This document shows, piece by piece, positions 1-24,949 of a DNA stretch of 24,949 nucleotides. Source of the DNA: a virus (lineage: Duplodnaviria; Heunggongvirae; Uroviricota; Caudoviricetes); IMG/VR virus record IMGVR_UViG_3300022187_000019. The stretch is one strand, 5' to 3'. The notes under the pieces are model-generated. The model made no database searches. It was not told the origin of the DNA and saw only the letters and a list, made by a program, of their open reading frames with translations. The position numbers were made by a program, and so were the translations under genes. Every line of letters starts with the position of its first letter. Positions within the stretch are counted from its first letter, which is position 1.

Positions 1-127
1 TAATCACAGCGACCGCAACACGAATGATGGACTGGCGCATATCAGTCCTTGAGTTTCACCGTCAGTCGCTCGTAGCCGTTGCCTTCGCGCTGATAGTCCT
101 CAATATCCATGCCCTTCTCGGCAAGGT
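1..127. repeat. Exact 127-bp direct repeat, copy 1 (copy 2 at 736-862)
   Basis: Positions 1-127 are identical to 736-862 (offset 735). The copies diverge at 128/863. Confidence 0.97.
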
Positions 128-224
128 AGGAACCGCTTTCGACGCCACGGGCAGCTTCGGCCCACGGGTTTGCGCCTGCGACGGCCACGGCGTTGCTGCC
201 GTTCTGTTGAACGAGATTGGGCAT
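42..224 (-). pseudogene. Chimeric ORF: N-terminus of the next replication-cluster gene fused in frame to the C-terminus of the Cas4-like nuclease
   Basis: SD-like GGAG before ATG 224. MPNLVQQ...GSYL joins AEKGMDIEDY...KLKD*, which is identical to the end of 777-1835. Confidence 0.7.
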
Positions 225-280
225 TCTATCTCCAGATTTTGGAAAGGTGCGGGTAAGCCCTACCCGCGAGGGTGTGCCGA

Positions 281-568
281 TTAGGCGGTCGGCAGCGCCT
301 GCTTGATGGAGGCGACAATCTTGGCGCTCTTCATCTCTTCGGCGATCCGGTCCTCGAACTCAGCGATCGTCTCGTCCGCTTCGCGCTGGATGCGCTCCGC
401 TTCGAGATCGGCCGTGGTGCGGGTCTTTTCCTGTTCGACGCGAATGGCTTTCACCTTGGCGTCGTGAGCTTCGAGCATGTCGTCGAGCTTGGTGCTCAGT
501 CCCGAAATGAACGAGACGAGCGAGTCTGAACTCCGCGCCACAAGGCGGAGCAGCAGGTTCTGAATCAT
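281..568 (-). CDS. Hypothetical coiled-coil protein (95 aa)
   Basis: ATG 568 lies downstream of the promoter at 606-634 with a GGAAGA SD-like site; charged helical sequence. Confidence 0.7.
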   Translation of the reverse strand: MIQNLLLRLVARSSDSLVSFISGLSTKLDDMLEAHDAKVKAIRVEQEKTRTTADLEAERIQREADETIAEFEDRIAEEMKSAKIVASIKQALPTA

Positions 569-592
569 GTGGGGATGTCTTCCGTGGTCTGT

Positions 593-651
593 GTGACCGA
601 CATTCTGGCTAAACAAGTCCGGGTGGAATGTCAAGTTAAAATGTCGGTCAC
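593..651 (-). promoter_or_regulatory. Sigma70-type phage promoter flanked by a 12-bp inverted repeat
   Basis: Minus strand TTGACA (629-634)-N17-TAGCCA (606-611). GTGACCGACATT (593-604) and AATGTCGGTCAC (640-651) are inverted repeats. Confidence 0.75.
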
Positions 652-735
652 CGGATTATTTGGCTGCGATTTCGGCCTTGTGACGGGCGGTGTATTCGAG
701 GCCGGCGGGTGCGCTGTAACAAAGGGCGCTGAGCG

Positions 736-862
736 TAATCACAGCGACCGCAACACGAATGATGGACTGGCGCATATCAGTCCTTGAGTTTCACCGTCAG
801 TCGCTCGTAGCCGTTGCCTTCGCGCTGATAGTCCTCAATATCCATGCCCTTCTCGGCAAGGT
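736..862. repeat. Exact 127-bp direct repeat, copy 2 (3' end of the Cas4-like gene and downstream sequence)
   Basis: Identical to 1-127. Confidence 0.97.
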
Positions 863-1835
863 CGGCCGCGAGCGACAGGGTGTCGAGCGACTTCTTGCCG
901 GAACACCACGACAGGCTGATGGAGAAGCGATCGTCCCCTGCCCCCTTGGTGTCCTTGTCTCGGAGGATTTGCTTGATCTCCTCATCGACGAGCTTCTTGT
1001 CGTGGTCGGCCGTCTTGCTGATCTCGGCAAGCTCCTTCTGCCGGGCAGACAATACAGCGAGTCGATCCAGAATGTCGGTATCCTCGATCTTCTTCTTGGA
1101 CTTCGGCGTCGCCTCGCCCTGCGTGAAAGCACATTCCTGCGTGTATTCGCAGTAGGTGCAGCCACCGCTGATCTTGCCCTCGGCCATCAGGTCCTTGGGG
1201 TCCTCGCAGGAGAATACCTGCGTGGCGCGGGCCTTGGCCGCCTCGTAAATCTTCGGGTCGCGCTTGACCACGAACGGCCGGATGTCCGACAACCACGAGG
1301 CGTTGAAGTAGATGATCACCGCATATTCGGGGCGGTATTCGGTCAGTTCGTGGATCAAGCCCATCTGGACCTGCGTCTGGCCGGCGTGGATCGCCTTCTC
1401 TTCCTTGATCGTGGCGCGCGGATCGAACGACTTGTATTCGATCACGACACAGTCGGACTCGATGTCGTCGATCCCAAGCTGGGCCAGCGCGTCGAATTCC
1501 AAGCCGATCGCGAGACCGTCAGGCGTGGCCGACAGGCGGCCCTTCTTCAAGGTCTCCTGCTCATCACCAGCATAGAGCAGTTCGGCACCTTCGGGCATCA
1601 CTGCCTTGGTGGCCGGCACGGCGAAGTAATTTTCGATGATGTCGCCGCGCTTGGCAGCGCCCCAATCGGCCTCGTGGCCGTCATCGACATCATACTGGAA
1701 CTTCTTGAAGTATGCGGCGCGAATACAGCCGAAGGTTTCGGATGCACCGAGGGACGCATTACGGTCATACTTCCACGATTTCTCGGCGGAGTTCGAGTAA
1801 GCGTCGAACATGTTTTCGAAATTGATTGCAGCCAT
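777..1835 (-). CDS. Cas4-like PD-(D/E)XK exonuclease with 4Fe-4S cysteines
   Basis: N-terminal Cys (GCIR), ATPDG...IEYKS nuclease core, QTQVQM motif, C-terminal CxxC-x5-C. ATG overlaps the upstream TGA. Confidence 0.85.
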   Translation of the reverse strand: MAAINFENMFDAYSNSAEKSWKYDRNASLGASETFGCIRAAYFKKFQYDVDDGHEADWGAAKRGDIIENYFAVPATKAVMPEGAELLYAGDEQETLKKGRLSATPDGLAIGLEFDALAQLGIDDIESDCVVIEYKSFDPRATIKEEKAIHAGQTQVQMGLIHELTEYRPEYAVIIYFNASWLSDIRPFVVKRDPKIYEAAKARATQVFSCEDPKDLMAEGKISGGCTYCEYTQECAFTQGEATPKSKKKIEDTDILDRLAVLSARQKELAEISKTADHDKKLVDEEIKQILRDKDTKGAGDDRFSISLSWCSGKKSLDTLSLAADLAEKGMDIEDYQREGNGYERLTVKLKD

Positions 1836-2377
1836 CAGGGAGCCATCTTGGTCTGGAGGCCATACTTGGCGCTCGTGAGGTTGAATTTGTGGGCGACACA
1901 TTCGCCTGCATCCACACCGAAACTCTCGCCGATCCAGTGGACCAGACAGATGATCTCGTTGAGGTTGTGCATCATGTCGTCGAGCGAGCCTCGGGCACCG
2001 ACCATGCCGAAGCGTTCCCGCTCCTGCTTCTTGATCGTGTTCGAGACGTTCCCGACTTCAATCGCCAGATCGACGAGTTGGTCGGTGACGATGCGGGCGT
2101 CTGCATGGCCCCGGCGGGGTTTTACCGGCCAGCGCGTGATGAGCGGCCGGCCGACGCGCAGGCCGATCAGATCGCAGCAGATGATGACATCGCCGATCTC
2201 CTCACGGAGAGCTTCATAATCATCACCGCCGTTGATCAGATCGACCGTCGCGGAGATCAGTTCACCAGCTTCACCGGCGAGTTCGTTGCCGGAGTAGGAC
2301 AGGTCGATGTTGCCACCGGTGTCCCACTCCGCCTGCCGGGCGACGTTGGCTTCGCGGAGTGAGAAAAACTGCATCAC
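1835..2377 (-). CDS. MazG-like NTP pyrophosphohydrolase with an internally duplicated domain
   Basis: ELAGEAGE...EEIGDV motifs in repeat 1; degenerate second copy; KFNLTSAKYGL tail. Confidence 0.75.
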   Translation of the reverse strand: MMQFFSLREANVARQAEWDTGGNIDLSYSGNELAGEAGELISATVDLINGGDDYEALREEIGDVIICCDLIGLRVGRPLITRWPVKPRRGHADARIVTDQLVDLAIEVGNVSNTIKKQERERFGMVGARGSLDDMMHNLNEIICLVHWIGESFGVDAGECVAHKFNLTSAKYGLQTKMAP

Positions 2378-2853
2378 TCGTCGTCGCCTGTGTCATCATC
2401 GTCCCGGCCGTCATCCATCGATTCCGGGATGCGGCGACGCAGGAAGCGCTCCAGTTCTTCGAACACTTCGACCAGCGAGACGAAATTATAGACGCCGCTG
2501 TCCTCATTGTTCACCAGTTCCACGGCGATCGCTCGCTCGTAGATGTCGAACTCACCGTCATCGTGGAGGACGATCAACGGCTCGTTGTCCGCCTCCTCCG
2601 TGATTTCGACGCTGGTGTAGAGGAACGCGGTGCCGTCGTTCTCATCGACCAGTTCGAGATCGTAGTCGGTGTTGAGATAGTCGATGACTTCGATCATGGT
2701 CGCCGAGCCGAGATAGGCCGAGCTACCCTTGATGTAGTCGAGGTCGCCTGCGAAGGCGATTTCCCAATCACCATTGTCGTAGAAGACAAAGGCCGGGGTT
2801 CCCGGAGAGTCCCGATCGGGGACCTCCGTGTCGAGGAACAGCAATGTGGACAT
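2374..2853 (-). CDS. Hypothetical acidic protein with an internal repeat
   Basis: Coupled start/stop. PAFVFYDNGDWEI and PLIVLHDDGEFDI are repeats. Confidence 0.75.
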   Translation of the reverse strand: MSTLLFLDTEVPDRDSPGTPAFVFYDNGDWEIAFAGDLDYIKGSSAYLGSATMIEVIDYLNTDYDLELVDENDGTAFLYTSVEITEEADNEPLIVLHDDGEFDIYERAIAVELVNNEDSGVYNFVSLVEVFEELERFLRRRIPESMDDGRDDDDTGDDE

Positions 2854-2878
2854 TCAGATGCTTTCGATTAGCGGGGCA

Positions 2879-3061
2879 TCAACCGACCGGGCTTTCAGCC
2901 ATGCCGATCATATTCCGTCCTGCTGCATCGAAGGAGGCGAAAGGCCCCTTCAATGCGCCGCCGGCCGGGTGGCGGTAGAACCAGTTGCCCCGCTCTTTGT
3001 TGAACTGGTCGCCGCTGTGGAAGGGAACCCCGATGGGGAAGTGAAGCTGGGGCGGCTCCAT
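2879..3061 (-). CDS. Possible small hypothetical protein
   Basis: Fills the gap in the operon; start is uncertain. Confidence 0.4.
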   Translation of the reverse strand: MEPPQLHFPIGVPFHSGDQFNKERGNWFYRHPAGGALKGPFASFDAAGRNMIGMAESPVG

Positions 3062-3101
3062 GACGACAACATTCGCCCGCCCCTGATCGTTGTGTTCGGA
3101 C

Positions 3102-3803
3102 TCACGCGGCAGCACATACGTTCTCCAGAAAGTCCTCACGGAGGAGGCCGGCGCGAGCGAGGCGGTAGACATCCTTGTCGAATGCACCGAGTTCGATCAG
3201 CTTGTGGAAGAGACGGCGGGTTGCCTTGATGTCCACGATGGCCGAGTGCGCGTTCTCCAGTTCCTCGTTGAAGAAGAACATCGTCGCCTCGTCGAGGCGC
3301 GGCCACTTGTAGGCCGTCTTGGTGTTCTTCTTGGGGATTTTGCAGATCGGCGTCGCGGCCTTCATCGTGCAGAGCGACGGCTTACCGGCGAAGACGATGT
3401 CGGGATTCTTCGCCTTGGGCTGGAGCCGGGCGTATTCGGCCGCCATCACCTTCAAGTCGAAAGCGGTGTTGTGGCAGACGATCACGTCGGCATGTTCGGC
3501 CGCGATCACGAACAGTTCGACCGCATCGGCGATAGGGATACCATCCGCCTCGCACAACTCGGGCGTGATGCCGGTGACTTCCGACGCACGGTGCGAGATG
3601 ATCGACGGCGGGAGGATACCGTTCGGGTCTTCGTGAACGAACCAGTTGTCCGGCTTGATCAGCGCGTCCACGGTCATCACGTCAACGCCGTTGCGCTCCA
3701 GAATGAAGCCAAGCTGCGTGATGTTCGGCTGGATGGTCTCGTAGGTCTCCGTGCATTTGCGCGGCAGGCCGGTCGATTCCGTGTCGAAGTAGAGGACGTT
3801 CAA
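3102..3803 (-). CDS. DEDDh 3'-5' exonuclease (DNA Pol III epsilon-like)
   Basis: FDTESTG, HNTAFD and AHSAIVD motifs. Confidence 0.9.
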   Translation of the reverse strand: MNVLYFDTESTGLPRKCTETYETIQPNITQLGFILERNGVDVMTVDALIKPDNWFVHEDPNGILPPSIISHRASEVTGITPELCEADGIPIADAVELFVIAAEHADVIVCHNTAFDLKVMAAEYARLQPKAKNPDIVFAGKPSLCTMKAATPICKIPKKNTKTAYKWPRLDEATMFFFNEELENAHSAIVDIKATRRLFHKLIELGAFDKDVYRLARAGLLREDFLENVCAAA

Positions 3804-4156
3804 TGGACGCTCCCTTCTTCGGCCGAGGAACGGAGCAGAGCTTCCGACATGAAGCCGGGCGTCAGCGTGCGCTTGGCCTGCTCCGTGATCTGCTCGGTCA
3901 CCGCCTCGTCGAGGACGGCGTCCATTTCAGCGTTGCGGAGGCCCAGATGGACGGCGTTGTGGATCAGGCTGAACAGCCAGAAGCGAACGGCCAGCACAAC
4001 CAGCGGGACCGCAGCGGCGGCCCAAGGAGTCAGGCCGAAGTAGGCCGTGACGCACAGCGCGCCGGCCAGCAGACCAGTGCCCACCAGATGAGCCTTCGAG
4101 GCCGGTCCGGTGTTCTTGGTGTATTCGTATGGAAGGGAGAGGTCGTCGGGTTGCAT
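3800..4156 (-). CDS. Hypothetical membrane protein
   Basis: Two hydrophobic segments; first gene after the promoter at 4178-4206. Confidence 0.7.
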   Translation of the reverse strand: MQPDDLSLPYEYTKNTGPASKAHLVGTGLLAGALCVTAYFGLTPWAAAAVPLVVLAVRFWLFSLIHNAVHLGLRNAEMDAVLDEAVTEQITEQAKRTLTPGFMSEALLRSSAEEGSVH

Positions 4157-4177
4157 CGGGTCTCTTTCGATGGTGTG

Positions 4178-4221
4178 TTGGTAATTGAAACTTGACCGAA
4201 TGTCAAGTGAGAATGTCGGTC
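4178..4221 (-). promoter_or_regulatory. Phage promoter with conserved upstream element and a palindrome over the -35 box
   Basis: TTGACA (4201-4206)-N17-TACCAA; upstream ACCGACATTCTCAC; ACTTGAC-N5-GTCAAGT palindrome at 4190-4208. Confidence 0.75.
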
Positions 4222-6475
4222 AGTGCGTGTCTGACCACGACATCCCATTGGCGGCCGAGGCTTCGACCGGGAGGGCGAACTGGAGATACTGACCACACTC
4301 CAGAGCCGCATCTAGGCAGATACGCTCGACGGTCTTTTCCAGCCCTTCCCGGCAGGCGATCTGGACTTCGTCATGGACCCACGCGCAGAACACGAAGTCC
4401 TTGTCCCATCCATATTCCAGCCCTTCCTCTTGGAGCTTGTCCTCGATAAAAATGAGCCACCAGTTGGCGATCGTCGCGCCCATGCCTTGCAGATCGGTGT
4501 TCAGCGCAGCGTGCTTGGAGCGGACGAACAGACGGCGACCGTCCAGACCCACGAGGAACTTTCGCGACGCCTGCCGCTGAATGTCCCGGATGACCTTGTT
4601 CAAGGCCGGAAGGTTTTTCAGGAAGCGTTGCTTGAGTTCCTTACCGATCTTCGCCTGTTGAACCGGCGAGGACAGAGGAGAAACGATCTTGCCGATCTTC
4701 TCATCGCCTGCACCGTAAAGGAATGCGTAAATAAAGGTCTTCGCCGTATCACGCGTTTCCAGTTCAGCAAGGCGCTGATTTTCGGAGTGGATGTCGCCTT
4801 CAAGCAGAACTTGACCGTAGGCACCGCCATCATACTTGGCCATTTCATGCGCCAAGCAACGAAGTTCGATGCCCGCCAAGTCGGACCCGACCAGACGCCA
4901 GCCCTCGAACACCGTGAACAGCGAGCGGCATTCATAGCCCCAGCCGCCCTTGAGTCCGAGGATGATGACTTCGAACATCCGGTCATCGCCGGCCTTGGCC
5001 TTGCCCTTCTCGACGATCGCTTCCCCGGCCTGATAGGTCGCGGGCAGTAGATGCCAGTCATCACACCGCTGGTGATCGACCATCACGAGCACCGGGCCGC
5101 CCCGGAAGTTCGCGTTCGGCCGGACGATGCCGGTCGGATTGGCGATCTGGCTAAGCTGGCCGTAGCTCGCCTTCTTCTTGCGGACCGCCGGCACCTGAGC
5201 GAGGTTGGGGAATGCGTGGGTCGCACGCGTCGTCACCGCGCCGCAGGGGTTGGTGTAGGCGTGGATGCAGCCGGAGGTTTCGTTGTAGACCTTGAGCCAT
5301 GCCTGTTTGCCGTCGGCCAACTGGCCCATCAGCTTGCGGATCGCGAGCAGATCGGCGAGGTCTTCGGCGACAGGGAAGCGATCGACGATACGCCGCAGGA
5401 TCACGTCGTTGGCTTTGACGTTGCCCTTCTCGGTGTAGTCCTCGTCTTCCGGCTCCCAGCCCATGTCCTGCAAGCGATCGGTGATCTGCTGGCGGCTGGT
5501 CGGTTTGAATTCCTGCCAAGTGATGGGCGTGAACCACGCGCCTTCGCTGTAGCGAGGACGCAGCGGGTCCTTGAACTTCGCGGCGGCCTTACCCTTCTGT
5601 TCCGGGTAGCCATACCAGCGAAGGTCTTCCACCTCCTCCTCGGAGTTGTAGAAGCGTGGGAACTCGCCACCCTTGACGTTCCGCCCGATCGGGGGAGTGT
5701 CCATCCGCTTCTTGGGAATGATGCGGCCGGGGAAGCTGATCGCCAGCTTCTCTTCGAGGCGCTTCTGTTCGACGACCAGTTCGGCCGCCAGAATGCGGGC
5801 GCGTGGCGCATCGAACGGGAAGCCGTTGTCCTGCTGGCGCGACATGAGGTCAGCCAAGCGGTGCTGGACATAGACGGAGTCCGGCGATGACTCGCGGCTC
5901 TCGATCATCTTGACCAGCAGCATGGTCACGTCAACGTCGTTCGAGCAGTAGTCTTCAAGCTGCTCGGTCCAGCGCCCCCAGACCCAGAAGCGCATCTCCT
6001 CGGAGTCCTTGAGGTAGCCGCGCGCCAGACCCTCGGCTTCCTTGATCGCCTTGTAGTCGCCCTTGTAGAGGCCGAGACGCTGGCCCCAGCTATCGAGCGT
6101 GTGCTTGCCGATCAGCTTGCCTTCGAGCTTACCGGCCTCGAAAAGCCTAAAATCCTTATCTTTCTGATCTGGGAACAGGAGGCGAGCGAGGACCAGAGTA
6201 TCGCGGATGCGTGCCTGCGGCGTCCAGTCGAACAGATACTCCAACATCGGAATATCGTATGCGACGATGTTGTGGCCCCAAATCTCCTCGGCGTCGTCAA
6301 GCAACGCGAAGAGCTTGTGGATGGTATCCTCGCGCTTGTTCTTGCGGAACACGAAGCGCTGGCCAGTGTCATAGTCACGGACGACGACGCAATGACAGAC
6401 CGTAACCTGATCCAACAGGCCATCGGTTTCGGCGTCGAACACGAGCCGACGGTGTTTTTTGGGCTTAATGAGCAA
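4220..6475 (-). CDS. polA: Family A DNA polymerase, T7-like, with 3'-5' exonuclease and no 5' exonuclease
   Basis: FDAETDG exo I, HNIVAYD exo II, DLAGIELR (motif A), RDTAKTFIYAFLYG (motif B), WVHDEVQ (motif C). TTG start. Confidence 0.96.
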   Translation of the reverse strand: MLIKPKKHRRLVFDAETDGLLDQVTVCHCVVVRDYDTGQRFVFRKNKREDTIHKLFALLDDAEEIWGHNIVAYDIPMLEYLFDWTPQARIRDTLVLARLLFPDQKDKDFRLFEAGKLEGKLIGKHTLDSWGQRLGLYKGDYKAIKEAEGLARGYLKDSEEMRFWVWGRWTEQLEDYCSNDVDVTMLLVKMIESRESSPDSVYVQHRLADLMSRQQDNGFPFDAPRARILAAELVVEQKRLEEKLAISFPGRIIPKKRMDTPPIGRNVKGGEFPRFYNSEEEVEDLRWYGYPEQKGKAAAKFKDPLRPRYSEGAWFTPITWQEFKPTSRQQITDRLQDMGWEPEDEDYTEKGNVKANDVILRRIVDRFPVAEDLADLLAIRKLMGQLADGKQAWLKVYNETSGCIHAYTNPCGAVTTRATHAFPNLAQVPAVRKKKASYGQLSQIANPTGIVRPNANFRGGPVLVMVDHQRCDDWHLLPATYQAGEAIVEKGKAKAGDDRMFEVIILGLKGGWGYECRSLFTVFEGWRLVGSDLAGIELRCLAHEMAKYDGGAYGQVLLEGDIHSENQRLAELETRDTAKTFIYAFLYGAGDEKIGKIVSPLSSPVQQAKIGKELKQRFLKNLPALNKVIRDIQRQASRKFLVGLDGRRLFVRSKHAALNTDLQGMGATIANWWLIFIEDKLQEEGLEYGWDKDFVFCAWVHDEVQIACREGLEKTVERICLDAALECGQYLQFALPVEASAANGMSWSDTH

Positions 6476-6502
6476 GGGAAGACCTATTCAGGTTGGACGA
6501 AC

Positions 6503-6548
6503 CGTAAAGCAGAACTGTCCGTGAATGTCAAGTGAGAATGGCGGTCAC
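6503..6548 (-). promoter_or_regulatory. Phage promoter for polA
   Basis: ACCGCCATTCTCAC-TTGACA (6526-6531)-N17-TTTACG. Confidence 0.75.
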
Positions 6549-6967
6549 GGGCAGCAGCGCGGGCTTCCTCCACAATAGCTCATATCCGGGTCGAAACCGT
6601 CTTCGTCAGGATCGCAGGGATATTCGTAGGAGCGATCGCATCCCCGGCAGGTCGCCATGATCTTGCCGTCGGATTCCCACAGGCCGTCGGGCAGCATCGT
6701 TTCGGGTTCAGGGGCGTTGGCTTTTTCCATGATGGACTCGCAATGACAGGGAAGAGGGACGCACCAGCAGACGAGGTCTTTTCCTCGCAGGGCCGACACG
6801 TCGAGATCGGGAAGCACCTCGTTCTTGAAGCGCTCAATGACACGGGCGCGGGAGCCATGGGTTCCGCCGATGAAGGGGTTCCCGTATGGCGTCCCGCGCC
6901 CGCAATAGATCGCGCCCTTGGGGATCGGGATGCGGTGTTTGTGTCGCAGATTATAGAGACGCGGCAT
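6545..6967 (-). CDS. DUF4326-family protein with a Cys-rich C-terminal extension
   Basis: IYCGRGTPYGNPF and LRGKDLVCWCVPLPCH motifs. Confidence 0.8.
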   Translation of the reverse strand: MPRLYNLRHKHRIPIPKGAIYCGRGTPYGNPFIGGTHGSRARVIERFKNEVLPDLDVSALRGKDLVCWCVPLPCHCESIMEKANAPEPETMLPDGLWESDGKIMATCRGCDRSYEYPCDPDEDGFDPDMSYCGGSPRCCP

Positions 6968-7080
6968 CAGGTCGTGCGCGGCTCATCGTCGTCATCATCG
7001 TCGCGGTCCAACCAGTCGTAGATGGCGTCCACGAGCATGGAACCGGCGACGAAGATGGCGAGCAAGGTCAGGGCGTCCAT
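6967..7080 (-). CDS. 37-aa single-pass membrane peptide (not in the ORF track)
   Basis: GGAG SD. MDALTLLAIFVAGSMLVDAIYDWLDRDDDDDDEPRTT*. TGA overlaps the next ATG. Confidence 0.7.
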   Translation of the reverse strand: MDALTLLAIFVAGSMLVDAIYDWLDRDDDDDDEPRTT

Positions 7081-7096
7081 GCTCCGCTCGAAAGCG

Positions 7097-7636
7097 TCAT
7101 AGGTCGAGGGCAAGCTGGCCTCCTTCGGTTACGTCAAAGGGTTCGGGTTCCGGGGAGGGTTCGTCGAACTGGAGGTAGCCGGCGTCCTTCGACATCTCGC
7201 GGGCGATCTGCTCGAAGAAGGTGTGGTAGCCATAGTCGTGGCAGACCACGACGCCGTCGAGCAGGCCGAAGTTCCCGTAGTGGATGTCTGCGAAGGCTTT
7301 GGGGATCACCCCTCCCCTCGTCCGGGTCAGCGCCGCTTTGAAATCCTTGTCACACTGGAACGGCTGGGTGCGTCCCTGCACCAAGACGTTGCCATAGGAG
7401 TCAATGTCGTAGCAGGGCGCGAACCAATCACGCACCGGCCAGTCCTTCAATTCCTGCCAGATCAAATATTCTGTCTGGTTGTGAAAGGTCTTGCCGGAAT
7501 GCTCGACCTTGAGGACTCGCGTCTTGTCATGCAAGATTTCATAGACATGGCGCGAAGCCCCACGGCCGATACATTCACCGACAAAGATATTCAGCGTCGA
7601 GTTCTTGAGGTTGATTACCTCGTCGGTGATGTGCAT
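7097..7636 (-). CDS. Minimal Ser/Thr protein kinase-like protein
   Basis: IGRGASRHVY (Gly loop), VLK, DIHYGN (catalytic loop), DYG (DFG equivalent). Confidence 0.8.
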   Translation of the reverse strand: MHITDEVINLKNSTLNIFVGECIGRGASRHVYEILHDKTRVLKVEHSGKTFHNQTEYLIWQELKDWPVRDWFAPCYDIDSYGNVLVQGRTQPFQCDKDFKAALTRTRGGVIPKAFADIHYGNFGLLDGVVVCHDYGYHTFFEQIAREMSKDAGYLQFDEPSPEPEPFDVTEGGQLALDL

Positions 7637-7965
7637 CAGTAGGCTCGCTCGAACAGGATCACGGTCATCGGCGTGTCCGGGTTGGCCTCCGGGTATTTCT
7701 CCCGGAGCCAAGCCATCGCCGCTTCATCACTCCCGTGGCCCGACCGGCGCGCATGGACATCGGCGATCCCGATCAGCGTCGTCTTGATCACCGACGAGAC
7801 GAACACCGTCAGCGGGAGATAATTCCCGTTGGTCGCGGCGAACGTCATGCGGCCGGGTTCGATCTTCCGGTCGCCGATACGGATGCTGGCAGTGATGGAG
7901 CCGTCGAGGACGCCCGGAAAAAGGGCGTCGTCGAGCAGCAGGTTGGGTGTGCTGGCGTTAAGCAT
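7636..7965 (-). CDS. ASCH domain protein
   Basis: GSITASIR (GxKTxTIR-like), ARRSG...LREKYP pattern. Confidence 0.75.
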   Translation of the reverse strand: MLNASTPNLLLDDALFPGVLDGSITASIRIGDRKIEPGRMTFAATNGNYLPLTVFVSSVIKTTLIGIADVHARRSGHGSDEAAMAWLREKYPEANPDTPMTVILFERAY

Positions 7966-8128
7966 CAACCGACGGAGCCTCCAAGTGACGGCTGTTGACG
8001 CAGAGCGCGAGGTTGTCCCTGATCTGATCCAAGACGAACTGCGCCGGGTCCTCGACCAGATCGAGCATGAACTCGTCGATCTCGATCTGGCCGCCGAAGG
8101 TGTTGTTCATTTCGACCGTAATTCTCAC
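7958..8128 (-). CDS. 56-aa hypothetical protein
   Basis: GTG overlaps the TGA of the upstream gene; in the 3' part of the track ORF 7958..8446. Confidence 0.6.
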   Translation of the reverse strand: MRITVEMNNTFGGQIEIDEFMLDLVEDPAQFVLDQIRDNLALCVNSRHLEAPSVDA

Positions 8129-9795
8129 GCGTAGAACCTCCCGTTGTGCAGGGTCAGCAGCGTGCGCCGACCGTTCGGATAAGTGACGATGTGGGTGTGC
8201 GACCACGAGGAGGGGCCACGGTTGTAGCCCATGTCGAGCGAGCCAGAGACGCCGCCCACATAGGCTCCGTCGCGGATCGCGGGGCTGTGGGTGTGGCCGG
8301 TGTTCGACTTCATCCCTGCCCGGCTGATCGCCAGCGGCGAACCGCGCGAGCCATTCGGACCGAGGTGGCCGTGCATCCCGCATTCGATGTCGCCGCAGAT
8401 GACGAAGGACTGGTCCTCGTTGACGAAGACGACATCGTCCGGGCACCCGTAGACACGCATGACCTGTTGGAAGATGTCCGGCGAACTCACGCCCTCAGCC
8501 AACTGCTTGTAATACCAAAGCTGGCAGGACAGGAAAAACACCGCGTTCTCCGGGTCGTCCCGGTAATCGGCGGTTTTCAGCCACTTGGTCAGTGCCTGAT
8601 CGTGGTTCGATTCCACCACCACCGACAGACAGTCGTCGCGCTGCACCTCGTTGAGGAAGTTAGCACAGCCGGCCAGCGCCACTTGGACGCTATCGCTCCG
8701 CGAGCCGGAGGTGTGCCGCTCGAACCGGAAGTGGTGGTCCTTGATGTTGTGGTGGTTTCGCGGCGCGAAGTCCGAGAGGTCGTGATAGAACTCGTAGTGC
8801 GGGCGCAGCGTGTGGATCAGGGGCATCGGGCCGAGATCGTGATCCTCGTCCACATACATGCGGTCCCAATTCGACTTGTTCCAGCGGACGCCCTCGTCCA
8901 CGTCATAGCCCCACGTCGCCAAGGCGACTTCTTCGTCCAGCTTCTCGTGGTGGATGTCACCGTAGGTGATCGCCTCGACCCGGTGTCCCTCGGTCACACC
9001 ATCACGCGTCACATACCGGTCGAGATCGTAGAACGAGCCGTCGTCCAGATCGGTCGCGAGGAGATGGCGGCAATAGGTCGAGCCGTCCGGGGCCAATTCG
9101 ACCAGCACGGCACCTACCATGTGATGGAACATGCCCTTGATGCCGGCCTTCTTGCGGATGTAGTTGGGCAGCGTGACGGCACCGGTGGTCATAAGCTGCT
9201 TGGCGCGCTCATGCTTCATGGTGGCGATCGATTCCAACTGCACCTTGGGATGCGGAAACACGCCCCAGCGCCCACGGGTGTAGGTCGAGAAGCCCGACAG
9301 CGGCGTGACGGCGGTCGGCAGCGTGTTCATCTCGCCGCAGAAGTCGAGTTCGTCGCCGACGCGGACGCGATCATGCGTGATGTAGGGATCGACCAGCGGG
9401 TGGAAGCCGACGCGCGGCGACCGGGTGTCGTGATCCTCGAACAGCTTCTTGGCGTAGGTGAAGCCGGAGACGATGATTTCGCAGTTCTCCAGCCAGTCCG
9501 CATAGACGTGCAGGCAGTTCCAGAAATCCTCGTGGACCTTGGAGCTATCCTGCGCCGAGGTCAGGATGAAATAGCGGACGTGGTCGGCCAGCGGCTCGAA
9601 CACCTGCGGCCGGGGTGCCCGGTAGGAGGTGAAAACGAACTCGCCGGAATCGGCCGTGGATGACAGAAGCTCAGCCATGTGCTTCTTGAGCCGGAGGCGG
9701 ATCGTGGACTCGGGAATACCGAGTTCACGACCAGCCGCCCGGATACCGCCGCAGATTTCGACGGCTTCTTGGATTTCTTGGATGGTGTGCTTCAT
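8125..9795 (-). CDS. N-terminal HTH plus calcineurin-like metallophosphoesterase
   Basis: GGIRAAGRELGIPESTIR (HTH); GDIH, HDLSDF, SNHD, HGH and GHTH metal motifs. Confidence 0.75.
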   Translation of the reverse strand: MKHTIQEIQEAVEICGGIRAAGRELGIPESTIRLRLKKHMAELLSSTADSGEFVFTSYRAPRPQVFEPLADHVRYFILTSAQDSSKVHEDFWNCLHVYADWLENCEIIVSGFTYAKKLFEDHDTRSPRVGFHPLVDPYITHDRVRVGDELDFCGEMNTLPTAVTPLSGFSTYTRGRWGVFPHPKVQLESIATMKHERAKQLMTTGAVTLPNYIRKKAGIKGMFHHMVGAVLVELAPDGSTYCRHLLATDLDDGSFYDLDRYVTRDGVTEGHRVEAITYGDIHHEKLDEEVALATWGYDVDEGVRWNKSNWDRMYVDEDHDLGPMPLIHTLRPHYEFYHDLSDFAPRNHHNIKDHHFRFERHTSGSRSDSVQVALAGCANFLNEVQRDDCLSVVVESNHDQALTKWLKTADYRDDPENAVFFLSCQLWYYKQLAEGVSSPDIFQQVMRVYGCPDDVVFVNEDQSFVICGDIECGMHGHLGPNGSRGSPLAISRAGMKSNTGHTHSPAIRDGAYVGGVSGSLDMGYNRGPSSWSHTHIVTYPNGRRTLLTLHNGRFYA

Positions 9796-9797
9796 TG

Positions 9798-10556
9798 TCA
9801 ACCCAGAATGGCGGTGGAAGCTGCGATGATGGCCGGCGGGGGCGCGAACATCGGATGGGAATAGGCGATGCCGCCGCAGCCGCTCTTGTGCCGCCAGTCC
9901 CAGACGAACCACGAATAGTTGTGGCGCGGGCTGCCGGTGGAGCCTTCGACCCAGCGCGGGCGCTTGGTGACGACGACCTTCTTGTGGAACGGCGGCAGAC
10001 CGAACAGGTCCATGCGTCCCTTCGAGCAGTCGAACTCGTTCCGCAGGAACATCGCGACCTGACCCTTGACGGGCTGCATCAGCGCGATCGCGTGGCGGAG
10101 GAACAGTTCGGCCAGACTGACGCTGCTGCTCTTCATCCCGTATTTACGGGCCAGCGGTTCAAGATGCGCCCATTCGTCCGAGGTCAGATCGACCGTCTCG
10201 TAAGGCGGGTTGGACACGATCGCCCGGATGCTATCGTCCGGGAGCTTGGTCTGCATGAGGAAGTCCGCGAGGCGGAACTTCTCATCATAGCCATAATCGA
10301 TGATGTCGCTCGCCCAGACCGTGTGGCCGTATTCGGTCAGCCGGTCGGCGATGTCGCCCTTCCCTGCCGCGCATTCCCAGACGTTGTCATGGATCGTGAC
10401 GTGCTGGAGCAGGCAGTCCACATTCTCCTGCGGGGTGCAGTAATGGTCGGCCGTGATGCGTTCATAACCGGAGTCGCCGATCATGGCGGCGTCTTTCAGG
10501 GCACGCGCCTTTCCCTTGGCGACGCCGATCGCCGCCGAAATATTTGGGTCTGTCAT
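9798..10556 (-). CDS. N6-adenine DNA methyltransferase-like protein
   Basis: WECAAGKG (SAM binding), SDI, DFL and NPPY motifs. Confidence 0.82.
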   Translation of the reverse strand: MTDPNISAAIGVAKGKARALKDAAMIGDSGYERITADHYCTPQENVDCLLQHVTIHDNVWECAAGKGDIADRLTEYGHTVWASDIIDYGYDEKFRLADFLMQTKLPDDSIRAIVSNPPYETVDLTSDEWAHLEPLARKYGMKSSSVSLAELFLRHAIALMQPVKGQVAMFLRNEFDCSKGRMDLFGLPPFHKKVVVTKRPRWVEGSTGSPRHNYSWFVWDWRHKSGCGGIAYSHPMFAPPPAIIAASTAILG

Positions 10557-10564
10557 GGGGTTCC

Positions 10565-11131
10565 TTAGCGGAGGGAGAATTTGGTCTTGATCGCGCGCCA
10601 GAGATGAACCAGCGTTTCCGAGATCGTCGGAGCCTTGGACATCAGCATGACGTTGATCTTCCCGGCCGGGCGCGGGAAATCGATACCGATCATGGGGATG
10701 CCGGCGTCGGCGAAGATTTCCTGCGTCTTGGCGAGACTGGCCGCCCAGCGTTCGGCGACCTCCGGGGCCGGGTTCTCGTAGACGACGCGGGTGATCCCGG
10801 CCTGAGCCACGAAGACGGCACAGCGATCGCACGGCGGTAGCTTCGAGGTGTAGAGCGTGCAGCCATCAACGGAGCCGCCCGCGTTCAGGATGGCGTTCAT
10901 CTCGGCGTGGACGATGCGGCTGTATTTGACCTCCCGGTCAGCGTAGAGCGCCGGGTCGTCCGACATCCCACGCGGGAAGCCGTTGTAGCCGAGGCTGGCG
11001 ATCGTCTTGCCGTCGGGGCGAACGATGACCGCGCCGACCTTGGTGCTGGGGTCCTTCGATCGGGTGGAGACATAGTCTGCCATGCCGATGAAGAACTGAT
11101 CCCATTCAGCCTGCTTGGTGTTGGAGTCCAT
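10565..11131 (-). CDS. dCMP deaminase
   Basis: SKDPSTKVGA, GYNG, HAEMNA and PCxxC motifs. Confidence 0.93.
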   Translation of the reverse strand: MDSNTKQAEWDQFFIGMADYVSTRSKDPSTKVGAVIVRPDGKTIASLGYNGFPRGMSDDPALYADREVKYSRIVHAEMNAILNAGGSVDGCTLYTSKLPPCDRCAVFVAQAGITRVVYENPAPEVAERWAASLAKTQEIFADAGIPMIGIDFPRPAGKINVMLMSKAPTISETLVHLWRAIKTKFSLR

Positions 11132-11546
11132 AGGTTGCTTTCGTGTAGGCGGGCACGATCATTTCGGCGGCGATACAGCGCGCGACTTTCTCGTGGAGCT
11201 TGGTGATGAGGGCGTTCTTGTCGCTGATCGCCTCGAAGCGCGAGACCGAGGCTTCGACCTCGAACCGCTGCCCGTTGAAATCGAACAGGCAGTGCGCTTT
11301 CTCTTCGCCCAAGAAGTTGAGCGACTCGAAGAAGACCACGGCGTTGAAGCCATTGCCTTCAAGGCGGATCGCGTCCTTGAACTTGGCCGCTGCTGCCTGC
11401 TCCATCTCCCGGAGCAGGCGGACGCTTTCGTCGGTGGGCGCGCGATGCTCGGTGATCTGGGCGCGGCTATCGATGTAAGCCCGATGGGTTTCGGACCGGC
11501 GAGGCCACGGTTCCCCGTAGCCTCCGTCACCTCCCCAGATGCTCAA
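11106..11546 (-). CDS. Hypothetical protein
   Basis: Operonic coupling to the upstream gene. Confidence 0.65.
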   Translation of the reverse strand: MSIWGGDGGYGEPWPRRSETHRAYIDSRAQITEHRAPTDESVRLLREMEQAAAAKFKDAIRLEGNGFNAVVFFESLNFLGEEKAHCLFDFNGQRFEVEASVSRFEAISDKNALITKLHEKVARCIAAEMIVPAYTKATYGLQHQAG

Positions 11547-11821
11547 CCGCCCAGCGCCTTGTTCGCGATTTCGAGCTTCGCCTCGGGCGACAGGCCGCCG
11601 ACGATGCCCTTCTCGATCAGCGCGAGGCGTTCGCTCAGCACGCGCTCGGCCGAGGTGAGGCCCTGCGCCGTCGCGGCTTCCTTGTGGATGAACATGATCG
11701 CCTCGTTGAGCAGCACGAGGTCGCTGGTGAGGCGGCTCTGGTTCAGCGTCGCTTCGATGCGGACGCCGGCCGGCAACAGATCGCTCGTGTCGCCATTGAT
11801 GTTGATGACGAAATTGCTCAC
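11543..11821 (-). CDS. Hypothetical protein
   Basis: ATGA coupling with its neighbour. Confidence 0.7.
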   Translation of the reverse strand: MSNFVININGDTSDLLPAGVRIEATLNQSRLTSDLVLLNEAIMFIHKEAATAQGLTSAERVLSERLALIEKGIVGGLSPEAKLEIANKALGG

Positions 11822-12561
11822 AGGAGGTATCCCCGATTCAGGTAATTGAGCGGAATGTGGTTGCCGCCGGTGGTGGTGATCTCCTCGAACTTTTCGAGGA
11901 ACTTCCGCTTCGCCGTCTTGGCGTCCCAGACGTAGAATTCCGGGACGACGGAGTGGATCGAGATGCCGGGATGGTCGTTCTCGTTCGTGTAAGGCACGCA
12001 GGGCTTGCCCACGAGCGCATCACGTTCGAGGAAGATCATCATGTCATCGACCTTCCGCACCGCGTTCTGGACGGCAGCGCTCATCGGCACCTTGAAGACC
12101 GAGATGATCTTCCGCATCAGCGCCGCTTCGACCGCGTAATAGTCGCCCAGCTTCGCCTTGATCGGGCGCGGGACATCCCGCAGATAGGCTTCCGAGGCGT
12201 CGTGGATGAAGCCGTAGAGCGTCGGCGCGACTTCCGCGTCCCAATCGACATCAGGCAGCAGCGTCTTGCGGTTCAGGTTGACGATGTCCGCAACGTGGAC
12301 GCAATGCTGCGCCACCGAATAATCCGACGGGTCGCCGTTGATGTCCATGGTGACGCCGGCCCAGCGCCTTTCACCGGCGAGGACGTGGGCGATGAATTCG
12401 ATGTCGAAGTCGTTGCCGGGATGGTCCGGCTCCAGCGGCCAGAAGTAGCGACCATGGGTGATCTGGTTGGCACCGTCGAGGCTGCTGATCTTGGCGACGG
12501 CGTGATGGCGTGCCAAAGCAGAACGCCACTGATCGGGCGTCCGCAAACATGAGAGTTGCAT
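11818..12561 (-). CDS. HD-domain 5'-deoxynucleotidase (YfbR-like)
   Basis: IAHVLA...RWAG, YSVAQH and HDASEAY..DVPRPIK motifs. Confidence 0.88.
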   Translation of the reverse strand: MQLSCLRTPDQWRSALARHHAVAKISSLDGANQITHGRYFWPLEPDHPGNDFDIEFIAHVLAGERRWAGVTMDINGDPSDYSVAQHCVHVADIVNLNRKTLLPDVDWDAEVAPTLYGFIHDASEAYLRDVPRPIKAKLGDYYAVEAALMRKIISVFKVPMSAAVQNAVRKVDDMMIFLERDALVGKPCVPYTNENDHPGISIHSVVPEFYVWDAKTAKRKFLEKFEEITTTGGNHIPLNYLNRGYLL

Positions 12562-12588
12562 CGGGATTCCTTTGTCGGGAAGGATGTC

Positions 12589-12634
12589 TGTTAAGCAGAA
12601 CTGACTGTGAATGTCAAGTTAGAATGTCGGTGAC
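12589..12634 (-). promoter_or_regulatory. Phage promoter
   Basis: ACCGACATTCTAAC-TTGACA (12612-12617)-N17-TTAACA. Confidence 0.75.
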
Positions 12635-12636
12635 GA

Positions 12637-12813
12637 CTACTTCGATGCGATCGCCGTCAGCGCGTCAGCGATCCGCTCCATAGCAGCCGCCTTGCGGTTC
12701 TCGATAATGACGCGGGCAACGTCAATGCGGTGCTCGGTGCTGTAGAGGATGCTCTGCACTCGGCGGTGGTTCAGGAGGTCCACGACCTCGTCGATCTGAT
12801 CGTTCTTGATCAT
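12637..12813 (-). CDS. Small hypothetical protein
   Basis: ATG overlaps the upstream TGA. Confidence 0.6.
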   Translation of the reverse strand: MIKNDQIDEVVDLLNHRRVQSILYSTEHRIDVARVIIENRKAAAMERIADALTAIASK

Positions 12814-13025
12814 CACGCGCTCCATTCTTCGTCTTTGAGTTCATAGAGTTCGGTGGTCATCTCGACCGCCTTGTTGCGCCAGAAGATGCGGTCCTCTTTC
12901 TCAAGGCTGCTCCAGCACGGGGCTTTCTGGATGATCTCCATGTCGTTCCGTTGCCGGACGAAGGACTCGAACAGGGAGACGGCCAGCGTCTCCAGCGGGA
13001 AGAGCTTGATGAGGGCTTCGTCCAT
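12813..13025 (-). CDS. Small hypothetical protein
   Basis: ATG overlaps the upstream TGA. Confidence 0.65.
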   Translation of the reverse strand: MDEALIKLFPLETLAVSLFESFVRQRNDMEIIQKAPCWSSLEKEDRIFWRNKAVEMTTELYELKDEEWSA

Positions 13026-13735
13026 CACGCGTTCCGATCCGTGTCGCCAAGCTCCATCACGTTCACGGACAGGATGCAGGCGCTCTTGTCCAAGGCGTTC
13101 GACGACATCGCGCACGGCGTATCGTTGCTCGTGATGTAGGTGATCATCGCCACCGCTTCCCGGCCGGTGTAGCCAGCGCCGCGAGGATCAAATTCGCGAA
13201 GTAGCATCCGGTCGCCGACCCGATATGGCCGCTCGGTCTTGTCCCGCATGTCGTGCTTCTTCTTGCCAGCGCACATCGGCTCGAAGAACCAAGGCCACGA
13301 CTTGACCTCGTAGTCGTAATGGGCGTGATGGCCACCGGGCGTCAGGGCCATCGGCGTGCCGGCCGTGGGGAGTCGTTCCCACGTCGCTTCGGGCAGAGGC
13401 GTGCGGATCGTGTATGCCCGCCCACCTGTGAGTGATGACATAGGGATCACGTCTCCCTCGCTGTCGAGCGTGATGAGATCGTGCTCGAAAGCCAGTTGAG
13501 AGATTTCGATGCGGTCAGCCTCGGACATGTGTTCTTCGAGACGGTCGATGAGATCGTTCGGATCGATCTTCTTACCGATCACCTGCATCAGGATGTCCAT
13601 GAGGTATTCGCGACGTTCGAGTGGAGTGTAGGCGTTCAAGTCTTTCTCCGTGTAATAGGTGATGCGGCCATCAAGGTGAAAAGCCATGCCGGCATACCAG
13701 TGGATTTTGGTGGGATAGGGATACGGCTCACTCAT
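13025..13735 (-). CDS. Protein with a C-terminal DUF3850 (ASCH/PUA-like) domain
   Basis: YEVKSWPWFF...GKKKHDMR...YRVGDRMLLREF...YTGR...ITYI. Confidence 0.75.
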   Translation of the reverse strand: MSEPYPYPTKIHWYAGMAFHLDGRITYYTEKDLNAYTPLERREYLMDILMQVIGKKIDPNDLIDRLEEHMSEADRIEISQLAFEHDLITLDSEGDVIPMSSLTGGRAYTIRTPLPEATWERLPTAGTPMALTPGGHHAHYDYEVKSWPWFFEPMCAGKKKHDMRDKTERPYRVGDRMLLREFDPRGAGYTGREAVAMITYITSNDTPCAMSSNALDKSACILSVNVMELGDTDRNA

Positions 13736-13907
13736 ACTCGGCGAGCCGGCGGTCCTTCTCAGCTTCGTCGAACGGCCATTCGTCGATCTCGCATTCGCAC
13801 TCCGGGCAGAAGCCGAGATCGTCCGGCAGCGGCCGGGTGGGATGGTCTTGCAGATCAGCGACCGGGCCGAGCCAGCCACACTGGCCGCATTCAACAAACA
13901 TGCTCAT
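13728..13907 (-). CDS. 59-aa zinc-ribbon protein (not in the ORF track)
   Basis: AAGGAA SD. MSMFVECGQCGW...FCPECE...LAEYE*. Confidence 0.72.
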   Translation of the reverse strand: MSMFVECGQCGWLGPVADLQDHPTRPLPDDLGFCPECECEIDEWPFDEAEKDRRLAEYE

Positions 13908-13917
13908 GCTGTTTCCT

Positions 13918-14091
13918 TCATCTGGTTTTCTTTGGGAGGCGGACGATTTTTCGCTTTTGCTGACGGACGATTTTTAGCTTTTGCTGCTCCGTCTCGCGCT
14001 TGGCGGCCAGTTCGATGAGTTTGTCGTATCCACCGGCGGCGCGGGCCGCCCGCCCTGCCCGGCGCTGTTCCTCAAGGGTGGTGATCAGCAT
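13918..14091 (-). CDS. 57-aa basic protein containing a 24-bp tandem repeat (not in the ORF track)
   Basis: ATG overlaps the helicase TGA. QQKLKIVR/QQKRKIVR repeat at 13940-13986. Confidence 0.65.
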   Translation of the reverse strand: MLITTLEEQRRAGRAARAAGGYDKLIELAAKRETEQQKLKIVRQQKRKIVRLPKKTR

Positions 14092-15896
14092 CACGCGACC
14101 TTTCGTTCAGGCTCGACGCCATCGACGCCTTCCTGAATCATGGCGATGCGATCGATCAGGGTCTGGATGGTCAGGGCGTCCATCGTCCCGTCCACGACGA
14201 GGAACTGGATCAGGACGTTGTGCTCCAGACCGATGCGATGCGCCCGGTCCTCGCACTGCTCCATGTCGCCGGGGACCGACCACATCTCGACGAAGACAAC
14301 GATCGTCGCCTCGGTCAGGGTGTGCCCGACGCCGCCGGCCTTGAGGTTGCAGAGGATGACGTTGCAGTCCGGGTCCGGCTCGATCGCATTGTCGTTGTCA
14401 CCTTGGAACCTCAGCTTCTCCGCCTCGACCTTCTTGGCCCCGAGGCCGCCGATGATGCGGGCCGCCGTCGGGAACTCCTGATGTAGCGCGGCGATCACGT
14501 CCTTGTGGATGGCGAACACGATGACCTTCTCGCCAGTCTCCACGAGGCGCTTGATATGCTCGGCCGCCATCGGCACCTTGGACAGCGCCAGATCGTGGCG
14601 CGCTTCGGAATAGGCAGCAAAGCCCGGCAGCAGTTCGCCGCCGTCCAGATCGTCGATCTCCTCCGCATCGAAGCCTTGCGGCAGGATTCGGGTCATGCAG
14701 TCGAGGATGTAGGCCGGGTCCGCCTCTGCCAGCACCTCCTTTGGCTTGTAGACGACGCCGTCGTTAGCGGCGTCGAGCATGGCGAAGGCATCGGTGAACT
14801 TGTCGCGCTCGGTCTTGATCTTCTTCTTCAAGCCCTCCTGCGGGAAGATCACGATCTCGCGCGTCTTCTCCGGCAGGTCCTTGAGCACGTTCTTCTTCAA
14901 GCGCCGGATCATGAACGCCCGGCGCAGAAGCTCGTTGAGTTCGGTCAGGTTGGAGCCGCCGTCAGCCTGCAAGCCGAAGCCGGTCATCACCGCGTCGCAA
15001 TAGGTGAAGGCGAAATCGTCCCAGCTTGCGCCCAGCCCGTGCGGGTCGAAGTCCCGGATCATGGTCCACATGTCCTTGGGCTTCTTCATCATCGGGGTGC
15101 CGGTCAGCATCACGCGCCTCTCGGCACGCAGGCACGGAACCTTCTCGACGCGGCCAGACACGCGCTGCTTGATGCGCTGGGGAACGCGGGTGACCTTCTT
15201 GGTGCTCCAATCCATCTTGTAGACGCCGAAGATTGCCTGCGTCCGCTTGGACTCACCGTTCGAGAGATACTGCGCTTCGTCGCAGACGAGGATGTCCCAA
15301 TGCTCAGCCCACAGCGCGTCCCGATTACGATTCAGGATGTCGTAGTTGATGATGACGAAGTCGGTGTCGGGGATGTCGTCGCCATAGGCCACGCCGACGG
15401 TCAGCGATTTGTCGGCCAACCACTTGGTCATCTCCTTGAGCCAGTTCAGCTTCAAGGTCGCCGGGCAGACGATGACACCCGACACGAGGCCGAGATGGTT
15501 GATGATCCCGATGGCCTGAATCGTCTTGCCGAGGCCCGGACTGTCTGCGATCAGCGTGTCATCGCGCTCGCTGGCGTAGAGGATGCCGGCCTTCTGGTAG
15601 GGGAGATAGTCGAGGACTTCACCCTTGTGGTTGACGATGTGTGGTCGCGTGATGTCCGCCTGTGCTTCCATCGAATAGGACAGCGCCATCGCCGCCTCTA
15701 GCTCGGTGAGCTTGGCGTCCAGATCGGCGTAGGTGTCGTCATCGGCGTAGTCGATATAATCGGCCGCCTTGCGCCAGTCCGTCGTGTGATAGTAGCGCCC
15801 GGCCCGGTGGAAGACGAAGCCCGCGTCGCGCAGTTCGCCCCACCGGCTCTCGCGCGAGGTGACGATGTAGCGCCCCTCGGAGAATGTGAGCTTCAT
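14091..15896 (-). CDS. SNF2-family (SMARCAL1/HARP-like) helicase
   Basis: PYQ, DSPGLGKT, DEAQ, LTGTP, RRLKKNVLKDLP and QCEDRAHRIG motifs. Confidence 0.93.
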   Translation of the reverse strand: MKLTFSEGRYIVTSRESRWGELRDAGFVFHRAGRYYHTTDWRKAADYIDYADDDTYADLDAKLTELEAAMALSYSMEAQADITRPHIVNHKGEVLDYLPYQKAGILYASERDDTLIADSPGLGKTIQAIGIINHLGLVSGVIVCPATLKLNWLKEMTKWLADKSLTVGVAYGDDIPDTDFVIINYDILNRNRDALWAEHWDILVCDEAQYLSNGESKRTQAIFGVYKMDWSTKKVTRVPQRIKQRVSGRVEKVPCLRAERRVMLTGTPMMKKPKDMWTMIRDFDPHGLGASWDDFAFTYCDAVMTGFGLQADGGSNLTELNELLRRAFMIRRLKKNVLKDLPEKTREIVIFPQEGLKKKIKTERDKFTDAFAMLDAANDGVVYKPKEVLAEADPAYILDCMTRILPQGFDAEEIDDLDGGELLPGFAAYSEARHDLALSKVPMAAEHIKRLVETGEKVIVFAIHKDVIAALHQEFPTAARIIGGLGAKKVEAEKLRFQGDNDNAIEPDPDCNVILCNLKAGGVGHTLTEATIVVFVEMWSVPGDMEQCEDRAHRIGLEHNVLIQFLVVDGTMDALTIQTLIDRIAMIQEGVDGVEPERKVA

Positions 15897-16066
15897 GGGC
15901 GGTGCAGTATGATCGGCTGGTTGCGGAAACCGCCTTGCGCCGCCCGGTCCCGCAGCATTTGCATCAGGCGGACAGTCTCAACGCTCTTCGCCTTGCCGGC
16001 GTCGGTCATCCCCTCTTCGATCGCGGCGAAGTGCGCGTTCAGGGAATCATTGGAAAGTGATTGCAT
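15893..16066 (-). CDS. Small hypothetical protein
   Basis: ATG 16066 lies just downstream of the minus-strand promoter; ATGA coupling to the helicase. Confidence 0.6.
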   Translation of the reverse strand: MQSLSNDSLNAHFAAIEEGMTDAGKAKSVETVRLMQMLRDRAAQGGFRNQPIILHRP

Positions 16067-16073
16067 GGTGCCG

Positions 16074-16119
16074 CAGCTATGTGATTTCGCTTGCAATGTC
16101 AAGCCAAAATGGCTATAGT
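16074..16119. promoter_or_regulatory. Overlapping divergent promoters at the strand switch
   Basis: Plus: TTGCAA (16091)-N17-TATAGT (16114). Minus: TTGACA (16102-16097)-N17-TAGCTG. Confidence 0.75.
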
Positions 16120-16146
16120 GCAATTGTGACTGTCCCTAATGGCCCG

Positions 16147-16374
16147 ATGAAAAAAGTGACCGGAAGGGTCATAAGCTCCAGACCACTCCAAACCGAGTGG
16201 GAGCCGGAGGATTGCCTGTGCCAAGGCAAGGTCCCCGAGAACAAACGCATCGATGTCCTGAACCGCATCTACGACGAGAAGCGCCAGAAATGGCGCTGGA
16301 AGAGTCAGATGCGCTTCCATCAGGACTGCCCCGTCCATGGAATCAGGATCAGCGACGAATGCCACGAGGACTAA
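16147..16374 (+). CDS. Hypothetical protein (CxC / CPxH); start may be GTG 16126
   Basis: First ORF after the plus-strand promoter. Confidence 0.6.
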   Translation: MKKVTGRVISSRPLQTEWEPEDCLCQGKVPENKRIDVLNRIYDEKRQKWRWKSQMRFHQDCPVHGIRISDECHED

Positions 16375-16547
16375 GCCCCAACGCCTGCAACACCATCGAG
16401 CGGGAGGGCGTGATCCCTCCTGAATGCAGTTTCCTGAACCCCACCCTGCATTTCTGTCCGTCGTGGCAGGATGCACTGATCGACGACACGGACCCGGAAT
16501 ATGACCGGTGCCGTTGCCATGGAGAAAAGCGTGCAGCGCACGATTGA
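16359..16547 (+). CDS. Cys-rich hypothetical protein
   Basis: Overlaps both neighbours in operon fashion. Confidence 0.5.
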   Translation: MPRGLSPNACNTIEREGVIPPECSFLNPTLHFCPSWQDALIDDTDPEYDRCRCHGEKRAAHD

Positions 16548-16905
16548 AGAAATTGCTACCGAACTGGTTTCCGACCCGCGCCCTAACGGCCCTGATGGGG
16601 CCTGCAACATCGATCGCTTCATGTATGTCACCGAGGTTTTCGGGATGGAAGAGATCGACTTCGACCAGTTCTACGACTTCACTTATGTGACGCAGTGCAA
16701 GGACGTGGACATGGTTGAGGCGGTCAAGCAGGTCGCCTTGCTCAAGATCGACTTCGCCCACCGCATGTATGACCACGGCCACATCGACATCGTCGAGTTC
16801 AACGCCGAGGTCTCCCATCTCATCCTGTCCGTGCAGCGGATCAACTGGCACCTCGACCATCTGGCGCGCGATCGCCCTACCCCGCCCTTCCCGTTCATCC
16901 ACTGA
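16531..16905 (+). CDS. Hypothetical protein
   Basis: GGAG SD before GTG 16531; phage-like codon usage. Confidence 0.7.
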   Translation: MQRTIEEIATELVSDPRPNGPDGACNIDRFMYVTEVFGMEEIDFDQFYDFTYVTQCKDVDMVEAVKQVALLKIDFAHRMYDHGHIDIVEFNAEVSHLILSVQRINWHLDHLARDRPTPPFPFIH

Positions 16906-16932
16906 CGGACTCCATCACTTCTTCCATTGATA

Positions 16933-16961
16933 TTGACTCCGGTTGCGAATCGCCTTATCCA
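16933..16961 (+). promoter_or_regulatory. Promoter for the recombinase
   Basis: TTGACT-N17-TATCCA. Confidence 0.55.
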
Positions 16962-16990
16962 GCGATTCGTCAATCACATGGAGACAGACA

Positions 16991-17617
16991 ATGGCAAAGA
17001 AGCGAGCAAAGACTTTCGACGAGAAGCAGTTCCAGAAGCTGCTCAAGCACGTCACCGAAAACAGCCCGATGCCGGTCCGCGATCGCCTGATCGTCGCCCT
17101 GTCGTTCAAGGCTGGTCTGCGCGTAGGCGAGATCGCCAAGATCAAGATCGCCGCGATGCTCACCACCACCGGCACCATCGCCAAAGACATCAACATCTTC
17201 TCCGACGTGGGCAAGGGGCGGCGCGAACGCACCGTCCCCATGAACGGCCTTGTCAAGGAATGCCTGCAAGCGTTCCGCAAGGCGTATCCCTCGGCGGATG
17301 TTGTTGCGATCTCAGCACAGCCATGGCGCTGGAAGCTGGAGCGCGGGGAAGCGATCCCTGCCCATGCCGCCCACAAGGCGATGTCCCCCACAGCACTGCG
17401 TGCCTATTACAACCGCCTGATCCAGTCCGGCGGCTTCGAGGGCGCGTCCACTCACTCTGGACGACGCACCTTCGGGACCACACTTGCCCGGAGCGCGAAC
17501 CACCACCACTGTTCGTTGCGTGACGTTCAGCGGTTGATGGGCCACGCGAGCATTGAGACGACCGAACAGTATATCGAAGTGTCTGACGACGCGCGGAGCT
17601 TGGTCGGAGCGCTCTGA
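16991..17617 (+). CDS. Tyrosine recombinase, catalytic domain only
   Basis: GLRVGE (R), GKG (K), HSGR (HxxR), MGHASIETTEQY (H, Y). 208 aa with no arm- or core-binding N-terminal domain. Confidence 0.92.
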   Translation: MAKKRAKTFDEKQFQKLLKHVTENSPMPVRDRLIVALSFKAGLRVGEIAKIKIAAMLTTTGTIAKDINIFSDVGKGRRERTVPMNGLVKECLQAFRKAYPSADVVAISAQPWRWKLERGEAIPAHAAHKAMSPTALRAYYNRLIQSGGFEGASTHSGRRTFGTTLARSANHHHCSLRDVQRLMGHASIETTEQYIEVSDDARSLVGAL

Positions 17618-17689
17618 ACTTTTTCCTTGACGAAAGTCATGGAACTAACTTAGAGACGAATCAACACCGAAAACAAGGAGACATTCAGC

Positions 17690-18199
17690 ATGACCGAAGC
17701 AGCAACCGCCACCCGACGTAACCGAACCGCAGCCGCCTCCGAAGTGGTTGCCGCTCCACAGCCGACCGCCCCGAAGCGCACGCCTCGTGCTCCCCGCCAG
17801 TCGGCGGCTGCTGAGATCAGCGAAGCTCCGGTCCGTCAGGGCGCTGGCACGGCTACTGCCGATCTCGATGGCACGATCGGCGGCACCAAGCAGGTCCTGA
17901 TCTCCGTGCTGGAGATGGAGACCGGCAAGTCCGGCCGCAAGCGCCTGCCGGAAGAGTATCCGTTCGACCAGCTTACCCCGGCCACCAAGACCGCTGACGG
18001 CAAGATCATGGGTCCGTCCTTCTTCATCCCCATCAGCGATCGTGCCGAAGGCCGTCTGGCCGCCGCCCGCAAGCGCCATAAGTGCCTGTTCTGGTCGCGT
18101 AAGACCTTCGAGGCGGTCACGCCCGGCGGAGAGGTAGTCCCCGGCCTGCGTATCTGGCGCGGCGACGAGGCGCTGGCGGAACTCGCCAACAAGTCCTGA
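17690..18199 (+). CDS. Probable phage DNA-binding protein (YPF...SFFxP...GxRIWR family)
   Basis: AAGGAG SD; disordered N-terminus; conserved-looking C-terminal domain. Confidence 0.6.
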   Translation: MTEAATATRRNRTAAASEVVAAPQPTAPKRTPRAPRQSAAAEISEAPVRQGAGTATADLDGTIGGTKQVLISVLEMETGKSGRKRLPEEYPFDQLTPATKTADGKIMGPSFFIPISDRAEGRLAAARKRHKCLFWSRKTFEAVTPGGEVVPGLRIWRGDEALAELANKS

Positions 18200-18205
18200 A
18201 AGGCA

Positions 18206-18232
18206 GGCGGCCTCCTCACCGAGGCCGCCCTT
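18206..18232 (+). terminator. GC hairpin after the gene, terminator-like with a weak U-tract
   Basis: GGCGGCCTC-N6-GAGGCCGCC. Confidence 0.45.
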
Positions 18233-18263
18233 CCCTCCCACCCTGAACGAGAAGGAGAAACAG

Positions 18264-18434
18264 ATGGACCCCGAGGTTGGCCAGCAGGTGGCTTTCAACA
18301 AACTGGATGATGCGACGTGGTTCGACGTGCTCGCGATCAACGGCTTCAACCTGACCGTGCGCGAGGCCGAGACTGACTATGCGCCCCAGACCATCGACAA
18401 GAGCGCCGTGAAGCAGGTTCGGGAAGCGGCCTAA
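18264..18434 (+). CDS. 56-aa hypothetical protein (not in the ORF track)
   Basis: AAGGAG SD. MDPEVGQQVAFNKLDDATWFDVLAING...REAA*. Confidence 0.72.
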   Translation: MDPEVGQQVAFNKLDDATWFDVLAINGFNLTVREAETDYAPQTIDKSAVKQVREAA

Positions 18435-18464
18435 CTTTTTTTTTGAGGGCACTGCATTTTTTAA

Positions 18465-18493
18465 TTGACATACTGCAATTGTGAATGTAGATG
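18465..18493 (+). promoter_or_regulatory. Promoter for the ~220-nt RNA
   Basis: TTGACA-N17-TAGATG with an AT-rich upstream region. Confidence 0.7.
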
Positions 18494-18499
18494 CCCTTT

Positions 18500-18722
18500 C
18501 ACACCGCAGCGATGCGGAACGCTCCAAGATTTACCGAGGGGCAGACTCAGCCGGAGTCACTTTGCGGACAAGTAGTGTCGAACTTGGACATGAACGAAAG
18601 CACTGGCCGGTCTGGTATGGATACGCTCCGAGTAAAGGGCGGGTAGAACGGAGGAAGCTCCGAGATCGCCGGCCCCTAATCGGGAGGCCATCCCAGCGCA
18701 AGTGAGGCTGTCACGCGGTAAG
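18500..18722 (+). ncRNA. Unidentified structured RNA (~220 nt)
   Basis: Own promoter, no SD-led ORF, many hairpins including GNRA loops. Confidence 0.55.
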
Positions 18723-18749
18723 TTTTGGATTGCCTCTTGCAATTATGAC

Positions 18750-18778
18750 TTGACATTGCTCGAATCAGTTGTTAGAGG
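18750..18778 (+). promoter_or_regulatory. Promoter for the large ncRNA
   Basis: TTGACA-N17-TAGAGG. Confidence 0.72.
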
Positions 18779-18784
18779 CTCAGG

Positions 18785-19628
18785 AACACCCCGCTTGAGG
18801 GGGATAGCGTTGGGTAACCAACGTAAAGGAGGTATGGCCACATAACTCCGCCGGCTTGCCGGTCAATTCAAGCAAGTGCAGTCAGGTCCGCGAGGATCGC
18901 TTCTGGTAACGGGAGCTAGGCTGTTAGCAGGACAAGGCCCTTGAGGGGATAGAGGAGAGCCAGATCGGTGACCTCGAACGCCGGAGTAGAACCCGGAGCT
19001 TGTGTCTAACCTGCGGCAGCGGATGATAAAGCACAAGGTCATCAGTTCAAGACTTAGCGGTCAAGAGCAATGATCAGTTTGGTAGGGTGAAGGTCCTGCT
19101 CGACGGTCTTGGTAGTGTTTAGCGACATGACGGACATGAGGCGACTAGCATTCCGCAGGTGGAAACATCAGTGGAACTAGGAGGTAGCTCGTCTCGGTGG
19201 CTTGCAAACTTAGCTTAGTGGTAAAGCAACGGACTCTTAATCCGTGGATCGCTGGTTCGAACCCAGCAGTTCATATCAAAACGCAAAGATTGCTTCGACT
19301 GTATGTGAAAGACGCCTAATACCGCAGGGTTCGCCCAATGCGGTCTGCTCCTAGCCGGCAAAGCGAAGAGTGGTTGGTGAAAGAAAGTTCGTTGCCCCGT
19401 CGCGGGGGCTTAATGGCGGTAACACGTCAACGGTCTGGGAATCGCCGAATATCATGCAGTGTCGCCGCTAATGCCAGCGGCCCCGTGAGAATCGGGAAAA
19501 ATAGGCGGCGTTGATCTGGGACCGGGCTACTCGCAAGAGGGCTTGGTGGATAAGGTGGCAAGGTGCCTCGCAAGGGTTCCGTAATCCTCCGAACGACAGA
19601 TCGCAACGGGTGTAGTCTCAGCCTGTCT
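18785..19628 (+). ncRNA. GOLLD-like giant ncRNA (~840 nt)
   Basis: ORF-free, next to tRNAs, GNRA-rich. The 3' half has TAATACCGCAGGGTTCG...CCTAG...AAAG..GAGTGGTTGG..AGAAAGTTCG and ends GGGTGTAGTCTCAGCC, which I recall as GOLLD consensus blocks (not searched). Confidence 0.72.
19204..19278 (+). tRNA. tRNA-Lys(CTT)-like element embedded in the GOLLD RNA; broken acceptor stem, no CCA
   Basis: D arm GCTT/AAGC, anticodon arm ACGGA-CTCTTAA-TCCGT, T arm GCTGG-TTCGAAC-CCAGC. The acceptor stem has two mismatches near its end. Confidence 0.8.
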
Positions 19629-19640
19629 ATATTCATCACC

Positions 19641-19790
19641 GTGGTTGGTTGGTCAGGTCTGCGGACCTGTCTTCTGGATTGGTGCCAGCAAGCCGACCAC
19701 AATTTCACTCGCTTTGTAGATGCTGAGCCGTTGACCGACGGAACTACCCGACATGCGACCTAACCCGCGTATTCGCGAGGTTCAGTGTCT
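19641..19790 (+). ncRNA. Two small three-way-junction structures 3' of GOLLD
   Basis: GTGGTTGGTT/AGCCGACCAC closes two hairpins; CTGAG/TTCAG closes two more. Confidence 0.4.
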
Positions 19791-19813
19791 TCATAGCCAG
19801 TGTAATTTTTCTC

Positions 19814-19842
19814 TTGACATCCAGTCAAGTTTCAATTATCAT
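19814..19842 (+). promoter_or_regulatory. Promoter of tRNA operon 1
   Basis: TTGACA-N17-TATCAT; CTTGAC-N5-GTCAAG palindrome. Confidence 0.8.
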
Positions 19843-19891
19843 TCGGACTTCAACAGCGGTTCTCCGCTTTTCAGGATTTCACGAGCTTCCC

Positions 19892-19984
19892 ATGCGCAAC
19901 ATTCCCGCCATCAACATGATCGCAGCGCCGGCCAATATGGTCCCGGCCGTGATTGCGTGCGCGCTCCCGACGAAGGACGACTGA
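19892..19984 (+). CDS. Putative 30-aa attenuator leader peptide of tRNA operon 1
   Basis: MRNIPAINMIAAPANMVPAVIACALPTKDD*. Codons 3-22 encode only N/I/P/A/M/V. Confidence 0.72.
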   Translation: MRNIPAINMIAAPANMVPAVIACALPTKDD

Positions 19985-20016
19985 CCCGGTCGTCTCGTCT
20001 CATAAGGGATTTTTCG

Positions 20017-20048
20017 AAAGGGTCGCGAAAGCGGCCCTTTTTCGTTTC
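20017..20048 (+). terminator. Intrinsic terminator (attenuator) between the leader and the first tRNA
   Basis: AAAGGGTCGC-GAAA-GCGGCCCTTT followed by TTCGTTTC. Confidence 0.85.
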
Positions 20049-20123
20049 TCGGTGTAGCTCAGTTGGTAGAGCGCCTGCTTTGGGAGCAGGAAGTCGTCGG
20101 TTCGATCCCGGCCACCTTGACCA
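20048..20123 (+). tRNA. tRNA-Pro(TGG)
   Basis: Cloverleaf, loop TTTGGGA, encoded CCA, two acceptor-stem mismatches. Confidence 0.9.
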
Positions 20124-20129
20124 TTTCAT

Positions 20130-20206
20130 CTAGCTGTAGCGCAGTCTGGTAGCGTGTGCCCCTCGGACGGGTGAGGTCGCAGGTTCAAATCCTGCCAGCT
20201 AGACCA
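20130..20206 (+). tRNA. tRNA-Pro(CGG)
   Basis: Cloverleaf, loop CTCGGAC (A37), C1:G72, CCA. Confidence 0.88.
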
Positions 20207-20213
20207 GTTTCAT

Positions 20214-20284
20214 AGCAGTGGATCAGTTCGGGGCGGGCCTCATAAGCCTGCTACCCAGAGGCGCACATCCTCTCACTGCTACCA
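20214..20284 (+). tRNA. Atypical tRNA-Met(CAT)
   Basis: AGCAGTG/CACTGCT acceptor, loop CTCATAA, CCA. D arm is degenerate and the T loop is CGCACAT. Confidence 0.7.
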
Positions 20285-20294
20285 GTTTCAACAT

Positions 20295-20369
20295 GCTCGA
20301 TTAGCTTAATGGTAGAGCGCTGGTTTCACATGCCGGAGGCCGGAGGATCAGTCCCTCCATCGAGCACCA
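20295..20369 (+). tRNA. tRNA-Val(CAC)
   Basis: Cloverleaf, loop TTCACAT, T loop ATCAGTC, CCA. Confidence 0.85.
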
Positions 20370-20378
20370 ACCGAATAT

Positions 20379-20454
20379 GCTTCGTTAGCTCAGTTGGTAG
20401 AGCATCCGTATGACATGCGGAAGGCCGTAGGGTCAGGACCTACACGAAGCACCA
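20379..20454 (+). tRNA. tRNA-Val(GAC)
   Basis: Cloverleaf, loop ATGACAT, T loop GTCAGGA, CCA. Confidence 0.85.
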
Positions 20455-20458
20455 GTTT

Positions 20459-20560
20459 TGGGTCTGCTCGGGACAACATTGGCGAGCAGAGGCAACCGGG
20501 AGATAACCTTGACCCTTACGCACGCTTCGGCGGCGGAGTAGGGAACCTTCCGACCCTCAG
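20459..20560 (+). ncRNA. Unidentified ~100-nt structured non-tRNA element inside the tRNA array
   Basis: GGGTC/GACCC closing stem, TCTGCTCG/CGAGCAGA hairpin, and a UUCG-capped hairpin. Confidence 0.5.
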
Positions 20561-20566
20561 ATTTAT

Positions 20567-20642
20567 GGGGCAGTAGCTCACTTGGGAGAGCGTCGGCTTT
20601 GCACCCCGGAGGTAGAGGGTTCGATCCCCTCCTGTTCCACCA
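20567..20642 (+). tRNA. tRNA-Ala(TGC)
   Basis: G3:U70, loop TTTGCAC, CCA. Confidence 0.92.
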
Positions 20643-20649
20643 GTTTCAT

Positions 20650-20727
20650 TGGCGTATAGTCTTCTAGGTGAAGGCGCTCGGCTGTTAACCGAGATTGAGG
20701 CTGGTTCGAATCCAGCTACGCCAGCCA
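20650..20727 (+). tRNA. tRNA-Asn(GTT)
   Basis: Cloverleaf, loop CTGTTAA, G73, CCA. Confidence 0.92.
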
Positions 20728-20736
20728 TTTGGTTGA

Positions 20737-20810
20737 TGTTCTGTAGCACAACGGTAGTGCATCCGACTGATAATCGGCAGATGGAAGTTCGATTCTTCCC
20801 AGAACAACCA
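20737..20810 (+). tRNA. tRNA-Ile(GAT)
   Basis: Cloverleaf, loop CTGATAA, CCA. Confidence 0.92.
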
Positions 20811-20820
20811 TACCCTTCCA

Positions 20821-20863
20821 TGTGCCGCGAGCCTCTTTGAGGTTTCGCGGCACAGTCATTTTT
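20821..20863 (+). terminator. Terminator ending tRNA operon 1
   Basis: TGTGCCGCGA...TCGCGGCACA hairpin with a T-rich tail. Confidence 0.7.
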
Positions 20864-20865
20864 AC

Positions 20866-20893
20866 TTGACATTATGCGTCTCTAAAGTATCAG
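20866..20893 (+). promoter_or_regulatory. Promoter of the lipoprotein-GSP cassette
   Basis: TTGACA-N16-TATCAG. Confidence 0.6.
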
Positions 20894-20924
20894 CGATTCA
20901 CTCACAATTTCAGAGGGAATCACT

Positions 20925-21314
20925 ATGCGGAAGAAGTCTTTTCTGCTGACCACCACGCTGGCAGCAGCGTTGGCGGTAAGCGCCTGTGGCCGCCCGGCCA
21001 ACCAGTGGGACGAGTCCTACAACGTCTATTCCGACCGCAACACGGCGGTCTGCACCGACAAGAACAAGCGCCGCGTGCCTGACAGCTATTGCCAGCAGAA
21101 CCGTGGCGGCGGAGCCGGCAACGCCTTCATGTGGTATTACCTCGGCAAGTCGGCCGCAGTCCCCTATCACGGCGATCCGGTGCGTGGCGGCAGCTTCGCT
21201 CGCACGCCCGGTGCCACCTACTTCCACGCCCCGGCTTCCTCGTCCGTGACCCGTGCGGCGGCTGTCTCGCGCGGCGGCTTCGGTAAGTCGGCATTCGGGA
21301 GTGTCGGCGGTTGA
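20925..21314 (+). CDS. Lipoprotein, DUF1190/YgiB-YjfM-like
   Basis: Signal peptide with a VSAC lipobox; SRGGFG C-terminal motif; directly upstream of a GSP synthase-like gene. Confidence 0.78.
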   Translation: MRKKSFLLTTTLAAALAVSACGRPANQWDESYNVYSDRNTAVCTDKNKRRVPDSYCQQNRGGGAGNAFMWYYLGKSAAVPYHGDPVRGGSFARTPGATYFHAPASSSVTRAAAVSRGGFGKSAFGSVGG

Positions 21315-22460
21315 TCCGTAAGCAGGTCGCCCAGCGCCTCAACTGGCAGCAGGCCGTCGCCGATGACGGACTGATCTGGCACACCGACGGCGTCGATCCC
21401 TACTGGCGGGAGGGAACCTATTATTCCTTCGCGCCGGGCGAGATCGACCTGTTCGATGAGGCCACCCGCAGCGTCTACAACCTCCTGCTTGCAGCCGGCG
21501 ATGTCATCGTCGGGGACAAGAGCGGGGAATGGCTGACGAAGATGGGCATCCCGCAGAAGGCGCACGCCGCCATCCGCCGGGCGTGGGATCAGGAACCCCC
21601 CTGCCCTCAACTACGGCCGGTTCGACTTCGGTTATGACGGCCGGACCGAACCCAAGATGTTCGAGTTCAATTGCGACACCCCGACCTCGCTGCTGGAAGC
21701 CTCGGTGATCCAGTGGCGCTGGAAGGAGCAGGTCTTCCCGGACCTCGACCAGTTCAACTCCATCCACGAGCATCTGGTCACCAAGTGGGCGGACATCCGC
21801 CCCTTCCTCCCCAACGGCGAAATGCACTTCACGCATTTCTTCGACGATGCCGGTGAAGACACCGTGACGACCGCCTATCTGCGGGACACCGCAGCAGCCG
21901 GCGGTATCGGCTCGAAGGTCATCCTCATCGAAGACATCGGTCTGTCGGCTGATGGGCGCTTCGTTGATTTGGACGAAGAGGTCATCACGACCCTGTTCAA
22001 ACTCTACCCGTGGGAATGGCTGGTCAACGAGGACTACGCCGACGCCGTGTTCAACAGCGTCGATACGATGGTCTGGCTGGAGCCGATCTGGAAGATGATG
22101 TGGAGCAACAAGGGCATCCTGCCCCTGCTCTCCAAGCTCGATCCCGGCAACCCCTTCCTGCTCCACAGCAGCTTCGAGAAGCCGGCGACCGGCTCCTATG
22201 TCAAGAAGCCGCTGCTGGCTCGTGAGGGAGCCAACATCGAGATCGTGGATCGTGATGTGCTGGCGGCCACCGGCGGCGACTACGGCGAGGAAGGGCACGT
22301 CTATCAGGAGATGTATCGTCTCCCGGAAACCGCGCCCGGCGTCTTCCCGGTGATCGGTAGCTGGATCGTTGATGGCGAGCCGTGCGGTATCGGCATCCGC
22401 GAGGACGGCCTCATCACGAGCAACACGGCAAAGTTCGTGCCGCATGTGATCGGGGGCTGA
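21311..22460 (+). pseudogene. Glutathionylspermidine synthase-like ATP-grasp protein (YgiC/YjfC family), split by a +1 frameshift at C6 21596-21601
   Basis: Removing one C gives ...QEPPALNYGRFDFGYDG...EFNCDTPTSLLE..., then KLYPWEW, WSNKGILPLL, VKKPLLAREGANI and IGSWIV...GIRED. Confidence 0.88.
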
Positions 22461-22464
22461 CGCG

Positions 22465-22722
22465 ATGGCCCCCGTCTCGCCCGCCTCCATCGCCGGCCGC
22501 CTCAAGCGCAGCCAAATTTCGACGGTTATCAACCTCGACGAGAACTTCTGCATCCTCGGGTGCAGCGAGTCTTGTGCGATCCGGTTGACCAAGGACACGC
22601 TGCGGCGGCCGGCGCTCGTCGAGGAGGGGCCTCGCAGCGATAACGGCTATCGGACCTTCCGCCTTTCGGTGGTGGGTCAGTCCGTCCAGAAAATCCTTCT
22701 CAGCGAGCGAGGTTTGGGATGA
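22465..22722 (+). CDS. Hypothetical protein
   Basis: Operonic position; ATGA coupling to the channel gene. Confidence 0.6.
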   Translation: MAPVSPASIAGRLKRSQISTVINLDENFCILGCSESCAIRLTKDTLRRPALVEEGPRSDNGYRTFRLSVVGQSVQKILLSERGLG

Positions 22723-23099
22723 GAAAGATAGTCCACCTCCTCGGCCGGAGCTTCCTGACCGTCGCGATCGTCTACGGCATTGTCGTGGTCCTCGCCGCCG
22801 GGCTGTTTGATCTGGCCGAAGCCAAATATGGGATTGGCGATTCCTTGTGGTGGGCCTTCACCACCGCGACCACGACAGGATACGGCGATATGTATCCCGT
22901 CACGGTGGTCGGCCGAGGGGTGGCTATCTTCCTCATGCACTTCGGGCCGGGCTTCGCCTTTCCCGTGATGACGGCAATCATGTCGGCCAAGCTGATCGTG
23001 GATAGTGATGCGTTCACCCATGCTGAGCAGGAGCAGATCAAGAACGACCTCGCGGCGATCCGCGAGATGCTGCATCGTCAGCAGGACGATAGAAAGTGA
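22719..23099 (+). CDS. Minimal two-TM potassium channel (KcsA/Kcv-like)
   Basis: TM1, pore helix SLWWAFTTA, filter TTTGYGD, TM2, C-terminal coiled coil. Confidence 0.92.
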   Translation: MRKIVHLLGRSFLTVAIVYGIVVVLAAGLFDLAEAKYGIGDSLWWAFTTATTTGYGDMYPVTVVGRGVAIFLMHFGPGFAFPVMTAIMSAKLIVDSDAFTHAEQEQIKNDLAAIREMLHRQQDDRK

Positions 23100-23617
23100 G
23101 CGTGATGGATTTGTTCTGTTCGACCTGCGGGACGGCTCATGTGGATCACGAGTATCCCATGAAGTGCCCCGGCTGCTCGGCGATGACGTGGGGAAGTCCC
23201 ACCGGTGTCGTCGTCGTTCTCCAGCGGGTTCGCGTCGGCATCGGCCGGCGCGGTCTTCTCATGGCCCGGCGGGCGATCGAGCCTCACCGTGGCGGCTGGG
23301 CGTTCTTGGGCGGGCATGTCAATCGCGGTGAGTCCTTCGAACAAGCCGCTTGTCGTGAGTGGCTGGAAGAGACCGGCCGGACCATAACCGCCGACAGCCT
23401 CGAATATGTGCAGAGCTATCCGGTAGCGGGCGGCGCGCAGACGATGGCGGTATTCCGTAACCCATGGGTGCTGACCGCCGGGCACTATGAGCGGCTTCGG
23501 CTGTGCCCGGAGAACATGGAGTTCGGCCTCCTCACTGAGTATGAGCAGGTCGCTGATCTGTGCTTTCCCACGCACCGCGAGATCGCGGAGCAATGCTTCA
23601 ACGACTGCTGGTTCTGA
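23096..23617 (+). CDS. Zinc-ribbon NUDIX hydrolase
   Basis: CSTC...CPGC; NUDIX box GHVNRGESFEQAACREWLEETG. Confidence 0.9.
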   Translation: MSVMDLFCSTCGTAHVDHEYPMKCPGCSAMTWGSPTGVVVVLQRVRVGIGRRGLLMARRAIEPHRGGWAFLGGHVNRGESFEQAACREWLEETGRTITADSLEYVQSYPVAGGAQTMAVFRNPWVLTAGHYERLRLCPENMEFGLLTEYEQVADLCFPTHREIAEQCFNDCWF

Positions 23618-23657
23618 CCGGGCCGGAAAAAAAAGTTCGCCTTTCTGAATTTTCTTG

Positions 23658-23686
23658 TTGACAGCCAGACTGTCGCTGTGTATAGT
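23658..23686 (+). promoter_or_regulatory. Promoter of tRNA operon 2
   Basis: TTGACA-N17-TATAGT. Confidence 0.85.
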
Positions 23687-23736
23687 TCGGCTTCATTCAC
23701 GGCAATTATGCCTCACAGGATTTTTTGAGACCTACC

Positions 23737-23799
23737 ATGGAACGCTTCGGATTCAAACGAGATCGCCGGGAACGCGGCGAACGAGGTTTTAGCCTCTAA
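23737..23799 (+). CDS. Putative 20-aa leader peptide of tRNA operon 2
   Basis: MERFGFKRDRRERGERGFSL*. The upstream module is paralogous to that of leader 1. Confidence 0.65.
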   Translation: MERFGFKRDRRERGERGFSL

Positions 23800-23835
23800 T
23801 CCGGTAGTGCTCCTAGCTATCGGTGCTGTTTTAGC

Positions 23836-23911
23836 GGATCGATAGCTCAGTAGGTAGAGCGGCGGATTCTTACTCCGCAGGTGCTGGGTTCAAGCCCCAG
23901 TCGATCCTCCA
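23836..23911 (+). tRNA. tRNA-Lys(CTT)
   Basis: Cloverleaf, loop TTCTTAC, unusual U73, CCA. Confidence 0.88.
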
Positions 23912-23930
23912 AATCAGCATCGATATTTAG

Positions 23931-23964
23931 ACGCCCTACCGCCCCCGGTGGGGCGTTTTTCGTT
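23931..23964 (+). terminator. Intrinsic terminator after the first tRNA of operon 2
   Basis: ACGCCCTACCG-CCCC-CGGTGGGGCGT followed by TTTTCGTT. Confidence 0.75.
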
Positions 23965-23977
23965 GTTCCCGGTCTTT

Positions 23978-24053
23978 GGACCGGTAGCTCAATTGGCAGA
24001 GCAGTGGGCTTTTAACCCGAAGGTTGTGGGATCGTGGCCCACCCGGTTCACCA
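23978..24053 (+). tRNA. tRNA-Lys(TTT)
   Basis: Loop CTTTTAA, atypical T loop ATCGTGG, CCA. Confidence 0.87.
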
Positions 24054-24070
24054 AACACAAAGGAGACAGC

Positions 24071-24457
24071 TTGGCTTGGGATGATGAGGCGAAACGTGCC
24101 TATGCGAAAAACTACTATGCCGAGAACGGTGCCAAGATGCGGAAAGTCACCGCTGAGGCGCAAGCTCTTCGTAGGCAGTTAGCGCAAGAATACGTTATCG
24201 ACTATCTCAGCAAGCACCCGTGCATAGACTGTGGGGAAGATGACATAATCGTCCTTGAGTTTGATCATGTCGATCGGGCCACCAAGGAGTTCAATGTCTC
24301 TAAGGCAGTCAGAGACGGAACAAAGTTACCTCGACTGATCGAGGAGATCAATAAGTGTGTCGTCCGGTGCGCGAACTGTCACCGCCGGAAGACATACGCG
24401 GAAATGGGTTACACCAGCCGATTGTATCCTCATCAGAAAAGGCAAATGCAGGTATAG
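24071..24457 (+). CDS. Free-standing HNH endonuclease
   Basis: AGGAG SD with TTG start; CIDC...LEFDH...CANCHRRK; lower GC than its neighbours. Confidence 0.88.
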   Translation: MAWDDEAKRAYAKNYYAENGAKMRKVTAEAQALRRQLAQEYVIDYLSKHPCIDCGEDDIIVLEFDHVDRATKEFNVSKAVRDGTKLPRLIEEINKCVVRCANCHRRKTYAEMGYTSRLYPHQKRQMQV

Positions 24458-24522
24458 CTCAGTAGGAAGAGCACTGGTCTGCCAGTCCAGAGACACGGGT
24501 TCGAACCCCGTTGCCCGCTCCA
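24448..24522 (+). tRNA. tRNA-Gly(GCC)
   Basis: Loop CTGCCAG, U73, CCA; overlaps the HNH stop codon. Confidence 0.88.
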
Positions 24523-24535
24523 GTTTTTATGCAAT

Positions 24536-24612
24536 GCAGGCGTAGCTCAGCGGTAGAGCGGGAGGTTTCCACCCTCCGGCAGCGCGAGTTCGATCCTCGC
24601 CGTCTGCTCCAG
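24536..24612 (+). tRNA. tRNA-Gly (CCC-type) with an 8-nt anticodon loop
   Basis: GGAGG-TTTCCCAC-CCTCC; U73; CCA. Confidence 0.82.
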
Positions 24613-24618
24613 CATATG

Positions 24619-24693
24619 GGAACGTAGCTCAGTTGGTAGAGCACCGGATTGTCTATCTGGTTGTCGCGGGTTCGAACCCCGTCGTTCTCGCCA
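24619..24693 (+). tRNA. tRNA-Asp(GTC)
   Basis: Loop TTGTCTA, G73, CCA. Confidence 0.92.
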
Positions 24694-24700
24694 TTTCCAT

Positions 24701-24775
24701 GGCGCATTCGTCTAGCGGACAGGACACGGGCTTCTCAAGCCTGAGACGGGGGTTCGATTCCCCCATGCGCTACCA
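24701..24775 (+). tRNA. tRNA-Glu(CTC)
   Basis: Loop TTCTCAA, CCA. Confidence 0.92.
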
Positions 24776-24776
24776 T

Positions 24777-24854
24777 CTCGCCGTCTTCTAAATGGCCTAA
24801 GAACCTTGCCTTTCAAGCAGGTCAATGCGGGTTCGAATCCCGTCGGCGAGACCA
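24777..24854 (+). tRNA. tRNA-Glu(TTC)
   Basis: Loop CTTTCAA, CCA. Confidence 0.92.
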
Positions 24855-24862
24855 GTTTCAAT

Positions 24863-24943
24863 GCCGCTGTAACCCCCTCCGCTACGAACGGAGAGAAAGG
24901 TAACTGGATGCAAATGCAGGTTCGAATCCTGTCAGCGGCTCCA
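24863..24943 (+). tRNA. D-armless tRNA-Arg(ACG)-like RNA with a 22-nt variable region
   Basis: GCCGCTG/CAGCGGC acceptor, 7-nt linker, CTCCG-CTACGAA-CGGAG, canonical T arm, CCA. Confidence 0.75.
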
Positions 24944-24949
24944 CCCTCT

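Follow-up and report, generated by a model that had tools for sequence, protein, structure and literature searches.

A GOLLD RNA gene ahead of a tRNA array

The window analysed here is a stretch of 24,949 nt of IMG/VR record IMGVR_UViG_3300022187_000019 (Caudoviricetes), the whole record being a 151-kb virus genome. The virus is a siphophage of ~150 kb whose relatives are Erythrobacter phages, and its host is of the sphingomonad/Erythrobacter type. The window contains a non-coding RNA gene with a tRNA-shaped module in its linker, and 14 free tRNA genes downstream of it (Table 1). Homology to related phages starts at about 18781-18790 and stops at 19626-19629, giving an RNA of ~845 nt. Open reading frames in this stretch are all short (40-93 aa), and substitutions relative to four orthologues show no 3-base periodicity along the gene, in line with the ~840 ORF-free nucleotides of the preliminary description. 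Both domains of this non-coding unit are kept by compensatory base changes: the RNAalifold fold of the whole RNA with its orthologues has 272 pairs, 96 of them with a compensatory change. The many GNRA hairpins described earlier are also present, with at least six such tetraloops capping hairpins supported by covariation.

Table 1. Features of the GOLLD locus (window coordinates)
Feature	Position	Strand	Details
Promoter-like site of the GOLLD gene	18750..18778	+	TTGACA 18750-18755, 17-nt spacer, TAGAGG 18773-18778
Whole GOLLD RNA gene	18781..19626	+	~845 nt; homology limits vs five orthologues; 5′ end +/- ~8 nt
5′ domain, variable half of GOLLD	18781..19137	+	Covariation-supported hairpins; nhmmer similarity
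3′ domain	19138..19624	+	Full-length match to Rfam GOLLD RF02032
Closing helix, 5′ strand GAGGUA	19181..19186	+	Pairs with 19291-19296
Variable linker (J13/15 of the published structure)	19196..19290	+	8-nt spacer, tRNA-like module, 15-nt A-rich spacer
tRNA-like module, Lys(CUU) type	19204..19275	+	72 nt; anticodon 19236-19238; UCA at 19276-19278 replaces CCA
Closing helix, 3′ strand UGCUUC	19291..19296	+	Pairs with 19181-19186
Conserved 3′-terminal GOLLD motif	19609..19623	+	GGUGUAGUCUCAGCC; invariant in orthologues
Promoter of the tRNA operon, the next transcription unit	19814..19842	+	TTGACA, 17 nt, TATCAT; 11/12 consensus matches
Free tRNA-Lys(CUU), comparator	23836..23911	+	tRNA 23836-23908, then CCA; 7/7 acceptor pairs, U73, loop UUCUUAC

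The 3′ domain matches RF02032 over model positions 1-416 of 416 (140.1 bits, E 1.6e-38, or E 2.7e-40 when the same match is scored on the whole genome). A scan of the window at Rfam's gathering threshold gave no GOLLD match, the curated score being 150 bits, and the match surfaced with E-value reporting. Two orthologues, L061 (172.1 bits) and L064 (157.6 bits), score above this cut-off and are ~74% identical to the window RNA over ~860-910 nt, that is, over its full length. Since they pass the cut-off and align with the window RNA from end to end, its membership in GOLLD follows by homology. The identity proposed in the preliminary description thus rests on a full-model covariance match that is significant by E-value, if ~10 bits below the gathering score, and on two orthologues above it. 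The loop motif published for the 3′ end of these RNAs, GUGUARUCUCAGCC, is present, and the 5′ domain resembles those of Rfam-passing GOLLDs weakly but significantly (nhmmer E ~1e-5). No match to Rfam ROOL was found in the window. By these homologies, the gene-free stretch is assigned to the known GOLLD family. The deposited relatives XM05 and vB_EliS-L02 also carry the gene, unannotated.

A dedicated promoter had been proposed upstream of the RNA, and a putative site does lie there. Its first hexamer is a perfect TTGACA; TTGAC, TAGAG and their spacing are kept in XM05, L064, L197 and L138, and both hexamers and the spacing in most orthologues. The consensus scan did not call the site, because the second hexamer is weak. 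Most matches to a 14-nt pattern for the upstream element were due to chance. The 3′ end of the gene in the window was set by homology alone: the sequence following 19626 folds locally no more stably than shuffled versions of it (z -0.76), and the scan found no intrinsic terminator before 19813. At the corresponding place, XM05 has a clear hairpin and U-run. Downstream, the GOLLD unit is bounded by the promoter of the tRNA operon.

The array downstream agrees with the published neighbourhood of GOLLD genes (PMC12286853), and 12 of its 14 anticodons recur in both XM05 and vB_EliS-L02, largely in the same order. It includes, as described earlier, a separate and intact tRNA-Lys(CUU), which scores 66.0 bits with the Rfam tRNA model. 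The phage encodes an RtcB ligase; a search of its genome for a CCA-adding enzyme (PF01743) found none.

The tRNA-shaped module and its class

The linker lies where the Rfam model is unpaired, between the first hairpin and the conserved GCAAAG. It is the variable part of the family, and tRNAs are known to occur in it (PMC12286853). In the window it is enclosed by a 6-bp helix that is paired in 5/5 orthologues, with covariation at four of the six positions, and the pairing is visible in distant GOLLDs too. The RNAalifold fold of the whole RNA had proposed another arrangement, in which the T arm and the 3′ strand of the acceptor form one long hairpin and GGUGGC pairs with GCCAC. We rejected it because the cloverleaf and the GAGGUA/UGCUUC helix covary and are also present in distant GOLLDs.

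Almost all of the linker is the module itself, which scores 62.3 bits with the Rfam tRNA model (cut-off 29; two non-standard acceptor pairs flagged), within the range of the array tRNAs (49.6-69.8 bits), and is called by ARAGORN as tRNA-Lys with anticodon CTT at 19236-19238. Its D, anticodon and T stems are complete (4/4, 5/5 and 5/5 pairs), and the D and T loops that form the elbow are intact. The anticodon loop, CUCUUAA, is canonical (7 nt, U33, A37), and the discriminator is A73. The module carries U36AAUCC, and its D loop, AGUGGUA, contains U, positions 16/17 being mapped loosely. In the acceptor stem (GCAAACU/AGUUCAU), G1.U72 is followed by the mismatches C2xA71 and A3xC70 and then by four Watson-Crick pairs. 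These results confirm the embedded tRNA-Lys(CUU) with three intact arms, two acceptor mismatches near the end and a terminal TCA that had been reported, and place the limits of the cloverleaf at 19204-19275. All 14 free tRNA genes of the window encode CCA, and the module is the sole exception among its 15 tRNA-shaped genes.

The module belongs to a recurrent class. A search of IMG/VR with the 3′-terminal motif gave 122 segments, of which we discarded 41 as fortuitous matches within coding DNA, leaving 81 GOLLD 3′ domains. A tRNA module sits at the same place of GOLLD in 22 of the 81, in very different phages, and its D, anticodon and T arms are always intact. We compared 21 embedded tRNAs with 205 neighbouring array tRNAs, counting related sequences as independent. 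An encoded CCA is found in 1/21 embedded and 158/205 array tRNAs (p 5e-11, kinship ignored), and the acceptor pairs 1-3 are all formed in 5/21 and 172/205, respectively (p 2e-8, kinship ignored). The two sets are equal at acceptor pairs 4-7; a full 7/7 stem is present in 151/205 array tRNAs. The G+C content of the acceptor is 34% in embedded and 67% in array tRNAs. U33 is present in 17/21 versus 202/205. Among the eight loci with at least 12 array tRNAs, seven have an array tRNA with the same anticodon as the embedded one. Embedded tRNAs as a class therefore typically keep the body and the anticodon arm and lose CCA and the distal acceptor pairs. Because the missing CCA and the frayed, A/U-rich acceptor end are typical of the class, we read the module of the window as a tethered, non-decoding mimic. 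The preliminary description had called it probably non-chargeable, which these comparisons favour (no CCA, distal acceptor unpaired, the same defects across the class), chargeability being read here from sequence.

Possible roles of the embedded module

We propose, with a probability of about 0.6, that the locus encodes a GOLLD RNA, probably cage-forming, with an uncut and uncharged tethered tRNA mimic that serves as a protein handle or bait. By homology to the GOLLDs of env-38 and Streptococcus agalactiae, the RNA would self-assemble into a closed, RNA-only cage of 12 to 14 subunits, with its variable linker facing the lumen. The module, tied by its 8-nt and 15-nt spacers and the covarying helix, has four to five acceptor pairs and no CCA, and would be neither excised nor charged. 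Each subunit would keep one such tRNA mimic attached, most likely to be taken as a handle or bait by a protein with affinity for the tRNA body or the anticodon arm; candidate partners are host nucleases that target tRNAs, and enzymes of processing or repair. Against this reading stand the RF02032 score, 10 bits short of the curated cut-off, the tRNA score of the module, which is like that of a normal tRNA, and the fact that CCA can be added after transcription.

The last two points would suit a genuine tRNA-Lys(CUU) nested in GOLLD, released by RNase P and a 3′ nuclease, completed by the host CCA-adding enzyme and then charged. GOLLD would then be a carrier or a timed store, an 'inhibited storage' idea already proposed in print (PMC12990946). 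The canonical anticodon loop, A73 and the intact D and T loops fit this explanation. The free tRNA-Pro(UGG) at 20048 is also mismatched at 2-71 and 3-70, so that the mismatches alone are no proof of lost function. The embedded tRNA-Lys(CUU) of L138-type relatives forms six of its seven acceptor pairs and has both U73 and CCA, and such near-complete copies imply that some lineages may hold a working tRNA. Yet the module of the window alone lacks CCA among the tRNA-shaped genes around it, its acceptor is down to four Watson-Crick pairs and one G.U, and its class lacks CCA and distal acceptor pairing. It would also be redundant with the intact free tRNA-Lys(CUU), and the phage genome lacks a gene for the CCA-adding enzyme. 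In orthologues, this Lys-type body is combined with G33, a 9-nt loop or a different anticodon. Finally, the GOLLD of Mycobacterium aubagnense has a pseudo-tRNA inside and gave no separate tRNA on northern blots (PMC6582537). We thus regard a nested, functional tRNA as rather unlikely in the window.

The variation among orthologues also bears on whether the module has any function. It might be the decaying relic of a captured tRNA gene, functionless and tolerated because the linker is unconstrained. The degenerate acceptor end, the missing CCA and the position in the variable part of the family (PMC12286853) are compatible with decay, as is the drift of the anticodon loop, which reads CUCUUAA, CGCUUAA, CUUAUAA or CUUCUAA, or has 9 nt. 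Across seven related lineages one finds CUU, CUU with G33 (twice, in XM05 and L197), UAU, UCU, a 9-nt loop and CUU, and the anticodon is not conserved. A test for docking of the anticodon loop within the RNA found no aligned GOLLD triplet that stays complementary to the anticodon of each orthologue, with or without G.U pairs, and we rejected a docked loop for this clade. However, compensatory changes keep the stems of the D, anticodon and T arms paired in all five orthologues (one exception, G.A at 27-43 in L064), and the damage is focused on the acceptor stem instead of being evenly spread. Recurrence at one site in very different phages, always with three intact arms, also argues against a relic, and so does a T arm identical to that of a host tRNA at 17/17 positions. 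Simple decay is accordingly very improbable.

This likeness to host tRNAs emerged from a search of 81 genomes from the family to which a Novosphingobium genome belongs; the host-family genomes had been reached via a glutathionylspermidine synthase homologue. Nucleotides 6-66 of the module are 87% identical to tRNA-Lys(UUU), with E <=1e-8 in 44 of these 81 genomes; the free Lys(CUU), Lys(UUU) and Asn(GUU) tRNAs of the phage had no match to them at that level. The likeness concerns the body, with 50/57 identities to the tRNA-Lys(UUU) of the host family at positions 8-65 against 6/14 in the acceptor stem (Fisher p 0.001), and the T arm is the one identical throughout to tRNA-Lys of that family. 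That the class loses the acceptor end and that the module of the window resembles host tRNA-Lys argue against a simple supply of tRNA.

Host-likeness could also point to a decoy, which is a specific form of the tethered-mimic explanation and not an exclusive alternative to it. The tethered module might soak up or block a host nuclease that cuts lysine (or ANN-reading) tRNAs in the anticodon arm, while the free, altered tRNAs of the phage sustain translation. The determinants published for one such nuclease, AriB, are U36AAUC at the cleavage site and U16/U17 in the D loop (PMC12409363). The U36AAUC motif is present in 6/7 members of the clade of the window while nucleotides 34-35 vary, and C38 breaks it in the free tRNA-Lys(CUU). 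Anticodons with U36 are enriched among embedded tRNAs (16/21 versus 72/205 in arrays), the RtcB ligase fits a pressure from tRNA cleavage, and there are known cases of phage tRNAs that neutralise PARIS or retron effectors (PMC11464382, PMC11555353). Several observations weaken this case. Measured by alignment, the module (50/57) is only modestly more host-like than the free Lys(CUU) (47/58). In EliS-L02 neither the motif nor the 7-nt loop survives, and XM05 and L197 have G33. Orthologues with UAU, UCU, G33 or a 9-nt loop fit poorly with a decoy specific for lysine. Outside the clade, most embedded modules lack UAAUC, and the enrichment in U36 may reflect common descent. Access is a further difficulty. 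The linker of env-38 sits inside the cage (PMC12286853), and that of the window would by analogy face a closed lumen, where a nuclease could enter only if the cage opens. A decoy in this strict sense seems unlikely to us, and naming PrrC, RloC or PARIS AriB as its targets, as the preliminary description did, is speculation.

A broader version, also doubtful, is that GOLLD cages carry 12-14 tethered tRNA mimics per particle, each displaying a host-like anticodon arm and elbow but no acceptor end, and might trap or occupy the proteins by which the host attacks or processes tRNAs in the course of infection. AriB-, PrrC- or Schlafen-type nucleases are possible captives of such particles. If this were true, the fast turnover of nucleotides 33-35 among related phages would be the trace of an arms race, and GOLLD, an RNA in search of a function since 2009, would have a role in counter-defence.

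Comparison with known systems

GOLLD RNAs are among the largest non-coding RNAs of bacteria and phages. For the family, PMC12286853 refers to Weinberg et al. 2009. The family itself, its embedded (pseudo-)tRNAs and its RNA-only cage are already published, and the window RNA adds another GOLLD. It shares with RF02032 the full-length 3′ domain including GUGUARUCUCAGCC, a large structured 5′ domain that brings the total length into the range of about 700-850 nt, a variable linker after the first hairpin of the 3′ domain and a phage gene beside tRNA arrays. It differs in that its lineage is G+C-rich (55% G+C in the match) whereas the consensus is A/U-rich, and in its hosts, which are marine alphaproteobacteria, so that large phages of marine sphingomonads now join the carriers of this RNA family. 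Oligomers have been seen for env-38, a 14-mer (PDB 9MEE), and S. agalactiae, a 12-mer (9L0R) (PMC12990946), whereas the window RNA is known from sequence. ROOL, likewise a large phage RNA encoded close to tRNA islands, also builds a cage from RNA alone and has a linker that is internal and disordered (PMC12286853), but its sequence and fold are unrelated to those of GOLLD. The existence of cultured relatives, XM05 and vB_EliS-L02, makes the function of GOLLD approachable in cultivable phage-host pairs.

The tRNA-Lys(UUU) of T5 and the other phage tRNAs that neutralise PARIS (AriB) or retron effectors are, like the module, tRNA-Lys-like RNAs of phages with many tRNAs (PMC11464382, PMC12409363, PMC11555353). 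These T5 tRNAs are free, chargeable and nuclease-resistant replacements, whereas the module is tethered, lacks the acceptor end and keeps the sensitive motif. With these traits, it could act as bait only. We know of no system in which bait action of this kind has been shown.

The closest precedents are mycobacterial. In the GOLLDs of M. aubagnense and Mycolicibacterium, too, the linker holds a tRNA-shaped element, and a large tRNA cluster surrounds or adjoins it; the tRNA-Phe in J13/15 of the latter points inward (PMC12990946, which traces this case to Morgado 2020). The module of the window differs from them by its lysine type and by a body close to the tRNA-Lys of the host family; in addition, its acceptor-end defects are documented here and compared with array tRNAs. 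More distant parallels are YrlA, a bacterial Y-RNA-like RNA, and the viral tRNA-like structures, in which a tRNA-shaped domain within a larger RNA provides a surface for protein recognition and does not decode. Both are families distinct from GOLLD, and the tRNA-like structures of plant viruses are terminal and chargeable, whereas the module of the window is internal.

The GOLLD gene and its surroundings

The virus record from which the window derives spans 151,382 bp and was judged complete. Its closest named relatives are the Erythrobacter phages XM05 and vB_EliS-L02 (~150 kb each); the stretch corresponding to the GOLLD gene is unannotated in both, and the description of vB_EliS-L02 lists 29 tRNAs without mentioning GOLLD (PMC9127768). 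Homology with these phages and with the IMG/VR contigs L061, L064 and L197 starts at ~18781-18790 and ends at 19626-19629 (70-75% identity over 780-910 nt). Only short ORFs lie within these limits and substitutions relative to four orthologues lack 3-base periodicity, in agreement with the ORF-free gene of the preliminary description. As for the dedicated promoter proposed there, its hexamers and spacing are present and conserved in relatives, but the consensus promoter scan did not call it.

At the Rfam gathering level the window returned tRNAs and no GOLLD. With E-value reporting, GOLLD (RF02032) matched 19138-19624 over all 416 model positions (140.1 bits, E 1.6e-38), so the model check suggested earlier succeeded under this setting only. 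The score is below the curated cut-off of 150 bits, which fits a matched region of 55% G+C and a model whose consensus is A/U-rich. XM05 and vB_EliS-L02 score 120.4 and 141.9 bits, and L061 (172.1 bits) and L064 (157.6 bits) exceed the cut-off; the window RNA aligns with these two contigs end to end and therefore belongs to the same family. RNAalifold predicted 272 pairs from five orthologues, 96 with compensatory changes, in both halves of the RNA, and the 5' half resembles, weakly but significantly, the 5' domains of other GOLLDs that pass the Rfam cut-off. Judged by its sequence, the locus is a GOLLD RNA carrying a tethered tRNA-Lys-like module, which confirms the original observation.

Immediately upstream of the GOLLD promoter lies a conserved non-coding element, a candidate undescribed structured RNA. 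Some 205 nt (18525-18730) following its own promoter-like site are 77-79% identical in XM05, L197 and L138-type contigs; stop codons interrupt every frame and codon periodicity is absent. Folding predicts 65 pairs, eight of them compensated, closing helix included, and Rfam gave no match at E up to 10.

Coordinates of the features discussed (window positions unless a contig is named)
Feature	Position	Strand	Details
Upstream element	18466-18735	+	
Its promoter-like site	18466-18471	+	TTGACA at the positions given, 17-nt spacer, TAGATG
GOLLD promoter-like site	18750-18755	+	TTGACA (perfect) at the positions given, 17-nt spacer, TAGAGG; read from sequence
GOLLD RNA	18781-19626	+	
Linker-closing helix, 6 bp	19181-19186 / 19291-19296	+	paired in 5/5 orthologues, 4 positions covary
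tRNA-Lys-like module	19204-19275	+	anticodon CUU
Strong promoter, next transcription unit	19814-19842	+	consensus scan
Free Pro(UGG)	20048-20120	+	mismatches at 2-71 and 3-70; CCA present
Glutathionylspermidine synthase, split into adjacent ORFs	21311-21637; 21657-22460	+	profile positions 1-84; 102-371
Free Lys(CUU)	23836-23908	+	loop UUCUUAC, U73
Free Lys(UUU)	23978-24050	+	T loop AUCGUGG (A54/U58)
Free Asp(GUC)	24618-24690	+	U37, loop UUGUCUA
RtcB-type RNA ligase (own genome, outside window)	G000:C1:52326-53468	-	410 bits, full length
L138-type GOLLD	L138:2388-3211		identical in L179, L207, L220; lacks ~290 nt (window 18904-19200)
tmRNA genes downstream of arrays	L002:12569-12862; L078:6278-6629; L082:7158-7524; L031:1457-1832; L035:4386-4735		

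A tRNA-like module unlikely to decode

The RF02032 alignment places the cloverleaf within a long unpaired region that follows the first hairpin. This linker, bounded by a helix whose equivalent is visible in distant GOLLDs, comprises 95 nt, with the 72-nt module preceded by an 8-nt spacer and followed by an A-rich one of 15 nt. As first described, the module combines intact D, anticodon and T arms with a defective acceptor end. It scores 62.3 bits with the tRNA model and has the loop CUCUUAA and discriminator A73, features expected of an ordinary functional tRNA. Its acceptor stem, however, contains G1.U72, C2xA71 and A3xC70, so that four Watson-Crick pairs remain, and the discriminator is followed by UCA, whereas all 14 free tRNA genes of the window encode CCA. 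Two points temper this. CCA could be added after transcription, although no CCA-adding enzyme (PF01743) was found in the phage genome. The free Pro(UGG) tRNA, too, is mismatched at pairs 2-71 and 3-70. The anticodon, moreover, duplicates that of the separate intact tRNA-Lys(CUU). Among orthologous modules the loop varies (CGCUUAA in XM05 and L197, CUUAUAA in L064, CUUCUAA in L061, 9 nt in vB_EliS-L02) over stems retained by compensatory changes, unlike the free tRNAs of related phages, whose anticodons and order are conserved. A base-paired docking of the loop is not supported in the window RNA, since the orthologue alignment revealed no site within GOLLD covarying with the anticodon.

These defects recur across the family. 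We retrieved 119 IMG/VR stretches through the conserved GOLLD 3' motif; the window, XM05 and vB_EliS-L02 brought the set to 122 segments. The 3' domain was present in 81, and 16 of 18 loci submitted to Rfam passed the GOLLD cut-off. In 22 of these 81 (21 of them unique), ARAGORN detected a tRNA at one fixed linker position. These loci also supplied 205 well-parsed array tRNAs for comparison; because related sequences were treated as independent, the counts are descriptive only. Embedded tRNAs almost never encode CCA (1/21 vs 158/205) and seldom form all of acceptor pairs 1-3 (5/21 vs 172/205), while pairs 4-7 are kept as well as in array tRNAs. The acceptor stems of embedded tRNAs are rich in A/U (34% G+C vs 67%), U33 is missing more often, and the embedded anticodon recurs in the array at 7 of the 8 loci that have 12 or more array tRNAs. 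An exception favoring function is the L138-type embedded tRNA-Lys(CUU), which looks more like a real tRNA from its sequence (6/7 acceptor pairs, U73, CCA). Overall, the window module most likely does not serve in decoding.

In the L138-type GOLLD the gap removes the greater part of the 5' domain along with the first hairpin of the 3' domain and one of the two strands that close the linker, and the 3' motif is mutated to CAACC. Several GOLLD phage contigs, vB_EliS-L02 among them, carry tmRNA genes after their tRNA arrays, including permuted alpha- and beta-proteobacterial types.

Relic, host likeness or decoy

A decaying tRNA relic might also show such defects, but this is unlikely: three module stems are compensated, the module occupies an identical position in very different GOLLDs, and its divergence from host-type tRNA-Lys is concentrated in the acceptor stem. 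Host-family genomes were reached through homologues of the phage glutathionylspermidine synthase, the nearest cellular ones being in Sphingomonas, Allosphingosinicella and Novosphingobium (54-61% identity). Among 81 genomes from the family to which one Novosphingobium genome belongs, 44 gave a match of the module to host tRNA-Lys(UUU) at E <=1e-8 (87% identity over nt 6-66), a level at which the phage free Lys(CUU), Lys(UUU) and Asn(GUU) had no match. Aligned with the host tRNA, it is identical at 50/57 positions of the body (nt 8-65), 17/17 of the T arm and 6/14 of the acceptor stem. The free tRNA-Lys(CUU) is not far behind, being identical to host Lys(CUU) at 47/58 positions, and this modest contrast leaves host mimicry as a lead only.

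The module might act as a decoy for a tRNA-cleaving nuclease, as previously proposed. The phage encodes an RtcB-type ligase, and such enzymes can reseal tRNAs cleaved by anticodon nucleases. AriB of PARIS cuts tRNA-Lys(UUU), Thr(UGU) and Asn(GUU) at U36AAUC|A41 (PMC12409363), and T5 tRNAs escape it via changes at this site (PMC12409363; PMC11464382). The module contains U36AAUCC, U36AAUC is kept in 6/7 clade members despite variable nt 34-35, and the free tRNA-Lys(CUU) has C38. U36 anticodons are favored by embedded modules in general (16/21 vs 72/205; Lys UUU/CUU, Arg UCU, Asn GUU, Ser GCU and Ile UAU at loci L004-L122), a preference that may also stem from shared ancestry with single-base changes of the anticodon; G33 occurs in two independent Lys-type modules of this survey. 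Yet no such nuclease is known for these hosts, U36AAUC is lost in vB_EliS-L02 and absent from most modules outside the clade, and two lineages carry G33. By homology with the env-38 GOLLD, whose linker lies inside a closed 14-mer cage (PMC12286853), the module would also be enclosed. We regard a decoy as improbable. The odd free tRNAs of the window may have changed in ways that evade nucleases, or may just be divergent phage tRNAs.

The absent CCA, frayed distal acceptor, host-like body and kept U36AAUC make function a more testable question. GOLLD, its link with tRNA arrays, embedded tRNAs or pseudo-tRNAs and the cage were already published (PMC12286853, PMC6582537, PMC12990946). A 2026 review names the linker J13/15 and locates a tRNA-Phe there in a Mycolicibacterium GOLLD (PMC12990946), whereas the window GOLLD carries a tRNA-Lys-like module in the corresponding linker.

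Follow-up and report, generated by a model that had tools for sequence, protein, structure and literature searches.

Organization of the leader unit of tRNA operon 1

The window, i.e., the whole stretch of 24,949 nucleotides that was analyzed, originates from a large phage of marine alphaproteobacteria. The phage genome comprises 151 kb and carries three tRNA blocks, each with one leader unit. The first unit and its operon lie within 19814 to 20863 and encompass the following features:

19814..19842, plus strand: sigma-70-type promoter of tRNA operon 1, TTGACA-17-TATCAT, matching 11 of 12 consensus positions; relatives have a TTGACA promoter in the same position
19855..19868, plus strand: 5' stem-loop of the transcript, AGCGG-TTCT-CCGCT, from sequence reading and folding; relatives have a hairpin of other sequence here
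19873..19876, plus strand: AGGA motif, 15 nt 5' of the AUG, from the sequence; conserved across relatives
19892..19984, plus strand: leader ORF 1 (P0002), 30 codons; open and homologous in XM05, L02, G001, G002, G003, G007, G008 and G009
19898..19957, plus strand: regulatory run, codons 3-22, N/I/P/A/M/V throughout, from the genome-wide run scan
19927..19947, plus strand: hairpin within the regulatory codons, CCGGCC..GGTCCCGG, from folding; equivalent to regions 1:2 in relatives
19959..19973, plus strand: weak candidate antiterminator strand of the window copy, partner 20017-20027, -12.4 kcal/mol, equaled by 17% of shuffles
19976..19994, plus strand: stop-codon hairpin with the stop codon (19982-19984) in or beside its loop; second weak candidate partner for the terminator 5' arm, -13.7 kcal/mol
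20016..20047, plus strand: intrinsic terminator 1, 11-bp stem with GAAA loop (hairpin 20016-20041) followed by a U tract, -18.4 kcal/mol
20048..20810, plus strand: tRNA operon 1 with Pro(UGG), Pro(CGG), a CAU tRNA-like element (20213-20286), Val(CAC), Val(GAC), Ala(UGC), Asn(GUU) and Ile(GAU), from ARAGORN and Rfam, the tRNA-like element being called by neither
20455-20566, plus strand: 112-nt spacer between Val(GAC) and Ala(UGC), from the sequence
20822..20863, plus strand: hairpin and T run closing operon 1, from sequence reading; missing from the list of the consensus terminator scan

The promoter upstream of leader 1, the 30-codon ORF with its translation and the strong intrinsic terminator behind it had all been proposed in the original prediction and were confirmed. 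Leader ORF 1 starts 50 nt downstream of the promoter and comprises 28-31 codons in the nine lineages in which it is open. Terminator 1, the U tract of which reaches to 1-7 nt before tRNA-Pro, sits between the sole promoter and the tRNAs of operon 1, and this position of a strong terminator demands conditional read-through. In relatives, a GC-rich hairpin with a U tract occupies the same place with different stem sequences. Folding likewise revealed the stop-codon hairpin in all relatives with differing sequence, and in G002 a hairpin at the codons matching 19927..19947 that is unrelated in sequence to that of the window. Directly after the hairpin closing operon 1 the next promoter starts (TTGACA at 20866). 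The 112-nt spacer and the Thr-His spacer have no homologue in the relatives and are lineage-specific.

An arrangement of promoter, AGGA and an ATG following 15-16 nt further on was found in the phage genome only at leaders 1 and 2; AGGA as part of a general ribosome-site cassette of the phage was thereby rejected. At 15-16 nt before the AUG, AGGA lies too far away for a canonical ribosome site, which is a point against an attenuator.

The predicted tRNA content of operon 1 held for Pro(UGG), Pro(CGG), Val(CAC), Val(GAC), Ala, Asn and Ile, while for the proposed tRNA-Met neither ARAGORN nor Rfam gave a call in operon 1 of the window. The element at 20213-20286 has the form of a divergent cloverleaf and bears a CAU anticodon, an encoded CCA end and a non-canonical T loop, and relatives carry a called Met(CAU) inside operon 1.

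Amino-acid composition of the leaders

As had been described, codons 3-22 of leader 1 encode exclusively N, I, P, A, M and V, and 23 of its 30 residues belong to this set. These six amino acids make up 29% of the six-frame codons and 33% of the proteome, so that a run of 20 codons is expected about 7e-6 times per genome, in agreement with the earlier view that the run exceeds chance. Over all six frames, no run of this set in the 151-kb genome is longer than the 20 codons of leader 1, the next being 11. The same is true for the other two block sets, the longest runs of which are found in their own leaders (17, next 15; and 20, next 11). When small ORFs located upstream of tRNAs were scanned blindly, the three leaders came out on top (2e-9, 6e-7, and 2e-5), and the same scan yielded no matching leaders for the tRNA arrays of the control phages XacN1 and RpAliso, showing that the feature is not universal. 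Together, the three leader sets partition all 20 amino acids, and every leader in every lineage contains all amino-acid types of its own set (6/6, 6/6, and 8/8).

The match between leaders and tRNAs is at the level of the amino acid, not of the isoacceptor. It was pointed out originally that the Val codons GTC and GTG fit the two Val anticodons of the operon; this is true but carries no weight, as 51 of 62 leader codons are cognate to phage anticodons, with 50 expected from genome codon usage. Given that there is no excess of cognate codons, the phage tRNAs would not relieve stalls at codons like GCC, CCC, ACC, or UCA unless U34 reads the whole four-codon box.

Conservation and co-variation in related phages

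The cultured relatives are vB_EliS-L02, XM05, CcrRogue, and phiCbK. For relatives in IMG/VR, a scan with 14-mers gave mostly chance matches and longer patterns were used instead. The three leader frames are open across related lineages, leader 1 in eight others, which bears out the alignment check suggested earlier, and leader 2 in nine others; with ORFs open in ten lineages, length differences amount to whole codons. Composition is conserved but sequence is not: the order of the residues is shuffled among lineages, with the amino-acid types of each set all kept. Replacements stay within the set in 24/31, 7/10, and 28/33 cases (70-85%), compared to 29-38% expected, and the leader comparisons contained 28 extra synonymous codons. 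These patterns indicate that selection acts on leader composition in this reading frame. In one lineage, G004, operon 1 is present without a leader.

In the Caulobacter phages CcrRogue and phiCbK the tRNAs are grouped otherwise, and small ORFs matching these own groups are found with a terminator after each. One example has the core Y/R/Q/F/V/I upstream of Tyr-like, Phe, Val, Ile, Gln, and Arg tRNAs. In both phages some leader residues correspond to tRNAs that were not found; the phiCbK leaders hold Arg, Thr, and His codons though no tRNAs for these amino acids were called. The co-variation of peptide composition with tRNA content that had been put forward as a test is thus seen for the three operons and for the groupings of CcrRogue and phiCbK, while it is imperfect on the fine scale. 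The CcrRogue leader, as leader 3 of the phage studied here, starts at the transcription start.

Alternative RNA pairings

In six of nine lineages (XM05, L02, G003, G007, G008, and G009), leader 1 pairs through its codons 15-22 with the 5' arm of the terminator and adjoining upstream bases, with energies of -27 to -32 kcal/mol and z-scores of -3 to -4.8. Exchanging the partners between lineages weakens this pairing. In relatives, these codons take part in a local hairpin with codons 2-13 as well. According to these predicted structures, the six relatives show the classical attenuator layout of mutually exclusive pairings 1:2, 2:3, and 3:4, and to this extent the attenuator reading of the original prediction is supported. 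For the window copy it is not, as its antiterminator is indistinguishable from shuffles: the best candidates of leader 1 reach -12 to -14 kcal/mol versus -18 kcal/mol for the terminator and are equaled by 17-21% of shuffles. In G001 the leader 1 antiterminator is weaker than in the six relatives, and in G002 none was found. The set codons in the relatives also cover region 2, where a stall should favor termination.

Full-length minimum-energy folds always kept the terminator, ribosome-masked or not; only folds ending before the terminator 3' arm are informative on antitermination. When no ribosome is placed on RNAs shortened in this way, the 5' arm of the terminator is captured from the outset, and it is released once a ribosome occupies codons 16-22. 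The candidate antiterminator of each of the three units falls within or beside the stretch covered by a ribosome that has arrived at the stop codon, and beyond the stretch covered by one held at the early regulatory codons; folding predicts that in all three units the former ribosome would mask or melt this element.

An earlier idea of a switch, in which the loop of the stop-codon hairpin pairs with the terminator 5' arm, was rejected. Six loop pairs are possible in the window, five in L02 and four in G002, and as the count falls to none in XM05, G001, and G003, the pairing is not conserved.

Leader units of operons 2 and 3

The unit of operon 2 is contained in the window with the following features:

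23658..23686, plus strand: promoter of tRNA operon 2, TTGACA, 17 nt, TATAGT, matching 11 of 12 consensus positions
23737..23799, plus strand: leader ORF 2 (P0003), 20 codons, residues 2-18 all E/R/F/G/K/D; conserved in nine other lineages
23801..23812, plus strand: region A, directly 3' of the leader-2 stop codon, complementary to the 5' arm of the terminator behind tRNA-Lys(CUU)
23836-23911, plus strand: tRNA-Lys(CUU), first tRNA of operon 2, preceding the terminator
23929..23966, plus strand: intrinsic terminator behind tRNA-Lys(CUU), 13 pairs and a T tract; conserved in all relatives

The tRNAs following leader 2 are Lys, Gly, Asp, Glu, Arg, and Phe, i.e., the set of the leader. For region A and the terminator 5' arm, 84-86% of cells are paired across 10 lineages compared to 34-50% in slid controls, and compensatory change occurs in 2-10 pairs, the value of ten being reached by 0 of 500 shuffles. 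By folding, this antiterminator forms by default. The last codons of leader 2 are constrained by a hairpin, and tRNA-Lys occupies the tip of a long covarying stem that resembles a processing stem.

Leader 3 is leaderless and located about 230 nt beyond the end of the window, ahead of the block of S/Y/L/T/H/Q/C/W tRNAs. In its approximately 25 codons W, C, H, and Y are kept, and lineages differ in how W, C, H, Y, and Q are arranged. An invariant hairpin loop, CUGACGC, is complementary to an invariant GCGUCAG of the terminator 5' arm. Terminators are also present within the arrays of operons 2 and 3, after the first tRNA, and the terminator there follows about 130-160 nt past the leader stop codon, a distance that makes the timing hard to explain.

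Near the leaders, a match to the GOLLD RNA (RF02032) was found with tRNA-Lys(CUU) inside it, scoring 140.1 bits versus a gathering score of 150 (E 8e-38) over the full model length. This GOLLD-like element is a neighbor of the leader units and separate from them.

Discussion

The region 19814-20047 is probably a transcription attenuator of the ribosome-mediated leader-peptide type, controlling access to a phage tRNA operon, and one of three such units in this phage. This reading builds on the anatomy of the unit, the set match far beyond chance, the conserved composition with shuffled residue order and the alternative pairings in relatives. As a leader matched to the set and a terminator precede each block, each tRNA set is probably made only when the corresponding codons are decoded slowly. 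Host RNA polymerase would initiate at the promoter of operon 1 and a ribosome would translate the 30-codon leader. If the ribosome reached the stop codon, the terminator before tRNA-Pro would form and the tRNA genes would stay untranscribed. If usable tRNAs were scarce, the ribosome would dwell on the N/I/P/A/M/V codons, leaving an upstream segment free to pair with the terminator 5' arm; with this arm captured, polymerase would read into the Pro, Met-like, Val, Ala, Asn, and Ile tRNA genes. Leaders 2 and 3 may act likewise for the K/G/D/E/R/F and S/Y/L/T/H/Q/C/W blocks, so that tRNA supply would match demand set by set. In this scheme the leader frames are presumably translated, stalling would yield read-through and not the reverse, and the signal sensed would be the supply of tRNAs and not that of amino acids. 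Points against this reading are the lack of a significant antiterminator in the window copy and in G002, the terminator retained in full-length folds, the AGGA spacing, the absence of excess cognate codons, the set codons over region 2 in relatives, the distant terminators of operons 2 and 3, the operon 1 of G004 that has no leader, and the leader residues of phiCbK and CcrRogue that lack a matching tRNA. The trigger proposed originally, cleavage of host tRNAs by anticodon nucleases, is pure speculation that nothing supports.

The leaders could also be translated sensors with a different or opposite output: smooth translation would license read-through and stalling would terminate, as in a stringent-like brake when amino acids are short, or ribosome occupancy would control stability or processing of the precursor. 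We regard this as unlikely, even though the terminator arm captured in ribosome-free truncated folds and released by a ribosome on codons 16-22, together with the default antiterminator of operon 2, speak for it. A match to amino acids rather than anticodons would suit the sensing of amino-acid supply, and the covarying stem topped by tRNA-Lys in operon 2 fits the processing version. What argues against an opposite output is that a stall at the early regulatory codons, which belong to region 1, leaves region 2 free, and that a ribosome at the stop codon is predicted to disrupt the antiterminator in all three units; moreover, shutting off tRNAs upon slow decoding would be a positive loop without obvious gain for a lytic phage.

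Considerably less probable is that the terminator is bypassed by other means, such as a phage or host antitermination factor or leakiness, and that the small ORFs either give rise to micropeptides serving some function of their own or remain untranslated. The missing clear antiterminator in the window copy and in G002, the poor spacing of the ribosome site, the terminators within operons 2 and 3 after the first tRNA and the leaderless operon 1 of G004 would all be compatible with this. However, it leaves unexplained why three peptides partition the 20 amino acids exactly like the tRNA blocks, why residue order is free while composition is fixed, and why the leaders of CcrRogue and phiCbK track their own tRNA grouping. 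Spurious ORFs as well as Ala, Pro, and Val codons abound in high-GC DNA, and hairpins constrain parts of the leaders, such as the final codons of leader 2; nevertheless, the probability that the leaders are chance ORFs or by-products of RNA hairpins is close to nil. This is refuted by the genome-wide run test, the order-shuffled conservation and the within-set replacements, and the fact that a frame of some 25 codons retains W, C, H, and Y alike speaks against it, too, as do the negative controls XacN1 and RpAliso.

Among known systems, the attenuators of enterobacterial amino-acid operons come closest to the attenuator reading. The ilvGMEDA leader contains Ile, Val, and Leu codons and the thr leader Thr and Ile codons, while the trp, his, leu, and pheA leaders each serve a single amino acid. 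Shared with the phage units are a promoter-proximal short ORF in which codons for several particular amino acids are enriched, an intrinsic terminator ahead of the genes under control, and mutually exclusive hairpins overlapping the ORF, here in six relatives. In contrast, the phage units regulate tRNA genes instead of biosynthetic enzymes, their leaders carry 6-8 amino acids in mixed order instead of runs of 1-3 and jointly cover all 20, the terminator of operons 2 and 3 stands behind the first tRNA, and there is no sequence or Rfam match to the phage units. Attenuation of E. coli pheST depends on the pheM leader peptide, whose cognate codons thereby govern a translation-apparatus gene. The phage leaders, too, tie cognate codons to genes of this kind, but in pheST the target is an aminoacyl-tRNA synthetase, a single amino acid is sensed, and the system is cellular, not viral. 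T-box riboswitches resemble the phage units in sensing tRNA status with a terminator/antiterminator switch upstream of translation-related genes; they differ in binding uncharged tRNA directly via one specifier codon and without a ribosome, whereas the phage units conserve an ORF with start and stop. The Rfam models His_leader, Leu_leader, Thr_leader, Trp_leader, Phe_leader, and T-box gave no match in the 11-kb tRNA region, neither at the gathering threshold nor at E up to 1. To our knowledge, all described ribosome-mediated leader-peptide attenuators regulate genes of amino-acid biosynthesis or aminoacylation; with tRNA genes as its target, the phage unit departs from them and is not a plain member.

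In a study on mycobacteria, leaderless polycysteine short ORFs are presented as Cys-responsive attenuators (bioRxiv 10.1101/834739), and leader 3 and the CcrRogue leader similarly begin at the transcription start. For trpL of Sinorhizobium meliloti, ribosome-mediated attenuation is described as being at work in alphaproteobacteria (PMC6614838), the host group of these phages. Both systems differ from the phage units in sensing one amino acid and controlling metabolic genes.

The literature search, which included phage genome papers, returned no description of leader-peptide control of tRNA genes and nothing on the regulation of expression of phage tRNA arrays. We see an even chance that large phages carry a demand-sensing tRNA homeostat, in which multivalent attenuators covering 20 amino acids would let decoding speed gate each tRNA block and replace tRNAs running short in infection through host shut-off, tRNA decay or tRNA-cleaving defenses; the antiterminator helix of operons 2 and 3, spanning a whole tRNA to the terminator behind it, would represent a new architecture. 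If so, each leader should respond only to a shortage within its own amino-acid set, and, as a natural sensor of compact size, the system would register the decoding speed of many codons simultaneously. If the leaders attenuate, tRNA genes become targets of attenuation and the phage would gauge translation capacity directly.

Genome context and three leader units

The window is taken from the reverse strand of an IMG/VR virus record of 151,382 bp and 60% G+C. The nearest cultured relatives of its phage are the Erythrobacter phages XM05 and vB_EliS-L02 (L02), the latter published as the first Erythrobacter phage of the CbK-like type (PMC9127768). The 28 tRNA genes called by ARAGORN all lie within one region of the genome, and at least three more tRNA-like genes escape ARAGORN and Rfam; the CAU and ACG elements among them may be degenerate or unusual tRNAs. 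The 20 amino acids are partitioned among three tRNA blocks, each preceded by a small ORF (leaders 1-3).

Features of the tRNA region (window coordinates; L140 is sequence of the window's phage)
19814-19842, promoter of tRNA operon 1, 11/12 consensus positions matched
19892-19984, leader 1, 30-codon ORF translated from the sequence
20016-20041, terminator ahead of operon 1, U tract ending 1 nt short of tRNA-Pro
20213-20286, CAU element, cloverleaf-like, in tRNA position, uncalled by ARAGORN/Rfam
21657-22460, glutathionylspermidine-synthase-like ATP-grasp gene
22719-23099, potassium-channel-like gene
23096-23617, NUDIX gene
23658-23686, promoter 2, driving leader 2
23737-23799, leader 2, 20-codon ORF
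24863-24940, Arg(ACG)-like element, cloverleaf-like, in tRNA position, uncalled by ARAGORN/Rfam
past the window end, Tyr(GUA) gene, uncalled by ARAGORN/Rfam
~195 nt past the window end, promoter 3
L140 2742-2822, minus strand, leader 3, 26-codon ORF
L140 ~2560-2620 (window-equivalent ~25399-25430), minus strand, operon 3 internal terminator

The original prediction described leader 1 as a candidate translational attenuator of phage tRNA supply, and the promoter, the ORF and the terminator between leader 1 and the tRNAs were all confirmed. The proposed tRNA order stands as well, except that the 'Met' gene is a divergent cloverleaf that neither program calls and whose anticodon is CAU. Codons 3-22 are indeed drawn solely from N/I/P/A/M/V, the amino acids of the tRNAs behind this leader. 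This run of 20 is the longest of its kind in the genome, the runner-up in all six frames being 11; as these residues make up 29% of six-frame codons, ~7e-6 runs of 20 are expected by chance. In leader 2, residues 2-18 are solely E/R/F/G/K/D, and it is followed by tRNAs for Lys, Lys, Gly, Gly, Asp, Glu, Glu, Arg-like, Phe and Arg. Leader 3 has 25 residues behind its initiator Met; 23 of them, 20 in an unbroken run, are S/Y/L/T/H/Q/C/W, and it is followed by tRNAs for Ser, Tyr, Leu (three), Thr, His, Gln (two), Ser, Cys and Trp; its mRNA is probably leaderless, as the -10 box lies just 7 nt from the AUG. Whichever set is taken, its longest genomic run (20, 17 and 20) is the leader ahead of its own block, and the three leaders took the top ranks when all small ATG ORFs lying upstream of tRNAs were scanned blind.

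The match concerns amino acids and not isoacceptors: the leaders of the window's phage contain 62 in-set codons, of which strict wobble rules make 51 cognate to the phage's own tRNAs, versus 50.0 predicted from genome codon usage. The agreement of GTC and GTG with the two Val anticodons, to which the original prediction had pointed, thus carries no weight.

Several further elements were observed nearby. Directly upstream of leader 1 lies a probable GOLLD RNA (18750-19700; RF02032, 140 bits against a gathering score of 150, E 8e-38, full model covered) with a TTGACA promoter of its own at 18750 and an embedded tRNA-Lys(CUU) at 19203-19277. Between Val(GAC) and Ala(UGC), a structured spacer of 112 nt (20455-20566, fold -36 kcal/mol) had no homologue in related phages. 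Three genes separate operons 1 and 2 (21657-23617); the ATP-grasp gene may have its N-terminus within the preceding ORF, because its Pfam match begins at profile position 102. A 128-codon ORF between tRNA-Lys(UUU) and tRNA-Gly (24071-24457) carries CxxC and H-N-H-like motifs and had no Pfam match; a similar ORF elsewhere in the tRNA array of the related phage G004 suggests a homing-endonuclease-like insertion.

Conservation across lineages and in other phages

The comparison of the leaders took in nine more distinct lineages: XM05 and L02 from GenBank and G001-G004 and G007-G009 from IMG/VR (G005, G006 and G010-G012 being near-duplicates of these). Eight of the nine have leader 1; leader 2 occurs in all nine and leader 3 in the seven with sequence extending that far. 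The frame is open in all lineages possessing the leader, so length differences are whole codons, and each leader contains all amino-acid types of its own set. Residue order is free: W, C, H, Y and Q of leader 3 are permuted among lineages and sit in a hairpin of likewise varying sequence. Replacements stay within the set in 24/31, 7/10 and 28/33 cases for leaders 1, 2 and 3 (raw counts, kinship ignored), versus 29%, 31% and 38% expected from single-base neighbours, and columns whose consensus residue belongs to the set hold 28 extra synonymous codons. In G004, leader 1 is replaced; there (L137 4600-4920; genome of 130,138 bp) the promoter is followed by a structured non-coding RNA of ~300 nt and then tRNA-Pro.

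In the Caulobacter phages CcrRogue and phiCbK, the tRNAs are grouped in another way. A leaderless CcrRogue ORF with a Y/R/Q/F/V/I core and a following terminator precedes a Tyr-like tRNA, Phe, Val, Ile, Ile, Val, Gln, Gln, Ile and Arg, and a second ORF, rich in A/L/T/K/P/H/S and also followed by a terminator, precedes Pro, Pro, Thr, Lys, Lys, Leu (three), His and Ala; phiCbK has both leaders too. The expected co-variation of peptide composition with tRNA content thus held in that frames stay open, composition is kept and it follows the tRNA grouping, but the fit in these two phages is coarse and inexact: the CcrRogue leaders contain ten Ser codons without any called Ser tRNA, and those of phiCbK contain codons for Arg, Thr and His, for none of which a tRNA is called. 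Behind the Ser-rich CcrRogue leader, two tRNAs with Lys anticodons (CUU, UUU; L138, CcrRogue sequence, 6366-6547) have long variable arms and lengths of 87 and 90 nt. The same small-ORF scan found no comparable leaders in Xanthomonas phage XacN1 and Ruegeria phage RpAliso; such matches are therefore no default output of the scan, and not every phage tRNA array has the feature.

RNA structure of the leader regions

All lineages with leader 1 share a hairpin within the regulatory codons, a stop-codon hairpin, a GC-rich terminator with U tract and a tRNA-Pro starting within a few bases of it. Every full-length minimum-energy fold retains the terminator. In folds cut ahead of its 3' arm, codons 15-22 capture the 5' arm, with duplexes of -27 to -32 kcal/mol (z -3.0 to -4.8) in XM05, L02, G003, G007, G008 and G009 and -21 kcal/mol (z -1.2) in G001; no partner for the 5' arm was found in leader 1 of G002. 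The duplex becomes weaker when its partners are swapped among XM05, the L02 group and G001, so both strands changed together. As codons 15-22 also pair locally with codons 2-13, the predicted pairings in the relatives correspond to the classical attenuator layout. The window's own terminator (-18.4 kcal/mol) differs in sequence from those of the relatives, and its best antiterminator candidates, 19959-19973 (-12.4 kcal/mol) and the stop-codon hairpin (-13.7 kcal/mol), are equalled by 17-21% of shuffles and are not significant. Both are covered by a ribosome standing at the stop codon and left uncovered by one on codons 3-18.

In operons 2 and 3, a strong terminator sits behind the first tRNA. 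In operon 2, the 12 nt right after the leader stop codon pair with its 5' arm, and the flanks of tRNA-Lys(CUU) form an additional stem, placing this tRNA at the tip of a long helix. Over ten lineages, 86% of cells are paired versus 34-50% with slid partners, and ten pairs changed on both sides (two in the antiterminator helix, eight in the flank stem), reached by none of 500 shuffles. Once a ribosome reaches the stop codon, it covers the antiterminator strand. The flank helix (23801-23966; 8/13 pairs compensatory) also resembles a processing stem. In operon 3, a hairpin begins directly after the stop codon. Its loop, CUGACGC, and the GCGUCAG of the terminator 5' arm are both invariant and perfectly complementary, a loop-to-strand contact beyond the reach of nested folding models. 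This terminator, between tRNA-Ser(CGA) and tRNA-Tyr, is kept in all relatives.

Interpretation

Translation of the leaders is inferred because nothing else explains that one frame per leader spells the amino-acid set of the downstream genes. Because a terminator separates the tRNA genes from their sole promoter, a conditional bypass is needed. Together with the alternative pairings, this makes ribosome-mediated attenuation the somewhat favoured reading. A ribosome held at early codons would leave region 2 free to form the antiterminator (2:3), whereas a ribosome absent or already past would allow pairing 1:2 and the terminator (3:4). Slow decoding leading to read-through is more likely than the reverse direction. 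Weak points of the attenuator reading are the non-significant antiterminator of the window's own copy, the restriction of the match to the level of amino acids, the distance of 15-16 nt from the AGGA motif to the AUG of leaders 1 and 2, the extension of set codons into region 2, and, in operons 2 and 3, the long stretch that separates the stop codon from the terminator. That anticodon-nuclease defences act as the trigger, as originally proposed, is speculation.

The leaders have no match in Rfam, the genome papers of L02, Lacusarx and phiCbK mention neither leaders nor attenuation, and a full-text literature search found no published description of leader-peptide control of tRNA genes. The class of mechanism is known; the tRNA target, the partition of multiple amino acids among leaders and the antiterminator reaching across a tRNA are new.

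What the first reader, a model, noticed from the sequence alone, without database searches (positions are those of the whole stretch)
19969..20048. Proposed switch: the leader stop codon sits in a hairpin loop complementary to the terminator 5' arm
Seen: GACGA..GACGAC (19969-19981) pairs with GTCGTC.TCGTC (19989-19999). The 7-nt loop UGACCCG contains the leader UGA. UGACCC (19982-19987) can pair with GGGUCG (20020-20025) in the terminator's 5' arm. Inference: a ribosome stalled on codons 3-22 leaves the loop free to capture the terminator arm (pseudoknot antiterminator). A ribosome reaching UGA masks the loop, so the terminator forms.
Basis: partly seen in the sequence, partly recalled or inferred. 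Interest (0 to 1): 0.75.

Follow-up and report, generated by a model that had tools for sequence, protein, structure and literature searches.

The report
Stop-codon hairpin in phage tRNA attenuator
The hairpin carrying the stop codon of a 30-codon "test gene" in front of a phage tRNA gene block is real and conserved, and it belongs to a ribosome-sensing transcription switch; whether its loop grabs the terminator, as first proposed, is plausible but unproven.

Summary
Bases 19969-19999 form an 11-bp hairpin. The leader stop codon UGA (19982-84) lies in its loop. UGACCC can pair with GGGUCG (20020-25) in the terminator's 5' arm. One correction: the minimum-energy fold closes the loop to a 3-nt ACC, and opening it to 7 nt costs about 3 kcal/mol.

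The setting is a leader-peptide attenuator of a tRNA operon in a large sphingomonad phage. Leader codons 3-22 are all Asn, Ile, Pro, Ala, Met or Val, and the tRNAs behind the terminator are Pro, Pro, Met-like, Val, Val, Ala, Asn and Ile.

I found nine sequence variants of this leader. In all nine the stop codon overlaps the apical loop of a hairpin. In seven relatives this hairpin caps a strong nested antiterminator (-18 to -25 kcal/mol), and four of them have loops of only 3 nt, so no pseudoknot is needed there.

In this phage and its closest relative the nested antiterminator is only chance-level. Here the loop-arm match is the only unusual complement (P about 0.01-0.04). The two other lineages with large loops also match their own terminator arm (combined P about 0.002, post hoc).

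Verdict: the hairpin and the ribosome logic are supported. The pseudoknot stays a live candidate, about 40%.

This scan has noted leader-peptide attenuators of phage tRNA genes before, on other DNA. I found no publication describing them.

The parts
19814..19842 (+). Sigma-70-type promoter TTGACA-17-TATCAT of the leader and tRNA operon; the start site is inferred near 19849
   Evidence: 11 of 12 consensus matches. The same TTGACA promoter stands at the same place in all relatives.
19855..19868 (+). 5'-UTR stem-loop (AGCGG-UUCU-CCGCU)
   Evidence: Present in every fold. Relatives have a stem at the same place with different sequences, for example ACCGGG/CCCGGC.
19892..19984 (+). Leader ORF of 30 codons plus UGA. 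Codons 3-22 are all Asn, Ile, Pro, Ala, Met or Val.
   Evidence: The downstream tRNAs are Pro UGG, Pro CGG, Val CAC, Val GAC, Ala UGC, Asn GUU and Ile GAU.
19918..19954 (+). Hairpin B inside the ORF, including the nucleotide block conserved across the family. In relatives its 3' half is the 5' strand of the antiterminator.
   Evidence: Folds (-18.7 kcal/mol). Base changes in L033 keep the pairing (C21-G51 to U-G, G22-U50 to G-C). The block pairs with the terminator arm in the consensus folds.
19960..19968 (+). CGCG-CU-CCC, a candidate nested antiterminator strand. It is a near-copy of the top of the terminator's 3' arm (GCG-G-CCC).
   Evidence: It pairs with 20020-22 and 20024-27 in the minimum-energy fold of transcripts ending at 20030. 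ddG is -4.9 kcal/mol, but that is chance level in shuffles (153 of 300; duplex P = 0.14).
19969..19999 (+). Hairpin A, the reported feature: 5 + 6 bp with an AG bulge. It can be extended by CCC 19966-68 pairing with GGG 20006-08.
   Evidence: Two compensatory pairs in L033.
19982..19988 (+). Loop UGACCCG holding the stop codon. GACCC is complementary to GGGUC in the terminator's 5' arm.
20010..20014 (+). U5 run directly after the extended hairpin A; possibly a hairpin-dependent pause site (inference only)
   Evidence: Read from the sequence. It is U4 in L033 and absent in the other seven variants.
20016..20047 (+). Intrinsic terminator: 5' arm 20016-26, GAAA loop 20027-30, 3' arm 20031-41, U-rich tail to 20047. 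The G+C core stem is only 7 bp (20020-26 with 20031-37).
   Evidence: Energy is -17.8 kcal/mol overall and -13.1 for the core, against -18.8 to -22.1 for the core stems of relatives.
20048..20810 (+). Regulated tRNA array. The first tRNA (Pro UGG) begins 6 nt after the terminator stem, so there is no room for a separate promoter.

Best explanation
Hairpin 19969-19999 is the conserved apical 'stop-codon hairpin' of a leader-peptide (ribosome-mediated) transcription attenuator. The attenuator gates a phage tRNA operon.

Shown:
- A promoter, a 30-codon ORF written in the codons that the downstream tRNAs read, the hairpin, an intrinsic terminator, and then the tRNAs with no promoter in between.
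- The stop codon lies in the hairpin loop in all nine variants of the leader.

Inferred mechanism:
- A ribosome that reads quickly to UGA unwinds the hairpin and everything 5' of it. It covers about 19967-19996, so nothing competes with the terminator and transcription stops before the tRNAs.
- A ribosome stalled on Asn/Ile/Pro/Ala/Met/Val codons leaves the hairpin folded. The hairpin domain then captures the core of the terminator's 5' arm (GGGUCGC) before the 3' arm is transcribed, and RNA polymerase reads into the tRNA genes.

In seven relatives the capture is made by a long nested helix that encloses the hairpin. In this phage that helix has decayed and the terminator core is only 7 bp. 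Capture must therefore be made by a short element.
For: Operon anatomy and codon/tRNA match. The same logic holds in module 2 and in a third module beyond the window, each matched to its own tRNAs.

Hairpin is real: z = -2.7, two compensatory pairs in L033, and the stop codon overlaps the apical loop in 9 of 9 variants with 7 different stems.

Nested antiterminator in relatives: minimum-energy folds; a 22-pair consensus with compensatory changes; ddG -17.6 to -25.0 kcal/mol with 0-2 of 300 shuffles as good.

Window clade: the nested option is weak, -4.9 and -1.3 kcal/mol, at chance level. The two best partners of the 5' arm anywhere upstream are 19959-74 (-14.1) and the hairpin apex 19978-93 (-13.8). 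Loop-arm match P is 0.009-0.04. The large loops of L021/L025 and L079 also match their own arms, P 0.008-0.06 each. The terminator core is only -13.1 kcal/mol.
Against: At equilibrium the terminator wins for every ribosome position, so any switch must be kinetic, and that cannot be shown by folding.

In this phage neither capture element is strong. The pseudoknot gains about -2 to -3 kcal/mol by a Dirks-Pierce-type estimate. The nested helix gains -4.9.

Only two sequences of the window clade exist, and they are identical in the loop, the arm and the CGCG-CCC strand.

The Shine-Dalgarno-like AGGA lies 15 nt before the AUG, which is a long spacing.
Confidence: 0.65

Rival explanations
1. The loop of hairpin A (GACCC, just 3' of the stop codon) pairs with GGGUC of the nascent terminator 5' arm. 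This forms an H-type pseudoknot in which the stop codon is loop 1, and this is THE antiterminator. A ribosome at UGA masks it.
For: Five Watson-Crick pairs plus one G-U pair. P is 0.009-0.04. It would cover 6 of the 7 core bases of the arm. The strong nested antiterminator is lost in this clade, while hairpin A is much longer here (11 bp against 4-6 bp). In L021/L025 (ACGGC with GCCGU) and L079 (GCCCU with GGGGC) the loop bases after the stop codon also match their own arm and directly abut the 3' strand of the stem; L021's loop fits L079's arm poorly (-4.1 against -7.8). Fisher's method on three P values (0.031, 0.063, 0.013), combined by hand, gives about 0.002.
Against: The minimum-energy fold closes the loop to 3 nt, at a cost of 3.1 kcal/mol to reopen. 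The net estimated gain is about -2 to -3 kcal/mol. Four lineages have triloops made only of the stop codon and cannot form it. The helix ends in a U-G pair next to the terminator loop, so the 3' arm could displace it easily (inference). There is no covariation within the clade. The statistics are post hoc.
Confidence: 0.4
2. A classical nested antiterminator, as in the relatives. CGCG-CU-CCC (19960-68), which is the last sense codons just 5' of hairpin A, pairs with GGG-U-CGCG (20020-27) and stacks on hairpin A. The loop complementarity is incidental.
For: It is the minimum-energy fold of every transcript that starts at or before 19960 and ends at 20030. It has 7 G-C pairs and is a near-copy of the top of the 3' arm. 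It also covers C24-G27, so the terminator cannot nucleate. It has the same topology as the strong helix of seven relatives.
Against: ddG is only -4.9 kcal/mol here and -1.3 in L033, no better than shuffled upstream sequence (153 and 277 of 300). Duplex P is 0.14. It would be masked by ribosomes stalled at codon 19 or later, although matched codons run to codon 22. CCC is already paired with GGG 20006-08 before 20020-22 is made.
Confidence: 0.35
3. A decayed switch. In this phage the terminator was replaced and no effective antiterminator remains. The terminator is simply leaky or constitutive, or it is overcome by a trans factor. The hairpin and the leader composition are inherited features, kept for pausing or RNA stability.
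For: All candidate antiterminators are weak. The terminator forms in more than 90% of the ensemble at every ribosome position. Lacusarx, a related phage, has no such leader before its tRNA array.
Against: The leader keeps 20 of 20 matched codons, and the hairpin keeps compensatory changes between the window and L033. The loop-arm match is unlikely by chance. Modules 2 and 3 of the same phage keep matched leaders.
Confidence: 0.2

Closest known systems
Leader-peptide transcription attenuators of amino-acid operons (trpL, hisL, and the multivalent ilvGMEDA/ilvBN and thr leaders of enterobacteria; textbook knowledge, Yanofsky model)
   Same: A short ORF rich in regulatory codons, an intrinsic terminator and competing RNA pairings selected by ribosome position. 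In trp, too, the leader stop codon lies in the loop between segments 1 and 2 (my own knowledge). Like the ilv leaders, it is multivalent, covering several amino acids.
   Different: The regulated genes are tRNAs, not biosynthetic enzymes, and the element is viral. The stop-codon hairpin is the apex of the antiterminator domain, not the 1:2 anti-antiterminator. In this phage no strong nested antiterminator is detectable. There is no Rfam match.
Leader-peptide attenuators in front of tRNA blocks of other large phages, noted earlier by this scan (for example e1-4038560, e1-4047519, e1-5429194; module 2 of this phage is e1-5398294). These are AI notes, not publications.
   Same: Same design principle: leader codons mirror the downstream tRNAs, with a terminator and an antiterminator.
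   Different: Those notes describe clear nested antiterminators. Here the nested helix is at chance level, and a loop-to-arm pseudoknot is the only unusual complement. Modules 2 and 3 of this phage place a tRNA between the leader and the terminator; module 1 does not.
H-type pseudoknot switches in transcriptional riboswitches (for example preQ1-I or SAM-II class; my own knowledge)
   Same: A hairpin loop pairs with a downstream strand and so decides whether a terminator forms.
   Different: Those are stabilised by a ligand. Here the proposed gate is a ribosome sitting on the stop codon that forms loop 1. No such leader-peptide pseudoknot antiterminator is known to me or was found in the literature searches.

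Membership tests
Leader-peptide (ribosome-mediated) transcription attenuator | Short translatable ORF in the 5' leader, enriched in codons that report on the regulated product | tested here: met
   ORF 19892-19984. Codons 3-22 are all Asn, Ile, Pro, Ala, Met or Val. The downstream tRNAs are Pro x2, Val x2, Ala, Asn and Ile, plus a CAU-anticodon tRNA-like gene. The first AUG after the inferred start site is used. The AGGA lies 15 nt upstream, a long spacing.
Leader-peptide (ribosome-mediated) transcription attenuator | Intrinsic terminator between the leader ORF and the first regulated gene, with no promoter in between | tested here: met
   Stem 20016-41 plus a U tract. The tRNA-Pro gene starts at 20048.
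Leader-peptide (ribosome-mediated) transcription attenuator | Antiterminator pairing that uses the terminator's 5' arm and depends on ribosome position | tested here: inconclusive
   Met in seven relatives. In the window only weak candidates exist: the nested helix at -4.9 kcal/mol (chance level), and the loop pseudoknot at about -2 to -3 kcal/mol, though its complementarity is unusual.
Leader-peptide (ribosome-mediated) transcription attenuator | Read-through rises when the cognate charged tRNAs are scarce | not testable with these tools
H-type pseudoknot | Hairpin-loop bases complementary to a downstream single strand | tested here: met
   UGACCC (19982-87) with GGGUCG (20020-25); duplex energy -10.0 kcal/mol.
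H-type pseudoknot | Connecting loops long enough to span the two stems | tested here: met
   From the coordinates: L1 = U19982 (1 nt across a 5-bp stem 2), L2 = G19988, L3 = 20000-20019 (20 nt along an 11-bp stem 1). This is compatible with the usual rules for H-type pseudoknots (my own knowledge). No 3D model was made.
H-type pseudoknot | Stem 2 supported by covariation | tested here: inconclusive
   The loop and arm are identical in the window and L033. Across lineages, the large loops differ in step with their own arms, but four lineages have 3-nt loops.
H-type pseudoknot | Thermodynamically favoured over nested alternatives | tested here: inconclusive
   Rough estimates are -29.6 to -31.0 kcal/mol for the pseudoknot, -32.6 for the nested helix and -27.7 with the arm free. 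No pseudoknot-aware folding program was available.
Curated RNA families (Rfam 15) | Match to a known leader or attenuator model | tested here: not met
   Only tRNAs pass the gathering threshold. Nothing relevant appears at E up to 10 in 19800-20060.

The most novel reading that the evidence does not exclude
A ribosome-gated H-type pseudoknot is the antiterminator of a leader-peptide attenuator. The leader's stop codon forms loop 1, and the bases right after it capture the terminator's 5' arm. A terminating ribosome sits exactly on the switch. This geometry would have evolved in at least two lineages of phage tRNA-operon attenuators, replacing or backing up the nested helix.
Probability: 0.35. 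Interest if true: 0.75.

Novelty: new variant of a known kind. Interest (0 to 1): 0.6.

Why it matters
Phage tRNA genes are usually treated as constitutive cargo. Here their transcription appears to be wired to a sensor of how well ribosomes decode the very codons those tRNAs read. That would be a feedback loop a phage could use when host tRNAs are depleted or cleaved.

I found no publication on leader-peptide control of tRNA genes, although this scan has noted the design in many phages.

This locus adds two points:
- The leader stop codon sits at the apex of the switch hairpin across all nine variants, which suggests a design rule.
- This is a natural case in which the classical nested antiterminator has decayed and a short loop-to-arm contact may have taken over. 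That would be a new switch geometry, and it is easy to test by mutation.

Tried and rejected
- An exact search for the terminator in IMG/VR gave four unrelated loci with the same generic GNRA terminator.
- Searches with a longer conserved-block pattern and with the window-clade 5' UTR found nothing.
- A genome-contig scan gave 40 chance hits and no leader. No prophage or bacterial copy was found.
- Lacusarx has the tRNA array but no matching leader. No leader match was found in Citromicrobium phage RXM (best E 0.16).
- Equilibrium folding with ribosome masks did not discriminate: the terminator always forms.
- A his-type six-segment cascade (B 3' strand with A 5' strand, then A 3' strand with terminator 5' arm) was rejected. 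The A 3' strand and the terminator 5' arm are alike, not complementary, and the 2:3 pairing is only 4 bp (read).
- The family-conserved P1 pairing (UGGUCC with GGGUCG) exists in the window but has three G-U pairs, a duplex energy of -2.4 kcal/mol, and a ddG of +1.0 kcal/mol when forced.
- Ribosome shielding of the terminator in the pyrBI manner was rejected, because the stop codon is 31 nt upstream of the stem.
- The extended hairpin A plus the U5 run as a first terminator was rejected. It has only a 3-bp clamp after a 6-nt bulge and was not called by the scan. It might be a pause site.
- The 5' UTR pairing with the spacer and arm that appears in whole-transcript folds was not pursued. It is rich in G-U pairs and would be occupied by initiating ribosomes.
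- No pseudoknot-aware folding program was available.

Full report
**1. What is there**

The window comes from a 151-kb phage genome. It is related to Erythrobacter phages XM05 and vB_EliS-L02 (DNA polymerase 83% and 81% identical) and to Sphingobium phage Lacusarx (66%).

The layout around the finding is as follows.
- A near-consensus promoter lies at 19814-42.
- A 30-codon ORF runs from 19892 to 19984.
- The reported hairpin is at 19969-99.
- An intrinsic terminator lies at 20016-41 with a U tract.
- Six bases later the first of a run of tRNA genes begins: Pro UGG, Pro CGG, Val CAC, Val GAC, Ala UGC, Asn GUU and Ile GAU.
- A CAU-anticodon tRNA-like gene lies between them. The tRNA callers miss it, but it is conserved in relatives.

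Leader codons 3-22 encode only Asn, Ile, Pro, Ala, Met and Val. A second leader in the window and a third one just beyond it mirror their own tRNA blocks in the same way. This is therefore a leader-peptide attenuator of a tRNA operon. No Rfam family matches.

**2. The observation**

- RNAfold closes two more pairs, U82-G88 and G83-C87, which leaves a triloop.
- Reopening the loop costs 3.1 kcal/mol.
- The hairpin folds better than 198 of 200 shuffles.
- UGACCC is complementary to GGGUCG at 20020-25. Those are six of the seven bases of the terminator's G+C core arm.

**3. Relatives**

One conserved nucleotide block inside the ORF served as a search pattern. It recovered the same leader in XM05, vB_EliS-L02, several IMG/VR contigs and several metagenome contigs. 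That gives nine distinct variants. None was found in bacterial genomes.

The nearest relative, L028 (identical to L033), differs in the outer stem of the hairpin by two fully compensatory changes. The spacer after the hairpin has diverged freely.

In all nine variants the stop codon overlaps the apical loop of a hairpin. Seven unrelated stem sequences do this. The hairpin and the position of the stop codon are therefore selected features.

**4. How the relatives switch**

When the transcript ends before the terminator's 3' arm, seven variants fold into one long stem-loop. Its 5' strand is the conserved ORF block (codons 16-23). Its 3' strand is the spacer plus 12-13 of the 13-14 bases of the terminator's 5' arm. 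Its apex is the stop-codon hairpin.
- RNAalifold finds 22 consensus pairs, some of them compensatory.
- Pairing the arm gains 17.6 to 25.0 kcal/mol. Only 0-2 of 300 shuffles of the 5' strand do as well.

This is a classical nested antiterminator. A ribosome stalled on codons 2 to about 12 leaves it intact. A ribosome that reads to the stop codon at the apex has unzipped its whole 5' strand. Four of these variants have loops of three bases, which is the stop codon alone, so they cannot form a loop-to-arm contact.

**5. This phage is different**

In the window and in L033 the terminator is shorter, with a core of 7 bp (-13.1 kcal/mol against -18.8 to -22.1). The hairpin is much longer, at 11 bp against 4-6 bp.

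The nested antiterminator is not detectable above chance. The ddG values are -4.9 and -1.3 kcal/mol, and 153 and 277 of 300 shuffles do as well.

The family-conserved P1 pairing survives only as three G-U pairs and three G-C pairs. Forcing it does not pay.

A scan of the whole upstream transcript found the two best partners of the 5' arm:
- CGCG-CU-CCC at 19960-68, with a duplex energy of -14.1 kcal/mol.
- The hairpin apex at 19978-93, with -13.8 kcal/mol.

The first is the nested minimum-energy solution. It is a near-copy of the top of the 3' arm, but a match that good is expected in 14% of shuffles.

The loop match is rarer:
- P = 0.009 for random loops.
- P = 0.018 with the stop codon held fixed.
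- P = 0.02-0.03 against real k-mers from the same transcripts.
- P = 0.04 by run length.

**6.

The only other variants with large loops are L021/L025 (AAACGGC or AACGGC) and L079 (UAAGCCCU).
- In both, the loop bases after the stop codon are complementary to their own terminator arm: ACGGC with GCCGU, and GCCCU with GGGGC.
- In both, these bases directly abut the 3' strand of the stem, which is the classical H-type geometry.
- The P values are 0.008-0.06 each.
- The loop of L021 fits the arm of L079 poorly (-4.1 against -7.8 kcal/mol).

Combining three independent loops gives P of about 0.002. This test is post hoc and rests on few sequences. In those variants the strong nested helix also exists, so the contact could only matter for ribosomes stalled late, on the nested 5' strand.

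**7. Energetics**

With the pseudoknot penalties of Dirks and Pierce (values from my own knowledge) added to ViennaRNA terms, the window pseudoknot comes to about -29.6 to -31.0 kcal/mol. The nested helix scores -32.6 and the free-arm state -27.7. The differences lie within model error.

At equilibrium the terminator forms at every ribosome position in all variants. The same is true of trp-type attenuators, so the decision must be kinetic.

Both candidates are disabled by a ribosome at UGA, whose footprint is about 19967-96. Only the loop stays available to a ribosome stalled at codons 19-22.

**8. Verdict**

The hairpin is real and conserved, and the ribosome logic fits. The pseudoknot is feasible, statistically unusual and, in this clade, not made redundant by a strong nested helix. 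It is nevertheless weak, it is dispensable in four lineages, and it is untested.

My estimates are about 40% for the pseudoknot, 35% for the nested CGCG-CCC helix and 20-25% for a switch that has decayed.

I found no paper on leader-peptide control of tRNA genes. Earlier notes of this scan describe the same kind of attenuator in many other phages and in module 2 of this one.

Noticed in passing
about 230-310 nt beyond the window's 3' end (positions 87291-87371 of the reverse complement of G000:C1): A third leader module. A TTGACA-17-TATACT promoter is followed by a 26-codon ORF (MFTTTALHQLTLTQLHWQSQYCSSSL). The ORF mirrors the tRNAs that follow: Ser, Leu x3, Thr, His, Gln x2, Ser, Cys and Trp. 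Its UAA also lies in a hairpin loop (UCCC-UCUAA-GGGA). The GGGA is shared with the next hairpin (GGGAGCGG with CCGCUCCC). As in module 2, the terminator comes after the first tRNA.
   Followed up: partly
window 19873-19891, and the same place in L005, L006, L010, L021, L025, L052 and L079: The only Shine-Dalgarno-like motif (AGGA) lies 15 nt before the leader AUG. Together with the following U-rich stretch it is conserved in all nine variants. The spacing is unusually long and unexplained.
   Followed up: no
window about 20211-20284: A tRNA-like gene with a CUCAUAA anticodon loop (CAU, so Met or Ile2) and a CCA end. ARAGORN and Rfam do not call it, but it is conserved in XM05 and in five IMG/VR contigs (pattern search). 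It would supply the Met codons of the leader.
   Followed up: partly
window 20455-20566: A stretch of about 110 nt between tRNA-Val GAC and tRNA-Ala with no tRNA call and no Rfam match.
   Followed up: no
window 20006-20014: GGG pairs with CCC 19966-68 to extend hairpin A, and a U5 run follows directly. This looks like a hairpin-dependent pause signal that could hold RNA polymerase until the ribosome arrives. The run is U4 in L033 and absent in the other clades.
   Followed up: no
window 19882-19891 with 20006-20016: In whole-transcript folds, the bases just upstream of the leader AUG (CGAG..UCCC) pair with the spacer (GGGA..UUCG). This closes the entire leader ORF into one domain. Its significance was not tested.
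   Followed up: no
L014 1199-1506 (Sphingobium phage Lacusarx): Lacusarx has a promoter and about 280 nt of structured, apparently untranslated RNA in front of its Pro/Val/Ala/Asn/Ile tRNA block, in place of the leader ORF.
   Followed up: no
window 23738-23965: The module 2 leader (MERFGFKRDRRERGERGFSL) is followed first by tRNA-Lys CUU and only then by a terminator (about 23930-23965). Its stop codon lies just after a hairpin, not in the loop.
   Followed up: no

Follow-up and report, generated by a model that had tools for sequence, protein, structure and literature searches.

Many large phages carry tRNA genes, and the role of these genes is debated between codon matching and substitution for host tRNAs that shut-off or anticodon-nuclease defences remove. 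To our knowledge, the regulation of phage tRNA genes is essentially unknown. The locus examined here, in a large, Lacusarx-like phage of sphingomonad bacteria (genome 151 kb), raises this question: what is the function of a small open reading frame (ORF) in front of a tRNA block, and why does a terminator stand, atypically, after the first tRNA gene? We analyzed a stretch of 24,949 nt of this genome (hereafter "the window"), and propose that the ORF, leader 2, probably belongs to a ribosome-mediated transcription attenuator that senses decoding speed and controls the block of Lys, Gly, Asp, Glu, Arg, and Phe tRNAs behind it.

The transcription unit of leader 2 (unit 2) begins at a sigma-70-type promoter (Table 1) with a consensus score of 11/12 in our promoter scan, which returned no other strong plus-strand promoter between 23658 and the window end. 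A −35/−10 pair occupies the equivalent place upstream of leader 2 in all 11 homologues. The initial annotation had placed each element of unit 2 accurately. It had also proposed that leader 2 shares its promoter and 5′-UTR design with an equivalent ORF, leader 1, in front of another tRNA block, and a genome-wide search bore this out: the composite module, i.e., promoter, TCGG(A)CTTCA, hairpin, and CAGGATTT, occurs in exactly two copies in the 151-kb genome, one at leader 1 (19814 onward) and one at leader 2. Across relatives, the position of the UTR hairpin is constant and its sequence changes (GAGGC/GCCTC, GCGGG/CCCGC, GGGACA/TGTCCC, AAGCC/GGCTT, and others); a single relative, L047, is without this UTR and nearly leaderless. 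The Shine-Dalgarno sequence of leader 2 is weak or distant, with AGGA ~17–20 nt and GAG ~10–13 nt upstream of the start codon.

Table 1 Features of unit 2, with positions counted from the first letter of the window.
Feature	Position	Strand	Description
Sigma-70-type promoter, unit 2	23658–23686	+	TTGACA 23658–23663, 17-nt spacer, TATAGT 23681–23686
5′ UTR, unit 2	23687–23736	+	TCGGCTTCA 23687–23695, hairpin, CAGGATTT, GAG, then ATG
5′-proximal hairpin	23700–23711	+	GGCA/TGCC, in the UTR of leader 2
CAGGATTT motif	23716–23723	+	In the UTR of leader 2
Leader ORF 2	23737–23799	+	ATG 23737, TAA 23797–23799; 20 codons plus stop; MERFGFKRDRRERGERGFSL
Conserved core of leader 2	23755–23790	+	AAA CGA GAT CGC CGG GAA CGC GGC GAA CGA GGT TTT
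Candidate hairpin H0	23783–23796	+	GAGG, TTTTAG, CCTC; 3′ end of leader ORF 2
S1, putative antiterminator strand	23801–23811	+	CCGGTAGTGCT; includes CCGGTAG 23801–23807; 1 nt after the stop codon
S2	23816–23832	+	GCTATCGGTGCTGTTTT; includes CTATCGG 23817–23823; partners S1, S3, or tRNA 5′ end
tRNA-Lys(CUU)	23836–23911	+	ARAGORN; Rfam 66 bits; upstream of the terminator, embedded in the switch
S3, 3′ trailer strand	23911–23924	+	AAATCAGCATCGAT; 13-bp leader-trailer helix with S2
Predicted intrinsic terminator	23929–23960	+	S4 ~23931–23941 (contains CCCTACCG), loop CCCC, S5 23946–23956, T tract
Putatively gated genes in the window	23978–24940	+	Lys(UUU), HNH ORF, Gly(GCC), Gly(UCC), Asp, Glu(CUC), Glu(UUC), atypical Arg(ACG)
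HNH endonuclease ORF	24071–24457	+	PHROG 2255, 2e-26
Atypical tRNA-Arg(ACG)	24863–24940	+	Rfam tRNA model only, 32.8 bits; not ARAGORN

Next, we evaluated the conservation of leader 2 across 11 distinct relatives, including Lacusarx, two Erythrobacter phages, and uncultured contigs. The ORF had been expected to recur in other phages, and it is present and intact in all 11, with an in-frame ATG, an open frame, a stop, and a length of 18–21 codons. Every indel within it is a multiple of 3, while adjacent loops vary by 1–3 nt, and the in-frame ATG is retained despite a divergent N-terminal region. The core follows the consensus K(R/Q)DRR(E/R)G(x)ERGF, i.e., the order of residues in the peptide is strongly conserved. 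Its synonymous (third) positions are highly conserved as well, and this nucleotide conservation could be due in part to two invariant hairpins (CGCC/GGCG and GAGG/CCTC) instead of codon choice; in one of them, the candidate hairpin H0, the arms are invariant in 11/11 and show no covariation. The last two codons are either AGC CTC or ACC TCG, the two being related by a compensated double indel that keeps the CCTC hairpin arm, the ORF length, and the stop position. Over these regions, the feature tables of Lacusarx, XM05, and vB_EliS-L02 list no CDS for a leader.

The codons of leader 2 match the tRNA genes behind the terminator, as the initial annotation had proposed. Codons for E/R/G/K/D make up 14 of the 19 non-start codons; 18/19 are decodable by post-terminator tRNAs (p = 4e-4) and 0/19 by the tRNAs of operon 1. 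In every relative, the core amino acids K/R/D/E/G/F are the six served by the next 10 tRNAs. The chance of 12/12 core residues falling within this set is 5e-6, and the longest run made of these residues only, in the six frames of the genome, lies in leader 2 (17 residues). Rare codons are used in the core: AAA, CGA, and TTT each account for 8–11% of their synonymous set. The Lys codon is AAA in 11/11 homologues, and is read by Lys(UUU), which lies after the terminator, and not by the embedded Lys(CUU), the tRNA for AAG, which makes up 89% of the Lys codons in phage genes. The match is imperfect: CGG is without a cognate phage tRNA in this genome, ACC, TAC, and AAC occur within the variable N-terminal parts of the relatives' leaders, and ARAGORN calls an Ile tRNA inside block 2 of vB_EliS-L02.

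The match continues beyond the sequence from which it had been proposed. A tRNA-Phe had been predicted past the window end from the Phe codons of leader 2, and ARAGORN calls Phe(GAA) starting 3 nt beyond it, followed by Arg(UCU), Ser(CGA), and three Leu tRNAs; of these, Phe(GAA) and Arg(UCU) still belong to the putatively gated block. Companion predictions fared less well. An Arg(CCG) tRNA is absent from this genome, and five relatives have one. The Ser and Leu tRNAs, suggested as possible members of operon 2 from the final codons of the leader, belong to another unit, which has its own promoter and leader (the third of each). ACC TCG takes the place of these final codons in 8/11 relatives, and it is the CCTC arm, not the amino acids, that is kept. 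The tRNA calls listed for the window itself were confirmed, except that the "Arg" rests on the Rfam model and is without an ARAGORN call. The order of tRNAs in block 2 is conserved in relatives, and tRNA-Lys(CUU) is found in the equivalent position in all homologues. A Pfam search of the ORF at 24071–24457 gave no match.

The sequence between the stop codon of leader 2 and Lys(UUU) can adopt alternative pairings, and four helices covary across the homologues. The predicted terminator, which our terminator scan places at 23929–23958 as a 13-pair hairpin with TTTTT behind it, is conserved in 11/11 (paired in 97% of alignment cells, 2 compensatory pairs), with a stability of −15 to −29 kcal/mol. 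Its 5′ arm, S4, can alternatively pair with S1, a strand that starts 0–2 nt after the stop codon in 11/11 homologues. In this S1:S4 helix, 99% of cells are paired and both partners have changed in 3 pairs (C-G/U-A, A-U/G-C, C-G/G-C); since it shares S4 with the terminator, the two are mutually exclusive. Strand S2 can form a local hairpin with S1 (98.7% of cells paired, 1 compensatory pair) or pair with the tRNA trailer S3, where 7 pairs changed on both sides (variants TGCTG/CAGCA, TGTCG/CGACA, TGTTG/CAACA, TGATG/CATCA, and GATCTG/CAGATC) and cognate pairing reaches −18.3 kcal/mol vs −11.0 kcal/mol for non-cognate pairing. The S2:S3 helix around tRNA-Lys(CUU) brings S1 and S4 together, and the resulting long helix, of which the A of CCA is part, adjoins the acceptor stem. 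In the fold expected to allow read-through (S1:S4 + S2:S3), 93.6% of cells are paired and both partners have changed in 10 pairs; slid controls gave 32–54%, and 0/500 shuffles reached its value, a figure that overstates independence because the 11 homologues are mutually related. For the terminator fold, the paired share is 97.9%.

This switch differs in part from the one first proposed. CTATCGG can indeed pair with CCGGTAG and with the tRNA 5′ end, but its best-supported alternative partner is the tRNA 3′ trailer; pairing of S2 with the tRNA 5′ end reaches −15.5 kcal/mol in cognate and −13.6 kcal/mol in non-cognate combinations. The layout is larger than proposed, in that S1 can also pair with S4. 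The unusual placement of the terminator is explained by this layout, i.e., it follows the first tRNA because S1 pairs with the terminator 5′ arm and S2 with the tRNA trailer. We found no anti-antiterminator strand inside leader ORF 2; the strand that can sequester S1, S2, lies downstream. A trp-like helix between the N-terminal codons and S1, suggested by RNAfold in several sequences, was rejected (cognate −11.7 vs non-cognate −10.7 kcal/mol).

How might such a switch be set? When the RNA was folded as a growing chain, S1:S2 was the first structure to form in 11/11 homologues, and it was replaced in 11/11 without any ribosome. With no ribosome, or with a ribosome stalled in the core, S1:S4 was part of the minimum-energy fold once S4 had emerged, again in 11/11. 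When S1 was masked in constrained folds, as by a ribosome on the stop codon, S1:S4 was lost and the terminator formed in 11/11. From this geometry and these constrained folds, we predict that ribosome position chooses between the two helices. The full-length equilibrium fold is antiterminated in only 5/11 sequences, so the model rests on co-transcriptional order; in this genome, which has the weakest S1:S4 of the set (6+2 bp, −12 kcal/mol), the full-length fold is the terminator. The model would also require a ribosome to be on the stop codon when the polymerase has added ~130–150 nt beyond S1. In its simple form, it does not account for the conserved S1:S2 hairpin.

In this model, transcription from the host-type promoter at 23658 would yield an RNA with a translated 20-codon ORF, S1, S2, tRNA-Lys(CUU), S3, and the terminator strands S4 and S5. 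As the RNA grows, S1:S2 would pair first, and S3 would then capture S2; the resulting 13-bp helix would prolong the acceptor stem of the tRNA and place S1 beside S4. The S1:S4 helix would thus form ahead of S5 synthesis, no terminator would fold, and the polymerase would continue into Lys(UUU), Gly, Gly, Asp, Glu, Glu, Arg, Phe, and Arg. If the leader is read quickly, a ribosome on the stop codon would cover S1, S4:S5 would form, and transcription would stop after tRNA-Lys(CUU). If decoding is slow, the ribosome would be held upstream and the block transcribed, the slow codons including the rare A/U-ending AAA, CGA, and UUU that are read by the gated tRNAs themselves. The gap between the T tract and the next tRNA, 16 nt, is too short to hold a promoter, so the downstream tRNAs would depend on read-through, and tRNAs for the six amino acids are probably made only when the leader codons are read slowly. 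Such control would feed back negatively on tRNA supply. Translation of the ORF and termination at the hairpin are what we infer from the sequence, as are the sign and kinetics of this control.

Leader 2 has counterparts on either side. Our pattern scans gave mostly chance matches, and we kept loci only if the neighboring tRNA or motif was present as well. Leader 1, with the core MNNPAPAIMVPAV, precedes a Pro/Val/Ala/Asn/Ile block (plus Met in relatives), and holds the longest N/I/P/A/M/V-only run in the six frames of the genome (20 residues), the sole one of at least 12. The tRNA-Met initially annotated at ~20213–20289 was called by neither ARAGORN nor the Rfam tRNA model, even at E up to 10, and the place of Met in block 1 rests on relatives with an ARAGORN-called tRNA-Met(CAT). 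The stop codon of leader 1 lies within a covarying hairpin in 8/8 homologues. We found no antiterminator for leader 1; constrained folds kept the terminator every time, and pairing of the hairpin loop with the terminator 5′ arm is impossible in two relatives (L037 and L146), in which the loop consists of the stop codon only.

The third leader lies just outside the window under its own promoter, and is a T/L/H/Q/W/S/C/Y-rich ORF before a Ser-Leu-Thr-His-Gln-Cys-Trp block. Unit 3 has the same build, with an ORF, a post-stop hairpin with CTGACGCG, tRNA-Ser, and a terminator with GCGTCAG in its 5′ arm. Exactly 7 nt separate the −10 box from the ATG in 4/4 homologues, a leaderless-mRNA design. Across these four phages the composition of leader 3 is kept and its residue order is not, which argues that the codon set, not the peptide sequence, is under selection. 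With their respective sets, leaders 1, 2, and 3 share out all 20 amino acids: 61/73 leader residues belong to the leader's own tRNA block, a value reached by 0/200,000 random amino-acid partitions.

Another reading of unit 2 would use the same parts with another logic. Translation of the leader could be needed for read-through, as a feed-forward signal or a timing window: a ribosome at the stop codon would melt S1:S2 and free S2 for S3, its release would free S1 for S4, and with a leader that is untranslated or stalled, S1:S2 would persist and transcription would end. This would give a function to the S1:S2 hairpin, which is conserved, has a compensatory pair, is the first to form in 11/11, and is inessential in the simple attenuation model; together with a U-rich run (TGCTGTTTT, terminator-like in the scan), that hairpin could make the polymerase pause pending the arrival of a ribosome. 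However, S1:S2 is replaced without a ribosome in the growing-chain folds of all 11 sequences, a single-stranded stretch of 8–9 nt in S2 offers S3 a toehold, and the stability of S2:S3 far exceeds that of S1:S2 (−18.3 vs −13.8 kcal/mol). A positive feedback on tRNA supply would moreover have no obvious benefit, and the choice of rare codons read by gated tRNAs would be left unexplained. We thus regard a requirement of leader translation for read-through as unlikely.

Just as improbable, if not slightly more so, is a post-transcriptional role in which S1:S4 and S2:S3 form a stem for pre-tRNA processing or stability, the terminator is constitutive and leaky, and the ORF serves another purpose (a micropeptide, or mRNA stabilization) unrelated to tRNA sensing. 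The long helix is the full-length minimum-energy fold in 5/11 sequences, could form after release, and adjoins the acceptor stem, taking in the A of CCA, and the strongly conserved order of the core peptide is also consistent with such a role. It would leave unexplained why S1 stands 0–2 nt after the stop codon in 11/11, why three leaders share the amino acids by tRNA block, and why leader 3 keeps its composition without its order; ~10 tRNAs here, and >20 in the array, would have to rely on leak through a −15 to −29 kcal/mol terminator. The weak ribosome-binding site, the highly conserved synonymous sites, and the two invariant hairpins inside the ORF might instead suggest that the frame is untranslated and a by-product of RNA constraints, with an RNA-only switch or a direct, T-box-like tRNA sensor at work. 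This seems very unlikely to us, given the frame-preserving indels at several sites, the compensated double indel that retains the stop position, the in-frame ATGs kept despite a divergent N-terminal region, and the leaderless-mRNA design of leader 3 with its 7 nt between −10 box and ATG (4/4). Neither a T-box nor another riboswitch or amino-acid leader family was detected at the leaders by Rfam cmscan (18500–24949, E up to 1).

The ribosome-mediated attenuator we favor can be compared with several known systems. Attenuators of amino-acid operons include trpL, hisL, leuL, pheL, and thrL, as well as the multivalent ilvGMEDA and ilvBN leaders. Leader 2 resembles these in its short leader rich in codons whose decoding would report supply, and in an intrinsic terminator and an antiterminator with a common strand, between which ribosome position is here predicted to choose; rare synonymous codons are also found in leuL, and several amino acids are sensed by the thr and ilv leaders. 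Unlike these attenuators, leader 2 would gate tRNAs rather than enzymes, so that the loop closes on tRNA supply, and would sense six amino acids at once, within a set of three leaders sharing all 20. Its antiterminator strand follows the stop codon, the competitor S2 lies downstream and not in the ORF, and a whole tRNA gene separates the antiterminator strand from the terminator. In the absence of translation, we would predict read-through here, not super-attenuation.

A parallel is found in pheST of E. coli (phenylalanyl-tRNA synthetase), where a leader-peptide attenuator acts on part of the machinery of translation and not on a biosynthetic pathway; unlike the leader 2 unit, that attenuator serves a protein gene, responds to a single amino acid, and follows the classical 1:2/2:3/3:4 layout. 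T-box riboswitches likewise couple tRNA status to terminator read-through upstream of translation-related genes, but bind uncharged tRNA directly via a specifier codon and the T-box sequence, without an ORF, whereas leader 2 is a conserved ORF. Long helices flanking a stable RNA gene, as S2:S3 and S1:S4 flank tRNA-Lys(CUU), are also known from the leader-trailer stems of rRNA operons, which are RNase III substrates; here, one helix strand doubles as the terminator 5′ arm and the other adjoins the stop codon. In our full-text literature searches and in the Lacusarx paper, we found no description of such leader-peptide control of tRNA genes.

More tentatively, with the odds in our view somewhat against it, the three units may together form a three-channel sensor of tRNA demand, in which three leaders share the 20 amino acids and each gates its own block, while the first tRNA of units 2 and 3 acts as a scaffold and as a delay line for the race between ribosome and polymerase. 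A block would then be switched on when the host pool for its codons falls, also when a host anticodon nuclease or another tRNA-depleting defence cuts tRNAs such as those for Lys, Arg, Glu, or Asp, so that the arrangement might also serve as an inducible counter-defence. The three channels would run in parallel, with no overlap between their amino-acid sets, and relatives are in culture, namely Lacusarx on Sphingobium IP1, and vB_EliS-L02 and XM05 on Erythrobacter. The locus is amenable to test, with a compact 300-nt cassette, four covarying helices, and an antiterminator strand beside the stop codon, and small unannotated ORFs within tRNA arrays deserve annotation. If true, our model would extend textbook attenuation from amino-acid biosynthesis to tRNA supply, and would give the phage a direct feedback loop on decoding capacity, via codons served by the gated tRNAs.

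Leader 2, a 20-codon open reading frame (ORF), lies ahead of a block of Lys, Gly, Asp, Glu, Arg and Phe tRNA genes (operon 2) in a phage genome of 151,382 bp and 60% G+C, whose closest cultured relatives are Sphingobium phage Lacusarx and Erythrobacter phages XM05 and vB_EliS-L02. All elements listed for leader 2 in the initial annotation were confirmed in the window sequence, and its composite promoter and untranslated region (UTR) module was found in exactly two copies genome-wide, at leaders 1 and 2. Overall, ARAGORN predicted a single array of 28 tRNA genes across the genome, 15 of them within the window, and the tRNA-Phe anticipated past the window end is present: tRNA-Phe(gaa) starts 3 nt beyond it, followed by Arg(tct). 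The codons of leader 2 match its own tRNAs rather than those of operon 1, as had been proposed: 18/19 are readable by tRNAs beyond the terminator (background 57.5%, p=4e-4), vs 0/19 by operon 1 tRNAs. The core residues comprise only the six amino acids of the block behind (12/12, probability 5e-6 given the phage's own amino-acid frequencies), and the 17-residue run of block amino acids is the longest such run in six frames of the whole genome. Rare codons occur within the invariant core, i.e., AAA (11% of Lys), two CGA (11% of Arg) and TTT (8% of Phe). Every homologue has AAA as its Lys codon, which is read by Lys(UUU), encoded behind the terminator, while the embedded tRNA-Lys(CUU) reads the common AAG.

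Through blastn and pattern scans, we collected 11 distinct leader 2 homologues and 1 partial one. Conservation of the ORF was borne out by an intact frame in the 11 distinct homologues; the frame has an ATG start, 18-21 codons and a TAA or TAG stop in all homologues, and every length difference within it is a multiple of three. The N-terminal 4-6 codons vary freely and the core K(R/Q)DRR(E/R)G(D/E/G or absent)ERGF is retained. The final two codons read AGC CTC in 3 phages vs ACC TCG in 8, a compensated shift that keeps the CCTC hairpin arm and the stop position while altering both amino acids. Some of the conservation at synonymous sites may be due to two invariant hairpins within the ORF. Leader 2 has a weak ribosome-binding site, and the feature tables of the Lacusarx, XM05 and vB_EliS-L02 GenBank records hold no CDS for this ORF in this region. 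Behind leader 2, all homologues share one tRNA order: Lys(ctt), terminator, Lys(ttt), Gly, Gly, Asp, Glu, Glu, Arg(acg), Phe, Arg(tct), with Arg(ccg) only sometimes present between Arg(acg) and Phe. Also conserved is a short box that follows the T tract of the terminator and precedes tRNA-Lys(UUU); it reads TTCTCGGC in most relatives and TTCCCGGT in the window.

Features of the three leaders, the putative switch and the surrounding tRNA array (window positions unless prefixed).
Feature	Position	Strand	Details
Leader 2 promoter	23658-23686
Leader 2 5' UTR	after promoter		TCGGCTTCA, short 5' hairpin, then CAGGATTT
Leader 2 ORF	23737-23799		MERFGFKRDRRERGERGFSL
CCGGTAG	23801-23807
CTATCGG	23817-23823
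Strong predicted terminator	23929-23960		beyond first tRNA-Lys
Conserved box	23961-23977
S1	0-2 nt 3' of stop codon		CCGGTAGTGC
S2			GCTATCGG plus TGCTGTTTT
S3			trailer of tRNA-Lys(CUU)
S4, S5			terminator arms
HNH endonuclease ORF	24071-24457		PHROG 2255, E=2e-26
Atypical tRNA-Arg(ACG)	24863-24940		Rfam tRNA model, 32.8 bits
GOLLD-like RNA	19138-19624		Rfam RF02032, 140 bits, slightly below gathering score 150
tRNA-Lys(ctt) within GOLLD-like RNA	19203-19277
Leader 1 region	19814-20047		homologues: L001, L003, L019, L032, L037, L146, L158
tRNA-sized element	20213-20289
Leader 3	G000:C1 about 64012-64128	minus	194-310 nt past window end
Leader 3 homologues	L002:7305-7412; L003:7515-7630; L077 about 2800-2913

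The correspondence between leader and tRNA block extends to three leaders. Leader 1 is kept in 8 sequences with the core MNNPAPAIMVP(A/V), and is followed by Pro, Pro, Val, Ile, Ala and Asn tRNAs, plus Met in several relatives. All 8 have the leader 1 stop codon inside a covarying hairpin (GACGAC/GTCGTC, GAGACT/AGTCTC, AGGTC/GACCT, GTGGC/GCCAC), and a strong terminator stands immediately 5' of tRNA-Pro; no conserved antiterminator was found in the 8 sequences. Lacusarx lacks leader 1, and a long structured-looking RNA lies between promoter and tRNA-Pro(cgg) instead. A third promoter (TTGACA, 17 nt, TATACT) is found ~190 nt beyond the window end, and the ATG of leader 3 follows exactly 7 nt past its -10 box in a leaderless design, opening a 26-codon ORF (MFTTTALHQLTLTQLHWQSQYCSSSL). 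Downstream come a hairpin with the conserved loop CTGACGCG, tRNA-Ser(cga), a terminator with GCGTCA(G/T) within its 5' arm, and tRNAs for Leu (three), Thr, His, Gln (two), Ser, Cys and Trp. Leader 3 also occurs in Lacusarx, vB_EliS-L02 and one uncultured contig with identical composition and shuffled residue order. The Ser and Leu codons that end leader 2 had been taken as a possible sign of such tRNAs in operon 2, but foretell none there because these tRNAs sit behind leader 3 and thus have their own leader. Across leaders 1, 2 and 3, amino acids split into N/I/P/A/M/V, K/R/D/E/G/F and T/L/H/Q/W/S/C/Y, parallel to the three tRNA blocks: 61/73 residues belong to their own block, a value reached by 0/200,000 random partitions (maximum 54).

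Two mutually exclusive folds can be drawn for the RNA behind leader 2, since strand S4 is common to both. In the read-through fold, S2:S3 forms a 13-bp helix with many compensatory changes that extends the tRNA-Lys(CUU) acceptor stem (duplex score -18.3 kcal/mol for cognate vs -11.0 for non-cognate strands), and S1:S4 forms 7+3 pairs flanking one constant U-C mismatch, with compensatory changes at 3 positions: C-G to U-A (4 phages), A-U to G-C (related sequence L009) and C-G to G-C (L047). Together, these helices leave 93.6% of alignment cells paired, with both-sided changes at 10 pairs; partner-slid controls reached 32-54% and 0/500 shuffles matched this pairing, although the relatedness of the aligned sequences means that shuffle statistics overstate independence. 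The competing fold, a conserved S1:S2 hairpin plus the S4:S5 terminator, has 97.9% of cells paired and 3 both-sided changes. The previously suggested pairing of S2 with the tRNA 5' end stands as a 9-bp, cognate-specific interaction (p=0.002) that is broken in one lineage, and is possibly a transient structure. Overall, the core of the first interpretation is supported, with three details corrected. Within 23801-23990, CCGGTAG-like words recur in S1, S5 and the 5' ends of tRNA-Lys(CUU) (TCGATAG in the window) and tRNA-Lys(UUU), and the complement recurs in S2 and S4; this recurrence suggests an origin of the switch strands from duplicated tRNA-Lys ends.

When the growing transcript was folded at minimum energy, the order was the same in 11/11 sequences: S1:S2 forms first, S2:S3 displaces it once the trailer emerges, and S1:S4 appears when S4 emerges, ahead of S5. 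When a ribosome was constrained to the leader 2 core, S1:S4 kept 8-9 pairs, and with the ribosome at the stop codon it fell to 0-2 pairs and the terminator formed, both in 11/11. The full-length equilibrium fold is the terminator in 6/11 sequences. The window, with the weakest S1:S4 of the 11, is one of these six. No promoter was found between the terminator and the next tRNA; transcription of the remaining block would thus require read-through. On the simplest interpretation, control is probably classical in sign: fast decoding would place the ribosome over S1 and stop transcription after tRNA-Lys(CUU), and slow decoding of K/R/D/E/G/F codons would leave S1 free and let the tRNA block be transcribed. 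Together with the helix that flanks it, the embedded tRNA-Lys(CUU) would place S1 next to S4; it would also add a delay of about 130-150 transcribed nt in which the ribosome could complete the leader. Alternatively, and less probably, leader translation may itself promote read-through.

Other elements of the array differ among relatives. The HNH ORF (no Pfam match) is inserted between tRNA-Lys(UUU) and tRNA-Gly(GCC), relatives are without HNH at this site, and Lacusarx carries a similar HNH immediately upstream of leader 3; the ORF resembles a homing endonuclease on the move inside the tRNA array. The window copy would be transcribed only upon read-through of the putative attenuator. The acceptor stem, T arm and ACG anticodon arm of the atypical tRNA-Arg(ACG), which ARAGORN does not call, are well formed, but its D-arm-like segment (GGTAACTGGATGC) is placed after the anticodon arm, not before; a normal Arg(ACG) occupies this position in relatives. 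A tRNA-sized element between Pro(cgg) and Val(cac) ends in ACCA and combines an acceptor-like stem of 7 bp with a 7-nt loop containing CAT. It went uncalled by ARAGORN and also by the Rfam tRNA model with E values of up to 10 allowed; at the equivalent place in relatives, ARAGORN predicts tRNA-Met(cat). In the window, a tRNA-Lys(ctt) is embedded within the GOLLD-like RNA; XM05 and L032 likewise have a single tRNA-Lys(ctt) ahead of block 1.

An Rfam search indicated that the leader 2 region is not a T-box. Its parts list matches the defining sequence and structure features of leader-peptide attenuators except for the position of the sequestering strand, which lies inside the ORF in those systems but downstream of the antiterminator strand here. 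Full-text literature searches and the Lacusarx paper yielded no prior description of such tRNA-gene control. To our knowledge, leader 2 is unlike every described attenuator in that the genes under its putative control encode tRNAs, one tRNA gene forms part of the switch itself, and a single leader is predicted to sense six amino acids, with three leaders together covering all twenty.
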